A DNA stretch of 64,000 nucleotides from Sulfolobales archaeon HS-7 (GTDB lineage: Archaea; Thermoproteota; Thermoprotei_A; Sulfolobales; Sulfolobaceae): the NCBI GenBank assembly GCA_019704295.1, contig AP024596.1:1152001-1216000 (forward strand), given 5' to 3'. The notes under the pieces are model-generated. The model saw only the letters and a program-made list of their open reading frames with translations, did no database searches and was not told where the DNA came from. Shown one piece after another: positions 1 through 64,000 of this stretch (the stretch's first letter is position 1; each line of letters begins with the position of its first letter). A program made the position numbers and the translations under genes.

Positions 1-1
1 C

Positions 2-1258
2 ATATCACATAAACCGTCAGTTATTACGATAAATTACTACGACGATCTCGCTCCGTCTGAGGCAAAGGTTTTTGAGTCGGTAGTAATTCCTATGTTTGAG
101 AAGGAGAATCCTAACATAAAGATTAATTACGTCGATGAAAGTGCAAGTGACATAGTCTCTAGTGTGGAGTCCTTGGAGGAGGGCCATGACGTTGGTCCCA
201 CAATAATTGCCGAGGATAACATGGTAATAGGTGAACTCCTATATGGAGGATATCTGATGAATATAACTAACGTCTCGTCGTCCATAATGCCATCTCAAAT
301 GATCCCGTCAATGACCAACTTAGTTAATTACGAAGTCAAGGCGTTTCATGGAGTTTTCTTCATCCCCTTAAGGGCGAACATACCGCTAGTCTTCTACAAC
401 AAGACAGCTCTAGAGTCAGCAGGTATCACGCAACCCCCCTCTACATTACAACAACTTCTGCAGGACGCACAGACTCTTTATCAGAAAACCGGTATTAAAC
501 CCGTTATGTTCCAGGGACACGGAGGCGCGAGTACTCCTACAGAACTATTTCAATGGATGGTCCAATTTGGAGGTAACCCTATGGTTCTCAACGACAGCGG
601 AGACATTCAGACATTCCAGTACATATATAACCTTAGTGCATACTTCAATCCCGACTATATTCATGGTTACTGGGGAAGCTATAAGGGTTTAGCTGACGGT
701 TCATATTACATCCTTGACTATCAGTGGCCATATGTATATCCAATATTAACGGGAAGTCCTCCGTCTGGACTAGGTGTCCCAACCTCTTCATTAGGGGTGT
801 ATCCAGGTCCTTCTGGTCCTGTTAATAACGACCACGTAGTAGGTGGCGACGTGCTGGCAATACCTAAGGGGGCTACGGATCTAAGCGCTCTAGTCACATT
901 TGCCAAGTTCCTACTCTCGGAGCAGGTGCAGAGGATATTCATAGTGGACCTCAGCTGGCCGGCAGTTAATGAACAGGCTTATGCTAACTTGCCTTCAAAT
1001 ATTTCGACAATTTATCAGGCAGAGGAAGAGGCTATATCTGCTCCCGTATTCAGACCGCCAGTTCCTTGGATTGACGAATGGAACTCTATTGTAGATCAGG
1101 TCTGGACTCAGATAATAGTCGACCATGCACCGTACAGTCAGATACCTTCAATTTTGAGTAAAGCTAACGCAGAACTTTACAACTATCTGAAAACTAACTA
1201 TAATCAGACAGTAGCCCAGGAGTACGAGGAGGGATACTTCGCACCATTGTACGGCTGA
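2..1258 (+). CDS. Sugar ABC transporter substrate-binding protein (trehalose/maltose type), 5' end outside window
   Basis: Frame is open from position 2 to the ATG at 92; SBP_bac_1-like motifs (LVFYNK, GGDVLAIP); followed by two CUT1 permeases. Confidence 0.88.
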   Translation: MSHKPSVITINYYDDLAPSEAKVFESVVIPMFEKENPNIKINYVDESASDIVSSVESLEEGHDVGPTIIAEDNMVIGELLYGGYLMNITNVSSSIMPSQMIPSMTNLVNYEVKAFHGVFFIPLRANIPLVFYNKTALESAGITQPPSTLQQLLQDAQTLYQKTGIKPVMFQGHGGASTPTELFQWMVQFGGNPMVLNDSGDIQTFQYIYNLSAYFNPDYIHGYWGSYKGLADGSYYILDYQWPYVYPILTGSPPSGLGVPTSSLGVYPGPSGPVNNDHVVGGDVLAIPKGATDLSALVTFAKFLLSEQVQRIFIVDLSWPAVNEQAYANLPSNISTIYQAEEEAISAPVFRPPVPWIDEWNSIVDQVWTQIIVDHAPYSQIPSILSKANAELYNYLKTNYNQTVAQEYEEGYFAPLYG

Positions 1259-1264
1259 TTCGTA

Positions 1265-2089
1265 ATGAAAGGTAATTACGTCAATTATTTTTTTGTTTTA
1301 CCCGCAATTCTTTACGTTATTGTTCTCGTCTTCTTACCTACAGTCGAGGTTGTTTACCTTAGCTTTACCAATCCTCACGGTAAATTCACTTTATCTAATT
1401 ATGAGGCCCTACCCTACTTCGGTTTAACTCATTCCATAATTGATACAGCGATTGTAGTTACGGGAGCTTTAGTCCTACAGCTTATCATAGGATTAGGAGT
1501 GGCCTCCCTTTTAACCAGAGCGTTTTACGGGAAAAAAGCGCTCTACGTGTTATCAATAATCCCCCTAGGTATTGCGACAGTGGTCGCGGCCGTTGACTTT
1601 CACTATATTTTCTCTCCGGTAGGAGGGTTCGCTAATTCAATACTTAAGGGAATCGGTGTAACGCCAATAAATTGGTACTCTAACCAGTATTTGGAAATGC
1701 TTACAGTGATTATTGCCGATAGCTGGAGGAACTCCCCGATATTTACGTTACTCATGATTGCAGGTTACTCTAGTATTCCACGAGATCTGTATAACGCTGC
1801 GGCCATTGATGGAGCGGGAATAGTTAGACGGTTTTTTAACGTAACTCTCCCTAATATAAAGAGGTACATAGTAATAGCCTTGATAATTAGGGGTGTCAGT
1901 GAATTCAACATATTCGCTCTCCCCCTAATAATGATCGGTTATAATCCACCCTTATTGACGACATTGACATACGAATTTTACTCAACGACAGTAACGCTTT
2001 ACTACTCTTACGCCGCTGCTACGGTATTATTAGCGTTCATAATTGGGTTCATCATAATTGTCCTCAAGATTGGAGGCGGTCGAAGATGA
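1265..2089 (+). CDS. Carbohydrate ABC transporter permease (MalF-like)
   Basis: Multiple TM helices; EAA-like loop LYNAAAIDGA. Confidence 0.92.
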   Translation: MKGNYVNYFFVLPAILYVIVLVFLPTVEVVYLSFTNPHGKFTLSNYEALPYFGLTHSIIDTAIVVTGALVLQLIIGLGVASLLTRAFYGKKALYVLSIIPLGIATVVAAVDFHYIFSPVGGFANSILKGIGVTPINWYSNQYLEMLTVIIADSWRNSPIFTLLMIAGYSSIPRDLYNAAAIDGAGIVRRFFNVTLPNIKRYIVIALIIRGVSEFNIFALPLIMIGYNPPLLTTLTYEFYSTTVTLYYSYAAATVLLAFIIGFIIIVLKIGGGRR

Positions 2090-2886
2090 GATGGGGATAC
2101 ATCGCTATTATAATTCTCGTCATGTTCTTCCTTTACCCGATTTACGTGTTGTTCCTTGTGTCCTTTGTACCCCCGCAATACACAGTCGATAGACTTTACC
2201 CTGATCAGATACCGGTTGCACTAACTTTACATAACATAATTCATGCCATTGAGAACGCCGAACTAACCGGCGCGCTGGACAAAAGCCTGATTGTGGCGAC
2301 AATTGTGGGTATTCTGGCTCTTGTACTGGGAATTCCAGCCGCCTACGGTTTAAGCAAGCTAGAGGAAAAGGTTGCTACGCTGATTACTACATTACTTTTC
2401 GTGGTGAACATGATGCCTGCTATTGTCATTGCAATTCCAATTGCTGCGGATTTCATAAAGATAGGACTTTTTGACTCCGCACTAGGTTTAGCGTTAGCCC
2501 AGGAACTCGTAGTTCTACCGATCTCCACGTTTATATTATTGGGTAGTTTCCAATCGATACCAAGAGATCTTGAGAATCAGGCAAGAGTTGATGGAGCTGG
2601 AATCTTCAGGGCGCTCTTTGATACTATTCTTCCTGTAGCTCGCGAGGGGATTATTGCAACGTTTCTCCTGGCATGGATGACGTCCTGGGACGAGTTTACG
2701 TACGCTATACTGATATCCCCAATAAAGCCAACATTGCCCGTACACATTTACCTATACACTACGAGAGGAAGCATAATAGATGCCTCAGCATTCTCCCTCC
2801 TACTAACTCTTCCTGTGCTGGCATTAACGCTCGGCCTTCAGAAGTACCTTAGAGGGGAGTATTTAGGCGGGGGCATAAAGGCTTAG
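2086..2886 (+). CDS. Carbohydrate ABC transporter permease (MalG-like)
   Basis: ATGA overlap with the previous gene; LENQARVDGA loop; SWDEF motif. Confidence 0.92.
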   Translation: MRWGYIAIIILVMFFLYPIYVLFLVSFVPPQYTVDRLYPDQIPVALTLHNIIHAIENAELTGALDKSLIVATIVGILALVLGIPAAYGLSKLEEKVATLITTLLFVVNMMPAIVIAIPIAADFIKIGLFDSALGLALAQELVVLPISTFILLGSFQSIPRDLENQARVDGAGIFRALFDTILPVAREGIIATFLLAWMTSWDEFTYAILISPIKPTLPVHIYLYTTRGSIIDASAFSLLLTLPVLALTLGLQKYLRGEYLGGGIKA

Positions 2887-3612
2887 GAAGGCAATTGAGG
2901 TTACGGGTAAGATTAACGCCAGTAAATGACCTGCAACGAAACTTCCTATAAGGGCTATGAGCCCCGTTCCCACCTGTTCCATAGCGCCTCTCCACTTAGG
3001 TAAACCGGTGTACTTAGTTCCAATCAAGCCGAAAATTCCCAGTGTAATGACCGTGAGAACTATTGATGAGATAGCGGGATAGGTAAAGCCTGACCTCGTT
3101 AATACTCCCACCATGAATGGAATAGTGGGTATCATTCCACCGAGAATGAGGTACAGGGACATTATGAGTCCCAACTTCACCGGCTTTTCAAATTCCTCCG
3201 GTAGTACCCTTAATTCCTCCATCATCATTTCCCTCAGTGTGGTTTCCTTATTAGACATTATCCTCCTAGCTATGTTCTCTGCCTCCTCCCTGGAAAACCC
3301 CTTATTTACGTACATTCCGACGAGTTCCTCAAATTCCTTTTGAGGCATTTTCTCGATCTCCATACTCTCTTTCTTTATCTCGTTTTCTATTATCTGCATT
3401 CTAACTCTCGTTGAAATGTACTCACCAATACCCATGGAGAAGGCCTGGGCAATAGTCCCCATTATTCCGGCTACCATTACGTCGAATGGGCTTGCTGTGT
3501 AACCCGCAATACCCAGGGCAAGAGCGCCTACTCCTATTAGTCCATCTTGGATGCCGAAAACTATTGTCCTGAACCTATCTGCCTCATCAGTGTAATGTTT
3601 TACCTGATCCAT
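2863..3612 (-). CDS. VIT1/CCC1 family Fe/Mn transporter
   Basis: IVFGIQDGL and SMGIGEYIS motifs, acidic cytoplasmic domain, TM helices. Confidence 0.92.
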   Translation of the reverse strand: MDQVKHYTDEADRFRTIVFGIQDGLIGVGALALGIAGYTASPFDVMVAGIMGTIAQAFSMGIGEYISTRVRMQIIENEIKKESMEIEKMPQKEFEELVGMYVNKGFSREEAENIARRIMSNKETTLREMMMEELRVLPEEFEKPVKLGLIMSLYLILGGMIPTIPFMVGVLTRSGFTYPAISSIVLTVITLGIFGLIGTKYTGLPKWRGAMEQVGTGLIALIGSFVAGHLLALILPVTSIAFLSLYAPA

Positions 3613-3672
3613 AATTTCCTTTTAGCAGTTATTTAATAAAAATGTTCTCCTTTTGCGATAAATCGTAATTTT

Positions 3673-4137
3673 TTACGCCAATTCGTAAATATCTTCACTC
3701 CTTCGAAGTAATCCGCTGTAAACCCCCCACTCATTGAGGATAACCTCTAGGTCGTGTTTTCCTGAGGGGGAATTAAACTTAGACACGCCCTCTTCCTGTA
3801 ATTTCTCCATGAGTTCTTCAACGGAAAACCTCTTTAGATTTAACGCAGTGTGGAATGGCTCTATACGTGGTAATCTCTCCCTCAGGATATCCTTTCTCTT
3901 CCTTATACCCGAGGAGATGAACTCCATTCCCAAATCTGTAATAATTATGTCGCCCTCTCCAACGGTTATCATTCCCAGAGCGGATGCGGAGTAGACTATA
4001 GGCATTAGATCGTCTAGGTCTACCTCCAACTCCTTTTCGAGTTGATAGAGATCGGTCCTACCTCTAAATGTGTTCATCAGAACATATAATAACCCTATGA
4101 GATCTGCTACACGCGCGTTCGGATCTATGGTTTCCAT
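3673..4137 (-). CDS. Stand-alone AAA-associated (winged-helix-like) domain protein of NitT/TauT ABC systems
   Basis: DLYQL..ELEVDLDDLMPI, GDIIITDLG and WGVYSGLL patterns; divergent from a NitT/TauT ATPase. Confidence 0.75.
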   Translation of the reverse strand: METIDPNARVADLIGLLYVLMNTFRGRTDLYQLEKELEVDLDDLMPIVYSASALGMITVGEGDIIITDLGMEFISSGIRKRKDILRERLPRIEPFHTALNLKRFSVEELMEKLQEEGVSKFNSPSGKHDLEVILNEWGVYSGLLRRSEDIYELA

Positions 4138-4281
4138 AATCTATAGTTTCAAGATGCCGTTATAGCATTATCGCTGAGAACAGCGAAGGTGTTAGTTAGC
4201 GCTTGAACTTAGAATAGATTTAAAGGGATCTCTTAGAAGTTTGACAATAGAGGCTGGGAAGATGGAACAATATTAGAGGCC

Positions 4282-5028
4282 GTGGATGTAGCCTTCACGT
4301 ACGATAACGGCTACAAAGTATTTGAGGACGTTAGTTTGACTGCAGATGAGAATAAGTTCGTTGCAATCATAGGTCCTTCTGGAGTGGGTAAATCCACCCT
4401 TCTCAGGATTTTGGGCGGATTTCTAAAACCCTTCGCTGGGGAAGTGAAATTATTAGGGAGGACTATTACGAGACCTACACCGAAAATAGCTTTAGTGCAT
4501 CAATCAATCGTAACTTTTCCCTGGATGACGGCTTTAGAGAACGTAATGTTGGCTATGAAACCTAAAAGGATTCCTAAGGAAGAGGCATTGAAAACTGCTA
4601 AGAAGGCATTAGAACTCGTGGGACTATCGGGTTTTGAGAATTTGTATCCTAAGGAGATGAGCGGCGGGATGAGGCAAAGGGTGGCCATTGCGAGGGCTCT
4701 GGCGGCGGAACCCCTTGTCCTACTGATGGACGAACCCTTCTCTCATCTCGATGAATTAACGGCTGAGGGCCTCAGACACGAAATTTACAATATACTTTTC
4801 GCCGAAGAGTCGCCGCTGAAGAGCGTAATCATGGTATCTCATAATCTAACGGAGGTGGTGGAGCTCGCTGACGTCGTATACGTTCTGAATGGTTCTCCGG
4901 CAAAAGTTGTGGGCAAAATTGAGATAGATATACCGCGACCTAGAAACCCACAGAATCAAAAGTTCAACGAATACCTTGACACCTTTTACAACTTGTTAAC
5001 CCCAATAAAGGTGCGTAAACGTGAATGA
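4282..5028 (+). CDS. NitT/TauT-family ABC transporter ATP-binding protein
   Basis: Walker A GPSGVGKS, signature MSGGMRQR, Walker B LLMDEPF. Confidence 0.92.
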   Translation: MDVAFTYDNGYKVFEDVSLTADENKFVAIIGPSGVGKSTLLRILGGFLKPFAGEVKLLGRTITRPTPKIALVHQSIVTFPWMTALENVMLAMKPKRIPKEEALKTAKKALELVGLSGFENLYPKEMSGGMRQRVAIARALAAEPLVLLMDEPFSHLDELTAEGLRHEIYNILFAEESPLKSVIMVSHNLTEVVELADVVYVLNGSPAKVVGKIEIDIPRPRNPQNQKFNEYLDTFYNLLTPIKVRKRE

Positions 5029-6634
5029 CGTAATAATAATTCTAGCTACGCTTGCGACTACGGGTAGGGTATTGGGATTGACTTTGTTGTCCATAGTTAC
5101 TGGATGGCTTTTAGCATATCAGGCTATAGGCAGCAAAGTTTTTGAGAATATTTACATTTCGGTTATAGAGGTTTTCGAATCCGTACCAGTAATCTCATTT
5201 TTCCCCGTTGTACTACTCATCTTCGTTACTGGTGTAGGAGGTCCGATTGGAACGGAGCTAGCTACGGATTTCCTAGTGTTTACAGCTGTCGTCTGGAATA
5301 TATGGGTAGCGGCTTATCAGGCGTTTAAGACTCTTCCTAGAGAGATGCTTGAGGTGGTTGAAAACTACAAGTTCGGATTCTGGGGGAAGATGAGGAACGT
5401 GTATATACCCTTTTCCCTTCCTAGAATAGCGGCAAATCTTTTCCCAAGCATAGCCGACGCGTTTTTTTACATAACGGTTAGCGAGGTGTTCTCGGTTGGC
5501 ACCAAACAGTACAGTGCATTTGGCATTGGAACTCTAATAACACAGTTTATTCAGGAGGAGAACTGGGGAGATATCGCTTTTTCCTTAACCGTACTAGCAA
5601 TAGTCGTAGCACTAGTAATGGTTGGTCTTAGGGAATACTCTAAATACGTAGTTGCGAGATACACAGTGGATACGGACGCACCCATCATAAGAAGAGGTAG
5701 GATTAATTTCAGACAATCATCAAGACTTTCATCTGTAGTTTCGAGAAATCCTCTAAGCAAGTTATCGAGGTATTACCCTCATGTAAGGAGAAGAAGAAGT
5801 GAGAAAGAGGAAGAGGAGAATCCAAAGAACATTTCAAAATACGTCTGGATCGCGTTTGGTTCCGTGTTGCTGATACTGCTATTATATGGAACAGTAAAAG
5901 TTGTAACCTCAACCCCCTTAAGTCTGTGGCATTCCCTAATGATGGATACTCCTGAAGTCCTATTAGACTTAGGTTACGATTACGTTAGAGTCGGAATCAT
6001 AGTATTAATTTCCCTATTGTTTTCCGTGACACTTGGATACGCATTGGCGGTATATCATAAACTTGAGGCGGTAATGATACCTATAATTCAGGTTTTCAGT
6101 GCATTTCCCTCACCGGCCTACTTCCCGCTTTTATTCTTGGCCACCTCACCCTTCATTTACGCTGCTTTCGGGCCATTTGCTAACGAGCTTTACGTTCTGG
6201 GGTTAGGTTTCATAAGCACTTTCTATTACGTATTCTACAGCTTCTGGATGGGCGTAAAGGCAATGCCCTCAGAGTATTGGGAGCTTATGAAGAACTTGAA
6301 CCTGAACTTTTTCCAAAAAATGAGGAACATTATATTGCCTGCCACTTTTCCCTACCTAATATCTGGCATTTCGAGCACAGTGAACAGCGCCTGGGGAGGA
6401 CTGGCAATCGGAGAGTTTTGGACTGACATAATAGCCGGCAAGAACCTTTATGTATCTCATGGGCTGATGAAACTGATAGCTGTTGCTACTAATAACGGAA
6501 ACATAGCTTTGGCGGCTTGGGCATCTTTAATTTTCGGAATAGTAGTAGTAGTGTACTCCATACTGTTTACGAGGAAAATGATGGACTTGGCCAGGAAGAA
6601 GTACGTGGCGGAGGAAGGTTTATTCGCTGCTTAA
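5021..6634 (+). CDS. NitT/TauT-family ABC transporter permease with duplicated permease domain
   Basis: Two BPD_transp-like halves joined by a basic linker; overlaps the ATPase stop. Confidence 0.88.
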   Translation: MNDVIIILATLATTGRVLGLTLLSIVTGWLLAYQAIGSKVFENIYISVIEVFESVPVISFFPVVLLIFVTGVGGPIGTELATDFLVFTAVVWNIWVAAYQAFKTLPREMLEVVENYKFGFWGKMRNVYIPFSLPRIAANLFPSIADAFFYITVSEVFSVGTKQYSAFGIGTLITQFIQEENWGDIAFSLTVLAIVVALVMVGLREYSKYVVARYTVDTDAPIIRRGRINFRQSSRLSSVVSRNPLSKLSRYYPHVRRRRSEKEEEENPKNISKYVWIAFGSVLLILLLYGTVKVVTSTPLSLWHSLMMDTPEVLLDLGYDYVRVGIIVLISLLFSVTLGYALAVYHKLEAVMIPIIQVFSAFPSPAYFPLLFLATSPFIYAAFGPFANELYVLGLGFISTFYYVFYSFWMGVKAMPSEYWELMKNLNLNFFQKMRNIILPATFPYLISGISSTVNSAWGGLAIGEFWTDIIAGKNLYVSHGLMKLIAVATNNGNIALAAWASLIFGIVVVVYSILFTRKMMDLARKKYVAEEGLFAA

Positions 6635-6742
6635 CTTTACGAGATTACATGAGGGGATTTCTTCTCAACCTTAGAGGTGTAACGCTGAACATATAGGGAA
6701 AAAGAGTAGACGTTTGGAGGGTTCCCTTTTTGGAGGCTGGTA

Positions 6743-7282
6743 TTACTCACCTTCGGTACTTTCTCCTTTTACCTTCTCTAAATCTGACAACACAACACTA
6801 TAAATTAGTTCGAGCTTGTCGTCCCAATTTTCCTTAAACCACGCCTTAACGTCTCTGAGGGTTCTCATAGTTAGGCCTACTAAGTCGTGGAGTACTTCAT
6901 CTTTAGCCTCATACTTCGAGAAGTCGGGGTCGAAGCCATTGTATTGGTAATCGTGTAGGAGTAAGGAAACATTTACCAACTCCTCAACGTCTGCAAACCC
7001 AAGCTTTACCAAGTCGATTGAGACTCCTTTCAGTGAGTGTGAAGGTGCAGTGTACCCCTTCTTAGCGTACCACTCGTTGTTAATGGCTAATTTGTCCAAG
7101 TTTTTAGTGACTAGGGCTGATAAAAGCGCCTTGACTGCACTGAATGCCTTTCCCGCAGCGTTTCTGGTCCTCCCTGCAAGCCACATGTTAACGGCTAAGT
7201 CTAAGTCGTCGAGAGCCTCAATGATCCTTGCCCTTGTATAAGCACGTCGGTCAATTTTTGGTGACGTCAGCTTTTCTTCCAT
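6743..7282 (-). CDS. PaREP1 family (HEPN-related) protein
   Basis: RNAAGKAFSAVKA and LLHDYQYNG motifs typical of Sulfolobales PaREP1. Confidence 0.85.
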   Translation of the reverse strand: MEEKLTSPKIDRRAYTRARIIEALDDLDLAVNMWLAGRTRNAAGKAFSAVKALLSALVTKNLDKLAINNEWYAKKGYTAPSHSLKGVSIDLVKLGFADVEELVNVSLLLHDYQYNGFDPDFSKYEAKDEVLHDLVGLTMRTLRDVKAWFKENWDDKLELIYSVVLSDLEKVKGESTEGE

Positions 7283-7746
7283 ATCTTCTAATTCACGTGG
7301 TATATTAAATACTTAATAGGACGTCAAGAGAGTTAGGCCGTTGTTAGCAGTTTCAGATGAAACGTGAACTGTTATATTTATTAAACATATTTTATAAATC
7401 TTCTCATCAGATGTAAAACGCTTTTCCCTAAAGGTGACAGGGCACAAGATGTATTGGTTTCCCCACATTCAAGAACAGGTTTAGGTCACCCAGCTAAAGG
7501 TACGGAGAAGAATGAAAGGGCTAATCCCGAGCGATTTCAATGAAGTCCAAAGGCTGAGGATTTAAAATAAATTAATGAAAATTTAATGAAGCCCAAACCT
7601 CCAAATAACAGGTCTTAGAACTATTAGGATACGTGACAATGTACAATGTATAATAAATATTATTTACTTTATTAATTAAACTTTAGTATATAGAGATAAT
7701 CTATCTAGTAGTGGATAATTAGGACCATAGTAGAGTGGCAATTCCT

Positions 7747-7898
7747 GTGTTTATTGTGAATTCAGTTTATTTATAAAAAAGAATGAATTCAATTGAATAT
7801 AATCGTGTGAAATAGATAGAGATTGGCTCTTAACAATTTCCTTTATTTAACCTATCTTTGCCATAATTATAATTAGTAATAGAAACCTGAATCACCCC
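7747..7898. repeat. ~150 bp dispersed repeat, copy 1; probable IS-end remnant
   Basis: Aligns by eye with 61945-62097 (shared GAATTCAGTTTATTTA, GCTCTTAACAATTTCCTTT, GAAACCTGA..CCCC). Confidence 0.75.
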
Positions 7899-7944
7899 GC
7901 GGAACACTCAGGGAGTTTTTTATGCTTTATGTCGATAAAGAATT

Positions 7945-8314
7945 GTGAAGAGGGTAGAGGACTGGGTAAGGCAGGCTGAAAGGGATTTAGAGGCAGCGAA
8001 GTATTCGAAACAGGGTAACTACTATGAGCTAGCGTGCTTCCTCTCCCAACAGTCAGCGGAAAAAGCAGCGAGGGGGCTTTTGCAGTTTAGGGGAATTGAA
8101 AGAAGGAGTCATTCAGTTCTTCATCTCCTGGAAAATCCTGCTGATGACATACGTGGATGTGCCTCTTACCTGGACAAACAGTACACCCCCCTCAAGGTAC
8201 CCTGATGTTTACGACGAGGGATCTCCCTTCGAGTATTACACGGAGAAGGAGGCCGAGGAATGCATAACTCGTGCAGAGAAGATACTTTCCTGGGCGAAGA
8301 AAGAGGTCTTGTGA
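7945..8314 (+). pseudogene. HEPN domain protein (COG2250 type), frameshifted
   Basis: ACFLSQQSAEKA motif; one extra C in the C-run at ~8186-8191 shifts YTP/SRYPD into another frame. Confidence 0.85.
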
Positions 8315-8663
8315 AGCTGATCATGTTGTTTGGCTCTAGGGCCAGAGGAGACTTCACGGAAAATAGCGATTACGACGTCCTATTAGTGGGCGACGAGGTA
8401 CCTAGGGATCCGCGGAAAGTGTCAGACGAGGTTTACATCCAAGCAATAAAGATGTTTCCGGGTGATGTAGACGCGGTCTTCGTTAATTCCGAGGTCTTTC
8501 TGAAGAAGCTCAGGGAGGGGTCGCCTTTCTTTCTCCAAATAATAGATGAAGGAAAGGTATTACAGAAAGATGAGGCCTTTTGGGGGAGGTGCTAAGGGTA
8601 TACAATGAAGTGAGACCTTCGTTTTAGAGGATAGGAAGGATTTGGTTGAGGAGAACCGCATAG
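8311..8663 (+). pseudogene. Minimal nucleotidyltransferase (MNT), C-terminus apparently frameshifted
   Basis: LFGSRARGD..SDYD motif; apparent frameshift in the G-run at ~8582 and a TAG at 8625 in the continuing frame. Confidence 0.75.
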
Positions 8664-9007
8664 GTTAGTCTTCTGGACTATTCTAGATACCTCATATGTC
8701 AATGTAAAGGTATAGCAAATTGAAGCCGATTAGCTGCCACCTCGCCTTTAACTTAAAGAAGTTAATAGCGCGAAAAGCATTGATAAGGGGCTTGGGCCTT
8801 ATCAAACCTTGGTATTTAAGGCTTAAATAATATGTTCCCTGATTTTAGGAAATATAATAAATAATACGTAAAAGAATCTAATCCTTAAATGAGGACAACT
8901 TCCCTTGATGAAAACTCTTAACTCTGCTATCAAGGACTTTCCATTAAACAATTATGAAAAAAATCGTTTGAAAGAAGATTTATTATTTTTTGCGTAAAGT
9001 TGTATAT

Positions 9008-10882
9008 ATGTATCTTCTGTTTGCCATAGCCCTATCGATGTTGCTGGTAATGCTATTCTCTATAACGGAGATCGAAAAGTGGAAGAGTGACAGGAGGGTA
9101 TTCCTCTCCTTATATCTAGTAGGAATGATGTTAACTATGAACTTAGGAGGTTACCTATGGTTAGCCTATCACCTCTTCTTCGTCTTCATTGCGCTTAATG
9201 CGGGTTACATGATAGGTGGACTATACGCGATAACTATGTTGGGGGAGATAAGGAAGTCAATAGCCTACATTACGTTCTCAATTCTTATGGTAGCATCTGA
9301 GGTTATTATGGGCTCCCTCTTCTACACCCTGAGTAACAAAGTACCCGCTACATTTAACGCCTCTGTCGAAAATCCGTGGTTTATCGGCGTAATGATCACC
9401 GAAATGTTATACACTATTCTCATATCTTATCGGCGAATGAATAGAACTCTACGCAATTACCTAATAGGCCTTCTGCTTCTCATGCCTTGGTTTCCCGATA
9501 TTTTCGGAGTGAGGGTTTCAACTTGGGTGTCGTCAGCGGTAATGATCGGAGTAACTGTGTTGATCTATGAGACGCTTTACAATAATCGACTTAGAGGCGA
9601 TCAGGAAGTGTACACTACAATAGAGCTAATTGCGATTTTCACTTTAATGATGGCGGGAGATTTCGTTCTCTTTCTTACAGGTTCCCTGGAAATCTTTGAC
9701 CTCTCAATGCTTGGTTCGATGTTATGGTTTATTTACAGGGCTCTATCCGGTCCTAATCCAGTCAAGGGAAATTACATGAGGAACTCTAAAATAGCCTTTA
9801 CCATCGTGGCGTTAACTTTTGTAATGGAGTTCTTTATGGGTGCGACGCTGGATTTCGTTCAGGGAGTATTTGCACCTACTTTGCGTGGGTTTATTTCCAG
9901 CTTAACTCTACCCTGGATAGCTGCTGTAAACCCCGTGGGGGTCTTATGGGACTTCACCGACATAGTGGGTAGCGTTCTCGGAAGTACCTGGTTCTTAATA
10001 ATGATGGGAATTGAGATGGGATTCCTCGCGTTCAAGAAAATGATGGAAATGAGAGTTAGGGAAGTTAGGATAAGGATGATGCTGATGATCGTTGCCTATG
10101 CACTTTACTCGGTTTACCTACCATCGTTCTCACCGATATCATCTAAAATACAGTTAATACCCTATATGTGGTCTATGGGGGTAGGAACTCTGGGTCCTGT
10201 CACCGGAGCTGTTTTAGGAGGACTAATCGGTACATACGTTATATACGCTGTCCTTTCCTTCCTCTTTGGGAGTAGGAATCTTTGCGCTATTTCCTGTACT
10301 GCCCCTCTAATGTATCAAGGTAACTTCTATGATTCCCTAAAGGTATATAACAGGAGTTCTTCACTAGGGAGGAAGACGTTAACCTCAAAACTCTCTTCGT
10401 TGTATAAGGCAGTGGCATTAGGAGTTTCATTACTAGTCTTGATATCAGCTGTGTTATCCTACCTCAGCGGGATCAAGGTTATTTCATTCTCTATATTCGG
10501 AACGGACATTACCGTGCTGATTTACTTCATATGGTTTGACGTGATCTGGTACGTTCTTTTCCTATCTATTCCTTTTCTAGGGACTTTCTCTTGCGTTACC
10601 TCAGGGTATTGTTATTGGGGAGTTTTCAATCAGGCGGTGAGTAGGATAGGCCTTTTTAGATTAAAGGTAAGAGACCCTAAGACGTGTTTGAACTGCAAAA
10701 CCGTCGACTGCGCTAACGCCTGCCCCGTGGGGTTGACAGATATGAGGGGAGAATTCCTAAGGAAAGGTGAGTTTAGATCTATGAAGTGTATAGGATTGGG
10801 CGAATGCGTTGATGCCTGTCCCTACGATAACATCTTCTTTTATGACGTGAGGAATTGGGTTAAGGAGAAGTTCAGGGGTTAA
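9008..10882 (+). CDS. Polytopic membrane protein with C-terminal 4Fe-4S dicluster (NapH/MauN-like tail)
   Basis: Many TM segments; CLNCKTVDCANACP and CIGLGECVDACP clusters; ATG at 9008 preferred over TTG at 8990. Confidence 0.82.
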   Translation: MYLLFAIALSMLLVMLFSITEIEKWKSDRRVFLSLYLVGMMLTMNLGGYLWLAYHLFFVFIALNAGYMIGGLYAITMLGEIRKSIAYITFSILMVASEVIMGSLFYTLSNKVPATFNASVENPWFIGVMITEMLYTILISYRRMNRTLRNYLIGLLLLMPWFPDIFGVRVSTWVSSAVMIGVTVLIYETLYNNRLRGDQEVYTTIELIAIFTLMMAGDFVLFLTGSLEIFDLSMLGSMLWFIYRALSGPNPVKGNYMRNSKIAFTIVALTFVMEFFMGATLDFVQGVFAPTLRGFISSLTLPWIAAVNPVGVLWDFTDIVGSVLGSTWFLIMMGIEMGFLAFKKMMEMRVREVRIRMMLMIVAYALYSVYLPSFSPISSKIQLIPYMWSMGVGTLGPVTGAVLGGLIGTYVIYAVLSFLFGSRNLCAISCTAPLMYQGNFYDSLKVYNRSSSLGRKTLTSKLSSLYKAVALGVSLLVLISAVLSYLSGIKVISFSIFGTDITVLIYFIWFDVIWYVLFLSIPFLGTFSCVTSGYCYWGVFNQAVSRIGLFRLKVRDPKTCLNCKTVDCANACPVGLTDMRGEFLRKGEFRSMKCIGLGECVDACPYDNIFFYDVRNWVKEKFRG

Positions 10883-10885
10883 CAC

Positions 10886-11644
10886 TTGCTAATTCTGGCG
10901 TCTATAGCAGGAGTAATGGTCGCGATAATAGTTTTTTTGCTCTATGAGGCTTTGAAAACTACAACACTTCTTCATCTCCTCCTCGTATATTTCGGATTTT
11001 TCATGATGATCGTTATGTTCATTAGTGCCTTCATCTACTTAGAGAACCCATCAAGGTTCTCAATCGGAGTTGCAATCGCGTTTAGTAACGTAACCATGAT
11101 AGGATTTCTGGTTTACCTTTTCGATAAAGTAAGAAAGAAGAGCTTCTCAGGTCTAACCACGGGGACGCTAATCGTACTGTCAATTCTAGCCGTGTTGAGC
11201 GAGGTAACTATGAGCCTTACCTTCGGGGTAGTATATTACGGAGTACACGCATTCGGGACTCTATACAGTTCCTTTTATTACGCAGTAAATAGCCCCTGGT
11301 TTTTCTATCCTATGATGACAGAGATGATCTCCTTATTTCTGATAGAGTACGTATCGGGAACTACGCACAGGGAACTACTCCCGCTCATTGGGATAGCGGC
11401 TTTTCCCCCTACCATTTTTGACTTTAACCAATGGGTCTACACTGCAGTTGTCATGTCGATTGTTTTCTCAGTTTTGGGAATTATTTCCTCTAAGGACGAA
11501 CTTAGACTTGTATACGTTTTGATAGGCATTTCCGCAATACTAACTGAAAGGTGGGCGATTCCATATGATGTTGTGATTTTAATTTCCATGACAGTGTATT
11601 ACTTCTTTCTATTGGAGAGAAATCCCGGCGCAACACTTTCCTGA
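10886..11644 (+). CDS. Uncharacterised membrane protein paralogous to the N-terminal domain of the upstream gene
   Basis: Hydrophobic; shares the WFxxxMxxEM motif; 3 bp gap to the upstream gene. Confidence 0.75.
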   Translation: MLILASIAGVMVAIIVFLLYEALKTTTLLHLLLVYFGFFMMIVMFISAFIYLENPSRFSIGVAIAFSNVTMIGFLVYLFDKVRKKSFSGLTTGTLIVLSILAVLSEVTMSLTFGVVYYGVHAFGTLYSSFYYAVNSPWFFYPMMTEMISLFLIEYVSGTTHRELLPLIGIAAFPPTIFDFNQWVYTAVVMSIVFSVLGIISSKDELRLVYVLIGISAILTERWAIPYDVVILISMTVYYFFLLERNPGATLS

Positions 11645-11737
11645 TCCTAACGTAAGTGTGCTGTTGTGATTAGTTATGAGGATTAAAAATCTCAATTTAG
11701 TTCATATTATTAACTCACCAAAATCAGGAAAGTGCTT

Positions 11738-12469
11738 CTAGAGATCTAATTCAAGGTAAATAGGAGCGTGGTCAGATCCTGTAACCTTTTCGAGGATGTT
11801 TGCGTATTTTAAGTCGTCTCTCAACCCCTCTGATACAAGGCAATAATCGATCCTCCATCCTTCATTCCTTTCCCTAGCTTTCGTCACATAACTCCACCAT
11901 GTATACCTATCCCTCTCCCTATGAAACACCCTGAAGGTATCAATGAAGCCCTGTTCAAGGATATGCCTTAACCACGACCTCTCCTCGGGAGTTTGCCCAG
12001 GGAGCGTCGGATTTATGTACGCAGCGTCCCAGTCCTCTAGTATGGCATTAAAGTCCCCACATATTATAACCTCCTTTTCCCTTCTTAAATTAATAAGGAA
12101 TTTTTCAATAGCATAGTTGAATTCCATTTTATATTTTAACCTGGAGAGATTATCTCCTGCTCTAGGGAAGTAAGCGTTTACTGCGAAAAATTTCTCAAAT
12201 TCTAAGGTGAGAACTCTCCCCTCCCTATCGAATTCCTCGCCTATCCCCTTAATCACCCTCTTCGGCGGGAACCTTGAAAAAGTCATGACCCCACTATACC
12301 CTTTTTTCTCCGCTGGAAATAGGTAGACATTATACTCAAGCATTAGAGGAACTTCGTTAGTTCGGGCTTCCTGAATCATGATTATGTCATAACCGGTGAC
12401 TACGTCATCGAAGCCTTTCCTAGCTATAGATTTAAAACCGTTAACGTTCCAAGATAATATCCTTATCAT
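11738..12469 (-). CDS. xth: Exodeoxyribonuclease III / AP endonuclease
   Basis: SWNVNG, IQE, GDFN, GWRIDY and GSDHAP motifs. Confidence 0.95.
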   Translation of the reverse strand: MIRILSWNVNGFKSIARKGFDDVVTGYDIIMIQEARTNEVPLMLEYNVYLFPAEKKGYSGVMTFSRFPPKRVIKGIGEEFDREGRVLTLEFEKFFAVNAYFPRAGDNLSRLKYKMEFNYAIEKFLINLRREKEVIICGDFNAILEDWDAAYINPTLPGQTPEERSWLRHILEQGFIDTFRVFHRERDRYTWWSYVTKARERNEGWRIDYCLVSEGLRDDLKYANILEKVTGSDHAPIYLELDL

Positions 12470-12504
12470 CTGTATGTAATGTGCATGTAGGTATTAAAAA
12501 AGAT

Positions 12505-12837
12505 TCAGAAAGTTATAATCTGATAACCCTGGTTTACAAAATACGAAAGCCTTTCACCGAAATTTGAAAGACGTAATCCGAGTTGCGTCAACTGAGGCTT
12601 TATCCCCTTTGCCTCCGCTATTCCCACACACGCTGAGTCAACTACATCTGCCTTTATTAGTTCGTCAAACATTTGCTTTATATCCCCCGATAGCTTAGTT
12701 ACTCTCTCCTGGGCTGGGCCAAAAAATAACACCTTCGTGTCCTCGTATCTGTTGTTTTTCATTGACGTATATGCTACCCTAATTCCTAGGTCGCACTTCT
12801 CATCTCCTGACATAATTAAGAACAGAACTTTTGTCAT
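12505..12837 (-). CDS. DsrE-family protein
   Basis: VLFFGPA, SAC cysteine and GYQIITF C-terminus typical of DsrE-like proteins. Confidence 0.75.
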   Translation of the reverse strand: MTKVLFLIMSGDEKCDLGIRVAYTSMKNNRYEDTKVLFFGPAQERVTKLSGDIKQMFDELIKADVVDSACVGIAEAKGIKPQLTQLGLRLSNFGERLSYFVNQGYQIITF

Positions 12838-12883
12838 AAACGATTCTTTACATGACGAAATAAAAGATTGAGTTTATGTTTTT

Positions 12884-13213
12884 CTATGTTCCCTTGTACA
12901 GTTTAGATGCAACTTTTTTCCCTTCTTTTGTAAGTTGGTAATACACTCCCTTAGGCTTACCATCCATCATTCTAGCCTTTACCTTTAACCATGGTTTTAC
13001 TGAAGAGGTGGGCGATCTCTTTAGTTGACCTCGAAATACCTCTAAGTATCCTAGATCTACAAGTTGCTTGCATACCTTTTCTATCGCCTCCTCATCATAT
13101 ACAGGTGAGTAACCGCTTTTGCCGTTAAGTCTCCTAGCCATATACCATGGACTGTCAGGACCGTATTTGTATATGTGTATTAGAATAGATTTGGCTAAGT
13201 CGTCCATGCGCAT
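12884..13213 (-). CDS. Winged-helix protein (DUF2250-like)
   Basis: ILIHIYKYGPDSP and YYQLTKEGK wing motif. Confidence 0.65.
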   Translation of the reverse strand: MRMDDLAKSILIHIYKYGPDSPWYMARRLNGKSGYSPVYDEEAIEKVCKQLVDLGYLEVFRGQLKRSPTSSVKPWLKVKARMMDGKPKGVYYQLTKEGKKVASKLYKGT

Positions 13214-13275
13214 CTCCTCCGTGGTTCTACAAAAGACTTTTCACCTTCTGAAAAGAAAAGGTTGTAGGTGGAAAA

Positions 13276-14001
13276 GTGCCCTGTCAGGGAGTGCATAGGG
13301 TTCTAGCAGGTCCAATTGAGTTTCCCGAGTTCTCCTCAGTTTTCGTTATATGCGATGAGAAGGTAGTAGTGATCGACGGTGGGGTTCCGAATTCAACTAT
13401 GGACGCAGGTTTCCTTAACCAGGTTGACTACCTAGTTATTACTCACGCTCATGTAGATCACTTAGGCACCTTAAGGGAGATCGTTAGCAGATACAAACCT
13501 AAAATACTCATTTCTGAGCAAGAGTACCAGAGGATGGATTTCGAGAAAATTAACTCAGAGGGACGGGAAATCTACAAAGATCTAATGGAATTCTTCGGGG
13601 AAGCGGAGAAGGTAGAGGGGGAATTTGTCATAGTCGATGAGGACGATGAGTTTCCCTTGGGGGAGAACACGTTGAGAGTTATTTACTCTCCTGGTCACTC
13701 AAAGGGACATATATCAGTAATGATAGGGAACTTTCTTTATGCCGGCGACGCATTAGGGGCTATATTCAACGGAAGGTATTTTCCCCTGCTATTAAGAGGT
13801 TCTTCAAGGGAACAATATTACAGCTCGATTAGGAAATTACTTGAGTATAATCCAAGCATGATTGGATTAAGCCACGGAGGTCTACTTCCTTTCAGTGATG
13901 TGGAGAGGTCGATTAAGGAGAACTCTCCCCCCGGGGATTTCGGACTTGGAGGTACTGCGGAGGAAATCGCGAGGAAGTTCTCCTCCCTTTTCGTATATTA
14001 G
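13276..14001 (+). CDS. Metallo-beta-lactamase fold hydrolase
   Basis: THAHVDH, PGHSKGH, GDA and SHG metal ligands. Confidence 0.9.
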   Translation: MPCQGVHRVLAGPIEFPEFSSVFVICDEKVVVIDGGVPNSTMDAGFLNQVDYLVITHAHVDHLGTLREIVSRYKPKILISEQEYQRMDFEKINSEGREIYKDLMEFFGEAEKVEGEFVIVDEDDEFPLGENTLRVIYSPGHSKGHISVMIGNFLYAGDALGAIFNGRYFPLLLRGSSREQYYSSIRKLLEYNPSMIGLSHGGLLPFSDVERSIKENSPPGDFGLGGTAEEIARKFSSLFVY

Positions 14002-14555
14002 AGGAGGAATGTTCTAGATTTGTGAGAGACTAGTTTAGAAATGTAGTTCTTTAACGTATCATCGCATGCTCCTGCTAAGACCTTTTTCTCTAACTCCTTG
14101 TCTTTCCTGATCTCCTTTAACTCCGATTGTATCCTACCGTATTCCTCTTGGGGAATAATGGTAGTAACCGGTGTAGCCCTCAGGTCCTTAGCCACTATGG
14201 CTGCAGCTACCGACATTGCTTTCCTTCCTCCCGTAAAGTCAACGTAATCTCCGGGCTGAACTTTATTACGAAGTTCCCTTCTTATTACCTCGTAATCTTC
14301 CTTTGAGGTTACATCGCTCATAGGAAGGGGGATCTCAGCTATGCTTACCTTCTCGTTAAGGCACAGGAATATTTTCATTACCAATTTACCCGCCAACTGA
14401 ACCTCTGGATCCGCCGTCTTTACAACGTAGACCTCATCTATGGTAACTGGATACACGTTTTCTCCCTCGTAATTTCCGGTTGTTAAGTTCTTGTAAGTTT
14501 CGTAAATTCCACCAGGAGATGTTCCTAACGTAGCAACTAGTTTTACCATAGACAT
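13998..14555 (-). CDS. crn1: CRISPR-associated ring nuclease Crn1 (stand-alone CARF)
   Basis: VATLGTSPGG and DFTGGRKAMS CARF motifs; size of Sulfolobales Crn1. Confidence 0.85.
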   Translation of the reverse strand: MSMVKLVATLGTSPGGIYETYKNLTTGNYEGENVYPVTIDEVYVVKTADPEVQLAGKLVMKIFLCLNEKVSIAEIPLPMSDVTSKEDYEVIRRELRNKVQPGDYVDFTGGRKAMSVAAAIVAKDLRATPVTTIIPQEEYGRIQSELKEIRKDKELEKKVLAGACDDTLKNYISKLVSHKSRTFLL

Positions 14556-14737
14556 ATTGTAACGTACTTCCTTATAAAATTGGATTTTACGATAAACATC
14601 ACGTAACGCTTAGAGAAAGGGAAGTAAATTACGTAATTAAACGAATTCTTGACTGACGTATTTTATGAGTTATCTCCGTAATTGTTCGCGTTACTCAAGA
14701 GCTAAACTCTACCCGGTTTACCATAGCCTTTATACAC

Positions 14738-15148
14738 CTAAGAGGAAAGCGACTCCTTCTTCAGCGCGTCAAGAACTATCTTTCTGAATAGTTCGTCCAG
14801 TTCCTTTCCCATTTCCCCTAGACCCCATTTTTCAAAGACCTCAGCGGGGTCCCTATACTCAACGTACACCTCTCCTCCGTCCTCATAAACGTATATCCTC
14901 AGTGGCGGTTCTATTCCGGCTCTTATTTGCGTTGATATTACCCTGTAGGCAAGATCAGGTCTAAACACCTCGAATATGTAATTTCCGCCTACTTTGAAAC
15001 CGGCTTTTCTCATCCTCTCTCCAGCATCTATCTTATTAACTATAACCATGTGGTTCTCGGTTACGGATTTCTCGATCCTACTCAGGGTGCTGGAAAAATC
15101 GTAGGGAGATTTGAATACCTCCATATACGAGTTTTTTAAAAAATCCAA
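14738..15148 (-). CDS. DUF302 family protein
   Basis: PLRIYVYEDGGEVYVEY motif; alternative ATG start at 15124. Confidence 0.8.
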   Translation of the reverse strand: MDFLKNSYMEVFKSPYDFSSTLSRIEKSVTENHMVIVNKIDAGERMRKAGFKVGGNYIFEVFRPDLAYRVISTQIRAGIEPPLRIYVYEDGGEVYVEYRDPAEVFEKWGLGEMGKELDELFRKIVLDALKKESLSS

Positions 15149-15160
15149 ATAAAGTTAACT

Positions 15161-17191
15161 TCACTTGGCGGTTATTCTACGAAAGGGCTTGGTAACGTTT
15201 ATCGAAACTCCCTTCTCGTTGTAATCGAAAGGAACCTCGACACCGTCAACCTTTACTTCCCTGGGGACAACATTCCAATGAACTTTACTCACGTAAAGTG
15301 GTTCGGAAGTCTCGATCTCGTTCTCGTTGAATCTTACGATAACGTTGTTTACCCTTATTTCACCTTTTCCTGCTATGAAAAACCCGTCCCTTAGCTGTAC
15401 GAGGGAATTATCCCTAACGTATATTGGGAGATCGTTCTCCGAGTTCACATATCCTGAGTACTCCCTCATGGTCCAAAAGCTTATCCACTTTCCAGGCAAA
15501 TAGACACTCCTATTTTCCTTCCCTTTCTCTATAACAGGAGCGAAGAGTATTGAGGAACCGGCCATGTACTCGTCATCTACATAGCAGGAATCCTCATCTT
15601 CCTGAAATTCGTAAAAGAGAGGTCTAACGAAGAGAGTACCTTCCCTGCTGACCTCTTTCATTACCTCAGTTAAATAAGGAAGGAACCTATATCTGAGGGA
15701 AATTGTCTCGATCACTCTTCGCTTGTAGTATGAGGGGAGATAAATCGCCTCTACGTTAGTTCCATCTGTTGCCTTATGGGTTCTGTAAATAGGGAAAAAT
15801 AAAGCCATTTGATACTGCCTTAATAGCAATTCGTAAGAACTGTCGGAGGTCGAGGGACCTCTTCCCTGAAATCCGCCTATGTCTATTCCTACATAGGGAA
15901 TACCTGAAATCGACATCCCCAAAACCATCTGTAATTGCAATCTGAGCTGATCCCAGGAAGAGGTACTGTCTCCTGTCCAGGACGCTGCGTACCGTTGAAT
16001 ACCGGCAAATCCGGATCTGGAGAGAATGAAGGGCTTTTTCCCGGCTTTTAAAAGGCCCTCATGAGTTGCCATGGCTTGATAAAGGGGATAGGCGTTCCTG
16101 ACCTCATTGTGTAATATCTCCTTTCCTCTGAATACGTGGACAACGTCATCATCGAATGCGGTAAGGAATCTATCATCCCTTAACGCAATTCTCCCTAATT
16201 CTCCCTCGGGATGGGTTAGCCTAGAAAAGTCCGTAGGCTCGTTCATATCAAGCCAAATTCCGTCAATTCCTTGACTTACCCACCTCCTTATTTCCTCAGA
16301 CCACCAATCCCTGGTTTCCTCCTTGAAGAAGTCAGGGTATGCCGAGGAGCCCGGCCACATCCATCCTACGTAAAGCTCCCCGCTTCTCCTCTTACAGTAC
16401 TTACCCATCCCCCTTAAAAATACGTCATACTCCTGTTCTACCCTAACCGAGTGATCCACGATTGTTATTAGTTTGATTCCCCTTTCACTCAGTTGCCTAA
16501 TGAAATCTTGAGGATTGGGAAACCTCTCCTTATTCCAGGTAAATAGCTTAAAATTCTCCATGAAGTCTATGTCCAGAAATACTGCTGACACCTCAACGCC
16601 TTCCTTTTTCATTTCATCTAAGAGTTCTATTACTCTGTCCTGTGGGAAGTAGGTGTATCGAGACATCATGTATCCTAGAGACCACTCAGGTAACTCGGTA
16701 GGCATTCCCGTCAATTGGAAGTACCTCTTAATAACATCTTTAATTCTCGGTCCTTCTATAACGTAGAACTCTATTCCCGAAGACGGTACATTAACTATCA
16801 ATTTTGAGTAATCTGAAAACCCTATATCAAATTCAATTTTGGAAGCAGAATTAAAGAAAAAACCTGTAGCCTTATCGCCATTTACCGAGATTACGAAGGG
16901 GACGTTAAGGTACATCGGATCCTGATACTTAACGTAAACTCCAGGGTCTACATTCCACATAACGTATTTTTTGTGGTTCCTATCCAACTCAAAGGTCTTT
17001 TCTCCTAAGCCGAAAATCCTCTCCTTTAGCCCGAGCTTCTTTACGACAGTTGTTTCATTCCTCATCGTTAGACCAAAGTCCTCTGGGGTTACGTCGACCT
17101 TTGCGAACTCCGATTTAATGTCTAAGGCTGGAATAGGTTCATTTATTTCGAATTTAGTTATTCCCTCACTTTTATAGGATTTAATTTTCAC
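15161..17191 (-). CDS. malA: Alpha-glucosidase, GH31
   Basis: WLDMNEP nucleophile motif, WTGD, DIGGF. Confidence 0.9.
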   Translation of the reverse strand: MKIKSYKSEGITKFEINEPIPALDIKSEFAKVDVTPEDFGLTMRNETTVVKKLGLKERIFGLGEKTFELDRNHKKYVMWNVDPGVYVKYQDPMYLNVPFVISVNGDKATGFFFNSASKIEFDIGFSDYSKLIVNVPSSGIEFYVIEGPRIKDVIKRYFQLTGMPTELPEWSLGYMMSRYTYFPQDRVIELLDEMKKEGVEVSAVFLDIDFMENFKLFTWNKERFPNPQDFIRQLSERGIKLITIVDHSVRVEQEYDVFLRGMGKYCKRRSGELYVGWMWPGSSAYPDFFKEETRDWWSEEIRRWVSQGIDGIWLDMNEPTDFSRLTHPEGELGRIALRDDRFLTAFDDDVVHVFRGKEILHNEVRNAYPLYQAMATHEGLLKAGKKPFILSRSGFAGIQRYAASWTGDSTSSWDQLRLQLQMVLGMSISGIPYVGIDIGGFQGRGPSTSDSSYELLLRQYQMALFFPIYRTHKATDGTNVEAIYLPSYYKRRVIETISLRYRFLPYLTEVMKEVSREGTLFVRPLFYEFQEDEDSCYVDDEYMAGSSILFAPVIEKGKENRSVYLPGKWISFWTMREYSGYVNSENDLPIYVRDNSLVQLRDGFFIAGKGEIRVNNVIVRFNENEIETSEPLYVSKVHWNVVPREVKVDGVEVPFDYNEKGVSINVTKPFRRITAK

Positions 17192-17491
17192 ACAGAAATG
17201 TATACAGTCTCAAAGTAATATAGGTTTTTAGGATAACTCTTATGGAAGTAATCTAGTCTATTCCTTTAGGAAACAGTGAGTTGATACTACGTAACGTAAT
17301 CAGCAGCGGAGTCCTATACTTAAAAGTTAATTCTGTTACTTTTCATCTTATATCTTGATTTATAGAGATGTTTTATAACTTTTTACTTTATCTAGTTATT
17401 AACATTAATTACGCTTTAACACTGTTACGGATATTTGTAAGAAATACTATAAGTATTATTCATTAAGAATATTTAGTATTTTGAAAAAAAC

Positions 17492-19651
17492 TTATAGTAC
17501 CCCTAGATGGAAAAGCGTCTGCCCGTTAACGGGCATTCTATATATCTTTTGTCCTATTGCGTCTTCTATAGCATTTACTACAGCTGGAGTTGCTGCTATT
17601 GCCCCCAATTCACCTATTCCCTTAGAGCCTATCGGTGTATCTGACTTGGAGAGGGATAGGGATTTCCATACTACGTTGGGCCCCTCTACGCTCGTGGGTA
17701 AGGCATAAGTTGAGAAATCTGCAGTCATGGGATTTCCATTCTCATCGTAAATTACTTCTTCTAATATTGCCTGGGCAACCCCCTGAAGTACTCCCCCATG
17801 CACCTGACCTTCTGCGAGGAGAGGATTAACCACTACCCCTACGTCATCTAATGCCACGTAACCTTCAATCTTGATCTCTCCCGTTTCCTTTACGACAACC
17901 AGTGCGATATGTAATCCGTAGGGAGAGGTGTACATTTTCTGTACGTAAGAGTACGATTCCTCTAGCAGAACTCCCATAAGAGCCGAGCCGTCCGCTAATT
18001 CCTTCAACGAAATTTCCTTTTTAGACTTTTCATCGAAGAACTTCCCATTAGCATAAGTTACCTCATCTATCTTAGCACCTAACCTCTCAGCTGCCAACCT
18101 TCTCATTTTCTCCAACAATCTGTTGCTAGCCTCGTAAACTGCAGAGCCTCCAACGGTTACCGTCCTACTACCTGCCGTATACTGACCATCTGCAATGAGG
18201 TCTGTATCCCCCCATAGTACTTCTATGTCTTCCATGGGGATCTGGAGTACTTCTGCCGCAATTTGAGCGAAGGCAGTCCCATCTCCCTGCCCGTGTGGTG
18301 AGGAACCGCTGATAACCTGAACCTTCCCCCCAGGGAGGACTCTAACTTTTGCGGTTTCATATGGTCCAAAGGAAGCTATCTCTGCAGGGAATGACATTCC
18401 GATTCCCGCTCTTTCCCCTCTTAGTCTAAGTTCGTCCTTCTTCTTCAATAATTCCTCGAAATACGGCTTTGCTATCTTTAGTACCTCCTGGTATTTTCCG
18501 CTATCGTGGGTTATCCTCAGTCCTGTCGTAAGGTAATTTGCCTCTTTTATCGCATTAATTTCCCTTATTGAGAACTGATCGATATTAAGTTCCATAGCCC
18601 CAATGTTCATTATCCTCTCTATGAAATAGCTTCCCTCAGGTCTCCCCGCTCCTCTATAAGGACCTATGGGAGTAGTATTGGTATTTACGCCAAGAACTTC
18701 AATTTTTACGTTGTTAACGTCGTAGTGACCCGTTATCATCTGGGCTGCAGTAGTGGCCATCTCAAACGAGCCCTCATTTACTTCCCTAATGGGTGCCCCT
18801 ACGTTAAAGTAAAGCGTGCCCTTAATCCCCAGTAACTTCCCCTCGGATGTGAACCCTGCGGAGAAATCTAATATCATATCCCTTCCATGAGTCGTAGAGA
18901 CCATATCCTCAGTTCTGGTGTTAAACCACTTGATTGGCTTTCCCGTAATTACGCTCAAAAGGGCAACTGCAAAGTCCTCGGGGTAAGTCATGAGCTTACT
19001 CCCAAATGCTCCTCCCACAGAAGGCTGTATAACCCTTACGTCATTAACTCCGTAGTTCTTTAAAAAGCGTTCAAGGTCCTTCTTAACGAAGAATACGCTC
19101 TGCGTAGAACTCCAGTAGGTTAGTTTCCTACCGTCATACCTAGCAACTCCTCCCCTAGGTTCCATCGCTGAAGGAATCAAGCGCTGATTTACAAGTCTTC
19201 CAGATACGATCTTTTCCGCTCTTCTAAAGGCCTCATCTACGTCACCTGAGGAGACCTCTTCCCTTTTAAAAACGTTGGAGTTGAGAGTTGACTTTGACTT
19301 TCTGGAGCCGTTCTTTGAGGCCTCTATGGGATCAGTTACTGCGTCCAATGAAGTGTACTCTACTTCGACTTTCTCAGCTTCGTCCCGTGCGGCATAGGGA
19401 TCTTTGTTTAGAACTACAGCGATAGGCTGTCCGAAGTAAACTGCCTCGTCATCTTTAGTTCCCAAAAGTTCAGACACGCTGTAGCAGTTACCTGAACAGT
19501 TCTTTAACTTAAATTTCGCATGGGCGAATTGACTTCTTATGAAATAAGCGTGTAAACTCCCTGGAGGCGTTATATCGTATACGTAATTAGCCCCTCCAGT
19601 TATTAGTTGCGGATCCTCTATCCTCTTAATCGCTTTACCTATGTAACGCAT
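17492..19651 (-). CDS. Xanthine dehydrogenase-family molybdopterin-binding large subunit (CutA/CoxL-like)
   Basis: GGAFGSK, YRGAGRPE, HGQG, GQVHGG and KGIGE motifs. Confidence 0.92.
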   Translation of the reverse strand: MRYIGKAIKRIEDPQLITGGANYVYDITPPGSLHAYFIRSQFAHAKFKLKNCSGNCYSVSELLGTKDDEAVYFGQPIAVVLNKDPYAARDEAEKVEVEYTSLDAVTDPIEASKNGSRKSKSTLNSNVFKREEVSSGDVDEAFRRAEKIVSGRLVNQRLIPSAMEPRGGVARYDGRKLTYWSSTQSVFFVKKDLERFLKNYGVNDVRVIQPSVGGAFGSKLMTYPEDFAVALLSVITGKPIKWFNTRTEDMVSTTHGRDMILDFSAGFTSEGKLLGIKGTLYFNVGAPIREVNEGSFEMATTAAQMITGHYDVNNVKIEVLGVNTNTTPIGPYRGAGRPEGSYFIERIMNIGAMELNIDQFSIREINAIKEANYLTTGLRITHDSGKYQEVLKIAKPYFEELLKKKDELRLRGERAGIGMSFPAEIASFGPYETAKVRVLPGGKVQVISGSSPHGQGDGTAFAQIAAEVLQIPMEDIEVLWGDTDLIADGQYTAGSRTVTVGGSAVYEASNRLLEKMRRLAAERLGAKIDEVTYANGKFFDEKSKKEISLKELADGSALMGVLLEESYSYVQKMYTSPYGLHIALVVVKETGEIKIEGYVALDDVGVVVNPLLAEGQVHGGVLQGVAQAILEEVIYDENGNPMTADFSTYALPTSVEGPNVVWKSLSLSKSDTPIGSKGIGELGAIAATPAVVNAIEDAIGQKIYRMPVNGQTLFHLGVL

Positions 19652-19771
19652 TGTAAGTTAAGTACATTATGACCTAATAACGCTATACCCTCTTCTCACT
19701 CGTAAGCGATATAACACCCTGAGAATACCATTTTATAGGAATATAGGTACATTTATTGAGTTCAGGAGAAA

Positions 19772-20730
19772 ATGCTCAACAAGTTCGTAAGGGTAACACT
19801 TGACGATTACCTTGAATTCGTCTCAAACACCAAGAAGATAAGAATTGGTAATGAGGAAATCGAACTCACTCCAGTGAAAGTAAGGAGAACAGCACCAACG
19901 GCAGAAGAACTAACTGACGTAACAACTACGGTTTGGAGCTTTCCGAAAAGGGGAGGTTGGGCGACTCACCGAGGTAACTATAGGGGAAACTTTGCCCCAC
20001 AGATTCCAAGGGCTGTAATATCCAGGTACTCCAGGGAGGGGGAAACAGTTCTAGATCCTATGGTAGGTAGTGGGACTACGTGTATAGAGGCTAAGCTACT
20101 CGGGAGGAAATGTATAGGAGTCGACGTCAACTATAAATCCGTAATGCTATCTCTTCACCGGCTCTATTGGTTGGAGCAATCGGTATTGACAGGGGACGTT
20201 AAGATGAATTCCCAAGAACTTGAAAGGTTCGCTAAGGCCCAAGTCGAGTTCTATGTGGGGAACGCTGGAGAACTTTCGTGGATTGACGACGAATCAATTG
20301 ACTTGGTAATTACTCACCCACCCTATTTTAATATAATCAAATACGGTACAGAAAATCCCCATGATCTCTCTCAGGCAAGGAATCTGAAGGAATACTTACT
20401 CGGATTAAGGAGTGTCGGGGAAGAAATATATAGAGTTATGAAAAGGGGAAAGGCTTTCGGAATTCTGATAGGAGATACTAGGGAGAAAAAACATTACGTT
20501 CCTATAACAGCTTATGTCTTGATGGAGATGCTGAGTTTAGGTTACGTTCTCAGGGAGGAGATAGTAAAGGTACAGCATAAGATGAAGACAACTAGAGAAA
20601 TTTGGTCTAAGCGGGAGCGAGATTTCCTTTTAATATATCATGAGAAGCTGTATATTTTGGAGAAAAGTGAGGATTCCGGTGAATATAAGAACAGTTCTGG
20701 AATCTTCTTGAAATCTCTGAAGGAACTAAT

Positions 20731-20734
<4 letters not shown>
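19772..20734 (+). CDS. Orphan amino-DNA methyltransferase (N6-A/N4-C)
   Basis: LDPMVGSGTT (motif I) precedes THPPY (motif IV); no restriction enzyme adjacent. Confidence 0.8.
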
Positions 20735-22841
<2,107 letters not shown>

Positions 22842-23036
22842 TTAAATACTTTATTCCAAATTAACTAAATTAGCTAACAACGAAATAAATAAGTATATTA
22901 CGGTAGGAATTAACGTTAGGAGTTGAGCTCTGATTCAGTAATCTAACGTCTCTGAAGACTATGTCCCTGGCCTTAATGTGGTGTACAGCAGAGGCGGAAT
23001 TTTAAGTGAGTAACGCCCCTTCCTCGTTTTCCATAA

Positions 23037-23077
23037 TTTTAAATATCATATTCAGAAATATCATATTCGTGAATATG
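23037..23077 (+). promoter_or_regulatory. TATA box plus tandem/palindromic operator-like element
   Basis: TTTTAAAT, then AAATATCATATTC x2 with 15 bp period; palindrome CATATTC-GT-GAATATG includes the ATG. Confidence 0.6.
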
Positions 23078-24328
23078 GTTAATAGGGAGCGGGAACTTAG
23101 CGCTCTGAAAAAGAGGCTGTCGTCAAACGACTTGGAGTTGATCATAATTTACGGAAGGAGGAGGATAGGAAAGACTTTCCTTGTCCTTAACGCGTTGGAA
23201 GGAGAATCTATCTATTATTTGGCGACAGAGAGGAACAACCTTAGGAAGTTCAAGGAGTTAGCTGAGAATAAGTTCCATGAACTAAAGTACGTAAGGGAGG
23301 AATGGGAATCGATTTTCCACTACCTTAGGGATAAGGTTATCGTAATTGACGAGTTCCCTTACATGATAAAGGAAGACCCGAATGTTTTGTCTACGTTTCA
23401 AAAGATCGTTGATGAAACCTTGAAGGGGAGTAGAAGTAAGATAATCCTGTTGGGCTCTTCCTTATCCGTAATGGAAGACGCTCTGGCTTACAAGAGTCCC
23501 CTTTACGGAAGGAGGACGGCATCAATAGAGCTTAAGGAATTGAAGTTTAAGGACCTAAAGGGGTTCAATTTATCCTTAAGTGATGCCATTGAAATATACG
23601 GCTTCGCGGGAGGAGTTCCCTACTACATACTGAAGGCCAAGGTGCCTTTCTTGGATTGGATTAACCAAGAGTTGAAGCAGATCGATTCCTTCGTGAAAGA
23701 CGAAATAGACTTTATGTTACGATTCGAATTTCTAGAAACAGGCACTTACAAGGAGATACTTCGGGGAATAGCCTCTGGGAAGAATACCCTGGGGGAAATA
23801 AGGGATTACATAAAGATAGGCGGAGAGGTCTCGTCTTATCTAAGGAAACTTGAGAGGATCGGAATCATAGGAAAGGAATTTCCCCTTGGTCAAAGGAAAG
23901 GCGCTAGATATTACGTAAAGGACAACTTTACCTCATTCTGGTTCACGTTCATCTACCCTAACCTCAGTGCAATTGAGGAGGGAGTATATGAGATAAGTGA
24001 GGATGAGTACCATCGATATCTAAGTGAAATTTTCGAGAGGATATGCAGAGAATACATCAAGGACGTGTATAAAGTTAGAGCGGAGAGAGTGTGGCATAAG
24101 GATGTGGAGATAGACGTTTACGGGAGTGGGATAGCCGGCGAGTGTAAGTGGAGCAATAACGTAGACGGCGAAAGAGTACTGTATCAACTGATTAGAAAGG
24201 TTGAGGAACTTGGGTTAAAAGTAAACAGGTATATCGTTTTTGCGAGGGGATTCTCTAAGGTAGGAGGAGAGGCAGAGTTCGTAGATTTAAAAAAACTTGA
24301 GGAATGGTATCGCGGAGGTAGTTCTTGA
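23075..24328 (+). CDS. Archaeal ATPase (ATPase_2) with wHTH and C-terminal DUF234/PD-(D/E)XK-like domain
   Basis: NRERE, GRRRIGKT, IDEFP, DNF..FWF and EID...GECKW motifs. Confidence 0.88.
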   Translation: MVNRERELSALKKRLSSNDLELIIIYGRRRIGKTFLVLNALEGESIYYLATERNNLRKFKELAENKFHELKYVREEWESIFHYLRDKVIVIDEFPYMIKEDPNVLSTFQKIVDETLKGSRSKIILLGSSLSVMEDALAYKSPLYGRRTASIELKELKFKDLKGFNLSLSDAIEIYGFAGGVPYYILKAKVPFLDWINQELKQIDSFVKDEIDFMLRFEFLETGTYKEILRGIASGKNTLGEIRDYIKIGGEVSSYLRKLERIGIIGKEFPLGQRKGARYYVKDNFTSFWFTFIYPNLSAIEEGVYEISEDEYHRYLSEIFERICREYIKDVYKVRAERVWHKDVEIDVYGSGIAGECKWSNNVDGERVLYQLIRKVEELGLKVNRYIVFARGFSKVGGEAEFVDLKKLEEWYRGGSS

Positions 24329-24754
24329 TAGGGAGAGTGAACTAGAGAGTACTATTTTGAATTTTATCTGATATGGACGAAAATTAAAAACAACAGTTTC
24401 AACTGCCTCAAGCGTTAGTTAAGGGTCGACTATAGATTCCTTTGAAAATTACTACAGCAAAGTTGTAAATACCGGGATATAAAAATAGCAGATTCAACCC
24501 TACTCCACCGGAAGAGGAGATATAAGCGATCTAAGGAGCAGGTTGGAGATGGATAAGTTACATAAGACGCGAGCCAAAACAGCCTGCTCCGAATAGGGCT
24601 TGAGTACCTGTTCTTCATGACGGTTAACACGGACAGGGTAATTCGACCCGTTAACATGAAGGGAGTGAAACTCCTCAGAACCGTTGAAACAGGTTAGGAG
24701 TGCCCTATGTCTGAATACGTTTAAGTCGCGTTAAAGTAGAACAATCTCTATCAT

Positions 24755-25213
24755 CTAAATTCCTGATTCGAAACTTACCCTGCATTTTCTAATAGTTCTC
24801 CCTACAATAAATTTTCCATAAGGCAGTTCAAGTATCGCACCGTATTTTCTTATCTCATTACTCCAACTTTCCAATTTCTCGTAAGCGTTAATTTTGTCAT
24901 ACGTAACGCAGAACGCTATAGACACTCCCATTAGAACAGTTCCGAGAGTTAGATTATTTTCGAATTGATCCGTTGTCATAATAGTAGTGTCCAAATAAAC
25001 ACCCGTATCTTTAAGGAATTTTAACCTTACCTCGTTAAACCTCAATCGTTTTGACTCGTCCTCTACAACGAGTAATACATCTAAATCAGAGTCCTTGCGG
25101 TATTTACCTATAACCCTGCTTCCAAAGAATATTATTGCAAGTGTTTCGTTTCCTTTTAACAACGAAGTAGCTATCCTAAATAACTCCATGTTTTCTAAGG
25201 TATTTTTCTGCAA
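24755..25213 (-). CDS. Minimal nucleotidyltransferase (MNT) antitoxin
   Basis: FFGSR..G...DSDLD motif; overlaps the HEPN gene. Confidence 0.85.
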   Translation of the reverse strand: MQKNTLENMELFRIATSLLKGNETLAIIFFGSRVIGKYRKDSDLDVLLVVEDESKRLRFNEVRLKFLKDTGVYLDTTIMTTDQFENNLTLGTVLMGVSIAFCVTYDKINAYEKLESWSNEIRKYGAILELPYGKFIVGRTIRKCRVSFESGI

Positions 25214-25604
25214 TCCCGATCACTTGTTCAGAGTACTCTATTCCTCGTTTGCACATTTCTTCGTTAACAAACTCCTCAGGAGTAGTTATGTTATTCCCAT
25301 TAAAGAATGGATATCTTGAGATGTTCCATGCGCTGGAAAGGTAGTCTAGTGCATTCAGAACTACGTCTAATTCGTTTCCAATATCTTGTAAAAGGTTTGA
25401 AGCGTCTGCTATGACGTCGTGCTCCTTCTTATATACTAGTTTTAGCTCCAACATGGCTTTTACGCTTTTCTCAACAGATTGCTGAGAGTAGAAGAAGCAC
25501 TCAGGATAATCTTTAAGCTCTAGGGCCCTCTTGGCTCTAACGTTATCCTGTTTTGCAACGTTATAGAAAGCCCTAGCATACTCCCTGAACTTAGGAGGAA
25601 TCAC
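25176..25604 (-). CDS. HEPN domain protein (COG2250 type)
   Basis: FYSQQSVEKSVKA, EHD and SRYP motifs. Confidence 0.87.
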   Translation of the reverse strand: MIPPKFREYARAFYNVAKQDNVRAKRALELKDYPECFFYSQQSVEKSVKAMLELKLVYKKEHDVIADASNLLQDIGNELDVVLNALDYLSSAWNISRYPFFNGNNITTPEEFVNEEMCKRGIEYSEQVIGIAEKYLRKHGVI

Positions 25605-25707
25605 AGGTTATTTAAAAAGTAAGCGAATAAATTGTTTTGCCCTATCAGCTCATTTGACATCTTCAATTAGTATGAGAGGTCATACAGTTAAAGAGCTCTA
25701 AGGTGAA

Positions 25708-25739
25708 GATGCCCCGTCCGTAAGGGCGTGGTAGTTCAC
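25708..25739 (+). mobile_element. Solo IS200/IS605-family right-end remnant
   Basis: GATGCCCCGTCCGTAAGGGCGTGGTAGTTCAC: subterminal hairpin followed by TCAC; no tnpA/tnpB adjacent. Confidence 0.65.
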
Positions 25740-25940
25740 ACAGTTCATAATCTTTGTGAGATTTGTGGGAGAAAGTAGGGTTTACGCACCCGAGAGGGTA
25801 GGGGATTTAGAGAGACGTCAAAATATCTTCTAGATGTATTTGCGAACCAGGTTGAAATGCTTACTGGATAGGACTTGCACTCCCGTGTGGCCCTAACCGC
25901 GACCAATAACACTTAAATTTACGTAGCCCGAACTATCCTC

Positions 25941-26408
25941 GTGGAGAAGGAACTCGTCGACGCGTTTCTGAAGGTATACGGGGAAGATCTAATCTCCCTC
26001 GTCCTCTTCGGATCCTATGCTAGGGGAGAGCAGAGAAAAGATAGCGACATCGACGTATTGGTTGTCCTCAAAGAGATTAATGACAGGTACGAGGTAATGA
26101 AGAAGTTCATTAAGGTCGACGATATCCTGGAAACTACCTTGTACCCTGAGTTAAGGAAAGAAGGCTTTGATCCATACGTTTCTCCGGTAATTTACGACGT
26201 AAACACTGCCGCGAGGTTCAGGCCCCTCTACATTATGGTTGTGTTTGAGGCGAGGATTCTCTACGACAGAGGCGGAGTGATGGAAAAAACCTTTTATAGG
26301 ATCAGGAAGAGGCTTGAGGAACTAGGAGCAAAGAGGGAAAGGCTAGGTAGGGGCTATGTGGTGACTTTGACAAAGGTAAAGCCGGGGGAGGTAGTTAACT
26401 TTGAATAA
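25941..26408 (+). CDS. Minimal nucleotidyltransferase (MNT) antitoxin
   Basis: LFGSYARGE...SDID motif. Confidence 0.9.
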   Translation: MEKELVDAFLKVYGEDLISLVLFGSYARGEQRKDSDIDVLVVLKEINDRYEVMKKFIKVDDILETTLYPELRKEGFDPYVSPVIYDVNTAARFRPLYIMVVFEARILYDRGGVMEKTFYRIRKRLEELGAKRERLGRGYVVTLTKVKPGEVVNFE

Positions 26409-26832
26409 CCTGGAACTGGCGGAAGGGCTTTTACAGGAGGCAAAGATAAGGATTGAGTACGTAGAACTGGACTTGAAGCAGAACAAGGACTACGCCTTTT
26501 GCGTAAGGTTATCTCAGGAGAGCGTTGAATTGAGTATAAAGTCGATGTTGAGGGTCTTATCGATAGAGTACTCAAAGACCTATGACCCAGGTAGAATCCT
26601 CGAGGCAAACAGAGATAAGCTGCCCGACTGGTTAAGCGAGGAGTTAAACAGCGTAACGTACGTCTCTAGATGGTTAAGGGCGGAGAGGGAGCCATCTATG
26701 TATGGTGATGAGGTTGAAGGAATTCCACCTAGTGAGCTCTACAATGAGGATTACTGTGTAAAGGCTATGGAGGCTGCCAGGAAGGTTCTCAAGTTAGCGG
26801 AGAGGCTCATCTACGAGGTCAAGAGGAAATAG
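26401..26832 (+). CDS. HEPN domain protein (COG2250 type)
   Basis: SQESVELSIKS and REPSMYG motifs; overlaps the MNT stop. Confidence 0.87.
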   Translation: MNNLELAEGLLQEAKIRIEYVELDLKQNKDYAFCVRLSQESVELSIKSMLRVLSIEYSKTYDPGRILEANRDKLPDWLSEELNSVTYVSRWLRAEREPSMYGDEVEGIPPSELYNEDYCVKAMEAARKVLKLAERLIYEVKRK

Positions 26833-27213
26833 AGGACTCTCAAAGAACCTTGGAAGGTGAGAAGCTCACCGAGGACACATCTCTAAGTGCGTCTTTTTGG
26901 TACCCAGTAATCTTGCTCTACCTAAGATATTAAACCTTCCAAGGGGAAAACGCGTAACACTAGGGATAAGGATAACAAGTCCCTACAATGGTTAGTCTAA
27001 TGGGGCTCAGGTTGTCCGAGACAGAAGAGTCAGGGACGACGTTGACGTAAGTAGCGTTCTGGACTCGCTGTTCTCATAACCACGTTAGAGGCGAAGCATG
27101 TAGTGCCTTGTGTAGACTCACCCCCTCATCTCTTGTGCTACGTTTTTTCCCCGTGGAAATGGTTACCCTGTTGTTAAGGGTTCGACATATAACTTTTCAT
27201 AGTTACGTGTGCA

Positions 27214-28296
27214 TCACTTTCTTAAGTAGAACGATAAAATGGGATCTATGACCCTGTATTCATGATCCACCTTATCCACAAGCCCTCGATTTTTTAGTAT
27301 CTTTATCACTCTATATATATTTGATACTTTAACTTCACTTAATTTATCTTCTCTCGCCAAACCTTTTAACACCTTGATCTCGTTCTTTGTAAGACCCTCC
27401 AGGTCTCTCCTCAACTCTATCTCTACGTTAGGATCTTCAAGGAAGACCTCTATCTTACATTCCCTCTCAAACACTAAACCGGCCAAATTCAACCACGCAG
27501 GAATACCCTCAGTTATTTCGTAGACTTTCTCGTAATGCTCTTTACACCTATCCTTTAACCCCTCGTCTAGGAACCTTACCGACGTTTCTTTGTCAAATGG
27601 TTTGAGTCTCTCGATTTTGAAGTAATTGTAAAAGGGCTCTTTAGCTCCAGTTATCATTTCCTCAATTATCCCTGTTTCCGACCCTGAGATCATTACCTCA
27701 ACGTTTTTACTTTCCTGTAATCTTTTCCTAGTTAACTCCAAGATCTTCGGAAACGGCTATCTAAGAGTTCTAACCTTTTGAAACTCGTCTATCATAAGCA
27801 CTACGTTCTTCCCGCTGTCCTCGGCTATCCTTTGAGGTAAAAGCAAAACGTGATCCAGGATTTCACTCGGTTTCAACTTACTTTCCTTGAAAAGAGTGTA
27901 ACGATCAATGTAAGACTCTAAATTCGGCATCTTGACGCTTAAGGTCTTGATCGAACCTAGAAACTGATTTAACGACCCCACTATAGAGGACGAGATGTTC
28001 TTGGTCTTTATTTTAAGCGACTTAGATAGTGCGTCCAACACCAGCTTGCTGGTAATCTCATCAGCGAATTCCTCTATTAACGATATTCCCTCTAAACTTA
28101 TCTTTGCAACTACGTATTCACTGCTCAACTTAACCCTAATGTAGTTGAGGAGTGAGGACTTACCCGTCCTCCTGGGAGCTAATAATGCTACGGGCTGTCT
28201 TCTACTAACATAATTAAGTAATAGGGCAACGTAATCCTCTCTATCGAAGAACTCGTCCTCCTCAGTTAACTCTCTGCCAAATACGAATTTGACTAT
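27214..28296 (-). pseudogene. Archaeal ATPase-wHTH gene with ATA in place of the start codon and an internal TAG
   Basis: One reading frame: (ATA)VKFVFGREL..FFDRE..APRRTGKSS..IDEFQ..LR*PFPKILELTR..; TAG at 27757-27759. Confidence 0.85.
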
Positions 28297-29370
28297 ACGC
28301 TACCGATAGTCTATCGATACCGTAGTTAAAATTATTTTACACTATTCGTCCTCAAGCAGTTATCTTATTCAATAATAGAGAGTAAGAATACAGAGCATAA
28401 CGAGGACTAATTCCCTCAAGATATTCACCATGATAGAGGATCTAGGAGGGGGTAAGTTTAATCCAGTTAACGTTTACTTGCAAGGACAGCGAGACTTAAC
28501 ACAGATACCATGGGATTCTCTTTCTCCCACAAAGTTTAATAACCTGGAGACGGTACTAAACAGGCAATAAATGTTATTTACTTTGAAAACTTAATTTTAA
28601 GTATAAAGTAACCCACTTTACAATGCTTACTCAGGACAATAAGACAGGGGGATTACGAGAAATTAAACTCTTTTCCTGACTTCCTAGGCTTAAAAGTATC
28701 TGGTTCTACCCTCTAGAAACTTTGAACTTATTACGTCGAAAACCTCTTTTTAGCTTCATTTTCGAGAGAATGTCATTACCTGTGAGTACACTTAATAAAC
28801 TTAATTTAATATTACCCCTCCCTTCGTAATTAAGCCAATTTTATTTTAAAGAGATGTATCTTATAACTTATAGTTTATTTAGTTGTTCACGTTAATTACG
28901 TACTGGTCACTGTCACCTCCTAGTGTAGGTATTCGTTCAATTGCCTATTCAGCTCAACAGTAGGCGACTCACGGGAATGTAACTGCGTGGAGCTCACATA
29001 TCCGCAAGGTTCACCCTTTTGGGCACACCATTATCTGCATAAGGGATTATATTAATCGAAAAATTCAAAATAAACGAATATAAAGATTTCTATTATGAAA
29101 AAGGATTTAGTCCTACATTGTGGTTCACTCTAAATTTGTTTTTCCTTCATACTACATAGGCAGTTCACGTCTTCTTTGCCAATTTAGTTTATTTCAAAAA
29201 TTGTAACAAATTTAATTCAATACTACCGCAATGACTTGTGGGGATTTACGCTCAATGACTTACTTTATTTCATCATCTTTCTCTGAATTACAATTCGCAA
29301 AGGAACCCTTAATGGCCCATGCCGCTGGTCATAGTGGGTTTTTAAATTACAATATACGATATTCTAATAT

Positions 29371-30045
29371 ATGAGTGAAAAGATCGTCAACGACGTCATT
29401 AATAATCCTCGGCTCTTGTCGTCGTTGGCTGAAAAAGTCTATGAAAGGCTTAGGGATGACGTGATCATAAAGAAGCTAGAGGAGAATAGTGAAGCGATTA
29501 AGTCCATGCAAGAGGAGGTAAAGAAGCACGGTGAGGCCATTGAGAAGCTAGAGCAGGCAGTTATCAAGCAAGGGGAGGCAATACAAAAGCTCCAACTTAC
29601 AGTAGACGAGCACAGTAAGGCCATCAAGAGGTTAGGGTGGGAGATTAAGAGGTTATCAGTTGAGGTCGGTAGTTTTACAAATAGGGCCGGGAAGGGGATG
29701 GAGAAGACTATGCTCAAACTTTATAAGAAGGCTTTACAGCTCCATGATGTCGACCCGACTAAAGTACAGCATGGTCTAATAGTCGATGACGTCGGTATCA
29801 TAGAAAAGGGCAAGGCTTTTGAGGTAGACTTTTATGAGACAAACGATTACGTCTATGTATTTGAGATCAAAAATTTTGCAGATGAGGGGGCGTTAGAACA
29901 GATTATCATTAGGAAGAAGCTCTTCTCTGCAAAGTATAAGGATAAGAAGTTGAAATTGTTCTTAATTGCTAACTTTGTCGATAAGAAGGTCAGAAAACCG
30001 TTAAAAGAAGAGGGCGTGGAAATTATAGCCTCCCACGTGGTATGA
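29371..30045 (+). CDS. Coiled-coil protein with C-terminal PD-(D/E)XK nuclease-like domain (DUF3782-like)
   Basis: Heptad repeats (HGEAIEKL/QGEAIQKL/HSKAIKRL), then EVDFY..FEIK. Confidence 0.75.
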   Translation: MSEKIVNDVINNPRLLSSLAEKVYERLRDDVIIKKLEENSEAIKSMQEEVKKHGEAIEKLEQAVIKQGEAIQKLQLTVDEHSKAIKRLGWEIKRLSVEVGSFTNRAGKGMEKTMLKLYKKALQLHDVDPTKVQHGLIVDDVGIIEKGKAFEVDFYETNDYVYVFEIKNFADEGALEQIIIRKKLFSAKYKDKKLKLFLIANFVDKKVRKPLKEEGVEIIASHVV

Positions 30046-30388
30046 GTTAAGGGCTGAACGATACAAAAACGAGTAGTATATGACACTGAATTGTGGTACA
30101 ATGAGTGTTAATCTCACATTTTCAGCCAGCCCTGTCAATACATGCCGAACCCTAACTGCCCTGTTCTTCTCTCATAACGCCGGTAATAATAAAGAGTACG
30201 ACTTCCATCATAATTAGTAGTTACTTTTCGTAGCCACTAGTATTTCCAGCATCATCACTCCATCTCCCTCCTCGTGCCTAGGTATCGATAAAACAATCTC
30301 ATTTTTGAACCGCTCATTATAATTTTAACTCTTTTTAAATTATCAAAGGAGTAGGCAAATGAATAAAGTAAATTTACCCCTGAGGTAG

Positions 30389-30665
30389 GAGTGTTCTCAT
30401 GCAGTCTCCTATTCGATATTTATATGTAAAATTATATTAGTAATGCGATATATCGTATTCACCTAGAATAGCCCCTCAATAGCATTAGCCACCTAAAAAA
30501 TCACTGTGCCAACAATGTTCAGTAAAGCACCGCTTAATCAACCATCAACCTTATACCTTCTCACTAAATTGGTTAACGAGTTTAATTACCGTTAAAGAAG
30601 TCGTTTCTAATCAAGTAGTAATTTCACTACAACTTATCGAATAAGATGACTGTATGAGAACACTC
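30389..30665. mobile_element. MITE-like non-autonomous element with terminal inverted repeats
   Basis: GAGTGTTCTCATGCAGTC...GACTGTATGAGAACACTC ends; 277 bp; no long ORF; no TSD seen. Confidence 0.7.
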
Positions 30666-30788
30666 CTCGAGGGTTCCGAGGTCCACGGTACTCGCCTAAA
30701 GAACCTCGAGGCCCTCGCACATAAGTCTTTTCTAAGTCCAGTTTATCCTTAAGTTTTCGAGTGTATAGGCTGAAGAAACTAGAACAGT

Positions 30789-30866
30789 CGTTAAAGAAGT
30801 AATTTTTTCGTTATACTAATATTTTTACTGTCAACTATAGAATAAGATGACTGCATGAGAACACTC
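30789..30866 (+). repeat. Partial second copy of the MITE right end
   Basis: CGTTAAAGAAGT...GAATAAGATGACTGCATGAGAACACTC. Confidence 0.7.
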
Positions 30867-31181
30867 CCAACACTCCACCGGAAACACTCTATTCGGAATA
30901 CGACGCACAACAATCGATCATGATGGCAGAGGAAATACTGGATTACTAAAAGAAACTGTTTGACGAGAAAAGGAGCAAGTGGCTGGAGACATGATTTGAT
31001 CTGCCTTTTAGACCTGCGTATTTCATTATTCCATTTTTATTAATAATGATACTTTGACTACTCTAAAAACTAAATCGTCCTTGGTCAAGGTCCCACAGGA
31101 GAATTCGTGCAGAGGAAGAGAAGTTACAGGACTTAAGACCACTTGCTATTACTCGGACTTTTATGGGCGTAACCAGTTTAG

Positions 31182-31334
31182 CAGTGTTCTCATACAGTCA
31201 TCTTATTCGATAAGTTGTAGTGAAATTACTACTTGATCAGGATGCCTTCTTTTAACGATAATTAACCTCGTTAACCAATTTAGTGGGAAAGGTATAGGGT
31301 TATAAGGTGTTAACTAATGCCTTACTGGACATTG
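31182..31334 (-). repeat. Inverted ~150 bp copy of the MITE right half
   Basis: Reverse complement aligns with ~30513-30664, including the identical ATCAAGTAGTAATTTCACTACAACTTATCGAATAAGATGACTGTATGAGAACACT. Confidence 0.8.
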
Positions 31335-31344
31335 CTTGCTTTTT

Positions 31345-32628
31345 CTAAGGATTTTGGAACCCTAACATCCACTTCCACCCCTTCAAGATTTTTATACCGT
31401 AAGCCTCCTTCTCCTCATCATCGAAAGTTATGATGTAGGCGGGAATCCTCTTTCTTCTCAAAACTTCCTTTAGTCCCTTGATTTCCCTTTCGTCATTTAA
31501 GGTGAAAGTAGCCTGATATGCCTCTTTTATCTCGTTACCTTGACGAATTATGAAATCAACTTCGTTCTTTCCTCGATAATAAAATATGGAATCTCCGCCA
31601 TACCTTCTCCTAAGTTCCAGATAGACCGCGTTCTCAAGAAGAGAGCCTAAGCTTTCGTTAAGCCTGTATCCTACTACGTTTGACAGTCCCTGATCTACGG
31701 AATATACTTTCTTCTCTCCCCTCATCATTTCCGAGAAAGACGGAGACAATGCTGGTACTAGATAAATCAGGATAGAGTCCTGTATACAAGAAGTAAACCT
31801 TTCAATCGTCCTGAGGGGTATTCTCAAAGAGCGAGAGAGCCTTCTAAAGGAGATCCTATTTCCTATGTTAGATATGTAAAATAGCGTTAAGATCTTCATT
31901 TTTTCCGAGTTTCTTACTTTACAGTTCTCTATAACGTCTCGCGTCAAAATATCATTATAAAGCTCAAGTAGGATCTTGTCCTTCAAGTTACTGTTAACTA
32001 CTGAGGGGAAACCGCCGAATCTTAAGAAATCTAGAAATAACTTCTTTATCTCGCTTTCGTTGGCTAGCAACTCCAAGGTTGTGCTTACTTTCATCCCTTT
32101 GAATGATAAAAATTCCTTAAACGATAAGGGGAGCACTTCCGTGGAAATGTGCCTACCTGATAGTACTTCCCTAACTTTCCCCTTGTTCATAATTGATGTA
32201 GACCCGGAGACGGCAACGTAAGCTCCCTTTCTGTCCACTAAGGACCTAACAAACCCTTCCCAATTCCTAACCTTGTGAATCTCGTCCAAGAAGATGTACG
32301 GTTTTCCCTTTGCCCCTGTCTCCTCCGTATATATATTTAAAACTTCAAACAATTTCTCTGCAGAGTCGACCTCAGACAACCTAGCGTCCTCGAAGTTAAT
32401 GATCAATGACAGGAAGGGACTCACGCCTTTCTCTTTTATTAGATAATTAACGATCTGATTAAATATGGTTGACTTACCGCTCCTTTTCACTCCCACTACA
32501 TCCGCTACGAAATCCGCTTCCATTATCTCTAGGACTTTCCTGGTATAATGTCTGGGATGTCCTATGAATTGCTCCCTGTACCAGAAGTTCCAATCAATTA
32601 GTGCCCTTATCACGTTTTCCCTATTCAT
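31345..32628 (-). CDS. AAA_14 ATPase with HTH and DUF4143-like C-terminus
   Basis: GVKRSGKST, FLDEIH, LSGR, GGFP, ENAVY and EVDF motifs; ATG at 32628 preferred over the TTG inside the upstream repeat. Confidence 0.88.
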   Translation of the reverse strand: MNRENVIRALIDWNFWYREQFIGHPRHYTRKVLEIMEADFVADVVGVKRSGKSTIFNQIVNYLIKEKGVSPFLSLIINFEDARLSEVDSAEKLFEVLNIYTEETGAKGKPYIFLDEIHKVRNWEGFVRSLVDRKGAYVAVSGSTSIMNKGKVREVLSGRHISTEVLPLSFKEFLSFKGMKVSTTLELLANESEIKKLFLDFLRFGGFPSVVNSNLKDKILLELYNDILTRDVIENCKVRNSEKMKILTLFYISNIGNRISFRRLSRSLRIPLRTIERFTSCIQDSILIYLVPALSPSFSEMMRGEKKVYSVDQGLSNVVGYRLNESLGSLLENAVYLELRRRYGGDSIFYYRGKNEVDFIIRQGNEIKEAYQATFTLNDEREIKGLKEVLRRKRIPAYIITFDDEEKEAYGIKILKGWKWMLGFQNP

Positions 32629-32637
32629 AAGAGGCCT

Positions 32638-32695
32638 ATGAGTCAAAAGTTCATAAATTTGACTCTTATAATGAGTCAAAAGTTCATAAATTTGA
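32638..32695. repeat. Perfect 25 bp direct repeat x2 (33 bp period), operator-like
   Basis: ATGAGTCAAAAGTTCATAAATTTGA at 32638 and 32671; GAGTCAAA..TTTGACTC dyad. Confidence 0.85.
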
Positions 32696-32765
32696 ATCCT
32701 TAAATGATTCTCGACAAATCCTTCATAGGTATTTTTACCTAACGATCACCTGTGTGGAGGAGAGT

Positions 32766-33350
32766 ATGAAGTTTTGGCCTGCTATTGTTAACGCTAGACT
32801 AGTATTCAAACTAACGTTGGGTTTCAAATTAATGAGAGAACGTTAAACATAAAGTCTAAGAACGTTGAAGGCATCCATAAGGCACGTTTATTCGAAGGTC
32901 ATTACGAGTCGAGGCCGAAAAACTTCACCGTTTATCAGAACATAAAAACCAAGGTGTTTGATTTGTATATGATGACGTCCTTTGGTGCCATGGTTCCCAG
33001 TGTTCTACAGAATGAGGCGTGCTATGTATAACGCTATGAGAGATCATCGCTTGACTATAAAGGTTTGACTAAGTATGATCTAGGATTGGCAGGAACCTTA
33101 GGATTTATGGAAACCTTGACCAGTACTTCGTGCTAGCAAGGCGTTATACGCTTAGATGTGTTATGCGGAATCCATGTAGGGCCTCACATTGGATAAAAGA
33201 AGCGTTATGGAGTGTTCCTGGTAACTAAATTTATAGAAATCGAGAGTCGACTATTAAGAACGCTTCCTGAGAGGAATTGAGTAGAGTTGTTGAGGAACTT
33301 CATCAAAAAGGAAGAGATTAGGCACACTTTACTAAAAATCAAACTGTAAT
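32766..33350 (+). pseudogene. Decayed ORF of unknown function
   Basis: Protein-like reading frame with several in-frame stops, ending at TAA ~33350. Confidence 0.3.
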
Positions 33351-33441
33351 AAATTGTTTTCTTACCATATATTTTCCATATTGTTGTATTAATAAATCTT
33401 AAAAGGCAAAAACTTTTTAAGCGAAGCGAATATAACGTATT

Positions 33442-34341
33442 GTGTCCCATGCTAAAGCTTCGACGAATTATGCCGAAATAATTTCTGAAGTAATCAATAA
33501 GGAAAATAAGATAAGGCTAATTCTCAAGACTTTCGGTATTAAACGCGCATTTTTGACACAATTGAGAAAGGACTACTCCTTTCGATTATATCCTGTATTC
33601 TTTTCCGAGGACTTTAACCTCAGTAAGAGGGTAGTTTGGTGTAGGAACTCAAAATTAAAGTACAGCATGGCTATGTCAATATTCGACTCTGTCATGAATT
33701 TATTCAGAGGGGATATAGAAACGAGTTCCTTTGTAACCGTCTTATTTACGGATTCTCAATCAAAAGATGGATTAAACGAAGTTATAAACTACCTTAACGA
33801 TTTAGGATTAGCGGAATGTGAGGTATTTAACGTTAGAAAAACCGTCAAGTTAACGAGAGAACCGAGTTGTTTCGATTTCGAAAAGGGGACGTGGGTTTGC
33901 GGAGAAGTATTAAATACGTATGGGAGGGACGCATCAGTCATAAGCAACAGCTTTGATGTTAAAGACGTGATCCTGTCCAACCATATCTATCAAGGTGAAA
34001 ATATCAGGAAGCTAATTCACCATTTACCCCACATTCTTCCAACAATTCAGGGGTTCACTTACACTCTCAAGTCGAACGATTACATAGTCGACGTAATTGG
34101 GGAGGAACCTTTAGACACTTTTCCCAATACTGTCTGGTATTTGAAGCTTGATAGGAGATATCTAACCGAGATCCATCTATCTAAGGAGGAGTTATATAAG
34201 TTCTCACATTTGTGCAAAAGGGACAGTATAATAAGCATAAGAAGCGAGAGTTTTTCCAAGGCTAAACCCCTTCCCGTAGAGTTTTTTAAAGAGGGAATTT
34301 GGAAGTTTCCTACAATAAAAGTAGTATATCAGGAAATGTGA
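33442..34341 (+). CDS. Uncharacterised protein, possibly a degenerate tandem Lrp/AsnC(RAM)-like regulator
   Basis: Two halves ending FDFEKGTW and FFKEGIW; TATA-like TTTTTAA ~25 bp upstream. Confidence 0.5.
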   Translation: MSHAKASTNYAEIISEVINKENKIRLILKTFGIKRAFLTQLRKDYSFRLYPVFFSEDFNLSKRVVWCRNSKLKYSMAMSIFDSVMNLFRGDIETSSFVTVLFTDSQSKDGLNEVINYLNDLGLAECEVFNVRKTVKLTREPSCFDFEKGTWVCGEVLNTYGRDASVISNSFDVKDVILSNHIYQGENIRKLIHHLPHILPTIQGFTYTLKSNDYIVDVIGEEPLDTFPNTVWYLKLDRRYLTEIHLSKEELYKFSHLCKRDSIISIRSESFSKAKPLPVEFFKEGIWKFPTIKVVYQEM

Positions 34342-34574
34342 GTACAGTAAACTTTTATAATTTTGTTTCTGTGAAAAATTATTTTCTTGTTACTCCGATG
34401 AAAAAATTAACTATTGCGAAAAAGGAAGGGATTAGACTAAATAAGTTTTAAATGACAACTCGGTTGACTGAAAATAATTAACTGTGTTTCCGCGGTAGGT
34501 ATCATATGTACTTAAGGTTTAAGGGGAAATATTTATAATGAGTTAGGACAGAAAAGCTTATAGGTGAGTGAAAG

Positions 34575-35978
34575 GTGATGCTAAGGCTTACTAGAGGATC
34601 TGTTGGAATTAAGGAAGCTTATAGCCAGGCTATGGCCGTTACCGCTCCCCTGGGTAGCGTAGTTTCAACTACGACTGCTGCTGTAGCTTATGCCGGAGGA
34701 GGGGTATTATTAGCGACCTTCCTAGCTCTGTTAGCTAGTGCTATGTGGATATTTACGTTAACGCGATATTCCGGGAAGGTGGCATCAGCGGGGGGATTTT
34801 ACTCCTTTTCCTCAGCTGCGTGGGGAAGTAAAAAAGTGAGCTTCTTCGAGGCATTCATTGAAATTGGAGCTTACGTTATTCTAAATGCTGCGAATGTAAT
34901 TGCGACTATAACGATACTAAAGTTCGTAAATAGCTTAGGATTTACGATTCCAAGTTTCATTAGCTGGCTCGTTCTGGGTATTTGCGTGATTTACCCCACT
35001 CTATTATCTCTGTACGATGTGAGGAAAGTATTAGGCAGAGTCGTTCTAATTGCGGGAAGTGCTGAAGTAGCACTATTGATAATGATGTTCATATACTCGG
35101 TAGTCACAAGGGGTTTTCAACCTCATTTATTCGTGTCAACCAGATCGATCGGAACAGGCGGATTCGCGTTAGCCTTTATACTTACCCTAGTTAGCATTTC
35201 TGGTGCTGGTGCAGCTACATATCTTGGAGAGGAGGCCAAACTTCCTACTAAGACGATTAATCTAGGGATGTGGCTGTCACTGATTATAGGGGGTATCGCT
35301 ATTTCCCTAGGCACTTACGGTTTACTCTCGCTTTGGTCAGGTCCTATTGCATCTATTCAGAACTCTCAACAACCTCTTTTAGCAGAGTTTAGTAGGATTG
35401 GAACTTTTCCGCTATTGCTCACAATGGTTTTAGCAATAAACAGCCTTGTTACGTCTAATATAGGCACGACTCTAGGGAGCGCTAGAATTCTGTTCAATCT
35501 TTCAAGAGAAAACGCTGCCCCTAAGCTATTTTCGAAAATGAGTAAAAGTGGTCAGCCAATAGTGGCCACTATAGTTATAGGTATCTTCACGGCGTTATTG
35601 TCAATTTTGCCGTCACTAGTTGAGGGATTTTACTCCGCGTTTTTAGACGTAAGTGCGATAGCCAGTATATTCTGGGTTACAGGAAGATTAATAGACTCTG
35701 CGGGTGTTCCGGTTTTCCTAATGAGAATAAGGCGTCTGAGTGTAATGAGTTTAATAATCCCGTTAGTGGTTACTGCCCTAAATGTGTGGGGAATAAGCGT
35801 ATCTGTGTCGCAGTTTGACATCGTTCAAGCGGGCATAATAACCATAACTGCAGGGTTACTAATACTATGGTACGCCAGGTACGGTAGGAAAGGTAAACCA
35901 GGTTCTCTCATGGTAGATGATAAAGGAGAGCTAATAACAAGAGACGAATTGTTAAAGAGGTTAATAGCGGGTACTTAA
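34575..35978 (+). CDS. APC-family amino acid permease
   Basis: About 12 TMs; SAGGFY, GEEAK and ARILF motifs. Confidence 0.88.
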   Translation: MMLRLTRGSVGIKEAYSQAMAVTAPLGSVVSTTTAAVAYAGGGVLLATFLALLASAMWIFTLTRYSGKVASAGGFYSFSSAAWGSKKVSFFEAFIEIGAYVILNAANVIATITILKFVNSLGFTIPSFISWLVLGICVIYPTLLSLYDVRKVLGRVVLIAGSAEVALLIMMFIYSVVTRGFQPHLFVSTRSIGTGGFALAFILTLVSISGAGAATYLGEEAKLPTKTINLGMWLSLIIGGIAISLGTYGLLSLWSGPIASIQNSQQPLLAEFSRIGTFPLLLTMVLAINSLVTSNIGTTLGSARILFNLSRENAAPKLFSKMSKSGQPIVATIVIGIFTALLSILPSLVEGFYSAFLDVSAIASIFWVTGRLIDSAGVPVFLMRIRRLSVMSLIIPLVVTALNVWGISVSVSQFDIVQAGIITITAGLLILWYARYGRKGKPGSLMVDDKGELITRDELLKRLIAGT

Positions 35979-35993
35979 GTTAATGACAATACC

Positions 35994-36860
35994 TTATAAT
36001 ACGTCTATTTCCTTTACCCTTGGTAGTACTCCTCTTTCCTCAGCTAGCTTGTAGAACACTTCCATTCCCGACTTTACTTTCTCAAAAGGAACATTATACT
36101 CATCAATATCAGTCCTTATCGTACTCTCCATTATTCCCTTATCGAAATTAGTCCCGTGGACGGAAGACATTATCTCCGCGTCTTTTTTTATAATGGTTTC
36201 CAAGTTCCTCTCCGCAAACCTCTTTGACCTTTCGTATAGGGATTTGAACTTCAGTCCAACTTCTTTGCCTAGTTCCTTGTTAAATACAACCATGCCCATT
36301 GGCATTGGCAAGCTTGATGAAAACTCCTTCCATAATTCCCACATGCTGCCCACCTTATACACCTCCTTACCTAGTTTCTTAAGCTGGTACATCGCCTTTA
36401 TCTCATGTACAGCAACTATAACGTCCCCCTCCCTTCCCAATGCGTTCAATTCGTCGATGACTTTCCTCACCACTACTAGCCTCCTGTACTTCCCGATGAA
36501 GAGCTTATATAAAGTAAAAGCCGTGGTATTGAGTCCGTGAACTATTACCCTTGAATCCGGCAGTTCATCGAACTTCATCTGATTTGCCGCTAGAATCGGC
36601 ATTCCGGTGATTCCGTCAGTCGCAGCAGCTACTCCGTTTGACATCACAAAATAGAAATCTTGAATATACGGATAGAGTGCTGCCGATGGTACTGAGACGT
36701 CAAGTTCTCTCTTTATTACCCTTTCGTTTATATCCTGCACTGTCTGTATGACCTCAAATTCCGTATTTATTCCTTCCTCCTTAACCCAACCCTCCATAAT
36801 AGGAATCATCGGGTATAAATCTCCTGAATCAGCTAATGCCCCTACTCTTATCGTTGTCAT
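35994..36860 (-). CDS. MqnA/MqnD (VitK2_biosynth) family periplasmic-binding-fold protein
   Basis: G.NTTA..L, VHE and W......PMPMG motifs resemble MqnD. Confidence 0.7.
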   Translation of the reverse strand: MTTIRVGALADSGDLYPMIPIMEGWVKEEGINTEFEVIQTVQDINERVIKRELDVSVPSAALYPYIQDFYFVMSNGVAAATDGITGMPILAANQMKFDELPDSRVIVHGLNTTAFTLYKLFIGKYRRLVVVRKVIDELNALGREGDVIVAVHEIKAMYQLKKLGKEVYKVGSMWELWKEFSSSLPMPMGMVVFNKELGKEVGLKFKSLYERSKRFAERNLETIIKKDAEIMSSVHGTNFDKGIMESTIRTDIDEYNVPFEKVKSGMEVFYKLAEERGVLPRVKEIDVL

Positions 36861-37078
36861 ATTCCTTAATACCTTATCTACATTAAAAAACTTCATTTAA
36901 CCCAGTGATTAGAAGGTAATATATTAACGACTAGACGAGTAGGACAAATCTATTATAAGTTAAGTTGGAGTATTCGCTTTTCATGACGATATAGCTAATT
37001 ATAAAGGAAGTGATTCAGTGTTAGGGTATTCTGAGGAAAGTTAATTAATATGTATGAGTAAAAACCTCAGAAAACCAC

Positions 37079-37681
37079 ATGGGTGTAATTGTTTTCATAA
37101 GGCATGGACAGAGCGTTTCTAACGTGATGAGGATACTCACCTGTGATAACGAAGGCTATCCCTTAACGGATGAGGGAATATCGCAGTCTCAGGCTGTGGC
37201 AAATGAAATTGCTAAGTTAAGAGTCGAGAAAATCTTTACTAGTCCGGTAATAAGGGCTTACCAAACTGCCTCAATTATTGGGGAACGATTGGGGCTAATT
37301 CCAATTGTGGATATGAGGCTGAGAGAAAGAGGTTTAGGAGAACTCAACAACACCAGAATAACGGATTATCACTGGAAGATAAAACTGTATCAAGGTATGT
37401 ATAAGGGCGTTGAGAGCTGGGAGGAGATGCAAAACAGGATGCTTCACTTTGTGAACTCAATAAGCAATTACTCGGTAGTAGCAGCCGTCTCTCATAACGA
37501 TCCGATAAAAAGCGTAATAGGACATTACCTAAATATGGACGATATATCGATGTTTGGCCTGGTTATTAATAATGCTAATATGACAATAATTAACACTGAA
37601 GCAGATAAGCCCATATTAGCCCTGAGCACACCGCTCCTCTCGAGAAATCTGTTAAACAACCTCCGTTCTTACGTTAAGTAA
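37079..37681 (+). CDS. Histidine phosphatase / cofactor-dependent phosphoglycerate mutase
   Basis: RHG, SP..RA.QTA, LRE and SH motifs. Confidence 0.88.
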   Translation: MGVIVFIRHGQSVSNVMRILTCDNEGYPLTDEGISQSQAVANEIAKLRVEKIFTSPVIRAYQTASIIGERLGLIPIVDMRLRERGLGELNNTRITDYHWKIKLYQGMYKGVESWEEMQNRMLHFVNSISNYSVVAAVSHNDPIKSVIGHYLNMDDISMFGLVINNANMTIINTEADKPILALSTPLLSRNLLNNLRSYVK

Positions 37682-38335
37682 CGACAGATAGCTGCCAATT
37701 GAATCCCTTATCCCTCTGTTCAGGTTATCTATAATCCCTGTAGTAATCTTGACTGAATTTCTTTTCACCGTTCTCTCCACCAATTCATATGAGAGGTTAG
37801 CTATCTGATACTTCGAGATAATGTGACCGAAGCAATATCCCTTCAGAGCCATTTTCGTAAAAACTGGCGCGTAGTGGCCTCCTCCGAAACCAACCGCGAA
37901 TTCCTTGCAGTCTCCTCCTTTCCCTATCGCTTGAACAACAGAATCCGCTAGGAATTTCACCGCTTTTTCATCGTTCCATTCTCTCTCAGTACTGCCTAAT
38001 TCCGCAAAGACGATGGGGGATTTTATTTTATAAGGACCGTGGTGCGTAGCTTCGAACGAGGCCTTTATACCGAACGGATTACCATATAGGTTTCTGAGAA
38101 TGGAAGTTCCTAGAACGGGTTCGGCAATTCCTAGTTCAGTGGAGGCATCGCCTACGAAGTGGACTGTGAACGCAGGAGTCTTACTACTACTTTCATGTCT
38201 TGAAATAACTACTATTGGTTCATCAGACTCATAATGCAATTCTGTAGGATCCTCATCTACTATATGCCCATCGAATCCAAGTTCGATCAGTTTTTGTCCA
38301 ACCGGGTCCCTATTAGATATGATAATTACAACCAT
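37652..38335 (-). CDS. dtdA: Archaeal D-aminoacyl-tRNA deacylase
   Basis: SRH, TVH, EATHHGP, ELGS and GFGGGHY motifs. Confidence 0.92.
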   Translation of the reverse strand: MVVIIISNRDPVGQKLIELGFDGHIVDEDPTELHYESDEPIVVISRHESSSKTPAFTVHFVGDASTELGIAEPVLGTSILRNLYGNPFGIKASFEATHHGPYKIKSPIVFAELGSTEREWNDEKAVKFLADSVVQAIGKGGDCKEFAVGFGGGHYAPVFTKMALKGYCFGHIISKYQIANLSYELVERTVKRNSVKITTGIIDNLNRGIRDSIGSYLSLLNVRTEVV

Positions 38336-38343
38336 TATGTAAA

Positions 38344-38793
38344 TTACCTCGCCTGAAAGAATAGAGCTCCCTTCTTATCTCGCCACAAGTAGAGCACCCC
38401 GCGATAGTAGAGGTATACTAATCCTCTCAAAGTGTTCAGTAGGGTATTATATTCCTCGGTAGTCCAACTCCATTTATGACGACTGAACATGAGATCAGTT
38501 AACGTTAAGTTCCCCTTGAGGTAACTGCCTCTGGGCCAGGTCTTTAAGGAAAATACGGGATAAACCAAGATTAATTCTCTACCTAATTCCCTGATCCCAT
38601 AACCCGTGTCCTGTCACCTCAGAGACGGGGAGGGCTCTCTCAAATCGCGCTCGATTAAATCCTTCTCATGCACCTCGTGAAAGCACAAATCCGCGTAACC
38701 TAAAGTGTTGCGGACTTCATACCCAAATTTCAACCTAGTCCTTAACGTCTCTTCGTTAGTTAACGTTAGAAGTCGCAATCCTAGGTCAGGCAT
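38344..38793 (-). pseudogene. 150-codon ORF interrupted by one in-frame TGA
   Basis: ATG at 38793, TGA at 38614-38616, same frame continues to TAA at 38344; TATA-like element upstream; 8 bp gap to dtdA. Confidence 0.55.
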
Positions 38794-39253
38794 TATTGAA
38801 ATTGTTGAAAAAAGGAGTATTTAAGTATAAGGGGTTTATCCGTCCTCACAATCTTCAGCCTTTTAACTCGTCTGTCCCTTACCTTCATTTCAATCACCCT
38901 ACTTTCATTCACGATCTCTATAGGATCTTAAGCCTCGACCACCTTGTATGTGTCATGAAAATCCTTTGAGCTTAATGATACGGGGTTTGCATCTCTGTAT
39001 TTCCACTCTCATCCTTTTGGGCCTAACTCATACCGGTATGGAGGATCATCCTTATCAAAAATTTTATTGTATATAAAGATATTAACAGGGAAAAATTAAG
39101 TCCATTGAAATAACGCCCTTCTGAGTGCCTGGATTAACATGTATCTCCCAAACTAAAATGATTGATATGCTGTGGATTCCAGGATAACATTTTAAAAATG
39201 ATCATACTTCGCTTAATTTAATGAGGACTCGGGAAGCGTCATTCAAGCCTGGA

Positions 39254-39952
39254 TTAAGTTGGGTACATAGCGAGTTTTACTAATCTAATTGCGGTTAAAT
39301 GATTCCTGATCATCTCAATTTTCTCCAGAACTTTGACCATTCCTTCGTAAGGTCCGAAGAGCTCTGCGTTGTATACGTACACGTTTTCCTCAATACACCT
39401 GAATACTCTCATTAGGCGTATAAACGGCACGTATTCAAAAAACTCCTTGATATCTTCGTCCAAGAAGAACACTTCAATCATGAAATCCCTAGTTCCGTAG
39501 TCGATTAAGAAACTGGAGAAAAATCCACTGTGAAGTAATTGTAAAGACCTCTCTAACCCTAAATTCTCTACCTCTATTAGGTTGGAGCCAAATTTTCTGA
39601 TCGCCTCTATTCCTTTTCGCAGTTCCATCGGTGTCAAGTGATTAGAGGACGATTTTGAGGGGGCGGCTTTGACATTTACGGAGTACCAAACGTCCTTTTT
39701 AGGGTCGTAAGATTCAGGGATTCCTGAGTAGTTCAATAGACTGACGAACTCTAACTTGTCCATTATTCCGCTTCCCCTATAAGGAGTTATGTGTTCTAAC
39801 CGTTCAAAGTTCCTTTCGTAATGTTTTACAATACTATCATTTACAACCCCAAAAAGCCTTAGTTGCTTAACAATGCTCTTATAGTAAGTCAACGAAGGCA
39901 TGGATAATTCCCTACCGTTTTTCGCATTATTTACGAACCAGCTAAATTTCAT
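39254..39952 (-). CDS. Uncharacterised protein
   Basis: 232 aa ORF; YDPKKDVW echoes the FDFEKGTW motif of 33442-34341. Confidence 0.55.
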   Translation of the reverse strand: MKFSWFVNNAKNGRELSMPSLTYYKSIVKQLRLFGVVNDSIVKHYERNFERLEHITPYRGSGIMDKLEFVSLLNYSGIPESYDPKKDVWYSVNVKAAPSKSSSNHLTPMELRKGIEAIRKFGSNLIEVENLGLERSLQLLHSGFFSSFLIDYGTRDFMIEVFFLDEDIKEFFEYVPFIRLMRVFRCIEENVYVYNAELFGPYEGMVKVLEKIEMIRNHLTAIRLVKLAMYPT

Positions 39953-40306
39953 TACCGAATGAACTCTAACATAAATCGAATATAAAGGAATTGGTATTAC
40001 TGCTATATGTATCTAGTAAACATAACTCGGAACTTATCAAGGGATTAACGTATTTCTCATGAGTAGGATCTCTCTTTTTTTGAAGGAACTGCATGACTAT
40101 GGCGTGTGAATTTTACGATTAATAGGCTAAAAACGTCTCCATATATACCTAGGACGCTGCGGTTTCAGATGAGCATTAGTAAGTAAAAAGTAAGCCTAAA
40201 CAAAGTGCTTATTTGAGATCCCCTGGTGGTGTACTCTTTAAACTAGGCAAAAACCTAAACTTGATAGCGGGATAAACGTTTTCTATGAGGTTACGAAAAT
40301 ACCTTT

Positions 40307-41221
40307 ATGAGGTATGCGATATTCGATTCAGATACTGCAAGTGATGACGCTATCGCCTTACTAACATCAGCCAAGTTCTTTAGATTAATAGCGGTAACAA
40401 TAGTGGCAGGAAATGTGGATTTCGATCAGCAGGTGAGAAATGCAATATTTACTTTGGATTACTTTGGCTATGATGAAATTCCGGTATATCAAGGTGCCAG
40501 ACGACCGATTATGGGTAAGTGGGAGTACGCGAAAGAGGTGCACGGGGAGAACGGAATGGGGGAAATACAGGAAGTCAACGTGAAGAGGTCGGCTAGTATA
40601 GGCTTTGCCCCTGACGTAATACTGGAGATGGCTGAAAGATATTCGGGAGAACTTGAGATTTTCGCAGTTTCACCGTTAACAAACATAGCTCTAGCGTACT
40701 TGAAGGATCAACGTCTTCCAAAGAAGATAAAGAAGCTATGGATCATGGGAGGGGCTTTCTCTAGGGGAAACGCGTCACCCATAGCTGAGTATAATTTCTG
40801 GGTAGATCCCGAGGCAGCGTCCTTAGTGCTTAACGCAGGTTTTGATATAACAATTGTACCTTGGGAGACATGCGAACTCGGTGCAACTGTAGACGATTCG
40901 TTCTGGAACGAAATTTCCTCCCTCAAGACTAAAGCGTCGGAGTTCTTCGTAAAAGTCAACTCCAAAATGAGAAATTACTCTAAAAGAAAGGGACAGAAGG
41001 GGAGCGTCCAGACGGATACCTTAACGGTAGCCGTAGCTTATAATCCTAATCTTATCCTAGAGTCAATAAGGGGGAAAGTTGAGGTCGAGACGTGTTCCAT
41101 GAGCAGAGGGGCTATGCTTGTAGATTATTACGGCTTAGAGGGAAAAGAACCAAATGCGACTGTCGTCTCTAGGATTGATGGTCAGGCGTTTCGTGAGTTT
41201 CTCCTAGATGTTCTCTCTTAG
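40307..41221 (+). CDS. Nucleoside hydrolase (IUNH family)
   Basis: DSDTASDD, HG.NG, PLTN and AEYNFWVDPEAA motifs. Confidence 0.93.
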   Translation: MRYAIFDSDTASDDAIALLTSAKFFRLIAVTIVAGNVDFDQQVRNAIFTLDYFGYDEIPVYQGARRPIMGKWEYAKEVHGENGMGEIQEVNVKRSASIGFAPDVILEMAERYSGELEIFAVSPLTNIALAYLKDQRLPKKIKKLWIMGGAFSRGNASPIAEYNFWVDPEAASLVLNAGFDITIVPWETCELGATVDDSFWNEISSLKTKASEFFVKVNSKMRNYSKRKGQKGSVQTDTLTVAVAYNPNLILESIRGKVEVETCSMSRGAMLVDYYGLEGKEPNATVVSRIDGQAFREFLLDVLS

Positions 41222-41615
41222 AGCACTCCGCGTACGCAACCAAACTTATTCCCCTTATTTTCATTCCCTCCTCAGTAACGCTCTTGATAAGGCCACTTAC
41301 GTCAACTGGAATATCTATGATCTGATCAGTGTCGATGCAAACGACGTTTACGTGGTCGTCCTTCTTCATTTCATACCACGCAACACCCTTAGCTTCAAAA
41401 GCATTCAGAATCCCGTATTCAGTTAACGTCTCAAGAGTATTGTAGACCGTGGAAAGGCTTATTCCCGGCTCTACCTTCTTTATACTCTCGTAGATCTGCT
41501 CTCCTGTGAAATGCCCTCCTGAAGAGATTATATTAAGAATAGCAAGTCTCTGCGGCGTTACCTTTAGACCTGCGGATCTAAGTTTCTCTGCTATTTCCTT
41601 TTGACTCATAGTCAT
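41169..41615 (-). CDS. Fur/PerR family transcriptional regulator
   Basis: GLKVTPQRLAIL, H.T, STVYNTL and H.N..C motifs. Confidence 0.9.
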   Translation of the reverse strand: MTMSQKEIAEKLRSAGLKVTPQRLAILNIISSGGHFTGEQIYESIKKVEPGISLSTVYNTLETLTEYGILNAFEAKGVAWYEMKKDDHVNVVCIDTDQIIDIPVDVSGLIKSVTEEGMKIRGISLVAYAECSKREHLGETHETPDHQS

Positions 41616-41693
41616 TACTACTCAGAAACAGTTATAAGCTTTCTCAGTGTTCGGGTCTCTTCATCACAATCTCAGGAAGACCCGCTCATCACC

Positions 41694-42641
41694 TCAGCCC
41701 GTTATGAACTGGTGTGTCTTTACCTTTCCGTTCTCTAATATTACCAACAGTGCGTGTAAAATACCTGCATTATATTCACTTCCAGGATTGAAAATCAGCG
41801 TTTCACCTATCCTATCGAATCCCCGCGACTCATGAATGTGCCCGTGAATTCCCAAGAGTGGTTTAAATTCTTCAATAACCTTTCTCACGCTCTTAGACCC
41901 CACGTGATCCGTTTCAATCTCCCCTCCCCTTACAACTGGCCTCAAATCTGAGGTTAGTTTAAATGCATTGTCGAGGTTAGTTCCGTAAGGGGGAGCATGA
42001 ACGTTGACCACAGTCCGAGAAGGATCCGATACCTTATCCATCATGCGTTTTATCTCGGAATGGATCTTTTCCTCAGGTGCCTCTCTGTAGGTATTCCATG
42101 GCGTGGGGTTAACTACGCCATAAGAGATCATCTCATAGTTTCCCGGAAGGGGTATTACCTCCCCCTCAGATCTCTTCATAACTTCCGGCGGGATTGCCTC
42201 AGCCGCGTATTCCGGATCGTCATTGCCCAGATTGTAGTAGATAGGTACATTTATTCCTTTGCTCCTAACTACGTCGCTCCAGCTCCTCAGCTTATCCGTA
42301 ATTGCCTGTTTAAACGCCTCTTCCTGAGCCCTTTTATTCTCGCTTAATTCCTCTAATTCCGTATGTGTTACTACCTTATAGTAAACTCCCTTCTCTGATA
42401 ACTCCTTCGTTAAGACCTGAAGGCGATCTGAGGTGTACTCCTTACCATCAAACTCGTAGACCCCGTTTCCCTTATCAATTATCGTCGCCAGTGCCTTCCC
42501 CGCCAAATCCCCTCCAATGATCAGGACATCAGCTTCGTACATCTTAGATGCATTTAGGAACTTCCTAAAGGTCACGTCGGAGCCGTGAAGATCTGAGGTA
42601 AAGAAAAGCCTTACGGATTTACCGCCTTTCTTACCGAACAT
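41694..42641 (-). CDS. Icc-related metallophosphoesterase
   Basis: SDLHG, GGD, GNDD, HAPP and HGHIHE motifs. Confidence 0.9.
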   Translation of the reverse strand: MFGKKGGKSVRLFFTSDLHGSDVTFRKFLNASKMYEADVLIIGGDLAGKALATIIDKGNGVYEFDGKEYTSDRLQVLTKELSEKGVYYKVVTHTELEELSENKRAQEEAFKQAITDKLRSWSDVVRSKGINVPIYYNLGNDDPEYAAEAIPPEVMKRSEGEVIPLPGNYEMISYGVVNPTPWNTYREAPEEKIHSEIKRMMDKVSDPSRTVVNVHAPPYGTNLDNAFKLTSDLRPVVRGGEIETDHVGSKSVRKVIEEFKPLLGIHGHIHESRGFDRIGETLIFNPGSEYNAGILHALLVILENGKVKTHQFITG

Positions 42642-42744
42642 TAGATCACAGGATAATTTAGAGTTCCCACTTAATTAGCTTAATCCGCCATAGTTGAGTT
42701 AAGGAGGAATAATCTTTTTAATTAGATTTTATAAGTTTATAGTT

Positions 42745-43098
42745 ATGAATGAAAATAATCAGGATGTATTGGAGGGCAAAACGGTTGAACTTACAGACGA
42801 TACCTTTGAGAACTTCATAAAGACCCATAAGATAGTAGTAGTGGACTTCTGGGCACCGTGGTGTGCGCCATGCCATATGATCTCCCCTGTACTTGAGGAG
42901 GTAGTGTCAAAATATCCTGGAGTGATCCTAGCTAAGGTCAACGCAGACGACAATCCCAAGGCAAGTTCAACATATTACGTAATGAGTTTACCCACAATCA
43001 TAATCTTTAAGAAAGGAGAACCCGTGGAAAACATAGTGGGCGCGGTTCCGGAGGAAGTAATAGAGGAGAAGCTAAGATGGGTAACCAAAACGCTCTGA
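42745..43098 (+). CDS. trxA: Thioredoxin
   Basis: DFWAPWCAPC. Confidence 0.93.
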   Translation: MNENNQDVLEGKTVELTDDTFENFIKTHKIVVVDFWAPWCAPCHMISPVLEEVVSKYPGVILAKVNADDNPKASSTYYVMSLPTIIIFKKGEPVENIVGAVPEEVIEEKLRWVTKTL

Positions 43099-43676
43099 TG
43101 ATAGGAATAGATGCATTAGACTACGGATACTTCTTAAAGTGCAGACTAAAGGTTCTGTCCACTCTCTTCAATACTGCGTACAGAGGTGTAGTGGAGAACG
43201 AACTGTATATGGATACCGTCGCCTCCTGGAAAAGAGTTCTTAACGTTGGAGATGAAAATCCCTTGATACGCGATCCCAGGATAGAGTTCGCTAACATTCC
43301 GCTCGAGGAAAAAAAGACTATTGGGAAAATCTCAATACCATATGACAAGTCAATTCCCCTTGAAAAAGAACTTGAAATGGTGACGGAATTCGTTTCCAGC
43401 GAAATTGAGGAAAAGGCCCTGGTTGTGGATATAACCGCTATTGGAAGGGGAGCATATGATAGCATTTGCAACGCCTATGAAAAGATCGACTCCTCCTTAA
43501 CGAAGCTGCTAAAGAAGGCAGATAACTTCTTAATCATGTCCCCCTACGGGATCAATCCTAAAGGAACTAGAAATAAGTTCGGCGTGTTCATCTCAACTTT
43601 CCCCCGACCAAAAGAGCACGAAACGGTCAAGATCGAGGAAGTCGGAAAGTTTTTCTTAACCTTAATTCAACCCTAA
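43077..43676 (+). CDS. Uncharacterised protein, degenerate alkaline-phosphatase/phosphodiesterase-like
   Basis: IGIDAL N-terminal motif, YEKID..L and IMSPYG (SDHG position degenerate). Confidence 0.55.
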   Translation: MGNQNALMIGIDALDYGYFLKCRLKVLSTLFNTAYRGVVENELYMDTVASWKRVLNVGDENPLIRDPRIEFANIPLEEKKTIGKISIPYDKSIPLEKELEMVTEFVSSEIEEKALVVDITAIGRGAYDSICNAYEKIDSSLTKLLKKADNFLIMSPYGINPKGTRNKFGVFISTFPRPKEHETVKIEEVGKFFLTLIQP

Positions 43677-43810
43677 TTGAAACTTAAGGAACGAAGCGTT
43701 TTAGATCATTCCTATCTAAATCTAAGGCTGAGAAGAGGTCACAGACAAAACGTCTCCCCTTTTAACCAGTATTATGTTGGTTCCCCTAATCAGTTGAACC
43801 GATTCATTAT

Positions 43811-44512
43811 TTATGACGACCCCCCAGGGGAGTAAAGTGCAACAGTGCCTTGATCTAATACCCTGTACGTGTTCTCCAGTTTCTCTAATCCTTTGGGCAT
43901 CACGAATATCTCGCTAAGTCCTATAACCTCCGTCTTTGCGTCAAAGCCCTTCATTAATAAATATTTAAATTCCAATTCATTAAGAGAAAAGTTTACGTTG
44001 TAATCTGGTTTGATTACATTGGCTTCTCCGGTAAAGTAATCGTATACTATAACGTCGTTACTCACTCTGAGTTCTCTAGGGGAGAAGTTTACCTCTATTC
44101 CTTTACCCTCTTATCACGAGATACCAACCCGTAGCCCTGTTAAATGCCTTTAACGGAACGTTATTGTTATAAGGATCTGCAAATACGTCCCCGAAGGGCG
44201 TTAGAATTTCATCGGAATTGGTACTGTACTGTCGGAAAGGGCTATCCTTTTGATTATTTCCTCCTTTTCCATCCCAGGTATATCCGTAATATACACTATT
44301 CCACCAGATAGCGCCCTCAATATAGCCTGGAACGTAGCGTTATCATCTACTGTCATGAACATGTCGAAGTCTGGTATACCGAAATACCTGAGGTATAGCA
44401 AATTGTAAGTATTAAAAACTGCGTGAAGTTTAGCCATATCCTTTACGTCTTGTTGATAATCCTCCGAAGTCCTGAGTATTTTTGCGGGTTGGAAGGAACT
44501 TAACGATTCCAT
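43811..44512 (-). pseudogene. C-terminal remnant of a Sip1/GH36-related alpha-galactosidase
   Basis: RTSEDY, PDFDMF and RALSGG.VYITD motifs; no N-terminal part; split by stops and frameshifts. Confidence 0.8.
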
Positions 44513-44873
44513 AATTATGGCTCCTATGAAAAATTCAGATCAGTGCTCCATCCAGTTTCACCAGATTTTTATAGGTTAAGGAGAAAAGTATGTTTAGACC
44601 TTTTGAACTAAGAGTACATATATAAAAAGATAGAAGGGTTAAACCTACTAGTAATTTTACAAATTCATGTTTATTAATGAATGTCTCTGTCACTTTTATC
44701 CCGAATTTCTACCTTTATGGAAGATTAAACTAGATCCATCTCTAGAGTCGGTCAAAGAGTGATTTCCTAAATGTTCTCCATATGACATAGTTCAGACTTT
44801 ATTATCTGATAACTCATGATATAGCAAATACACGAAAAGTTTTTTTAAGCCGTATGCGAAAACTCTCTAAGCA

Positions 44874-46622
44874 ATGCGAGTGAGAATTAAGAATATAGGC
44901 GGGTTAAGCAGTCTAGACGTGAAAATAGATAAAGGACTTACTCTGTATAAGGCCCCCAACTCTTACGGGAAAACATCATTAGTTAGGGCTTTGATATCGC
45001 TTTTGACGAGCGAGGTTAAGGCGGAGGATCTCCTAAACGTTTCGGAAGACGAGGGATTAATAGAACTGCACCTGGACGACGACACGTACTTCAGGAAAAT
45101 AGCCAGGCGAGGAAGAAGGATAATGGAGGAGAAGAAGCTATTAATGGACGACAGAAGGGCACTCTACCTATCATTTTTCTCTCCTGAGAATAAGATAGTT
45201 AATCAGATAACGACAGGGAATGAGGACATAGAGTGGTTCCTATCGGAGACCTCTCAAATAAACGCCCTTGCTGCGAAAAGGAATGAACTCGAACAATACC
45301 TTTCCTCCCTGGAGAAGAAACAGGGTGAGTTGATGAGGAAATACAAGGAGTCCTCTCAGGCCATAGATAAAATAAAGGAAATAGAATTGGAAATGGAGAA
45401 AATACAGAATGATATAAAGATGTCCCAGGTAGCGAACAACACTAACGTTGCTCTTCTAGTGACTAAAACGAATAAGATAGAGGACTTGAAACAGAAGATA
45501 AATGCAAGAAAGGAGGAACTTGAAAACACTAGGAAAGTATTTGAGAGGTATAAGGCGAAGGAAAACGAGATAACGCAAAAGATAGACTACAAGTACAAGG
45601 AAACCCTTAAACAGAAATTGAGCGATCTAGTCCAGAGAATAGAGAGTAAGAGTCAACTCATACGGGAAGTTGAGGCTAATGTTTCTTTCCTTAAGAAGAT
45701 ATTAGAGGGTGTGCAGGACGCGCAGAGGAAGCACCTCGAGACGTGTTACTTGTGCGGTACCAACGTTAACCCCGAACACTGGAACGCTAGAATAACCGAA
45801 ATAAGCTCAGAGATAACAAAGGCTAACAGTTCGATTTCGGCAATAAGGATGGAGCTAGACCAGTTACAGAGGGAAAAAGAGGACGCGGAACAGCAGATGT
45901 CCGCAATAGAGAAGGTAGAAAATGAGTTAGAAATCGTTAGAAGTAAGGCTAAGGAAATTGAGAAGAAAATGGAGTTAATACAATCGGACATAGATAACCT
46001 AGAAAGGCAACTCAGAGAAGCTGAGGGAGTCATGCGGAGTAGTATAATGTTCGCAACAACAAGGACTTCCGAACTTAATAGGAAACTGGAAGAACTTGCG
46101 AAGAAGAAGGCGGAAGTAGAGGATGAACTCCTAGAAAACGGTACGCCCGCATCCTTAATGGATGAAATACATGAACTCGACGAGGAGATAAGAAGCGTTA
46201 GGAAGAGAGTTGAGGAAATTACCAACGAGTACGTGAACAGAATAACCTCCGTGAGGGAGAACTTCAATAGGGAAATAGAGAGATTGACTGCGAGTATGGG
46301 TTTCGACTTCCACGCGGAAATTAATGAGAGGTTTAAAATAGTGGTTCGCAGGAAAAACGTTACTTTAGACCTGAGGAAACTCTCTTCATCTGAGAGGGTT
46401 ACAATAGCTCTTGTGGTGGTCGTAGCCGCGATGAAGTCCTACTTCAAGACGCCGTTCTTCATAGTTGACGAAATGTTCATGACTTATGATCAGAAGAGAT
46501 GGGATGCAATATTGAGCTATATCATCACACTAGCTCCCTACGTCATAGTAACGAGATCTGAGGAAAGACCGTCAATCACCTCGGTGAGCTCCGAACCTCA
46601 GGAAGAGATATATCAACAATAG
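44874..46622 (+). CDS. clsN: Archaea-specific SMC-related ATPase, probable coalescin
   Basis: APNSYGKTS Walker A, long coiled coils, central CYLC hook, LSSSE signature, IVDE Walker B; 582 aa. Confidence 0.75.
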   Translation: MRVRIKNIGGLSSLDVKIDKGLTLYKAPNSYGKTSLVRALISLLTSEVKAEDLLNVSEDEGLIELHLDDDTYFRKIARRGRRIMEEKKLLMDDRRALYLSFFSPENKIVNQITTGNEDIEWFLSETSQINALAAKRNELEQYLSSLEKKQGELMRKYKESSQAIDKIKEIELEMEKIQNDIKMSQVANNTNVALLVTKTNKIEDLKQKINARKEELENTRKVFERYKAKENEITQKIDYKYKETLKQKLSDLVQRIESKSQLIREVEANVSFLKKILEGVQDAQRKHLETCYLCGTNVNPEHWNARITEISSEITKANSSISAIRMELDQLQREKEDAEQQMSAIEKVENELEIVRSKAKEIEKKMELIQSDIDNLERQLREAEGVMRSSIMFATTRTSELNRKLEELAKKKAEVEDELLENGTPASLMDEIHELDEEIRSVRKRVEEITNEYVNRITSVRENFNREIERLTASMGFDFHAEINERFKIVVRRKNVTLDLRKLSSSERVTIALVVVVAAMKSYFKTPFFIVDEMFMTYDQKRWDAILSYIITLAPYVIVTRSEERPSITSVSSEPQEEIYQQ

Positions 46623-47091
46623 CAACTCAAAAATAACGCGTTAGTGAACGTTGGCTATTTACATTAGTAGTGACAACATTTGTGAAGCTTCTGAACCTCG
46701 ATTTGAGGAATGGAAACTTTAAAGGCACCACACTTTGCCTCCAACACAGTTATGGGAACAGTGAGGCCAAAACGCTATCTACGTTTAAATCGTAGCAAAT
46801 CGCTATCCTCATCCCTAGAGTTATGCGTTACCCCCACGTAGAAGAAACTAGTGCTAATCTCGGGATTAATGATAATCATGTTTGACAATTATTACCTTTG
46901 GCGCTTCCGCAGAATTCAGGAAACTTTTAAGTTATCCCAAATTACCTCATCAAGTTAGACCGCTGATCGCCCTCAGGGCCTCAAAAACATTAGAGCTGGG
47001 TAAAATCTTCAGTTCCCTCACTTTAATCCCTAAAACTCAGGGACTGTTGTTACTTTGTGAAGTAATATCGGTCATACATTTGATTCCGACA

Positions 47092-48288
47092 TTAACTGAG
47101 ATTTACTGCGTTCTCTCTCTGGCCGATCTCCATCATGGAATCGACCTTTACTGCCTCTGATCTCATGAGGAGAATCAAGAGAAATATAAGGGGGATAGTT
47201 ATAGCAAAAGTATTCCTTATCCCCATTAATTTAACTAAGTAACCCGTTATAAACTGCGTTGCTATTCCCAGAGTCATCATCACGGAGAAGAAAACGCTGT
47301 TTACCGCATTTCTCAATCTGGTATCTATAGTCCTAGTAATGGAAATAATAGAGAAGGGGTATGTGAGTCCATGAGGTATTCCCAGTATGAGTAGTGCAGC
47401 TAAGTACAGAGGTAAGGACTTAGTGAGGAAAATAAGGGATACCCCTATTAAGGTAATTGATGATGAGAAGATCACACCATTCCACAGTTTACTCACTGGC
47501 CTCAATGATATGAGAAACCTGGAGAGAAATGAGGTCAAGAAGAAAACTGAGAAAATGTACATAGTTGAGGAATAACTAGCCCCTAGAGCATCGACGGCAT
47601 AAATCCCTCCGAAAGTAGTAAAGAGCGAGAAGACGACCTCATACGAGGCAATATTATATATTGCCAATCTGAAACCTGGATTCCTAAAAACCTCTTTAAG
47701 GGGGGGAAATATCTCCTTTGTGTCCTCTTTTGGAAACTCAGTAAGTGTTGACATTACCGCTGTAACAAGAGCGAGGGGTATGAAAACAAGGTAGGCCTCC
47801 CTTAAGGTGACGAAGTTCAGAATATATCCCTCAATTATCGGGCCAACAACCAGACTTGCACTCAGGGCTACTGTATAGATAGCGAGCATTCTCTCCCTTT
47901 GCTTTCTATCATCGAGAAGTCCTGCTGAGGTAAGTATGTTAGGCATTATGAATCCCATTATGAATCCCGCAAGACCTGCTATAAGCCAAATCGTATAGGG
48001 ATTTGATAGCCAGAATCCTACGAAGAGGACTGCGTAGATGAAGCTTGAGGCAATGAACACCTTCCTCCTTGTCGAAACACTGAGCCTAGAATTTACGAAA
48101 CCCGAACTTATTAGCGTCGTTAGGGAAACCACTCCCGATATAATTCCTATTAATTCAGGAGAGAAGTTCAAGTCATACTGTGCCAGGAGTGGCGTTGTAG
48201 TTATTAACATATTGTTCGAGGCCCTCATTGCAAAAGTCAATGTAACGATGATTATAACTAATTGGGCAAAGGAGTACTTCTTGACCAT
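47092..48288 (-). CDS. MFS transporter
   Basis: About 12 TM helices in two halves. Confidence 0.85.
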   Translation of the reverse strand: MVKKYSFAQLVIIIVTLTFAMRASNNMLITTTPLLAQYDLNFSPELIGIISGVVSLTTLISSGFVNSRLSVSTRRKVFIASSFIYAVLFVGFWLSNPYTIWLIAGLAGFIMGFIMPNILTSAGLLDDRKQRERMLAIYTVALSASLVVGPIIEGYILNFVTLREAYLVFIPLALVTAVMSTLTEFPKEDTKEIFPPLKEVFRNPGFRLAIYNIASYEVVFSLFTTFGGIYAVDALGASYSSTMYIFSVFFLTSFLSRFLISLRPVSKLWNGVIFSSSITLIGVSLIFLTKSLPLYLAALLILGIPHGLTYPFSIISITRTIDTRLRNAVNSVFFSVMMTLGIATQFITGYLVKLMGIRNTFAITIPLIFLLILLMRSEAVKVDSMMEIGQRENAVNLS

Positions 48289-48334
48289 ACCACAGACTGA
48301 TAGAAGGTAAATAAAAGTTTTATCTTTATAAAGA

Positions 48335-49060
48335 TTATTTTGAATATATTTCGGATTGGACGATTTCAGTTAGTTCCTCATATGAGGAGTTAATCTGGGG
48401 TATTCTCAAACCATTGACGAGCAGGTATTGCGGGGAGTAACCCTGAATTAGCATTGGTGAAAAAAGGTAGCCGTTTACCATGTAAGTGCCGTTTGGTCCA
48501 GTAATAATAAGTACGGTGTTTATATGTGGGGGTTTACCCTCATAGGCGCTAGGGGAGAAGAACGAACCGGCAATCCACTTCTCAGTTGTGTACTCCTTAA
48601 CCAGCAGGTATATTGGGGAAGGAAGTGTCGTCTTTAACTCCACTAGCCCCTCAGTTAATAAGCTCGTTCTCACGGGAGTGTTGCTTGCCGTAGCGTTTAG
48701 GTACTCGTTGTACAGGTAAACGAAAACGAAGTGAACAGAGGAATTCGGCGTAAAGTTGTTGAAGATCAGGGAGGGAGTGTTAGGGGAGAAGGAGTCGTAA
48801 GGGTCGGAAAAACCTAAAGTGTAATTAACTTTTCCAAAGTGAATCATTGTAAAGTAAAGAGGCCAACTTAAGCTCGCCCCTACAGGACACCCTATCCACG
48901 ATATGAAGTAAACGTAAACGCCGGAAGGTGCTAGATCCGCGTTGTTTACCTTGAATAAGGTATTTGCAGGGACCTCAAAAGGGGACAGGATAGTGGGCAG
49001 TATGAGGATTAGGGCAAAGGCGATAGCGAGAATAAAAGGTATAACCCTGGAGAACTTCAG
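48335..49060 (-). CDS. DUF929-like membrane-anchored thioredoxin-fold protein, apparent CTG start
   Basis: Frame extends 71 codons upstream of the listed ATG, adding a TM anchor and SWIGCPVGA..SWPL; bounded by an upstream TAG. Confidence 0.75.
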   Translation of the reverse strand: MKFSRVIPFILAIAFALILILPTILSPFEVPANTLFKVNNADLAPSGVYVYFISWIGCPVGASLSWPLYFTMIHFGKVNYTLGFSDPYDSFSPNTPSLIFNNFTPNSSVHFVFVYLYNEYLNATASNTPVRTSLLTEGLVELKTTLPSPIYLLVKEYTTEKWIAGSFFSPSAYEGKPPHINTVLIITGPNGTYMVNGYLFSPMLIQGYSPQYLLVNGLRIPQINSSYEELTEIVQSEIYSK

Positions 49061-49761
49061 CTCTTCCTACCCCTCAAGGCGGAAATTATCTTGCGTGGAT
49101 CGTTTGTAGTTACGGAATCTGCATACGAAAACCTGTTTAATTCCTCCTCCGAATCCACCGTCCATACACCAAGTTTGATTCCTTCAGTATTGCACACCGT
49201 CTTATCCTCTTCCGTTGCCAAGCTTTTAGAGATGTGGAACCTATTTGCGCGAATTTCCTTTGCTATTCCTATCATCCACCTTGCCTTTCCTATGAAGATC
49301 ATTCCGGTCTCTACGTTACTTACCTCCCTTACCTTAGCTAGTGCATCGTAATCGAAGGACGTTATCTCAATATCCTTATATCCGAATTCGTCAATTAGAG
49401 AGAGGAGTTTCTCCTCAATCCCGGGATAGATCTTATGAGAGTGCTTGATCTCTATTACGTACCGGTAATCTCCAATCGATTCAAAGACCTCTCTTAACGT
49501 GGGGACTTTTTCCGTAATTTTCCCGTAGGTGATCACGGCTCGCTTTATCTCCGTAGCTGTAAAGTCTTTAACCCTCCCTCGAAAATTCGTCGTTCTATTT
49601 AGGGTGTCATCGTGAATTACGAAAATCTCTCCGTCTTTGCTCAAGTGTACATCTAGCTCCACCCCGTCCGCTCCGATTTCCCTTGCTAACTGGAACGACG
49701 TTAAGGTATTCTCCGGGGATTCTGCTGAGGCTCCTCTATGAGCGATAATTGTAGGCTTCAC
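49057..49761 (-). CDS. Glycerophosphodiester phosphodiesterase
   Basis: AHRG, PENT, ELDV, HD.TL.RTT, IEIK and WTV motifs. Confidence 0.93.
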   Translation of the reverse strand: MKPTIIAHRGASAESPENTLTSFQLAREIGADGVELDVHLSKDGEIFVIHDDTLNRTTNFRGRVKDFTATEIKRAVITYGKITEKVPTLREVFESIGDYRYVIEIKHSHKIYPGIEEKLLSLIDEFGYKDIEITSFDYDALAKVREVSNVETGMIFIGKARWMIGIAKEIRANRFHISKSLATEEDKTVCNTEGIKLGVWTVDSEEELNRFSYADSVTTNDPRKIISALRGRKS

Positions 49762-50407
49762 TTATTCATATCCTAGTTCACGAAAATATTTTTTTCCATT
49801 AAATCTTTTAGACGCTCCCTGAGAGTTTTTTTGACATTTTTACTCAACATTAAAGTCTCCATCGGTTTCCGTCGCATTCTTATCGGATCTTCCGTTATCT
49901 TAATGGACAAAAACTTTAATGAACTATTAACTTTTAACTACCGAAACCTAACTCTTTTTACATCAAATAAGTTTTAGGTCGACTAGGAGAGCTATGAATC
50001 AAATCTTACCAAGTAACTACTTCACATGATGCCTCGGTTTTGTAAAAATCGCTGTGTTTCATAACTTTTATAAAAATTATATAAATTTTTATATATTTAT
50101 TTTAAGGTACAGAATAAGATATGATTAAGAGGAATTCCGTAATTTGACTCATATTTTAAAAAAATCTCAAAATATAGAAATTACTATTAAACGTCGCACG
50201 CATTTGCGCCGTTAATGCTTTCATTGCGGATTATAATTTATAAGAAAGTATGAAAAAATACAGTAAATTACTAAGTTTAAATCCCTATGCAGTGATTCCA
50301 CTAGTATTGAATTAAATTTGTTACAGTTACTAAAATAAACTGATTTTTTAAAGGATACGTGAATCACTCCTACGGCTTTCTCGGTAGGAGATAAAACGTA
50401 AATGGAG

Positions 50408-51070
50408 TTAGAGAAGTCCATTATTATAAATTGCAAGTTTAGTAAGCTCATATATTACTTCGATGTTAGTTTCTACGGAGATTTGACAAAAATTAGCTTG
50501 AGTCGGAGAATATCCGTAAAGTAGAAATAGGGACCGGGCAACTAGTTTTGGAATATTATACCTCTTATTTTTCAATTCCTTTTCAATGTGGCTCTGAATA
50601 CCCAAATATATGTAACTCCATGACTGAGCTAAACCGTGCTTATCTAATATTGCACGTATTTGCTGCTCTACATTTTTTCTTTTTTTCCTGTACTGAAGCC
50701 ACTTAGCTGCCCTCTCTAAGTCTTTAGTCTTAATTGCCATTCTATATGCTGCAGATACGTCCTCGTTGGGAGTATTATATGATGCTATGTATATAATGTT
50801 ATTTAGGCCTTGTGTCGATTGTCGCACATCATCCTCTTCTATGCGTCCTCCCTTCAAGCTAAGTAACTTAAAGTGGAGGAATATTAGGATGAATTTGGCC
50901 TGGTCATCGTTAGTGGGCATTGGCTCGATTCTTAATGTCTGCCCGTCGAATACTATTCTACATTGGGAAAAAGGTTCTGCGAATTCGTATTTTTGATGAC
51001 CGCCATTCCTCATTATGGTCTCTACCTCGTTCCTGTATTTTTCTATGTATTTTTGTATCTTTTCCGTCAT
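50408..51070 (-). CDS. Uncharacterised protein; C-terminal half resembles the SIRV2-fold viral capsid domain
   Basis: 220 aa ORF starting directly after the nuclease stop (TAA ATG); capsid similarity is by eye only. Confidence 0.55.
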   Translation of the reverse strand: MTEKIQKYIEKYRNEVETIMRNGGHQKYEFAEPFSQCRIVFDGQTLRIEPMPTNDDQAKFILIFLHFKLLSLKGGRIEEDDVRQSTQGLNNIIYIASYNTPNEDVSAAYRMAIKTKDLERAAKWLQYRKKRKNVEQQIRAILDKHGLAQSWSYIYLGIQSHIEKELKNKRYNIPKLVARSLFLLYGYSPTQANFCQISVETNIEVIYELTKLAIYNNGLL

Positions 51071-52015
51071 TTACCTACACCTAGAACTTATTTTATCAAT
51101 AAAATTATTTAAATCATCATTATTTTCCAAATACTTAATACCTCCTTTTCTTATTAACGTAACTTTAACTTTAGAGTTCGTCCTACCGGTATTATCAACT
51201 ATGTTCAATTCTACGGCATCATCCCTTGGGTTAACAGCAACACCGTAAGGTACTTTAAATTTCTTTCGATTGCTTAGTAATTCTATGTATTTAAATAATT
51301 GAATCCAATCGACGCTTTTAAATTTGAGCCTTTTTACTTCAATAGGTATATAACAATTTCCTACTTGCAACAAAGTATCTATCTTACCTTCGATTGATCT
51401 CCCGACTTCCATGAAGTTAGCAATCTCATATTCCGGGTAAACATTAAGATTGTATTCCATTAAGAGCCTGGCTAGCTCGTATTGATAAAACGCCTCATTA
51501 TCTAACCCGTAACTTTTCGCGTCGATTTTCCCCTTAGTCTCGCTAGATATAATTTTAAAGATGTCCCTGATTATACCTTCCAAATCGTTTGGAGATTGCA
51601 CGGGTAATATGCCCATGGGTATTACAGGGTTAATATATTTCAGGCATTCATAATCAAACTCATTCTTGAAAAGGAGGACATTAATATTATACGAGGCTTG
51701 ATACCTATAAGAAATTGCAAATACACCGTAAAAGGAAGGTTGTACCTGTGAAGAATACTCGACAATTTGATCTAAGGCAGGTGTCTCTGTGCGACTTTCC
51801 TTAAATTCCAATAATAACCTTAAATTCAAGTCGGAGTCCGCCAATGCGAAATCTGCCCTTTTACGCTTAATAGGCATTTCAAGCATAGGAGTAAGATACT
51901 CTACATTATTAATTATGAAATTATTCGAAATAAGTAACTTCATTACTTGAGAATAGAACATTAGTTTACCTAAACTTTCCAGATTCGGGCCTGAAGAATC
52001 CTCGACTATGGCCAT
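51071..52015 (-). CDS. Protein with two tandem PD-(D/E)XK nuclease domains
   Basis: RADF..LEFKE..QIVEY and E..YQ..PEY..KIDT..IEVKR..QLFKY. Confidence 0.78.
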   Translation of the reverse strand: MAIVEDSSGPNLESLGKLMFYSQVMKLLISNNFIINNVEYLTPMLEMPIKRKRADFALADSDLNLRLLLEFKESRTETPALDQIVEYSSQVQPSFYGVFAISYRYQASYNINVLLFKNEFDYECLKYINPVIPMGILPVQSPNDLEGIIRDIFKIISSETKGKIDAKSYGLDNEAFYQYELARLLMEYNLNVYPEYEIANFMEVGRSIEGKIDTLLQVGNCYIPIEVKRLKFKSVDWIQLFKYIELLSNRKKFKVPYGVAVNPRDDAVELNIVDNTGRTNSKVKVTLIRKGGIKYLENNDDLNNFIDKISSRCR

Positions 52016-52322
52016 ATTAAGTATTATTTTTATAAAGAATAAAATAATTAACTAATAAGATAGTCCAGGCGATTAAGGTCTATTTTATTAACTACAATCA
52101 ACAGATAAGATGGATACAATAAAGTAAACTGTAGAGCAAACTATAGAGCGTAATTCCCCTAATTTGCCAATTCGAGGGTGTCGTTTACGTCTCCCTGGCG
52201 GGTTATAGAATTCTCCGCTAAATTAATATATTTTAGTAAATAATAATTTAAATATATATTCAAATAATAGGAGAAATTGGAGTACCTATAATGTTATTAC
52301 AAATATGAGAGGGGTTTACAGG

Positions 52323-52586
52323 TTATACGTGAGGGAAATGGTTGTGATTTACAAAATCCTTCAAGGGGCAGAATAGACCAAAACTCCTCCTTTCAACAAG
52401 GGAATTGAATGACTTCACAAGGTTGTTGTTTTTAGCCACTTCGCCTATAGCGAAAAGGCAGTTGAGCACATCGTTTTTGTCTACAGAGGGATTTCCATCT
52501 TTAGGGTGAGGGACGAACTTGTTTAACTCCTTCATCTCGCTCACGTTAAGCTTCAAGTGGACAACATAGTATCTCTCAACCCTCAT
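52323..52586 (-). CDS. Small hypothetical protein or gene remnant
   Basis: 87 aa ORF with ATGA overlap to an upstream 63 aa ORF; no recognisable motif. Confidence 0.3.
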   Translation of the reverse strand: MRVERYYVVHLKLNVSEMKELNKFVPHPKDGNPSVDKNDVLNCLFAIGEVAKNNNLVKSFNSLVERRSFGLFCPLKDFVNHNHFPHV

Positions 52587-53052
52587 TCTAGAGGTGCAAA
52601 TAGCAGACTGTAAGGCAGTACAGTCCTCAAGTGTACTCGCTTTCTCCGTACAGAGTCAGATAAAGTCTTCAATTTCGTGTGATCTCCATAAAGTATTATC
52701 CTATCATAGAATTCTCGTGTTATTCCTAACAAAAATTTAGATTTTAAACTTAAACTTAATTTTACGTCGTACACTGTAATGTACTTTCTACAAGTAAATA
52801 AACTGAAATTTTACATCGGATAACTAACTAATTTAGCTTCCGATGAAGGAGTTTTGTAACTTCTACTAATTATTTGTGTTATTCACGTTTAACACAACCC
52901 TTATGCATCTCGTGAACTAAACGCTCAGAGGAAAACTGTCCCAATAATTATGTGGGTGAGACTATCAGAGTTGTGAACCCCCACGTAGAGAATTATACCT
53001 TAAGATCCTAAGTTGAGGATAAAGATTTAACTTATTGCAAAGAGTTATCGTC

Positions 53053-54099
53053 ATGAAGTACGTAAGATTAGGGAAAAGCGGTCTAAAAGTCTCAACAGTA
53101 TGTTTGGGAACTTGGCATCTTCCGGTATCGAAAGAGCGGGACTCTTACGGGGTTTTCAAGGTAGACGTAGTTCAATCGAAGAGAGTGATTGGAAAGGCAA
53201 TTGACCTAGGGATAAACTTCATTGACACAGCGAATAGATACCACGGTGTCCTAAATGACGAGGATCCAGAACACGCTGGGACGGCGGAAAAGATTTTAGG
53301 GCAGACGATTAGGGGCTACGATAGGGAATCACTAGTAATATCCACGAAAGTAAGGGGGATGGTTGCCTATCATGAAAACGGAGAGGGGTTGTCAAGGAAG
53401 CACATAATGTGGCAGATCAGGGAATCCCTTAGGCGGTTGAACACAGATTATGTGGACATCTACTTGATGCACTGGCCTGATGTTGAAACTCCCTTAGAGG
53501 AATCCCTAGATGCAATGATCGACCTGGTTAAAATGGGAAAGGTGAATTACGTTGGAGCCAGCAACTTTCACCCAGAAGATATTGACTTCATGGTAAATTA
53601 CGTGAGAAGGGCGGGAGCCCCGTTTAACGTCATTCAAGATCAGTATAGTATATTGAGGAGGGGATTGGAAACCGATAAGGTCCCTCTGGCAAAGCGTCTG
53701 GGTCTGGGCATTATGGCCTTTTCCCCACTTGCGCAGGGGTTTCTGACCGGAAAATACCTTGATGGTATACCGCAAATGTCCAGGGCGTCTTACGTTGAGA
53801 AGATGAAAGAGTGGTATTTCACCGAGGAGAATATCAAGTTCCTCAGGGAATTTCATGAGATAGCTAAGGAAAACGGATTGAAGGATTCTCAGTTAGCCCT
53901 GTCTTGGGTGGTAAAGACAGGTGAGGTTCTGGGGGTTTCGATGATACCGACGATAAGCGTAACCTCTGTAGAACAGTTGGAGGAGAATATTGAAGGAGTG
54001 GAGTACTCCATGAGCAATGACGTTTATAGGAGATTGAACGAACTCTCGAGGAATTTCCTTAACAGAAGGTCGGAGCCACCTAAGACGACGAGGTTGTAA
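53053..54099 (+). CDS. Aldo/keto reductase
   Basis: LGKSGLKVS, DTANRY, STK, D.Y.MHWPD and SPLAQGFLTGKY motifs. Confidence 0.93.
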   Translation: MKYVRLGKSGLKVSTVCLGTWHLPVSKERDSYGVFKVDVVQSKRVIGKAIDLGINFIDTANRYHGVLNDEDPEHAGTAEKILGQTIRGYDRESLVISTKVRGMVAYHENGEGLSRKHIMWQIRESLRRLNTDYVDIYLMHWPDVETPLEESLDAMIDLVKMGKVNYVGASNFHPEDIDFMVNYVRRAGAPFNVIQDQYSILRRGLETDKVPLAKRLGLGIMAFSPLAQGFLTGKYLDGIPQMSRASYVEKMKEWYFTEENIKFLREFHEIAKENGLKDSQLALSWVVKTGEVLGVSMIPTISVTSVEQLEENIEGVEYSMSNDVYRRLNELSRNFLNRRSEPPKTTRL

Positions 54100-54103
54100 G
54101 GAT

Positions 54104-54961
54104 ATGAGGAAATACGTGGACGGCCATACTCACCTTTGGCCGAAAGAGTCGCTTACTCAGGAAATGAGGGAACGAGGAGAGACGGTAGGTTATTCGATAC
54201 CCGACATTAACGTAAGTGAAGTAGTAAGGGAGATGGACGAGGCTGATATAGATTTCGTTGTGGTAATAGCTTATCCTATGAGGAAACTATGGAATGCACG
54301 AGAGGATTTCCCATTGAGGGTTATAGACGCCTGCAAAGAATACCCCGACAGGTTCTCGATAGTGGGCGGAATTGAGGTAAACGAGCTAACGACAGAGGAA
54401 GTGAAAAAGTGGCTTGAAGTCCAGTACTCGTCGGGTGTAACGGGGTTCAAACTACATCCACCCCACATGTGGGTTAAGCCCAACGATTACAGGGAAGAGG
54501 AAAGGGGATTGAAAGGTCTCGAACTCCTGTACCAGTTTGCAGAGGACCACGATCTTCCGGTAATTATTCACACAGGTACTTCATTTTTCTTAACAGCTCG
54601 TAATAAGTACGCTGATCCCGTTTTCGTTGATGACGTAGCGGTTGATTTTCCCAAACTCCGAGTGATAATGGCTCATATGGGGAGACCTTCATGGACGTCC
54701 GCAGCATTTCAATTAGTGAGAATAAGGAGGAACGTCTACGGAGACTTGTCCAGTATTCCACCGAAGAGGCTTACCGAATACCTCCCACGGGTGGATGAAA
54801 TAGCGGATAAGTTAATATACGGTAGTGACGCAGGTGGTCCAGGAGTTAAAGGTCTTAAAGCACACCTGACGGAGTTCTTAAACTCTGGAGTATCCTTGAG
54901 AACGAAGGAGGTAATGACAAGGGACAACCCGAGGAAGTTCTTCAGGGTGATAGAGAGGTAG
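54104..54961 (+). CDS. Amidohydrolase_2 family protein
   Basis: DGHTH, KLHP, HTG, AHMG and YGSD motifs. Confidence 0.9.
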   Translation: MRKYVDGHTHLWPKESLTQEMRERGETVGYSIPDINVSEVVREMDEADIDFVVVIAYPMRKLWNAREDFPLRVIDACKEYPDRFSIVGGIEVNELTTEEVKKWLEVQYSSGVTGFKLHPPHMWVKPNDYREEERGLKGLELLYQFAEDHDLPVIIHTGTSFFLTARNKYADPVFVDDVAVDFPKLRVIMAHMGRPSWTSAAFQLVRIRRNVYGDLSSIPPKRLTEYLPRVDEIADKLIYGSDAGGPGVKGLKAHLTEFLNSGVSLRTKEVMTRDNPRKFFRVIER

Positions 54962-54966
54962 AGGGA

Positions 54967-55710
54967 TTGAAGTTTTCCGTAAGAAGCGTTGTAACGGTAG
55001 TGCCTTACAGAAAAGTGGAGAACTTAACGGGGGTTCTGCGGATGCTTCCTAGAACCCAGAAAAAAGATGTTGATGTAGTCATTCCTAACTTGTGTTCCTA
55101 TAAGGTTCTACACGACAGGTTCAGGAACTCATACCTCGAGGTAAGCTGTAGGAGGTTACAAGAGGAGTTGGACATAGAGATCTCCTATACTTATGAGAGA
55201 GTGGCAGATACCGAACGCCCTGATAGCGTATTTCTGGAGTCGAGTAAATACGTTGACGTCAAAAAATTCGAGAGTCTAGGAAAGATGCTGAGGGGGGATA
55301 GGGAAGAGGAAACCTTTATCAATGCGGTTAATTACGCGAGGAAAATCCTTTCTTACGAAAGGGTGATGGACTTCAAGTCTGGATATGAGTCGGTAAAGAG
55401 GGGAATAGGGGTCTGCTTTCACTTTAGTCACGTTGTAATAGGTATTCTGAGATCTCAGGGAATACCCTCCAGGATAGTATCGGGATTAACGCCGTTCAAA
55501 GAGCGTACGGAGGAATCTCATGCTTGGGTTCAAGGTTATATAGGAAAGAAATGGATGGACGCGGATCCTACGGCTGGACTCATAGGCGTCGGGAATTACA
55601 TAACCTGGAATGTGGGTAGGGACGAATTCGATGTCAGGACCAAGTTCTCCGGGTTAGGGAAATTTCAGCTAAGGGAATATCATGAAGTAAGAGCGGTGAG
55701 GGAAAGTTAG
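54967..55710 (+). CDS. Transglutaminase-like cysteine protease
   Basis: GVCFHFSH, HAW and DPT catalytic triad motifs. Confidence 0.88.
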   Translation: MKFSVRSVVTVVPYRKVENLTGVLRMLPRTQKKDVDVVIPNLCSYKVLHDRFRNSYLEVSCRRLQEELDIEISYTYERVADTERPDSVFLESSKYVDVKKFESLGKMLRGDREEETFINAVNYARKILSYERVMDFKSGYESVKRGIGVCFHFSHVVIGILRSQGIPSRIVSGLTPFKERTEESHAWVQGYIGKKWMDADPTAGLIGVGNYITWNVGRDEFDVRTKFSGLGKFQLREYHEVRAVRES

Positions 55711-55843
55711 CGTCATTTCAAGGGTAGATAACGACGCTGTTCTCAATTAATGAGTGGAGTATCCCTTATTGATTAATACATTTACTGAGAGTTAATAGCG
55801 GATACAGAGCAATCTATAATACCGTTCGCAACTAACAGTACCC

Positions 55844-56536
55844 ATGTGTAGAATGTTCGCATATTATGGACAATCTGCAGAGAGGTTGTTAAGCCTGTTC
55901 GGAAGTCTTCAGAGAAGTGCTGAGAGAGATTTCAGGTGTAACCACCCACACGATGACGGGTGGGGGATTGTATTGCTTACTAAGGATAAACTAATGCATT
56001 ACAGGAGCCTTCGCCCTATTTACGATGAGGAGTTCCCCTTTAACTTGAGGGATGAGGAGATGATGACAATAGTTCACGCGAGGAAGGCGTCTCCAAATTC
56101 CCCCAGGGGGGTACAGTTCTCGCATCCGTTTGTCTTGACAAATCATAACGGTACCTACTTTATGGCTCATAACGGAAGCGTAGACAAACAGAGCCTCTCT
56201 AATGAGAGGGATTTGGAAAGCGTAGTGGATAGTGAATTGCTTCTGGAATATATCGCAGGAGGAAATTCGGTGGAGAAGCTAGTTAAGGACTTTCAGGGTA
56301 AGGGCAATCAGGGGAAGAACGTAATCAACCTACTTCTCCTGGAGATTAGGAGAGATGGACAGGCTACTCTTAGTTATTACTCCTATTTCGAAAAAAATAA
56401 GGAATGTTATGAGATGTTTTATGCAGGGGACGCTATATTCTCCTCTACTATGATCGACTATGGGCAAAATGGAGAGGTAGTGGAGAGTGAAAAATTTATG
56501 ATCCTTGGAAGCATAAAGACAAGGGTCGTCAGGTAG
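55844..56536 (+). CDS. Class II glutamine amidotransferase (YafJ/EgtC-like Ntn hydrolase)
   Basis: MCRM, DGWG, HARKAS, HPF, HNG and DSE motifs. Confidence 0.9.
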   Translation: MCRMFAYYGQSAERLLSLFGSLQRSAERDFRCNHPHDDGWGIVLLTKDKLMHYRSLRPIYDEEFPFNLRDEEMMTIVHARKASPNSPRGVQFSHPFVLTNHNGTYFMAHNGSVDKQSLSNERDLESVVDSELLLEYIAGGNSVEKLVKDFQGKGNQGKNVINLLLLEIRRDGQATLSYYSYFEKNKECYEMFYAGDAIFSSTMIDYGQNGEVVESEKFMILGSIKTRVVR

Positions 56537-56921
56537 TACCCAATCTTCAAGTGGCAGATCGAGAGACGTAATTTCAACTTCGTAGGAGGGGGGATCGCGA
56601 GGGATGGTCAGCCCCTCATAGAAATATCTCTTTAACGTAAAAGGTCGCGATATCCCTTAGATCTAGGGTATTATAGCTGAGCTAATGCGCTAAGTTCTAG
56701 GGGAACTTCTGTGTAGAGAAAACCCTCTATATCCCCCCACTGGAAATTATAGAATTGTTAGATGGATCCTCAGTGGGATGAAAGGGATAGAAGTTTCTCA
56801 GAGAAGAAGATCGCCATGCGTAAGCGCTCAGTTAGTACAATGAAGAAATTCAACTTAATAAGTGCCTGTAATTACCCGGAAAAAAAGATGTATTTGCTTA
56901 TATCTTTCGCACAACTCCTCA

Positions 56922-57884
56922 TTATCTTCTTCTCCTCCCGTAAACTGCTATTACGATTAAAGTAAATATGATCACGACAAGGGCTAACTCCGCTATGTAA
57001 AAGCTATTTGGAGACGTTGAAGCAGTTACGGGTTGGGAGGTCGAAGAAGATGGAACCGGGGAGGATGTAACCAGTTCTATCCCATAGCTCTTATTTTGGA
57101 GAGTGTAATTATATACATAGAGGGATAGATGAGCTCCCCCGTTGAAGGTCCCAAACTCCGTTCCTAATTCTACACCCATAAGGAAAAAGGAACTGTAGTT
57201 TCCCAACAGTTCCACTTCTTCGAAAAAGTAGGAAAGGTCGATCAAAACAGTTCCACTATCCACTGGCTCGTCCGACTCAAACGTTAGTATTCTCGTATTA
57301 GCCCCTCCCGTACCGTTGTATATCGTCCATTCAACGTTTTCGGTAACGCCATTTACCGTTACTGGGAGAGTTAAGGTCAAGTAAGGATCTCCCGCGGGAT
57401 AAAGAGAGGGCGTGTGATAAAGCCAGATCATTACCTCTAGATCACCTGGACCTGGAGAGTGTCCAGGAGAGGGCCTGTTCTCCACCCAGAAGTCGAAGGA
57501 GAAGTCGTTGGGGAGATTCTTCGGCACGTTCAATCTGTAAGAAATCGATGCAGAGTAGTTAAATGAAACGAACTTATTTAGCTCAAGGGGAAAATATAGA
57601 TATTCTTCCGGCCCCCAACTTTCATCTTCAAGGTTCCTCCCGTATCCTATCTCGGGATATCCCGCAACTACGTCATTAGGATCCTTTTCGGAAATCGAAG
57701 TTAGGTTAACGTTTGCCCTTAGCGTTCCATTAACGCACATTGTCACGTTACCAGACGCTGAACTCAAGTTCCAGAGATCGGTGTTTATACCGCCATACTT
57801 AAGAGGCGAGTAGGAATAGAGGGAAAGAGCGTTTCCAGTTATACAGGAGAACGCCAGAAAGAGCATCAATAAGTTTGAGATCAT
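56922..57884 (-). CDS. GH12-like endoglucanase, secreted and C-terminally anchored
   Basis: Signal peptide; GYPE, EVMIW and GTEF motifs; Ser/Thr linker, TM helix and RRRR tail. Confidence 0.85.
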   Translation of the reverse strand: MISNLLMLFLAFSCITGNALSLYSYSPLKYGGINTDLWNLSSASGNVTMCVNGTLRANVNLTSISEKDPNDVVAGYPEIGYGRNLEDESWGPEEYLYFPLELNKFVSFNYSASISYRLNVPKNLPNDFSFDFWVENRPSPGHSPGPGDLEVMIWLYHTPSLYPAGDPYLTLTLPVTVNGVTENVEWTIYNGTGGANTRILTFESDEPVDSGTVLIDLSYFFEEVELLGNYSSFFLMGVELGTEFGTFNGGAHLSLYVYNYTLQNKSYGIELVTSSPVPSSSTSQPVTASTSPNSFYIAELALVVIIFTLIVIAVYGRRRR

Positions 57885-58240
57885 AACTGTTAATAAACTA
57901 TCAAAATTAAGAATATTTGCTTTACGTTACCGAAAACGGCTACCGAACCTGAAGGTTATACTCCTCTCATTGACAATTTTCCAGATATTACGACGACTTG
58001 ATCAAGTTCTCTAGTAATTAGAAATAAAGCCTTCTAATTTCCTCTTTCCGATAGTAGCCTATGTTTACTCTTTGAATAACTCTAAACCCCTTAGGAGAGT
58101 TTTCGCCACCTTTAAGGTTCTACGTGTTTAGTGCGAGCAATACTATTTATCTTTTCAGAAAATCTCATTATATATATTATTACAGAAATTTTAATAAATA
58201 CCACGGTAAACATATAATACTCAAAAAATCTACCTATTAT

Positions 58241-60745
58241 ATGAAGTGGTGGATATTACCCTTTATTGGGGCAATAATAGCTGTTCTTGTAATCCTCTCC
58301 TCTCCCTTTTCTATATTGAATCCATACATGGGGATCTGGAGCGAAGCATCCATCGTTACAAGGAGTGAAGTACTCAACCTCCCGAAAAACTTAACCTATG
58401 ATGGGATATTTTTCCCAACCTTAAAGCGACCGGTAAGAATAGAGGTTACTGATAACGGTGAAGGTGTAATATTAGCTAAAGATCCTTATGATCTCTATTT
58501 CGGCGAGGGATATTACCAAGCTTCGCAGAGGCTTTTCGAGATGGAGTTCTTCGGTTTAGTAGCTTCTGGAAACGTAAGCAGTTGGGTAGGTGAAGAGGGA
58601 TTAAACTCCGATTTGGCAATGCACTTAATCGGTATTCCCTATAACGCTAATTTGACCTTGAATTGCTTAAGAATGAAATATCCGGTAATATACTCCTATT
58701 TGGAGGCTTTCTCTAACGGGGTCAACGCCTATATTTCCCAACTGAACTCTAGGGATGAACCCCTATGTTTTAGGCTCTTGCACGCCAAGCCCTATCTATG
58801 GTCCCCCTATTACACTTTAGCTTTCGCAGAGTTCATGGCTTGGGGACTTACCTCGGGTTTCTCTGGGGAAATTCAATCGGCGATGATATACGCGTCGTTC
58901 AACTACTCAATAGCGTCGTTGTTAAACCCCTACTACCCGTATTTCACCAACGGTAACATTACTATGATGCCTGGAGACGGCACGATAAACGGCTATAATC
59001 TCACAGATCAGGGAGTAAATCCCTCTTATTTATGGTCGTTAAACTGGTATCAGGATTGGGCGATCGGTATACCCAAAAGTACATTACAATCGATAATACC
59101 GCTAATGAATTACTCGCTTAACAATATATCGGATCCATTAACGAATTTCATTGACTTCGGAAGTAATTCATGGGTTGTCTCTGGAAATAAGAGTACTACG
59201 GGTTTCCCGATCCTCGCTAATGATCCTCACCTAACTCTGTATTTCCCCTCAGTGTGGATCCAAGTCTGGCTAATGGGAGGGGGATATAACGTAAGCGGGT
59301 GGGCACTGGCGGGAATTCCAGGAGTGTTAATAGGTCATACTAACCAAACCGCATGGGGACTAACTACACCCTTCGGAGCGTCATCTGACGCTTACCTTGA
59401 GGTCCTTAAGGGGAATGATTACCTGTATGAAGGGAATTACCTTCCCATGAAGCATGTCTCATTCGTGCTTTTAGGCAAAAAATACTCAGTTTACTATACT
59501 AATAATGGCCCCCTTGTAGCTCGCGAGGGGAATTACGGGATAAGCCTCTATTGGCCAGCTCAGCAATCCCCGATGACCACTGTAGTTGCCGAATTCCTAT
59601 TGGATAACTCGACGTCTTTTGCAGACCTGCTTAGGGCCGCGGAACTGTGGAATTTTCCCCCTCAAAACATGGCGCTTGTGGGAAGACATAATTTCGGCAT
59701 TATAAACGCGGGGACTTATCCCCTGATAAACGAGACGCTCCCCGACGGAAGGAACGTCATGGTTATAGGTTCTAGAGGACCTCTTAACGGTTCTTCCGGA
59801 AGATACGAACCTGTGGGATTCGTTCCATTCAAGTACCTTCCTCAAACTATAGATCCCGAGAGGGGTTACGCGTTTGCACCGAATCAGCCTACGGCTTGGG
59901 TTAATTACCCGTTTCCGCTAATTGGAGGATATTGGGTGTCAGACGGGAGAGCACTGGATGTGTATCATTACCTAAGCGTTGTTCAAAAACTCTCTATATC
60001 GAACATGATGGGATTACAAGGAAATGTTACTGACTACTGGTCTTATCTACTTAAGCCGTATCTGGTGAACTCCCTTAAAGGGATGAATATGTCAGGTTTG
60101 GAGTCTAAGGCATATAGTTACCTCCAAGAATGGAATTCAACCTTCTATCAGGGGGAAGTGGGACCTACCGTGTATACATATCTCATTGCAGAGATGGTCA
60201 ATACCTCTCTCAACTCGTTCCTCCTTAAAAAGGGAATTTACTTTTACACGCAGACTAGCGATTCTTATATTCCCTCGCTCTTCCTCTACTTAGCTATTAA
60301 CCAACCCAACTCAACGCTATTTAACGGCAACTTCACCTTCTTCGTAAGGGAAAATTTCGCAAGGGAAATTTCCTTTCTATCTCTAGAACTAAACCAGAAC
60401 GTCTCTTCATGGACGTGGGGGAAAGTACATTACGTGGAGTTCTATAGTCCTTTGGGAATTACCGCCCTTTCCTTAGGGCCTTATCCAGAATGGGGAGACT
60501 CCTTTACACTATCTGCGGGATACTTCCCATATGTTTTACAGGTTCCGCTCCCTTACGTTACGATAGGACCATCGCTCAGGTTCATAGCCTCCCCAGGTTC
60601 CGACCAATTCTATGGCGTTTTTCCTGGAGGCTCAACGGAAAACATTCTGAGTCCTTTAGCTTACGTTCAACTAAATAAGTGGCTTGACTTTGAGTATTAC
60701 AACATGAACAACGTTAGCGTTAACTATACTATAACTCTAAAGTGA
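58241..60745 (+). CDS. Penicillin acylase family (S45 Ntn hydrolase), membrane anchored
   Basis: GY.QA..RLFEM, GSNSW, LANDPHL and AWGLT motifs; N-terminal TM. Confidence 0.92.
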   Translation: MKWWILPFIGAIIAVLVILSSPFSILNPYMGIWSEASIVTRSEVLNLPKNLTYDGIFFPTLKRPVRIEVTDNGEGVILAKDPYDLYFGEGYYQASQRLFEMEFFGLVASGNVSSWVGEEGLNSDLAMHLIGIPYNANLTLNCLRMKYPVIYSYLEAFSNGVNAYISQLNSRDEPLCFRLLHAKPYLWSPYYTLAFAEFMAWGLTSGFSGEIQSAMIYASFNYSIASLLNPYYPYFTNGNITMMPGDGTINGYNLTDQGVNPSYLWSLNWYQDWAIGIPKSTLQSIIPLMNYSLNNISDPLTNFIDFGSNSWVVSGNKSTTGFPILANDPHLTLYFPSVWIQVWLMGGGYNVSGWALAGIPGVLIGHTNQTAWGLTTPFGASSDAYLEVLKGNDYLYEGNYLPMKHVSFVLLGKKYSVYYTNNGPLVAREGNYGISLYWPAQQSPMTTVVAEFLLDNSTSFADLLRAAELWNFPPQNMALVGRHNFGIINAGTYPLINETLPDGRNVMVIGSRGPLNGSSGRYEPVGFVPFKYLPQTIDPERGYAFAPNQPTAWVNYPFPLIGGYWVSDGRALDVYHYLSVVQKLSISNMMGLQGNVTDYWSYLLKPYLVNSLKGMNMSGLESKAYSYLQEWNSTFYQGEVGPTVYTYLIAEMVNTSLNSFLLKKGIYFYTQTSDSYIPSLFLYLAINQPNSTLFNGNFTFFVRENFAREISFLSLELNQNVSSWTWGKVHYVEFYSPLGITALSLGPYPEWGDSFTLSAGYFPYVLQVPLPYVTIGPSLRFIASPGSDQFYGVFPGGSTENILSPLAYVQLNKWLDFEYYNMNNVSVNYTITLK

Positions 60746-61107
60746 GGAAAATGATAAGAGCTATTATTTCAATTTTAGCCTCAATAGTGATAAGTTATGC
60801 TACCCTCATTTTATTACCCATTACGTTGTTTGCAGTAGCAATAGGCATACCTTTGTTTTTGATTAAGCCTAGGTATTCTGGAATTTATGGATTTGCAATT
60901 GGGTTGTTGACATCTCTCTCCATTTACCTGCTCTATTCGCCCTCAGCAGTTTATCAACTATCGGTAAGGACGGGGGAGATCATTGGTATTCCAGGATCTG
61001 TTCTAATTATACTGTATCCGTTAATTTATGCTGTTATAGCTGGACTGTCCTCACTTCTCTTCTCGGGAATTTATGAAATTGCAAAAAATATAGGAAATCG
61101 CAGGTAA
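60742..61107 (+). CDS. Small membrane protein
   Basis: Hydrophobic ORF with GTGA overlap to the acylase stop. Confidence 0.7.
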   Translation: MRKMIRAIISILASIVISYATLILLPITLFAVAIGIPLFLIKPRYSGIYGFAIGLLTSLSIYLLYSPSAVYQLSVRTGEIIGIPGSVLIILYPLIYAVIAGLSSLLFSGIYEIAKNIGNRR

Positions 61108-61198
61108 GGTTCTATTAGTATGGGTATTGCATTATAACTTCGCAATAGTTCAATACGTTCTTCACGATTTTTTTAAACGATAAGGGTTATAATAAATC

Positions 61199-61540
61199 AT
61201 GGATAAGTATTACTTCGCACTACTGGGAGAGGCGGGAGCGGCGGGAATAGCAAAAGCCTTTTACGTAAGGTTCAAAAAAGTTGAATTGAGAAAAGCCTAT
61301 GAGCAGGAAACAACCCATTGGGAATACTTTAGAAAGTTCAGGCGTTCCTCTTTGGAGTATCCCGTTTACTACGTCCTTTTCATCACAGGGATATTGATCT
61401 CGCTGTTGGGATTTGGCGTTACTAAGCGCGCAATAAGGAGATTAGAGAAAGCCGCGATAAATTTCTACGTAAGGAACTTTCCAGGCGATAAAGATATAGA
61501 GGCAATTCTTGAACAGGAAAGAGAGCATATGAGGATCTAG
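61199..61540 (+). CDS. Ferritin-like (rubrerythrin/COQ7-like) protein
   Basis: E..A, ETTH, E..A..FY and EREH di-iron pattern. Confidence 0.7.
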   Translation: MDKYYFALLGEAGAAGIAKAFYVRFKKVELRKAYEQETTHWEYFRKFRRSSLEYPVYYVLFITGILISLLGFGVTKRAIRRLEKAAINFYVRNFPGDKDIEAILEQEREHMRI

Positions 61541-61944
61541 AAATACTAACGGTTCCGCATAACTCGTCATTATGGGGATCTTTTTGAAGTTCTCACTTCC
61601 TCTTTAAAAAATAATCTACATCTTTAACCTAACGTAAGTATTTGGAGTTCTAAACCATAAGGATAACCCCATAGGATCGCCTTTCTGCTGCAACAACGGC
61701 TCCCAGACTAGTTTGTAAGAGCTGGGTAAACCCTGTGGGCAAGATCCTTGGACCATGAAGACCTTTCTAACGCCTCAAAGGAGTGTTACGACAATCTAAT
61801 CAAACTTCCGTCACACAGGTCTCATCGAAAGAGAGGAGATAGTAAGGCTAAGAGACATTTTCGACCAGTATAATTAGCTGCCCTTGTTCGCTGTAGGGAC
61901 TTTTTACCTAACTAGTTTTAAACCGAACTCATGGGGCCGTTAAC

Positions 61945-62097
61945 GTGTTCATCGCGAATTCAGTTTATTTAGATAAATAGAATGAATTTAGTTAAATACC
62001 ATCGTACGGATTGGGTAGAGATTCGCTCTTAACAATTTCCTTTGTTTAATCCCAATTTACCATAATTACAATTCTTAATGGAAACCTGAGTTGCCCC
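61945..62097. repeat. ~150 bp dispersed repeat, copy 2; probable IS-end remnant
   Basis: Same orientation as, and aligns with, 7747-7898. Confidence 0.75.
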
Positions 62098-62163
62098 TTG
62101 GGAAAGTCCTCTCATTAACCTTTGAGTGATGATCTTAAATACGGAAAATACTAGTTTATTTCT

Positions 62164-64000
62164 ATGTACATTGGTCAGCGAGTAAAGAGGAAGGAGGACT
62201 TCAGGCTAATAACGGGTAACGGAAGGTATATCGACGACATTCAAATTAACAATGTTCTTTACCTCTCCATATTGCGAAGTAATGTCCCTCACGCAAAGGT
62301 AAAGAAGGTCAATTATGAAGACGCGATGAAGCTATCAGGGGTAGTTAATGTAGTAACAGGCCTTAACTTAAACGTGGACAACAGGCCTAGGAATTTCCCC
62401 ATGGGAAAGGATGAGGTTCTCTACGTTGGTCAACCCGTAGCGGCCGTTCTCTCCACGGATCGTTATGTGGGATACGATGCCCTTGATCTCATTACCTTCG
62501 ACTATGAAGAATTGACTCCCGTTGTAGATATAGAACAGGCGATGACTAATAAGGTAAAGGCCGTTGAGGGAAGGGATAATTTAGCCTATAAAAGGACTTA
62601 CAGAGGTGGAGAACCCGAAAGTGCGTACAATAAGAGTGAGGTTAAACTGGAACAGGAGATAGAGATAGGTCGCGTTTATCCCTCTGCGATGGAACCAAGA
62701 GGACTTTTAGTAGAATATCAGGGGGACAGGCTAACTGTGTATGCCTCAACCCAATCCCCTCATTACATGAGGAGTTTCCTATTAAACGCTTTCTCAGATA
62801 TGGTTAGAGATATCAGGGTTATCCAAGCTGACGTTGGAGGAGCCTTCGGTTCGAAGCTATTCCCTTATCCCGAGGATTACATAGCCGTTTACTCTTCTTT
62901 AGTGACGAGGAGGTCGGTAAAGGTAGTGTTGCCGAGAAGAGAGGACATTTTATCTACATATCATGCAAGGGATCAAAAACACAGGGTTAGGGTTGGGGCT
63001 AACAGGGACGGAAGAGTAAACGCGATTATTGATGATGTGTTTATTGACCTGGGGGCGGCCTGGCACGGGACGTATTTAGCTGATATAGCCGCAACCTTAA
63101 TAACAGGTCCTTATGATATAAGGAATGCGTTAGCTAACGTTTTCGGCGTCCTTACAAACAAGGTTCCTTTAGACCAGTATAGGGGAGCTGGGAGACCGGA
63201 GGCTGCTTTCGTTTATGAGAGGGTAATGGACATTCTCGCTGATGAACTTAAAATGGATCCCGTAGAGTTGAGGAAAAAGAACGTAATACAGTCAACGCCC
63301 TACGTTAATCCTTTCGGTCTGAAATACGATAGCGGAAATTACATTAACCTGTTAAATAACGCTGAGAAATTCTATAGTCAAATGGAGGACAGAGCTAGGA
63401 AATTAAGGGAAAAAGGGAAAAGAGTGGGAGTAGGAATTTCCTTTTACGTAGAACAGAATAATTTCGGACCTTGGGAAAGCGCCTCGGTCAGGTTACTATC
63501 TAACGGAAAGATCGAGGTGATTATAGGGGCGGCTCCTCATGGTCAGGGTACGGGCACGGGGATAGCTCAAGTCGTTGCAGACGAATTGGGAGTAAACCTT
63601 GATGACGTTGATGTCATCTGGGGAGATACTGATAAGATTTCGAATGCTTTCGGAACATACGGTAGCAGGAGTCTGACGTTAGCTGGAAACGCAGCCCTCC
63701 TAGCGGCGAGGAAATTAAGGGAAAACGTGCTGAGACTCGCAGCCTCATTTATGAAAAGTGACGTAGAGGAATTACAGTATAAAGAGGGGAAAATAGTGAA
63801 TCCAAAGAGTTCAAGGGAAATGACGTTAAAAGAGATAGCTAGGAGAACTACGGGGGATCTAGGGGGAATATGGAAATACAAGGCTGAACCTCTCTTAGAG
63901 GCAACAGCTTCGTTCGGTATGGATAACTTTACGTTTCCTTACGGGAGTCACATAGCAATGGTTGAAGTCGACGACACTGGAAAGGTAACTATCCTTGAGT
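62164..64000 (+). CDS. Second xanthine dehydrogenase-family Mo-binding large subunit (CutA-like), truncated by window end
   Basis: MYIGQRVKRKED.RLITG.G.YIDD, GGAFGSK, YRGAGRPE and HGQG motifs; absent from the ORF track because it has no stop in the window. Confidence 0.92.
   Translation, partial: MYIGQRVKRKEDFRLITGNGRYIDDIQINNVLYLSILRSNVPHAKVKKVNYEDAMKLSGVVNVVTGLNLNVDNRPRNFPMGKDEVLYVGQPVAAVLSTDRYVGYDALDLITFDYEELTPVVDIEQAMTNKVKAVEGRDNLAYKRTYRGGEPESAYNKSEVKLEQEIEIGRVYPSAMEPRGLLVEYQGDRLTVYASTQSPHYMRSFLLNAFSDMVRDIRVIQADVGGAFGSKLFPYPEDYIAVYSSLVTRRSVKVVLPRREDILSTYHARDQKHRVRVGANRDGRVNAIIDDVFIDLGAAWHGTYLADIAATLITGPYDIRNALANVFGVLTNKVPLDQYRGAGRPEAAFVYERVMDILADELKMDPVELRKKNVIQSTPYVNPFGLKYDSGNYINLLNNAEKFYSQMEDRARKLREKGKRVGVGISFYVEQNNFGPWESASVRLLSNGKIEVIIGAAPHGQGTGTGIAQVVADELGVNLDDVDVIWGDTDKISNAFGTYGSRSLTLAGNAALLAARKLRENVLRLAASFMKSDVEELQYKEGKIVNPKSSREMTLKEIARRTTGDLGGIWKYKAEPLLEATASFGMDNFTFPYGSHIAMVEVDDTGKVTILE

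Follow-up and report, generated by a model that had tools for sequence, protein, structure and literature searches.

Sulfolobales archaeon HS-7, which originates from an Unzen hot spring (PMC8459659), carries a two-gene cassette that is real, rare and unclassified. Its first gene encodes a predicted tandem PD-(D/E)XK nuclease and its second a partner whose C-terminal half resembles, in predicted structure, the major capsid proteins of Adnaviria. We tentatively propose an antiviral role, in which a capsid domain captured from a virus would associate with viral capsid protein on the viral DNA and recruit the nuclease. The cassette lies in a stretch of 64,000 nucleotides, hereafter the window, of the closed HS-7 genome (2,151,177 bp, 39.6% GC). 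Its features and those directly beside it are the following, in window positions.

51071-52015, minus strand: gene 1, 314 aa, two tandem PD-(D/E)XK nuclease domains (predicted)
51536-52015, minus strand: nuclease domain 1, about aa 1-160, with D55, E70-F-K72 and Q83xxxY87; HsdR-N-like
51074-51505, minus strand: nuclease domain 2, aa 171-314, with E174, D213, E226-V-K228 and Q239xxxY243
50408-51070, minus strand: gene 2 (the partner), 220 aa, its start abutting the gene 1 stop (TAAATG)
50846-51070, minus strand: partner N-terminal domain, aa 1-75; helix, three strands, helix; kept in Acidianus
50420-50767, minus strand: partner C-terminal domain, aa 102-217; basic helical arm and four-helix bundle, predicted to be Adnaviria (SIRV2-fold) capsid-like
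50367-50390, minus strand: hairpin with a 7-bp stem and a 10-nt loop, 18 nt past gene 2, overlapping the edge of the repeat
50201-50376, no strand: dispersed non-coding repeat of about 170 bp, a neighbour outside the cassette

Both open reading frames are real at these coordinates and, as the initial annotation had described, the TAA of gene 1 abuts the ATG of gene 2. The cassette is chromosomal, lies in metabolic-gene surroundings between glycerophosphodiesterase and aldo/keto reductase genes, and sits outside any defence island. A family scan of nine neighbours (44.9-57.9 kb of the window) detected no methyltransferase, integrase or viral gene, and no tRNA lies within the window. The earlier statements that no methyltransferase is nearby and that the genes are not a classical restriction-modification pair therefore hold for the neighbours scanned; Type I and II restriction-modification systems differ from the cassette in this respect, since it has neither an adjacent nor a fused methyltransferase among them. 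The unit had also been called visibly AT-rich. It is AT-rich, but only mildly so: the GC content is 39.6% in the genome, 34.6% in gene 1 (lowest 6% of genes) and 37.4% in gene 2 (lowest 19%), and the bias appears stronger than it is because the neighbours have 43-48% GC.

As for the long AT-rich non-coding flanks that had been noted, the downstream one is partly made of the dispersed repeat, itself AT-rich, which has about 35 other matches across the HS-7 genome at 67-89% identity. Clear terminal inverted repeats were absent from the 12 copies that we aligned, and the repeat may be an ancient MITE-like element or else a structured RNA. The hairpin is present as first reported, but it is absent from the other aligned copies of the repeat and was not called by a terminator scan; it carries no weight here. 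We also observed two short minus-strand open reading frames (87 and 63 aa, no family) at 52210-52774, parts of which recur in the HS-7 genome at C1:51054-51218, 303700-303780 and 1405995-1406087; these are probably decayed pieces of mobile elements. About 4 kb from the cassette, positions 44874-46622 encode a 582-aa SMC/Rad50-like coiled-coil ATPase (AAA_23, weak match).

Gene 1 had been said to hold two complete nuclease motif sets, and our alignment bears this out: every position of both catalytic D...E-x-K and QxxxY sets is invariant across three homologues. Gene 1 is 43-44% identical to two homologues, both of which retain the two motif sets. The fold assignment of domain 1 rests on the motifs because the N-terminal domain is poorly modelled (pLDDT under 50); a Pfam HSDR_N_2 match to aa 47-95 (E 2e-4) stays below the cut-off. 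The homologues show two HSDR_N_2 stretches. For domain 2, both homologues pass the Pfam PDDEXK_3 cut-off, and the model matches BpuSI (Z 10.7) and the Holliday junction resolvases Hjc and Hje (Z 9.4-9.7) by fold. Comparison of the two nuclease halves gave no sign of a recent internal duplication (E 0.35). Gene 1 shares the motifs and, for domain 2, the predicted fold of PD-(D/E)XK nucleases such as HsdR N-terminal domains, type IIG enzymes, Hjc/Hje, McrC and Cas4, but it differs from them in having two such domains in 314 aa, without helicase, methyltransferase, GTPase, CARF or Fe-S module.

An identity of gene 1 as Cas4 was considered and rejected, since there is one invariant cysteine where Cas4 has a four-cysteine Fe-S site, and the score is 21 bits against a cut-off of 65. 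The closest CRISPR array is about 170 kb from the cassette (no cas context). PADLOC models (2023 library) gave only weak scores, for Cas4 (E 6e-5) and RTasYodC (E 0.003), and no system fits, in keeping with the earlier impression that the architecture matches no described defence system.

Gene 2 had been described as having no obvious cellular family and a capsid-like C-terminal half. We found no Pfam or PHROG match for it, and among 5.8 billion proteins its relatives are pieces from Acidianus only. Its AlphaFold model, built on 3 sequences, consists of an alpha/beta domain of 75 aa, followed by a disordered linker and then by a C-terminal half made wholly of helices (mean pLDDT 70, pTM 0.47). 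In a structure search against 48,161 PDB representatives, ranks 1-4, 8, 9, 12 and 13 were major capsid proteins of Adnaviria, that is eight of the top 13 matches, coming from six viruses (AFV1, SIFV, SFV1, SIRV, SSRV1 and PFV2; Z 6.4-8.7). The best match places aa 102-217 on residues 7-132 of an AFV1 capsid protein (Z 8.7, rmsd 2.7 Å, 102 residues), and in a second structure comparison the top six were capsid entries. The SIRV2 fold is defined by a helical arm and a four-helix bundle (PMC7189273). In the predicted model, the bundle (aa 131-217) superposes on AFV1 ORF132 with Z 8.7 and an rmsd of 2.6 over 75 residues, and the arm aligns from aa 99-102 onto residues 3-7 of the SIFV and AFV1 capsid proteins, with pLDDT 60-89. 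Between aa 102 and 145, the arm has 12 lysines and arginines against 6 aspartates and glutamates. The structure search therefore supports the capsid-like half, with a Z of 8.7 that is modest for a helical domain.

The sequence evidence is weak but agrees with the structural one. Against the capsid profiles of rudiviruses, SIFV-1 and AFV1-132 and against the pooled one, E-values were 6e-4 to 0.03; each of these matches falls on one and the same helix-Gly-helix, and the values are comparable to those obtained among true capsid families. The SIFV-2 and AFV1-140 capsid profiles gave no signal for gene 2. With the pooled capsid HMM, gene 2 ranked second of 2,351 host open reading frames (E 0.026), and its C-terminal half scored 22.9 against a maximum of 21.1 among 400 decoys; the Acidianus partner alone fails to beat the decoys (14.6). 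The capsid family PF12193, like PHROG, gave no match to gene 2, and in 47 genomes of the family no PF12193 match exceeded the cut-off. True Adnaviria capsid proteins may themselves share no detectable sequence similarity (PMC7189273). We consider that the C-terminal half of gene 2 is probably a true homologue of Adnaviria capsid proteins, because the hypothesis preceded the tests and the matches to the model concentrate on one family that infects this order. We regard it as a homologue and not as a virion protein, because it is chromosomal among metabolic genes and was not found in IMG/VR or INPHARED. In comparison with the major capsid proteins of Adnaviria (AFV1 ORF132/140, SIFV, SIRV2, SFV1, SSRV1 and PFV2), gene 2 shares the predicted basic arm and four-helix bundle, as well as the host order, but it is chromosomal, fused to the 75-aa alpha/beta domain and coupled to a nuclease gene.

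The solved capsid proteins that were matched are 126-204 aa long and the N-terminal domain of the partner aligns to none of them. Structure matches of this domain are generic helical ones only (Z 6.5 or less), with no known family, and we see in it a candidate adaptor. The ESM Atlas, searched by features and by shape, returned nothing usable. An NCBIfam 'RNA-binding protein' match to gene 2 (E 2e-4, 21 bits against 281) was rejected because it is not repeated by the Acidianus partner and because the PF01877 genes, which we take to be that family, are located elsewhere in the HS-7 genome. P0007 and P0010, from the representative search, were discarded as repeat artefacts in unrelated organisms.

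The capsomers of Adnaviria are homo- or heterodimers, often of two divergent paralogues; they assemble in the cytoplasm, where they wrap viral DNA (PMC12282232). A host capsid-fold protein with an added domain could enter such a growing filament. The capsid-like domain would pair with newly made viral capsid protein or co-polymerise on viral DNA, and this co-assembly may by itself spoil virion assembly. It would also cluster the extra N-terminal domain, which might recruit or switch on the nuclease, whose two active sites in one chain could cut both strands, so that viral genomes under packaging would be destroyed or the infected cell killed. The partner would act as a sensor or activator, not as an antidote, and the targets would presumably be filamentous archaeal viruses (rudiviruses, lipothrixviruses). 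That the partner is a domesticated chromosomal homologue of Adnaviria capsid proteins and acts as decoy or sensor, entering the capsid assembly of the invader and directing the tandem nuclease at it, seems to us plausible though short of probable; beyond fold, linkage and selection, we infer every step.

Retention of the basic arm also fits an unlikely alternative, a defence against foreign DNA in which the capsid-derived domain forms homodimers that wrap DNA, perhaps at linear ends or in A-form, and direct the nuclease against any incoming virus or plasmid. Binding of DNA by capsid arms is not sequence-specific (PMC7189273), and a nuclease without a methyltransferase needs another way to discriminate self from foreign; a non-specific clamp, however, has no obvious means to spare the chromosome.

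It is distinctly unlikely that the C-terminal half is an ordinary helical bundle and the cassette a nuclease-plus-accessory conflict module without viral ancestry. A Z of 8.7 is within reach of common helical arrangements. It is lower than the value of about 13 suggested by the tool for helical bundles, and unrelated chains reach 7.6 (an RNA-polymerase subdomain) and 6.9. Foldseek E-values were not significant against either the PDB or a viral library, as was also the case for Pfam and PHROG, and sequence identity to Adnaviria capsid proteins is 9-18%. Nevertheless, a generic bundle is not expected to draw the capsids of six Adnaviria viruses, arm included, into the top 13 of 48,161 structures; moreover, the matched viruses infect the same host order and the sequence ranks agree independently.

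Outside HS-7, an intact pair in the same order and with overlapping stop and start was found on the metagenome contig OGCG01002815 (locus L009). The corresponding locus of an Acidianus hospitalis assembly (L003) is 99% identical to it and has an intact nuclease and a one-base frameshift in the partner, which could be an assembly error. In Acidianus sp. HS-5 the intact nuclease is followed by an IS remnant, with no partner behind, and the partner is truncated, its C-terminal half surviving 1 Mb from the nuclease among pseudogenes. Of the three Acidianus loci, two thus combine an intact nuclease with a partner that is frameshifted or displaced. Four loci are known in total and two of them are near-identical (99%), so that co-conservation rests on two independent intact cases. 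Both genes are present in 2 of the 351 genomes searched in the class, and the gene order is the same in HS-7 and Acidianus, which agrees with the patchy co-occurrence across Sulfolobales suggested at the outset. Scans of genome contigs and viral contigs gave no further loci, and the pair was not found in IMG/VR, INPHARED or PLSDB. One other genome (G035) has only a single-domain nuclease relative of 147 aa, without partner match. Between the two genera, in which both genes are intact at 40-46% identity (gene 1 46%, gene 2 40%), synonymous sites are saturated or nearly so (pS 0.58-0.90) and pN is 0.32-0.41, which indicates that both genes have long been under purifying selection.

The initial annotation had also considered that the partner holds the nuclease inactive until it is titrated. 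We give little credence to such an addiction or guard system, in which the partner would keep a toxic tandem nuclease silent until viral capsid protein titrates the partner away. The coupled two-gene layout would suit it, and the top Foldseek rows are the Wolbachia toxins CinB and CidB, with a TM of 0.23-0.27 only. Like the CinA-CinB and CidA-CidB pairs, the cassette is a two-gene unit with a tandem PD-(D/E)XK protein, but the gene 1 nuclease is half the size of CinB/CidB and the partner gene comes second here. In the Wolbachia pairs the antidote gene precedes the toxin gene. A plain antitoxin is further argued against by the nuclease reading frame that is intact with a frameshifted partner in A. 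hospitalis, and with the truncated partner 1 Mb away in HS-5.

Very little credence is left for a non-functional, decaying relic of a filamentous virus or other mobile element, for although the pair is very rare, mildly AT-rich and broken in two of four loci, with the HS-5 fragment among pseudogenes, no viral gene lies beside any locus examined, the viral and plasmid collections named above do not contain the pair, both genes have stayed intact in two genera with synonymous sites saturated, and the partner has an extra N-terminal domain that the matched capsid proteins lack.

The Acidianus neighbourhoods contain DUF3800, PaREP1, an HTH protein, a CARF-like APE2256, an AAA_21 ATPase pair and IS genes, which suggests that they are variable conflict islands. 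Directly upstream of the nuclease in L009 (4663-5286), we observed a 207-aa gene with a DGNHR (ParB/DndB-like) motif, which in A. hospitalis is split in two, as is the partner; this gene is a possible third member of the cassette in Acidianus. An HTH protein and a 232-aa HExxH protein, resembling a repressor/metallopeptidase pair, also lie beside the cassette (L009:2986-4210). In A. hospitalis, the CARF-like APE2256 (L003:5981-6607) lies downstream, about 1.2 kb from the cassette, on a contig where further cas genes were not seen. The HS-5 nuclease is located between a sugar-modification cluster and a 636-aa membrane-tailed protein without assignment (L007:155-5501 and 11722-17005), the latter being followed by the AAA_21 ATPase pair. 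Upstream of the displaced HS-5 partner fragment lies a decayed copy of this pair (L004, about 8690-9600), and not an IS. The same 35-bp element end (91%) occurs at L004:7707-7741 and L007:10779-10813, which hints at a part for an IS in the break-up of the HS-5 cassette.

In CapRel-type anti-phage systems, the viral major capsid protein triggers the effector, and the sensors are not known to be capsid-derived. The trigger that we propose is the same, but effectors and hosts differ and the partner here is predicted to be capsid-derived. Mouse Fv1 is a viral capsid gene kept by its host, which restricts viruses by binding the capsid lattice. Encapsulins are likewise domesticated viral capsid proteins kept by the host (PMC8987985). 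Their folds (HK97 for encapsulins, retroviral Gag for Fv1) differ from that of the partner, and neither is known to be paired with a nuclease. The cassette can thus be likened to capsid-triggered defence and to domesticated capsids, and is a member of neither. Should the cassette serve in defence, it would offer a prokaryotic counterpart of Fv1-type restriction, coupled to a nuclease and built from the virus's own hallmark protein, in a host group whose immune systems other than CRISPR have been little charted.

An entire virus realm is defined by the SIRV2 fold, which among viruses is reported to occur nowhere else (PMC12282232). Our incomplete coverage of the literature turned up no report of a cellular protein that has this fold. 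If a chromosomal copy is kept under selection, it would represent either the capture of a capsid gene or a hint at the origin of the fold, and since the pair is rare, we favour capture. The cassette is directly testable in the SIRV2-Saccharolobus system.

Finally, three spacers of one HS-7 CRISPR array (L080:145-173, 210-246 and 743-776; C1:1446000-1447450) resemble the rudiviruses SIRV2, SBRV1 and ARV1, with individually weak E-values of 0.1-5, and nine of the ten spacer-match records listed are rudiviruses. This shows that the HS-7 lineage meets rudivirus-type viruses and nothing beyond. The match of spacer 210-246 occurs twice in each of the SBRV1 and ARV1 genomes, close to their ends. Within an array of 53 repeats, we observed at L079:2357-2392 (C1 about 1455200) a match to Sulfolobus turreted icosahedral virus 1 (89%, E 0.03), which is presumably a spacer.
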